From positions 1-12,995 of the forward strand of contig JBECKX010000216.1 in the NCBI GenBank assembly GCA_040235515.1: a stretch of DNA of 12,995 bases. The letters run 5' to 3'. Shown here in pieces: positions 1 to 12,995 of this stretch (the first letter of the stretch is position 1; every line of letters begins with the position of its first letter). A program made the translations under genes and the position numbers. Source of the DNA: Candidatus Zixiibacteriota bacterium (GTDB lineage: Bacteria > Zixibacteria > MSB-5A5 > CAIYYT01). The notes under the pieces were generated by a model that did not search any database, was not told the origin of the DNA, and worked only from the letters and a program-made list of their open reading frames with translations.

Positions 1-212
1 GCATGGAACAAGGCAATATCGAGACGATGGCCAAGCTCTACGAGGGAATGGACGCTCAGGAGCTTGTTCCGATTCTTTCGAATCTTGAGGACGCGCAGGT
101 CAGCGTACTTATCAGCAAAATGAAGAAGCAGAAGGCGTCTGAAGTGCTTGGCCAGATGGACCCGGCACGCGCCGCGAAGATCACCAAGTACATTATTTCA
201 ATGAATAACTAG
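1..212 (+). CDS. C-terminal part of a MotE/FlbB/YlxF-like flagellar protein (MgtE-N-like helical domain); 5'-truncated by the window
   Basis: Translation ...MAKLYEGMDAQELVPILSNLEDAQVSVLISKMKKQKASEVLGQMDPARAAKIT fits the 'Y..M....A..IL..L.....IL..M....A..IL..MDP..AA..T' pattern of this family. It sits directly upstream of fliK, the usual position. TAG stop at 210-212. Confidence 0.8.
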   Translation, partial: MEQGNIETMAKLYEGMDAQELVPILSNLEDAQVSVLISKMKKQKASEVLGQMDPARAAKITKYIISMNN

Positions 213-225
213 TGTTGATGACGCA

Positions 226-2004
226 ATGATGAACCCGATTCTTGACATACTATCGTTTGGGACGCTCCCGAATCCGATTGCCGGAGCTTCCGGAAAGGCC
301 GCATCAGGTGGTCTCGGTGGTGCATTTGCCGCACCCGGAGTGACCGATGCCGGCCGCGTTCCCTTCGGTGGTCCCGGGATCGGGATCGCGCAAAGTGGAA
401 GCTCATCCTTCGCTAAAGTGCTTGCCAACTTCTCTGATGAAGATGCCGGCATTTGCGCTGGAAGCGCTCTGCTGACAGACCTGCCGGACGGGTTAGCTGA
501 ACTCGTCGGTGGAGAGGGTGCGTCGAATCAGTTGATCGAACAACTCGAGAATCTCGGTGTTCAACCTGTTCGCCTGACCGATCATTTCGGCAGCGGGCGC
601 GGAATGAGCCATGAACAACTGGCTGATCTCGTCGATCGACTCCCGGAAGAGTCACTGAAAAGCATTTACGCAATGCTCTTCGGGCATGAGTGGAATGCGG
701 AACTTGCCGGGACGGCAGTGGGAAACGACAATTCAACGCAACCAACGGAAGTCGGTAACAAGTCGGCGGGCGAGCTTCAAATCGCCTCCAGTTCCGACAT
801 CAAGGCCAGCCTCAGCGCGGCGGGAACCCAGACGACTGCGAATCTGAATTCGGATCAAGCTATCGCCGTACTGAGTCAGGATGACTCGACTCCGGTTGTC
901 GCAGCCAGGGTGGAGTTAGCTGCTGAAGCGTCCGCCAAACCAGCCGAAGCGACTGATCTGTTGAGCCCAGCCCAGCCTCAGAAAGAAAATGATGCGGCGA
1001 TTGCTCAAGCAATCAAGTCGCAGATCTATACACTAGCAGATGAGTCCCCGCGCGCGATGCACAAGTTGGTTGATCACCTGAGCAAGTTGTTCCCGGAGCT
1101 CAAGATTGCATCTGCTGAACTCACCGCAACGGTTAGCGCAGAAGATACGGTCGAAACTAAAGACAACCCGCTCCAGAGTCGTGCTGCACTCAGCCGGCAG
1201 ACCGCGGAGGTTGAGGATTTCGACGCATTAACGCGGTTCCAGAGAACCGGCACGCAGGAGTCGACACCAACGGTTTCGCGCGGCGAGGAACGCAAAGCGC
1301 AGATCATCGATCTCAGAGCCCTGCAAAACCAAAATGTTCAGGCCGAGGCGATGTCGAATCAGAAGCCGGAAGCGGGAGCTACCGCTTCCGCCACCCCGGA
1401 GGCCGCAGCGCTTAACCAGGGTGCCACCGCTTCAGCCACACCGAAAGATTTCAAGAGCCTGGAGTTCAGCAATCGCAATGAAAAGCAATCTGATACGCAT
1501 GCGATCGACCCCGGCTCTCGCAACGACTCCAGAGTTAAATTGGAGAATCCGCAACCGGCGCGTGCGGTGAGTTCCACACCCGATGTCGAGAACTTTCGCA
1601 TCGTAATGCGTCGTGCACACATCGACGCACTGCTTCAACGCGGTGAAGTGAAGATGCAGCTCCAGCCGGAACACCTCGGATCACTCAAAATCGAACTGCA
1701 CACTCACAATTCGCAGATGTCGGCTCGGCTCGAGACCTCTTCGCATGAGGCCCGCCAACTGGTGGAAAACAACCTGCCGCAATTGCGCGAGAGTTTCGAG
1801 AAGCTCGGCATCAAGCTGGGTGAAATCAATGTCAGCGTGAGTGATGGACGAATGTCAAACCAGCAAGGTCGATTCGAACAAATGCACAGAGGAAATCTTA
1901 AACGATCTGTCGGCATAGCGCAGAGCGAGCAGGTGGAGGTGTCACCTGCGGCCTCACTTAGCTCCGCTCCGCTTTATGCCGGTGGGCTAAACATCCTGGC
2001 ATAG
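226..2004 (+). CDS. fliK: Flagellar hook-length control protein FliK
   Basis: 592 aa. Long low-complexity Ala/Ser/Thr/Gln-rich region followed by a C-terminal T3S4/Flg_hook domain (EVKMQLQPEHLGSLKIEL...ARQLVENNLPQLRESFEKLGI) and a 'LNILA' C-terminus. Upstream of flgD. Start is ATG 226 or 229. Confidence 0.92.
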   Translation: MMNPILDILSFGTLPNPIAGASGKAASGGLGGAFAAPGVTDAGRVPFGGPGIGIAQSGSSSFAKVLANFSDEDAGICAGSALLTDLPDGLAELVGGEGASNQLIEQLENLGVQPVRLTDHFGSGRGMSHEQLADLVDRLPEESLKSIYAMLFGHEWNAELAGTAVGNDNSTQPTEVGNKSAGELQIASSSDIKASLSAAGTQTTANLNSDQAIAVLSQDDSTPVVAARVELAAEASAKPAEATDLLSPAQPQKENDAAIAQAIKSQIYTLADESPRAMHKLVDHLSKLFPELKIASAELTATVSAEDTVETKDNPLQSRAALSRQTAEVEDFDALTRFQRTGTQESTPTVSRGEERKAQIIDLRALQNQNVQAEAMSNQKPEAGATASATPEAAALNQGATASATPKDFKSLEFSNRNEKQSDTHAIDPGSRNDSRVKLENPQPARAVSSTPDVENFRIVMRRAHIDALLQRGEVKMQLQPEHLGSLKIELHTHNSQMSARLETSSHEARQLVENNLPQLRESFEKLGIKLGEINVSVSDGRMSNQQGRFEQMHRGNLKRSVGIAQSEQVEVSPAASLSSAPLYAGGLNILA

Positions 2005-2021
2005 CCGAGGCAGGCAAGAAT

Positions 2022-2711
2022 ATGAATGCTCAATCAATAAGCGAAATACTCGCTCCGCAGTCGACTGAACCGGCGACTGCCAACAACAAACTCGGGAAAG
2101 AGGAATTTCTGAAGATGCTGGTAGCGCAGATGCAATACCAGAATCCGCTTGATCCGCTCAAGGATCAGGAATTCATCGCTCAGATGACCAGTTTCTCATC
2201 CCTGGAACAGTTGCAGAACATGAACGACACGCTGTCGCAGGATGTCCAATGGAACATGCTGCTGTCGCAAACGATCAGCAACACGATGGCGACCAGCCTG
2301 ATCGGGCGTGAAGTAACCGCCGGCGCGAATGTGACCACTATCACCAGCAATGGTGTCACTCCGATCAAGTTCGCCTCCGCAGCCTACGCCAAAGATGGAA
2401 CAATCACCATTCGCAATGCTGAAGGCGAGATCGTGCGAACCATTCCGGTGGCGCAGCTTCAACCCGGCAAGAACAGCATCGAATGGAATGGCAAAGACAG
2501 CGACGGAGTCGAACTTCCGCAGGGCAGTTATAGCTATGAAGTTGACCTGCGCGATACCAACGGCGGTCGGGTCGATACGGAGTCGTTTACATCCGGCGTC
2601 GTGCAGGGTGTGCGCTACTTCGATGGTCAAGCCTACCTGATGATCGATGGTGGCTACATCCCACTGACCGACGTGCAGAACGTTGAGATGCAGGAGGTGG
2701 ATGGTGGCTGA
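2022..2711 (+). CDS. flgD: Flagellar hook capping (scaffold) protein FlgD
   Basis: N-terminal LGKEEFLKMLVAQMQYQNPLDPLKDQEFIAQMTSFSSLEQLQNMN signature and a FlgD Ig-like segment (TIRNAEGEIVRTI...WNGKDSDGVELPQGSY). Confidence 0.97.
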   Translation: MNAQSISEILAPQSTEPATANNKLGKEEFLKMLVAQMQYQNPLDPLKDQEFIAQMTSFSSLEQLQNMNDTLSQDVQWNMLLSQTISNTMATSLIGREVTAGANVTTITSNGVTPIKFASAAYAKDGTITIRNAEGEIVRTIPVAQLQPGKNSIEWNGKDSDGVELPQGSYSYEVDLRDTNGGRVDTESFTSGVVQGVRYFDGQAYLMIDGGYIPLTDVQNVEMQEVDGG

Positions 2712-3072
2712 TCAATTGATCCAGACACTCACACGCATCCAGCCGGTTGGAACCACGCCAACTGACCCTGTCGGTCAACAGGCGGGCAGAGCGGCGTCGG
2801 TTACGAAACAGGACGCCGAGGGACTGACGTTCTCCCGGCACCTGAATGACAGAATCAACCGCCGCAGTATTGAACTTGACGGCGACAAGATATCGCGCCT
2901 CTCCAGCGCAGTTGATCGCGCTGCGGGTAAAGGCGCCCGCGACTCGGTAGTCCTCCTCGACGACCTGGCCGTGCTGGTGAACGTTTCCAACCGCACAGTC
3001 TTGACGGCGATCGAGACCGGCAAGATGCGGGATGGTGTCTTTACGAACATCGATTCAGTAGTTGTGGGATAG
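2704..3072 (+). CDS. Putative flagellar operon protein (TIGR02530-like), function unknown
   Basis: Motifs LTFSRHLNDRINRRSI, AAGKGARDSVVLLDDLAVLVNVSNRTVLTA and C-terminal VFTNIDSVV. Located between flgD and flgE as is typical. GTG at 2704 is preferred over the track's 2683 because GGAGGT (2693-2698) lies 5 nt upstream; ATG 2701 is an alternative. Overlaps the flgD stop. Confidence 0.88.
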   Translation: MADQLIQTLTRIQPVGTTPTDPVGQQAGRAASVTKQDAEGLTFSRHLNDRINRRSIELDGDKISRLSSAVDRAAGKGARDSVVLLDDLAVLVNVSNRTVLTAIETGKMRDGVFTNIDSVVVG

Positions 3073-3090
3073 ATGACTTATCAAATAAAC

Positions 3091-3131
3091 GCAGGCCGGA
3101 CCTCCATTGAGGAAGCCTGTTGTATGGAGGT
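3091..3131 (+). promoter_or_regulatory. Candidate cis-regulatory RNA element at the flgE ribosome-binding site (hairpin versus anti-SD alternative folds)
   Basis: Fold A: GCAGGC(3091-3096)/GCCTGT(3115-3120) outer stem, CGGA/AA internal loop, CCTC(3101-3104)/GAGG(3109-3112) inner stem, CATT loop. Fold B: ACCTCCAT(3100-3107) is the exact reverse complement of ATGGAGGT(3124-3131), which contains the SD. Confidence 0.55.
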
Positions 3132-3140
3132 AAACAAACA

Positions 3141-5063
3141 ATGTTAGCATCTCTCTTCGCCGGCGTCGCCGGACTGAGAAACCACCAGGTGAGGATGAAC
3201 GTGATCGGAAACAACGTTTCAAACATCAACACGATCGGCTTCAAGTCGGGTCGTTCGATTTTCCAGGAAGCGCTCGTGCAGAGCCTTCGTGGCGCCGGAC
3301 GTCCGTCGGCCATATCGGGTGGTACCAATCCGGTTCAGCTTGGATTGGGCATGAACGTTGCCTCGATCGACAACCTCTTCACCCAGGGCGGTCTTGAATT
3401 GACCGGTCAAATCACCGACCTCGCCATTCAGGGTAATGGATTCTTCATCCTCTCAGATGGAAGCCAGAAGTATTACACCCGCGCGGGCGCTTTCGGATTT
3501 GACGCCAACAGCTACCTGGTGAATCCGTCAAACGGTCTTTATGTACAGGGCAAGATGGCGGACGCCAATGGTGTGATCCCGGCGACCGCGACGGTTGGAA
3601 ATATCATCCTTCCGTTTGGACAGCAGGATCCCGCCAACGCCACAACCGAGGTTGCCTATGGCAATAACCTCGACGCTTCGGCCACTCGCTCCGCCGCATC
3701 GATCAGAGGCGGAACCGTACCGAGTAACGGCGTTGCCCAGGTATCCGGAACTGCGCTGAATGGTGCCGGTGGTACGCACGTTGTGACGATTACCGGTAAC
3801 CAGGCTACCCGGGCGATTCAGTCGGGTGCCAACGCGGGCGCTCCCGGTGCTCTCACCGGAAATGAGACGCTGACCAGTCTCGGTGTGACCAACGCGACCA
3901 ACCTCACTGTTTCAATCGACGGTGACAGCGATATCAATATCGAAGGCTTGACGATCAACTCGACCGTGAACGAATTAGTGTCGTTGCTCGACCTCGTGGA
4001 TGGTATCGATGTCGATATCGTCGGAGGCGAGATCCAGATCGTCCGCACCAAGGCAGGCGCCGGGTATACGATGGCTACCAACACTGCGACCGCAGGTGAC
4101 ATCGCGAATATCATCTTCGGCGCGGCGGTTGGTGCACAGTTCCAGGCTAACAACGGTACAGATCATACTTTCGTAGCTACCGACGAATTCACTCCCTCGG
4201 TGGGAGGCTCGCCGGTCACGAGTACACTCGGAATCTCCGTCAATCAGAATACCGGCCTCGCCACCGGCGTTACCGGACTGGGTGGCGGTGGTGTCACGAT
4301 TACATCGTCCGACACCGGTTTGACCGCCGGCGTCGCGCAGATTGTCACCCAGGATACCGAGAAGTCGACCTCGATCACCATCTACGACTCGCTCGGCGGT
4401 ACACACACGATGCTGACGAACTTCGTCAAGTCGCATGAGCCGAACAAGTGGTACTGGAAAGTGACGATGGGTTCCGGCGAGACAATCCAGTCCGGCGGAA
4501 GCGGCACGGTGACCTTCAACAACAACGGATCGCTGTTGCGCTGGGAATATGACGGTGGCGCCGATCAACTCACCTACGATCCGAACAACGGCGCCGGTCA
4601 GAGTCAGATCGACCTGTTTGCCGGCAACTCGGGCGAGTTCAATGGGCTGACCGGATTCTCAGGTGTCGAGACTGTCGCGGCCGTCAACCAGGATGGTTAC
4701 GGCATGGGTATCCTCGATAAAATCTCGATCGATCCGACCGGATTGATCATTGGTATTTTCACCAATGGCGTATCGCGTAACCTCGCACAGATTACGCTGG
4801 CAGACTTCAACAACGAACAGGGATTGCTCAAGTCCGGTGAGTCACTCTACCAGACCTCGGCGAACTCTGGTGAGGGTATCGAGGGAGTGGCGGGTGAAAC
4901 CGTTTCCGCAACGATCTCCTCAGGATCGCTGGAATCGGCCAACGTCGATCTGGCGCAGGAATTCACGAATATGATTATCGCACAGCGCGGATTTCAATCG
5001 AACGCGCGTGTGATCACAACCTCTGATAACATGCTCGACGAGCTGGTAAACCTCAAGAGGTAA
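3141..5063 (+). CDS. flgE: Flagellar hook protein FlgE, long form (640 aa)
   Basis: N-terminal SLFAGVAGLRNHQVRMNVIGNNVSNINTIGFK, DLAIQGNGFF, YTRAGAF, ITIYDSLG and C-terminal LESANVDLAQEFTNMIIAQRGFQSNARVITTSD. The true start is ATG 3141, with GGAGGT at 3126-3131, rather than TTG 3120. Confidence 0.97.
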   Translation: MLASLFAGVAGLRNHQVRMNVIGNNVSNINTIGFKSGRSIFQEALVQSLRGAGRPSAISGGTNPVQLGLGMNVASIDNLFTQGGLELTGQITDLAIQGNGFFILSDGSQKYYTRAGAFGFDANSYLVNPSNGLYVQGKMADANGVIPATATVGNIILPFGQQDPANATTEVAYGNNLDASATRSAASIRGGTVPSNGVAQVSGTALNGAGGTHVVTITGNQATRAIQSGANAGAPGALTGNETLTSLGVTNATNLTVSIDGDSDINIEGLTINSTVNELVSLLDLVDGIDVDIVGGEIQIVRTKAGAGYTMATNTATAGDIANIIFGAAVGAQFQANNGTDHTFVATDEFTPSVGGSPVTSTLGISVNQNTGLATGVTGLGGGGVTITSSDTGLTAGVAQIVTQDTEKSTSITIYDSLGGTHTMLTNFVKSHEPNKWYWKVTMGSGETIQSGGSGTVTFNNNGSLLRWEYDGGADQLTYDPNNGAGQSQIDLFAGNSGEFNGLTGFSGVETVAAVNQDGYGMGILDKISIDPTGLIIGIFTNGVSRNLAQITLADFNNEQGLLKSGESLYQTSANSGEGIEGVAGETVSATISSGSLESANVDLAQEFTNMIIAQRGFQSNARVITTSDNMLDELVNLKR

Positions 5064-5073
5064 CAGGTAAGCA

Positions 5074-5286
5074 ATGATTAAGGTCACTCGATTAAATGGA
5101 CAATCCCTCGTGGTAAACGCCGACCTGATTGAGTTCGTGGAGGAAATCCCCGATACAATCGTCAGCCTGACCACCGGGAAGAAGATAATGGTCAAGGAAG
5201 ACTCGGACCAAATCATCGACAAGGTTGCGGCATATCGACGCTTAAGTGGAGCGGTCGGTAACATGCCACAAGTCGAGACTTCTTAG
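5074..5286 (+). CDS. flbD: Flagellar protein FlbD (SwrD/YlzI family)
   Basis: MIKVTRLNGQSLVVNADLIEFVEEIPDTIVSLTTGKKIMVKE is the characteristic family pattern. 70 aa, directly after flgE. Confidence 0.95.
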   Translation: MIKVTRLNGQSLVVNADLIEFVEEIPDTIVSLTTGKKIMVKEDSDQIIDKVAAYRRLSGAVGNMPQVETS

Positions 5287-5322
5287 GTGCGAGGAAACGC
5301 AAACTAAGAAAGAGCGAAAGCA

Positions 5323-5910
5323 ATGCCGGATACTCAGGAACAAACAGAGGTCAACGAACCGACTCCAGTTGCGAAGAAGAGTCTGATTCCCGCGAACTCA
5401 GCTCAGCTTCTCACCAGAGTTGCAATCTTTGGAGTGATTTCGCTGGTGGCGATTTTCGCGGCCTACCTCCTGACGGTGAAGGTGCTGCGCCCGATGATGG
5501 CGCAAACCGTGACCCCGCAGGAGCAGGCGGCGGAGCAGGCCGCCAAAGCAGCGGAGGAGGAAGCTAAAGCAGTTGCAGAGGACGAGGGCGGACACGGCTC
5601 GGGCGAAGGCAGTGAGTTTTACACGATCGAAAGCATCATCGTGAACCCTGCCGGCACCGCCGGTACCCGCTATCTCTCCTGTAGCGTCAGCTTCGAATTG
5701 CCGGGCAAGGAGGATATGAAAGCCTTCGAGTCGAAGTCGGTCAAGATCAAGGATATTCTCATCACCGTCCTTTCATCCAAAACGGTGGAAGAACTGTCGG
5801 ATGTCAAGAAGCGCAACGCGATGCGCAGGCAAATCCTGGCTGTGGTCAACAAATACGTCAACCCCGCCAGGGCTACCGCCGTGTACCTGACAGACTTCGT
5901 GCTGCAGTAG
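5323..5910 (+). CDS. fliL: Flagellar basal body-associated protein FliL
   Basis: Single N-proximal TM segment, charged linker, then IIVNPAGTAGTRYL...IKDILITVLSSKTVEEL...VYLTDFVLQ. Upstream of fliM. Confidence 0.95.
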   Translation: MPDTQEQTEVNEPTPVAKKSLIPANSAQLLTRVAIFGVISLVAIFAAYLLTVKVLRPMMAQTVTPQEQAAEQAAKAAEEEAKAVAEDEGGHGSGEGSEFYTIESIIVNPAGTAGTRYLSCSVSFELPGKEDMKAFESKSVKIKDILITVLSSKTVEELSDVKKRNAMRRQILAVVNKYVNPARATAVYLTDFVLQ

Positions 5911-5980
5911 AGGAGCCGGCAAGATGAGAATAACCTATGGCATTAACATCCAGTCGGCACCAGCTGTGAGGTAGCAGGAA

Positions 5981-6973
5981 TTGGCTAAGATCTTATCACA
6001 AGACGAGATTGATGCGCTACTATCGACAGTGTCATCAAGCGATGAGCCTGAAGCGCATTCGGGTGGACAGGAAGAGTCGCTACGCTCGGTCGTAGCCTAC
6101 GACTTCAAACACCCAAACCGCGTCAGCAAAGACCAGATCAGGACGCTGGAGAACCTCCACGACAACTTCGGAGGACATCTGGCATCCACTCTCTCCGCGA
6201 TTCAGCGCGCGATGGTGGATATCGAACTGGTCAGCGTGGATCAGATCACCTACTCCGAACTGGTGATGTCGCTGGTCAATCCTTCGAACGTCTTCACGGT
6301 TTCCTGCGAGCCGCTCGAGGGTCGATGCCTCGTGGACTTCAATCCGACCCTGGCGTTCCTCTTTATCGACCGCATGTTCGGCGGAAACGGACGCATCCTC
6401 GAATCGGAGCGCGAGTTGACCGGTATCGAGCGTACGGTGCTGTCGAAGATTGCTCGCAACGTCTTCAAGGAACTCGAGAAGATCTGGGCGTCGGTGATCA
6501 AACTTGATATCCGTCAGCAGTCGTTCGAGACCAACCCGCAGTTCGTGCAAATCGTGCCGCCCGGTGAAACCGTAATCGTAATCGGCTTCCAGGTGAAGAT
6601 GATGGGTAACTCGGGTCTGTTGACGATCTGCTATCCCTACGTCACGCTCGAGCCGATCATGAAGGACCTGATCGGTAACACCTGGGTGGAGCAGTCGAAG
6701 AAGGGTGACATCGAGCAAAGCTGGTCACAGAATCTCGACAATATCCAGGATGTCTCCGCAGAGATGACAGCGCGCCTCGGCACCGCTCAATTGACGGTAA
6801 AGGATTTCCTGAACCTGCAGCTGGGGGATGTCATCGAACTCGAGCAGCGTGTCGGAACACCGCTGGAAGTGTTCGTGCGGGGTCGCCGGAAATTCTCCGC
6901 GCAGCCCGGAATAGTCGGCAAGAAGATGGGGATGAAGATAACGAGAGTACATGAAGAGGAAGCGATCCGCTGA
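5981..6973 (+). CDS. fliM: Flagellar motor switch protein FliM
   Basis: TTG start with GAGGT 8 nt upstream. N-terminal CheY-P-binding ILSQDEIDALL, YDFKHPNRVSKDQIRTL, FliG-binding DRMFGGNG, ETNPQFVQIV and a C-terminal SpoA domain. Confidence 0.97.
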   Translation: MAKILSQDEIDALLSTVSSSDEPEAHSGGQEESLRSVVAYDFKHPNRVSKDQIRTLENLHDNFGGHLASTLSAIQRAMVDIELVSVDQITYSELVMSLVNPSNVFTVSCEPLEGRCLVDFNPTLAFLFIDRMFGGNGRILESERELTGIERTVLSKIARNVFKELEKIWASVIKLDIRQQSFETNPQFVQIVPPGETVIVIGFQVKMMGNSGLLTICYPYVTLEPIMKDLIGNTWVEQSKKGDIEQSWSQNLDNIQDVSAEMTARLGTAQLTVKDFLNLQLGDVIELEQRVGTPLEVFVRGRRKFSAQPGIVGKKMGMKITRVHEEEAIR

Positions 6974-7017
6974 GGACGCGGCTCAGGGAGTGAGCGGGCG
7001 GACCAGCGCGATCTTCA

Positions 7018-7059
7018 CTACGGATGTGATAGTACGGATTTGAACGTACGGTTTTGAAA
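7018..7059 (+). repeat. Three tandem imperfect 14-bp direct repeats in the fliM-fliN spacer
   Basis: CTACGGATGTGATA (7018-7031), GTACGGATTTGAAC (7032-7045), GTACGGTTTTGAAA (7046-7059); shared core TACGGWTKTGA. Confidence 0.75.
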
Positions 7060-7086
7060 AAAGAGAATGAAGCGTAGGAGTCAAGT

Positions 7087-7719
7087 ATGCCGGATAAGCT
7101 GAGCCCTGAAGAATCAGAGAACCAGAAGAGCGATTCTCAGGACGAACTACAGCAATCGAATCCTGCGCCGGAGATGGATCAAGAATCCGGTGCGGAGGAG
7201 AGCGCTAATCAACCGGAGTCGATCCCGGCCGAAGAGCTGGAGTCTGCGGGTGGCATCGACGAAGATGTCGAACGGCAGATGCTTGAAGAACTGGCCGAAG
7301 CTGAAGCCAGCGGCCTGCTGAAAGGCGGTGGCCAGGGCGGGCCGGCAAAGTCACTCCAGGCCCTCGGCGATCATGAAGAACTGGCGGACATCGCCGACGA
7401 CCAGCCGACGGTTCAGTCGGTAGAGTTCGATCGCTATGAACGTACTGAAGCACCAGGTCAGCCTCGGAATATCGATCTTCTGCTGGATGTCCGGCTGCCG
7501 GTGGCAATCGAACTGGGTCGAACCGAGATGACAATCCACGATATCCTCGACCTCACCGCCGGCTCGGTGGTTGAACTAACCAAACTCGCCGGTGAACCGG
7601 TCGACCTGTTGGTCAACAACAAAGTGGTCGCGCGGGGCGAAGTCGTGGTGGTCGATGAGAATTTCGGATTGCGTGTAACCAGCCTCGTTTCACCGGAGGA
7701 AAGACTCAAGAGCCTTTAG
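7087..7719 (+). CDS. fliN: Flagellar motor switch protein FliN with a long acidic N-terminal extension
   Basis: C-terminal NIDLLLDVRLPVAIELGRTEMTIHDILDLTAGSVVELTKLAGEPVDLLVNNKVVARGEVVVVDENFGLRVT. SD AGGAG at 7076-7080. No CheC-like domain is visible, so FliN rather than FliY. Confidence 0.95.
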   Translation: MPDKLSPEESENQKSDSQDELQQSNPAPEMDQESGAEESANQPESIPAEELESAGGIDEDVERQMLEELAEAEASGLLKGGGQGGPAKSLQALGDHEELADIADDQPTVQSVEFDRYERTEAPGQPRNIDLLLDVRLPVAIELGRTEMTIHDILDLTAGSVVELTKLAGEPVDLLVNNKVVARGEVVVVDENFGLRVTSLVSPEERLKSL

Positions 7720-7779
7720 GCTTAGCAGATAGTCTACATAATAGAGCTCAGGTAGCTCTGGAACTGAAGAGTTTATGAG

Positions 7780-8256
7780 ATGAATAAACGAATAGGAATC
7801 GTGATTTCGCTTGTGAACGTAATCGGTACCGGCGCGCTGAGAGCACAACAGGAAGAAGTACCGGAAATCGGTGGCGACATCGGTCCCACGCTCCTGCAAC
7901 TGCTCGGCGCACTGCTGCTGATCGTCGCGTTCATATACGTCTCCGTCTGGTTGATGAAACGCTACACCAACGGACGGGTGACCGGTGGTGGTGGAATGGT
8001 CACCATCGTGGAACGCAAACACCTCACCCCCAAGCAAGCACTCTACATCCTGAAGGTTGGCGACGAGCATCTTCTTGTCGGAGCAACCGAGAACGGTATC
8101 AACAAAATCTGCGACGTGAAAATCGAAGCGCCGACGCAGCCACAGGGCACTGCCCGTTCCACCGCGCAGGAATCCAAGTTCAGCCAACTGCTGAACCAGG
8201 CAAAGAACTCGCTGATGCCGCTGATCTCCGCCAGGCATAAAGAGGTCGACGCATGA
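7780..8256 (+). CDS. fliO: Flagellar biosynthesis protein FliO/FliZ
   Basis: TM segment (LLQLLGALLLIVAFIYVSVWLMKR) followed by IVERKHLTPKQALYILKVGDEHLLVGATENGINKI, the FliO domain pattern. Lies between fliN and fliP with an ATGA overlap with fliP. Exact start uncertain. Confidence 0.9.
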   Translation: MNKRIGIVISLVNVIGTGALRAQQEEVPEIGGDIGPTLLQLLGALLLIVAFIYVSVWLMKRYTNGRVTGGGGMVTIVERKHLTPKQALYILKVGDEHLLVGATENGINKICDVKIEAPTQPQGTARSTAQESKFSQLLNQAKNSLMPLISARHKEVDA

Positions 8257-9017
8257 GCCGCCGCACACTGATTATCCTGGCTGTACTCGGATTGGTGCTG
8301 CTGAGTGGCGCAGCCCTCCACGCGCAATCGATACCATCGATCTCGATCAATGTCGGCAATGGGGAGGATAGCGGCAACTTCTCGACGACGCTGCAGATCG
8401 TTCTGCTGATGACCGTGCTGGCGTTGGCGCCATCGATCCTCGTGATGACAACCTCGTTCATCCGAATTGTCATCGTGCTTTCCTTCATGCGACAGGCGCT
8501 TGGGACAAACCAGATGCCACCTTCGCAGCTGATTCTGGGAATCTCACTGGTGATGACGATATTCGTAATGTCACCGGTAGCCGAACAGGTCAATACACAG
8601 GCGCTGCAACCGTATCTCAATGGTGAGATCACGCAGCAGGAAGCGTTCGATATCGGCACCAAACCAATCAGGCATTTCATGCTGAGTCAGACTCGTGAGA
8701 AAGACCTGGCGTTGTTCGTCAGCTTCGCCGGACTCGAAAAGCCGGAGACTCCGGAAGACCTGCCGACTCATGTCGTCGTGCCGGGGTTCATTCTCTCGGA
8801 ACTGCGAACCTCGTTTCAGATGTCGTTTATCATATTCGTGCCGTTCCTGATCATCGATATGGTGGTCGCATCGGTGCTGATGTCAATGGGTATGATGATG
8901 CTGCCGCCCGTATTGGTGGCGCTGCCGTTCAAAATCCTGCTCTTCGTGCTGGTGGATGGCTGGCACCTGATCGTGAAATCGCTGCTGCAATCATTCGCTG
9001 CAGCCGGCGGGGGCTAG
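8253..9017 (+). CDS. fliP: Flagellar export gate protein FliP
   Basis: Signal-peptide-like N-terminus, LLMTVLALAPSILVMTTSFIRIVIVLS, PFLIIDMVVASVLMSMGMMMLPP (Met-rich loop) and LPFKILLFVLVDGW. Confidence 0.98.
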   Translation: MSRRTLIILAVLGLVLLSGAALHAQSIPSISINVGNGEDSGNFSTTLQIVLLMTVLALAPSILVMTTSFIRIVIVLSFMRQALGTNQMPPSQLILGISLVMTIFVMSPVAEQVNTQALQPYLNGEITQQEAFDIGTKPIRHFMLSQTREKDLALFVSFAGLEKPETPEDLPTHVVVPGFILSELRTSFQMSFIIFVPFLIIDMVVASVLMSMGMMMLPPVLVALPFKILLFVLVDGWHLIVKSLLQSFAAAGGG

Positions 9018-9073
9018 GCGGGGGATATGGCAGGGGACTCAAGAAGAAATGAAAGACAGAGGATAGATCAACA

Positions 9074-9343
9074 ATGAGTACACAGTTTGTTCTGGCGTTG
9101 GGGAAGGAAGCAATCATTCTGACCCTCACCGCGGCGGCCCCGATGCTGCTGCTTGGCCTGATCGTCGGTTTCATCATCGCAATCTTCCAGGCGGTCACGC
9201 AGATTCACGAGATGACATTGACCTTCGTTCCAAAGATCATCGCCGTGGGAGTTGCGCTGTTGCTCTTCTTTCCCTGGATCGTGAATCTGCTGGTGGGATT
9301 CACCCAGCGGGTGTTCGAACAGATTCCGAACATGGTCGGATAG
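9074..9343 (+). CDS. fliQ: Flagellar export gate protein FliQ
   Basis: 89 aa with IAIFQAVTQIHEMTLTFVPKI and PW motifs. Confidence 0.97.
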   Translation: MSTQFVLALGKEAIILTLTAAAPMLLLGLIVGFIIAIFQAVTQIHEMTLTFVPKIIAVGVALLLFFPWIVNLLVGFTQRVFEQIPNMVG

Positions 9344-9409
9344 GGGAGGGCGCTCTGTCGCTCTCGTGTAACCCGCTGCCAATCTGCCTCTTAGCTTCAG
9401 CGGAAGATC

Positions 9410-9446
9410 GGGAGTAATTTCACCCCCGGCAGGGAAATATCTTCCC
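9410..9446. promoter_or_regulatory. Candidate enhancer-binding-protein sites (UAS) for the sigma-54 promoter
   Basis: Dyad GGGAA-ATATC-TTCCC (9432-9446) and a weaker dyad GGGAGTAATTTCACCC (9410-9425). Centres are about 21 bp apart, at roughly -110 and -131 from the predicted start site. Confidence 0.45.
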
Positions 9447-9480
9447 AAACCCGATTTCAATCAATCCATCGAAGTTTGCT

Positions 9481-9493
9481 TAACTTGTTGTAA
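9481..9493 (-). promoter_or_regulatory. IHF-like binding site
   Basis: The minus strand reads TTACAACAAGTTA, matching the CAA-N4-TTR core of WATCAANNNNTTR, in an AT-rich patch between the UAS and the promoter. A second near match is AATCAATCCATCG at 9459-9471 on the + strand. Confidence 0.4.
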
Positions 9494-9521
9494 GTAAAAG
9501 GGATAGGCGCTCCGTTTCGAA

Positions 9522-9538
9522 CTGGCACAAAGGTTGCA
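9522..9538 (+). promoter_or_regulatory. Sigma-54 (RpoN) -24/-12 promoter upstream of fliR
   Basis: CTGGCACAAAGGTTGCA versus consensus YTGGCACG-N4-TTGCW (one mismatch). GG at 9524-9525 and GC at 9536-9537 have the exact spacing. Predicted start site near 9549, followed by SD GAGGAG (9555-9560). Confidence 0.85.
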
Positions 9539-9568
9539 ATTACAGTTCTCCGAAGAGGAGAATTGTAG

Positions 9569-10363
9569 TTGGGACACAGTGAATTGATACTTGGATTGAC
9601 ACTCGATAACATCGTCGCCTACCTGCTGACCACATTCCGGGTAGGTGGATTGCTGATCGCCGCTCCCATCTTCGGACAGCGCTCCGTTCCCGCACAGTTG
9701 AAGATCATGCTGGCCCTGGTCCTGGGTTACTTCCTGTTTCCGCTGATCGGCAGCCAGGAACTGGCCATCGACCCCGGCCTTTTCCCGATCGCCCTGGTAG
9801 CGGCGCGCGAGCTGCTTTTCGGCCTGATCATCGGGTTCTTCTTCCAGATCATCTTCATCGCCGTCGAATTCGGCGGTGGCATCCTCGGTTACCAGATCGG
9901 TTTTGCGCTGGTCAACATCGTCGACCCGAGCACTTCCAACAGTGTGCCGATTATCGGACAGTTCAAGCTGATAGTCGCGACACTGATCTTTTTCGGGATC
10001 GACGGACATCATGTGGTCCTGCAGGCACTCTTTGAGTCGTTCAAGTTCGTGCCGCTCGGTCACGTGACGTTCCACGCCGAGATACTCGATCATATCGTCA
10101 CCTTCGCCGGTGCAGTTTTCATCATCGGCGTCAAGATAGCCGCGCCGATTCTTGTCACGCTCTTCATCACTGATGTGTGTCTTGGAATCGTTTCGCGCAC
10201 GATGCCGCAGATGAACATGTTCATCGTCGGCTTCCAGGTAAAGATCGGTGCGGGTCTGCTGATGATCGCGCTCGCGCTGCCATTCTTCCAGTACATGTTC
10301 ACCAAAGTATTCAACCAGATGAGTATCGATGCCTTCGATCTCACCAGAGGCTTCGCGAGTTAG
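9569..10363 (+). CDS. fliR: Flagellar export gate protein FliR
   Basis: TTG start 8 nt after GAGGAG. Hydrophobic 264 aa with RVGGLLIAAPIFG, ELLFGLIIG, GYQIGFALVNIVDP, DGHH and SRTMPQMNMFIVGFQVKI. Confidence 0.97.
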   Translation: MGHSELILGLTLDNIVAYLLTTFRVGGLLIAAPIFGQRSVPAQLKIMLALVLGYFLFPLIGSQELAIDPGLFPIALVAARELLFGLIIGFFFQIIFIAVEFGGGILGYQIGFALVNIVDPSTSNSVPIIGQFKLIVATLIFFGIDGHHVVLQALFESFKFVPLGHVTFHAEILDHIVTFAGAVFIIGVKIAAPILVTLFITDVCLGIVSRTMPQMNMFIVGFQVKIGAGLLMIALALPFFQYMFTKVFNQMSIDAFDLTRGFAS

Positions 10364-10366
10364 GCT

Positions 10367-11443
10367 ATGGCGGAAGAATCCTTCCAGGAAAAAACGGAAC
10401 AACCAACCCCGAAACGGATTCGGGACGCCCGCGAGAAGGGGCAGGTTGCCAAGTCGATGGAAGTCTCCTCGGTGGTGATCATGCTGGCCGGTATCGGCTC
10501 GCTGGTCGTGATGGGATCATACACGACCGGACAGTTGAAGGGCATGTTTTCGTGGCTGTTCCAGAGCAACAGCTACCAGATGATTCAGCCCGAGTCGATC
10601 AGTCATTTCATGAACCAGGTCGGATTCATCTTTGCCAGATCAATCGCGCCGATCGTAATCGTGCTCGTTGTCGCGGCGGCCGGCGTCTCATTCCTGCAGG
10701 TTGGCCCGCTGGTCTCCACGCAGGCGATTGAGCCGAAGGCGGAGAAGCTCGACATCGTGAAGGGGATGAAGCGGCTCTTCAGCCCGCGGGCACTCTTCAC
10801 GGCCGGGCGTGATGTCATCAAACTTGGAATCATCGCAACGATCTGCTGGTTCGCCATCCAGGCCGAAGTGCCGACGATGCTCAGCTTTCCGGACATGGGT
10901 GTGCAGGAGATCGCCGGCTCGATGACCGGAATCGCAATCAAGATATCGCTGAAGATCCTTGCCGCCCTGATAGTCATCGCGGCCCTCGACTACGCCTACC
11001 AGAAGTATGACTACATCAAGGGACTCAAGATGACCAAGCAGGAGCTGAAGGAAGAAATGAAGCATACGGAGGGTAACCCGCAGGTCAAGAGCCGGGTCAG
11101 GTCGATTCAACGCGAGATGTCACGCAAGCGCATGATGGCGGATGTCCCCAAGGCGGATGTCGTCGTCACCAACCCGACTCATATCGCGGTAGCTCTCAAG
11201 TATGACACAGACAAGATGGATGCGCCGATCGTGCTCGCCAAGGGTGAACGACTGATCGCAGAGGCGATTAAGAGGATCGCCGCCGAAGCGGGTGTTCCGA
11301 TAGTCGAGAATAAACCACTCGCCCGTGCACTGTTCAAGACGGTTGAAATCGGCATGCAGATCCCGGCTGATCTCTACAAGGGTGTCGCCGAAGTGCTGGC
11401 ATACGTCTACAGCCTCAAAGATAAAGGCAGGAAGACTAACTGA
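10367..11443 (+). CDS. flhB: Flagellar export substrate-specificity switch protein FlhB
   Basis: EKTEQPTPKRIRDAREKGQVAKS, LKMTKQELKEEMKHTEGNPQVK, autocleavage motif NPTH, ENKPLARALF and AEVLAYVY. Confidence 0.98.
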   Translation: MAEESFQEKTEQPTPKRIRDAREKGQVAKSMEVSSVVIMLAGIGSLVVMGSYTTGQLKGMFSWLFQSNSYQMIQPESISHFMNQVGFIFARSIAPIVIVLVVAAAGVSFLQVGPLVSTQAIEPKAEKLDIVKGMKRLFSPRALFTAGRDVIKLGIIATICWFAIQAEVPTMLSFPDMGVQEIAGSMTGIAIKISLKILAALIVIAALDYAYQKYDYIKGLKMTKQELKEEMKHTEGNPQVKSRVRSIQREMSRKRMMADVPKADVVVTNPTHIAVALKYDTDKMDAPIVLAKGERLIAEAIKRIAAEAGVPIVENKPLARALFKTVEIGMQIPADLYKGVAEVLAYVYSLKDKGRKTN

Positions 11444-12995
11444 TGAACCGCTTCAAGGGACAGACAGACGTATTCCTCGCCATCGCAGTGGTTGGCGTGA
11501 TCGCGGTGCTGATTATTCCGGTACCGCCATCAATGCTCGATCTGTTGCTGGCGGCGAATATCTCACTCTCCCTGATCATTCTGCTGGGGACACTCTACCT
11601 GAAGCGCCCCCTCGATTTCTCGGTGTTTCCCGGACTGCTGCTCGTGATTACCCTCTTCAGGTTGTCACTCAACGTGGCGTCAACGCGGCTGATCCTCGGT
11701 GAGGGTTATGCCGGTGCGGTGATCAACTCCTTCGGCAACTTTGTCGTCAAAGGCAACTACGTCGTAGGTTTCATCATCTTCATCATCCTGGTCGTGATCC
11801 AGTTCGTGGTGATCACGAAGGGTGCGGGACGAATCTCGGAAGTCGCGGCACGCTTCACCCTCGACGCGATGCCCGGTAAACAGATGGCAATCGATGCCGA
11901 TCTGAACGCCGGTCTGATCAGCGAAGATGAGGCGCGCACGCGTCGTCGTGAAATCACCCAGGAAGCGGATTTCTACGGTGCGATGGACGGTGCCTCCAAG
12001 TTCGTACGCGGTGACGCCATCGCCGGTATCCTGATCACCCTCACCAACGTGATCGGCGGATTGGTTATCGGTATGGCGCAGCAGGGAATGCCGATCGGCG
12101 AGGCCCTGCGCACCTATACACTCCTTTCGGTGGGTGATGGTCTGGTTACCCAGATCCCGGCGCTGATCGTTGCCACCTCCGCAGGTATTCTCGTAACCCG
12201 CGCCGCAGGCGAGTCGAATCTCGGCGATGAAATCACCAAGCAGATGACGCTGCAGCCGAAGGCGCTGGCGATTGCCGCCGGGCTCGTGTTCCTCCTGGGG
12301 ATCGTACCCGGATTGCCCTTCATTCCGTTCTCGGTATTCAGCGTGGTGGTGGGTGTTGCAGCGGTACTGACCATGCAGGCGGCAAAGCGGCGGGAGGAAG
12401 AAGCTCGGCAGAAGCAAGTCACTCTCAAGCCGAAAGAAGAAAAGACACCGACGCAACAAGCCGAGGAAGCACTCCACCTCGATACACTCGAAGTCGAGAT
12501 CGGTTATGGGCTGATCCCGCTGGTTGATGTCGAACAGGGGGGCGACCTGCTCGAGCGAATTGCGACGATGCGCAAACAGCTCGCTCAGGATCTCGGAATC
12601 GTCGTGCCGCCGGTGCGCATCCGCGACAATATGCAACTCAAGCCCAACCTCTATGAAGTCAAGCTGAAGGGGATCTCCATCGCTGAGTATGAGCTGATGG
12701 TCGATCACTTCCTCGCCATCGATCCGGGGCACATCGAAGACGACATCGAGGGCTTCAAAACACAGGAACCCGCCTTCGGCATGCGTGCCAAGTGGATCAT
12801 CCAAAACTACAAAGAACTCGCCGAGATGAAAGGCTACACCGTGGTCGAGCCGGCTGCGGTGATGGCGACTCACCTCACCGAGGTGATCAAGAATCACGCC
12901 GCCGAACTCTTTACGCGCCAGGATGTCAAGAACCTGGTAGAGCGTGTGCGCATGGAAGCGCCGGCAGCGGTTGAAGATGTGGTCGGTGAGGTCGT
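11443..12995 (+). CDS. flhA: Flagellar export apparatus protein FlhA; 3'-truncated by the window
   Basis: Not in the ORF track because there is no stop in the window. ATG 11443 overlaps the flhB stop (TGATG). Manual translation: MNRFKGQTDVFLAIAVVGVIAVLIIPVP...DFSVFPGLLLVITLFRLSLNVASTRLIL...ITKGAGRISEVAARFTLDAMPGKQMAIDADLNAG...DFYGAMDGASKFVRGDA...EIGYGLIPLVD. Confidence 0.98.
   Translation, partial: MNRFKGQTDVFLAIAVVGVIAVLIIPVPPSMLDLLLAANISLSLIILLGTLYLKRPLDFSVFPGLLLVITLFRLSLNVASTRLILGEGYAGAVINSFGNFVVKGNYVVGFIIFIILVVIQFVVITKGAGRISEVAARFTLDAMPGKQMAIDADLNAGLISEDEARTRRREITQEADFYGAMDGASKFVRGDAIAGILITLTNVIGGLVIGMAQQGMPIGEALRTYTLLSVGDGLVTQIPALIVATSAGILVTRAAGESNLGDEITKQMTLQPKALAIAAGLVFLLGIVPGLPFIPFSVFSVVVGVAAVLTMQAAKRREEEARQKQVTLKPKEEKTPTQQAEEALHLDTLEVEIGYGLIPLVDVEQGGDLLERIATMRKQLAQDLGIVVPPVRIRDNMQLKPNLYEVKLKGISIAEYELMVDHFLAIDPGHIEDDIEGFKTQEPAFGMRAKWIIQNYKELAEMKGYTVVEPAAVMATHLTEVIKNHAAELFTRQDVKNLVERVRMEAPAAVEDVVGEV

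Follow-up and report, generated by a model that had tools for sequence, protein, structure and literature searches.

The hairpin between the TIGR02530 gene and the hook gene flgE, in the 12,995-nucleotide stretch of Candidatus Zixiibacteriota DNA analysed here (the window), belongs to a widespread RNA motif in which two covarying stems flank a GGH/R internal loop. The reading we favor, at not quite an even chance, is that the TIGR02530 protein is dedicated to recognising specific sites in flagellar mRNAs, most likely as a colicin-like BECR endoribonuclease, with the hairpin as its putative site. The original prediction, of a local module in which this protein acts on a hairpin that switches flgE translation, survives in part: a cross-phylum covarying motif, its link to the gene and a BECR-like predicted fold speak for it, whereas a general Shine-Dalgarno (SD) switch and a purely local module do not hold.

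A conserved hairpin ahead of flgE

The TIGR02530 gene of the window is placed between flgD and flgE by the open reading frame list and Pfam (Table 1) and ends in a TAG codon at 3070-3072; its product scores above the cut-offs of both the TIGR02530 profile (88.4 bits against 83.2) and PF12611 (28.6 bits against 21.1). No sigma-70-like promoter was found on the sense strand in 1900-5400, nor a terminator at the hairpin motif, and the genome itself encodes CsrA.

Table 1. Flagellar genes and the features of the hairpin region in the window
Feature	Position	Strand	Basis or remark
fliK (hook-length ruler)	226..2004	+	Pfam PF02120
flgD (hook cap)	2022..2711	+	Pfam PF03963, ORF list; stop overlaps start of TIGR02530 gene
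TIGR02530 / PF12611 gene, 122 aa	2704..3072	+	GTG start 2704; in-frame ATG at 2701
S44, H46, R50, R54 codons, first helix	2833..2865	+	Candidate RNA-binding or catalytic set
T101 codon, last strand of three-stranded meander	3004..3006	+	Strand 98-104 in model
C-terminal segment FTNIDSVVV	3037..3063	+	Conserved; portion modelled by PF12611
Hairpin 1 (conserved motif)	3091..3120	+	Comparison across loci
Anti-SD stretch (fold B)	3100..3107	+	Lineage-limited option; not conserved as a feature of the motif
flgE Shine-Dalgarno region	3124..3131	+	GGAGG at 3126-3130, from sequence
flgE (hook subunit)	3141..5063	+	Pfam, NCBIfam; ATG 3141; downstream of hairpin 1

Hairpin 1 (GCAGGC-CGGA-CCTC-CATT-GAGG-AA-GCCTGT) lies 18 nt past the TIGR02530 stop, and the coordinates, stem sequence and spacing first reported for it all proved correct on re-check. 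Its outer stem pairs 3091-3096 with 3115-3120 and its inner stem 3101-3104 with 3109-3112, the apical loop (3105-3108) being variable. The description of two stems around an internal loop stands, but the loop is not CGGA/AA; because C3097 and A3114 form a covarying position, it is instead a 3x1 GGH/R loop, here GGA (3098-3100) facing A3113. By itself the hairpin is modestly stable (-12.7 kcal/mol, z -1.98, with 5 of 200 shuffles equally good), and we take it as real because of the comparison across loci. Searched against its own genome, model R1 finds hairpin 1 as its best and sole match (E 0.00165).

Of 173 distinct spacers between the TIGR02530 gene and flgE, counted only where the flgE start was located, 167 contain the motif, against 12 of 865 shuffles. 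The six misses are L058, L137, L146, L147, L154 and L159; the pattern score under-rates a G-C pair at the covarying position, and L058 is counted as a miss although its motif lies inside the gene end. In a MAFFT alignment of 101 distinct copies (alignment A2, cores scoring at least 24 with short loops; L057, L085, L137 and L143 dropped) the covariation score is 0.382 against 0.170 for shuffled alignments (none of 500 as high), slid pairings score 0.08-0.13, and 10 of the 11 pairs have changes on both sides. At the position of C3097/A3114 the 167 loci have U-G 46 times, U-A 44, C.A 28, C-G 25 and G-C 19, and the third base of the internal loop is A in 126 copies, U in 21 and C in 20. The distance from stop codon to motif ranges from -3 to 178 nt, and the 3′ end of the motif is at least 18 nt ahead of the flgE start codon in all 167 loci. 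The conservation of the motif across phyla, with covariation, agrees with the original suggestion that such an element follows this gene family elsewhere. Many other lineages, though neither the window nor its class, have a second hairpin whose 12-nt loop carries GA repeats (alignment A3 used 40 of the 48 two-hairpin copies); GA occupies positions 2-3 and 10-11 in 56 of 56 loops, which were selected on that pattern, and an additional middle GA is present in 53 of the 56 twelve-base loops. The arrangement resembles a k-loop, a stem followed by GA ... GA flanking a loop.

None of the known RNA elements that we considered accounts for hairpin 1. Rfam 15 gives no match above gathering threshold in the window, in answer to a check proposed with the original prediction, and only three weak matches, all far under threshold, in 20 other loci; the best weak match in the window, ncr982, scores 23.8 bits where 50 are needed, lies on the opposite strand and reflects a chance likeness of hairpin plus SD. 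Termite-flg RNA (RF01729) has no match at the element in 10 genome searches, and the sequences of its source alignment differ. A CsrA site is an invariant GGA in an apical loop, and was rejected since here the third loop base varies and the loop is internal; a kink-turn has tandem G.A/A.G pairs after a 3-nt bulge, and was rejected since the required A positions vary and the register of inner-stem pairing is fixed. At L232, one contig assembled from RNA data (4 runs, 4 studies) spans the motif, such contigs being silent on ends and levels.

The hairpin had also been proposed to toggle with a fold that blocks the flgE SD, and the perfect complementarity of ACCTCCAT in the anti-SD stretch to ATGGAGGT in the SD region was confirmed. 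The alternative fold B does exist, but is predicted to be the weaker in the window (-13.4 against -15.3 kcal/mol, and 10% against 62% of the ensemble, for 3085-3145), the two being about equal when 3088-3135 is folded. Half of the 8-bp match, namely CCUC, follows from pairing with GAGG within the inner stem. A general switch is not supported: an 8-bp match is found in one of 167 loci, solely the window, and pairing of at least 7 bp in seven. When the motif is enforced, the predicted accessibility of the SD rises by more than 0.2 in 26 of the 167 loci and by less than 0.05 in 110, among them the window once 15 nt of coding sequence is included. The fliK copies and those ahead of flgG (see below) have mostly CCG inner stems, which are not anti-SD. 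On these predictions an SD-sequestering switch may matter in about one locus in six, within single lineages, and in the window's family the anti-SD pairing may have an additional, local effect on translation.

The TIGR02530 protein

The window protein has a disordered N-terminal 35 residues followed by a compact alpha/beta domain, with an AlphaFold2 pLDDT of about 90 over residues 41-122, helices at 45-54 and 60-76, and strands at 80-85, 88-93, 98-104 and 118-121. In 150 aligned proteins S44 is conserved in 150, H46 in 149, R50 in 148, R54 in 138 and T101 in 150; the C-terminal segment is conserved to the same degree as the basic helix (T114 in 148, I116 in 148, D117 in 150). The predicted fold of the protein is RelE/colicin-like (BECR), with low Z scores, and its Ser-His-Arg-Arg-Thr set is near-invariant. 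The 20 top chains of the fold search are mostly RelE, ParE and HigB, with CdiA-CT and RegB (Z 3.9) lower; the best match has Z 5.3, rmsd 3.2 and 69 aligned residues, where a Z below 8 may mean just a common arrangement, and ParE, which is not an RNase, ties for first rank. BECR chains dominate this list, all of them under Z 8; the Foldseek search proposed with the original prediction gave a best E of 0.21. Searches of solved structures by sequence gave nothing credible, the ESM Atlas gave no usable match outside the protein's own family, and homodimer prediction scored 0.31 against a mark of 0.42.

The suggested likeness to DUF4258/RelE-like proteins is supported by the BECR-like predicted fold and by weak DUF4258 (PF14076) matches in 52 of the 150 family members (best E 0.0035), but the window protein itself has no DUF4258 match. 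DUF4258 is assigned to the colicin-like BECR RNases, whose active site lies on the first helix and the last strand (bioRxiv 10.64898/2026.08.28.747851). The conserved His and Arg of the TIGR02530 protein are on its first helix and the conserved Thr on its last strand, a correspondence of topology rather than of superposed side chains, and we regard the Ser-His-Arg-Arg residues of the first helix as a candidate RNA-binding or catalytic set.

Joint inheritance and additional copies

The expectation that motif and gene co-occur was supported. Among 60 flgD-anchored loci, model R1 matches the flgE leader in all 37 that bear the gene (two from R1 training genomes; weakest match E 0.92) and in none of the 23 that do not, and no TIGR02530 gene was found anywhere in the genomes of those 23. 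In a quick tree, gene-less L204 is sister to gene-bearing L225 (SH-aLRT 99), eight gene-less loci are sister to L213/L216 (SH-aLRT 98), and the starred branches require at least three changes; loss events are few, and related loci are not independent. Gene-less L221, L222 and L227 keep the outer stems and have lost the conserved loops, and L154, the sole gene-bearing locus remaining without a recognisable motif, encodes a protein that has lost H46. Joint loss could also follow if deletion relaxed selection on the spacer for some other reason. We note separately that G025 has a good-looking intergenic copy (L194, E 0.29), with neither the gene nor flgD found in the genome. Within the window's class and the phylum of G062, most gene-less genomes also lack flgD (3 of 42 have it) and so provide no test of co-occurrence; the controls Escherichia coli, Bacillus subtilis, Caulobacter and Thermotoga have flgD and lack the TIGR02530 gene. 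In a sample of 182 Bdellovibrionaceae genomes the gene was found in 169, and it also occurs in Bacillota, Chloroflexota, Actinomycetota and Balneolales records. No relative was found in viral contigs and plasmids; the single phage record is in fact a bacterial flagellar operon, and phage G gp136, given as TIGR02530 (bioRxiv 10.1101/2024.12.16.628780), has neither a TIGR02530 match nor the motif.

The module is not purely local, as other lineages show a multi-site regulon. There are 17 extra strong two-hairpin copies, all in gene-bearing genomes: nine before flgG, one before a second flgE, one before a flagellin-like gene and six inside a small ORF; 34 gene-less flagellated genomes gave no match to the two-hairpin form under E 0.038. 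In 53 long loci, all 21 secondary R1 matches read in the sense direction and fall within the 5′ coding region of the ORF preceding flgD, which is FliK by Pfam in all eight tested. The fliK-internal sites total 25 (21 plus four), lie about 40-70 codons into the gene, occur in all three frames and have covarying stems; 18 of them are in a single frame and look like close kin. Positions inside coding regions would fit cutting better than control of initiation. The argument from multiple sites rests on other lineages, because the window and its class have one site only: there is no sense-strand motif match above 7.4 bits in window 1-3000, no fliK copy in 20 stretches from same-class relatives, and no copy before flgF or flgG in the window or its class. 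Thirteen secondary R1 matches in that class (E 0.03-0.94) were taken as chance; 12 overlap ORFs of at least 110 codons, non-flagellar by eye, and one is intergenic (L194).

Possible function and relation to known systems

We propose that the protein would bind the internal loop with its Ser-His-Arg-Arg-Thr face and cut in or beside it. A cut between its own gene and flgE would detach the hook message from what precedes it in the operon, and the second hairpin, where present, could cap or protect the freed message; a cut inside fliK would destroy the message of the low-copy ruler and, by removing the fliK-flgD-TIGR02530 segment, could also give negative autoregulation. The outcome would be a higher output of the high-copy axial subunits FlgE and FlgG relative to their neighbours. 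Tentatively, with the chances leaning somewhat against it, we suggest further that bacteria early in their history turned a toxin-type colicin-like BECR RNase into a flagellum-specific mRNA processor with one conserved hairpin as its target, setting the hook-to-ruler ratio, and hence hook length and timing, in several phyla without classic models. Its putative cut sites would then lie upstream of the genes for the hook, the distal rod and some flagellins, within fliK, and in a short transcript that, behind a sigma-28-like promoter, could serve as a late decoy.

Several other explanations have to be weighed. In the main rival reading, the protein might be a catalytically silent BECR-fold binder that clamps hairpin 1 and so either keeps the SD free, as an activator, or shields the message from decay; the co-occurrence data fit this equally well, in 72 of 167 loci no more than 30 nt separate the motif from the start codon, the loci with predicted SD release include the window's family (L001, L028-L036) and L158-L166, and for L158-L167 the alternative folds are predicted to be 2-9 kcal/mol more stable than the motif in six of seven folded. 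It nevertheless seems unlikely, if far from negligible, given the 110 loci with no predicted SD effect, the copies in fliK and the small ORF, which lie at a distance from a start codon, where ribosomes would sweep through them, and the near-invariant His, which suits catalysis. A switch needing no protein, in which ribosomes ending the upstream gene melt hairpin 1 and toggle SD pairing by translational coupling, finds some encouragement where the hairpin touches or overlaps the stop codon (L007, L013, L037, L053, L055, L119) or lies inside the read-through end of the gene (L058). We consider it very improbable, as the spacing from stop to motif varies so widely, the invariant unpaired GG would be superfluous, and anti-SD pairing is not general.

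It is also conceivable that the motif is read by something else (CsrA, a general RNase or, for the second hairpin, an L7Ae-type protein), and that the gene travels along for a different reason, for example as an assembly chaperone. The presence of CsrA in the genome, the GGA loop in most copies, the k-loop-like second hairpin and the strong conservation of the C-terminal segment are consistent with this; but the U or C at the third loop base in 41 of 167 copies and the internal loop are unlike CsrA sites, the motif decays upon gene loss though flagella persist, and the protein has a predicted fold like that of RNA enzymes, all of which make it improbable. Still less probable, in our judgment, is an address label, by which the protein would bind hairpins near the 5′ ends of export-substrate messages (FlgE, FlgG, FliK, flagellin) and carry them to the export gate via its C-terminal segment. 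Every identified flagellar gene with a copy does encode an export substrate, and the copies are at or close to gene 5′ ends; however, FlgB, FlgC, FlgF, FlgD and FlgK have no copy in genome-wide searches, the four control species have flgD without the gene, and nothing links the protein to the export gate.

A dedicated protein-RNA pair would directly explain how a single long flagellar operon can give about a hundred hook subunits and yet only a few caps and rulers. The pair is small enough for a test (a 30-nt RNA and a 10-kDa domain). If the protein cuts, a toxin fold would have been put to housekeeping use, and the protein would make a compact, programmable tool for RNA processing. Phage T4 RegB and CRISPR Cas6/Csy4 are small, dedicated endoribonucleases whose signal combines a short RNA sequence with structure, although their targets and purposes are other, RegB inactivating messages at GGAG and Cas6 having a different fold. 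The CsrA-FliW-flagellin switch and FlbT represent protein-on-mRNA control of a high-copy flagellar subunit, but CsrA recognises GGA within apical loops and at the SD, while the flagellar motif has a variable third base, an internal loop, and hook, rod and ruler targets. A 2026 survey (PMC13277936) gives the TIGR02530 gene as 'function unknown', and a testable function is now offered for it. The hairpin and the RNase-like protein are probably an undescribed system setting the amounts of flagellar parts, and candidates HMP2_11826, HMP2_12528 and HMP2_4503 of Fremin and Bhatt may already hold the motif.

In the colicin-like BECR RNases including DUF4258/Ntox49 (bioRxiv 10.64898/2026.08.28.747851), an extra helix ahead of the alpha-beta core bears conserved His and Arg, and the terminal strand a conserved residue, an arrangement that the TIGR02530 model resembles; those described are conflict toxins, mostly against tRNA, whereas TIGR02530 sits in a housekeeping operon with no adjacent immunity gene, and the main text of that preprint contains neither 'flagell' nor 'PF12611'. 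Candidate cis-regulatory RNAs before flagellar genes, Termite-flg and flg-Rhizobiales (RF01736), are described in PMC2864571, but differ from the flagellar hairpin in sequence and structure, and flg-Rhizobiales, like Termite-flg, gave no match at the element. CJnc230/FlmE of Campylobacter jejuni also involves RNase processing of the flgE message within flagellar control; in the account of PMC11187230 concerned, however, it is a 3′ sRNA cut by general RNases (III, Y, PNPase), with no 5′ motif and no dedicated protein. There is a parallel in logic with selective RNA processing and stabilisation in the cip-cel operon (PMC4423207), where intergenic processing sites and stem-loops set subunit ratios from one polycistron. 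Its processing-site supplements do not contain 'flagellar', 'hook' or 'flgE', and its abstract names no dedicated operon-encoded nuclease or conserved recognition motif, whereas the flagellar protein and the internal loop are inherited together.

A conserved hairpin ahead of flgE

The original prediction was of a module controlling FlgE in which a flagellar operon protein acts together with a hairpin that switches access to the flgE Shine-Dalgarno (SD), and the sequence features claimed at the hairpin and SD are borne out by direct inspection. The hairpin (hairpin 1) is the minimum-energy fold of its own stretch (-12.7 kcal/mol, z -1.98), an Rfam search gave no match for it or the window, and the anti-SD and SD, ACCTCCAT and ATGGAGGT, are exact complements. 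When 3085-3145 is folded, fold A (hairpin 1 formed, SD free) is favoured over fold B (anti-SD paired, SD blocked) by 1.9 kcal/mol, with 62% versus 10% of the ensemble; the two are about equal for 3088-3135, and fold B is down to 0.6% for 3070-3160.

Coordinates of the features discussed
Feature	Location	Remarks
TIGR02530 gene	window 2704-3072	between flgD and flgE; passes TIGR02530 and PF12611
Hairpin 1	window 3091-3120	
flbD/swrD, then directly fliL	window 5074-5910	no motA-motB between them in the operon
Split gene, motif intact (L153)	G006:C4:129632-129884	gene over two frames; few-contig assembly
Intergenic hairpin 1 copy (L194)	G025:C4:121429-121459	well formed; E 0.29, chance level
Small ORF with two-hairpin motif	L256:782-970	
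Phage G gp136	L157:7846-8193	similar H-x3-R-x3-R helix pattern; no motif nearby

Loci with the gene were collected from named genome records, relatives, metagenomes and the phylum of genome G062, and by flgD-anchored searches of the G061 and G063 phyla. With an initial pattern, 132 of 147 loci scored positive for the hairpin versus 3 of 441 shuffles; after refinement, 167 of 173 distinct gene-flgE spacers did so versus 12 of 865 shuffles, and the hairpin was seen by inspection in 19/19 loci added later. Its elements, in order, are outer stem, covarying position (U-G 46, U-A 44, C.A 28, C-G 25, G-C 19; n=167), two invariant G residues and an H (A 126, U 21, C 20) facing a single purine (A 136, G 31), inner stem beginning with a C-G pair, and apical loop, whose length ranges from 3 to about 38 nt. 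Across 101 copies aligned by plain MAFFT, two-sided changes occur in 10 of 11 pairs and the covariation score is 0.382 versus 0.170 for shuffles (slid pairings reach at most 0.131); the copies were chosen with a pairing-aware pattern, which biases towards such an outcome, and kin sequences are counted repeatedly. Carriers, according to record sources, include Paenibacillus, Saccharibacillus, Thermacetogeniaceae, Dehalococcoidia, Anaerolineae, Miltoncostaeaceae, Bdellovibrionaceae and Balneolales. A second hairpin, absent from the window, lies 3' of the motif in 56 of the 167 loci; it has a 12-nt loop (N-GA-HY-GA-YW-GA-N), a C-G closing pair in 50 of the 56, and covariation at all seven stem pairs. 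We also note that three genomes (L232-L234) have additional repeated sequence, hairpin-like and variable in length, between the gene stop and the motif, and that L037 (MT835480.1), filed as phage, is a bacterial fliI-fliK-flgD-flgE-mot-fliM flagellar operon whose motif is a UAC/GUA-stem variant.

As a general mechanism the SD switch is not upheld by this comparison. When the motif is enforced, the predicted accessibility of the SD rises by less than 0.05 in 110 of 167 loci and by more than 0.2 in 26; the motif never overlaps the SD, lying at least 18 nt from the start codon (median 45), and an anti-SD helix of at least 7 bp occurs in 7/167 loci, reaching 8 bp in the window only. The switch is not part of the motif's conserved core. 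Because the 26 loci cluster in the window's family and L158-L166, the modelled folds suggest that a local switch is possible there. The flgE leaders of L158-L167 also have, further downstream, a CCAGUUCA-like stretch that is complementary to hairpin 1 on its 5' strand and is kept with G-U changes; it may give rise to an alternative fold specific to this lineage, in which the invariant GG would be hidden.

Joint presence and loss of motif and gene

The pairing of gene and RNA that had been proposed holds across loci. A model of hairpin 1 (R1), built before the 60 flgD-anchored test loci were fetched, matches the leader in 37 of 37 gene-bearing loci (two from training genomes; weakest matches E 0.44 and 0.92) and in none of 23 gene-less loci (two without flgE in the stretch examined), in whose genomes a search for the gene at other places was negative. 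A quick tree built from FlgE N-termini pairs gene-less L204 with gene-bearing L225 (support 99) and eight gene-less loci with L213/L216 (support 98), and it forces at least three changes; that the losses are few counts against the linkage. Three gene-less loci (L221, L222, L227) keep a GGGC/GCCC outer stem and second stem and have lost both conserved loops, and at L154 the motif is missing and the encoded protein lacks H46. The L194 copy counts against linkage, neither the gene nor flgD having been found in its genome. Either misassembly or a recent disruption would explain the gene split at L153.

Additional copies at flagellar genes

There is one motif site per genome in the window's class, where R1 matches beside the gene in 38 of 41 gene-bearing genomes (the other three are positive by pattern); the window's own genome has no motif at flgF, flgG or fliK. 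A two-hairpin model (R2) identified 17 extra copies at E < 0.001, every one in a gene-bearing genome, and its best match among 34 gene-less flagellated genomes is at E 0.038. Nine copies lie ahead of flgG, between two rod genes (three of the nine checked with NCBIfam), one ahead of a second flgE, one ahead of a flagellin-like gene, and six within a conserved ORF of 63-74 codons upstream of an HTH-flgB-flgC block. L270 (G368) and L271 (G534) are the sites of a duplicated flgE, which has its own leader copy without a second gene copy, and of a flagellin-like gene preceded by a full two-hairpin leader.

The small ORF, carried by six genomes in the phylum of G061 (L256, L257, L259, L262, L264, L269), contains the two-hairpin motif within its coding sequence, has an HTH_17 gene and flgB-flgC downstream, and lacks a Pfam match in the two examples tested. 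Five of the six copies are preceded by a GCCGA box that resembles a sigma-28 promoter element; the RNA is possibly a late decoy or a dual-function RNA.

R1 applied to 53 long loci gave 21 secondary matches, all on the sense strand and about 110-220 nt into the ORF preceding flgD, which is FliK in 8/8 tested. With four more, all three frames are represented among the 25 fliK sites (18, 3 and 2, plus 2 unassigned) and their stems covary, which shows conservation of the RNA rather than of the peptide.

The TIGR02530 protein and its probable action on the RNA

From the motif, its covariation, its linkage to the gene and its extra sites, all directly observed, we infer that the TIGR02530 protein very probably recognises the motif. 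Binding-only control, the main alternative and a less likely one, would account for the motif in spacers and for the anti-SD folds of single lineages, and leaves the fliK sites unexplained. We tentatively suggest, at somewhat short of even confidence, that the protein cuts the motif. Cutting would cover spacer and coding-region sites alike with a single rule, and its expected effect is to raise high-copy subunits relative to ruler and cap.

This protein-plus-RNA module is real and apparently undescribed. Full-text literature searches, largely outside subscription journals, found neither the motif described nor a function assigned to the TIGR02530 family; PMC13277936 gives Flagellar_put as 'function unknown', and a term search of the main texts of RNA motif surveys gave neither 'flg' nor 'hook'. 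The RNA may already be listed among the supplements of PMC11109978 or the candidates of Fremin and Bhatt 2021, three of which are listed near flagellar genes. In the literature searched, TIGR02530 is named in one work, a phage G preprint (bioRxiv 10.1101/2024.12.16.628780), as a label for gp136 that NCBIfam does not uphold.

The AlphaFold2 model is confident from residue 41 onwards, where the domain has two helices and then four strands. The RelE-like fold that had been anticipated agrees with a wide structural search, in which top ranks are mostly ParE, HigB, RelE and YafQ chains, with CdiA-CT, RegB and BrnT lower (all Z <= 5.3); Foldseek gave the same kind of matches without significance, and 52 of 150 family members match DUF4258 weakly. 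S44, H46, R50 and R54 in the first helix and T101 in the last meander strand are each kept in 138-150 of 150 members. In the consulted portion of bioRxiv 10.64898/2026.08.28.747851, DUF4258 is assigned to the colicin-like BECR RNases, with an active site on the pre-alpha helix and terminal strand. The TIGR02530 protein resembles these enzymes in having its conserved residues on the first helix and a late strand, a modelled likeness that we regard as a lead to a colicin-like BECR RNase rather than as membership.
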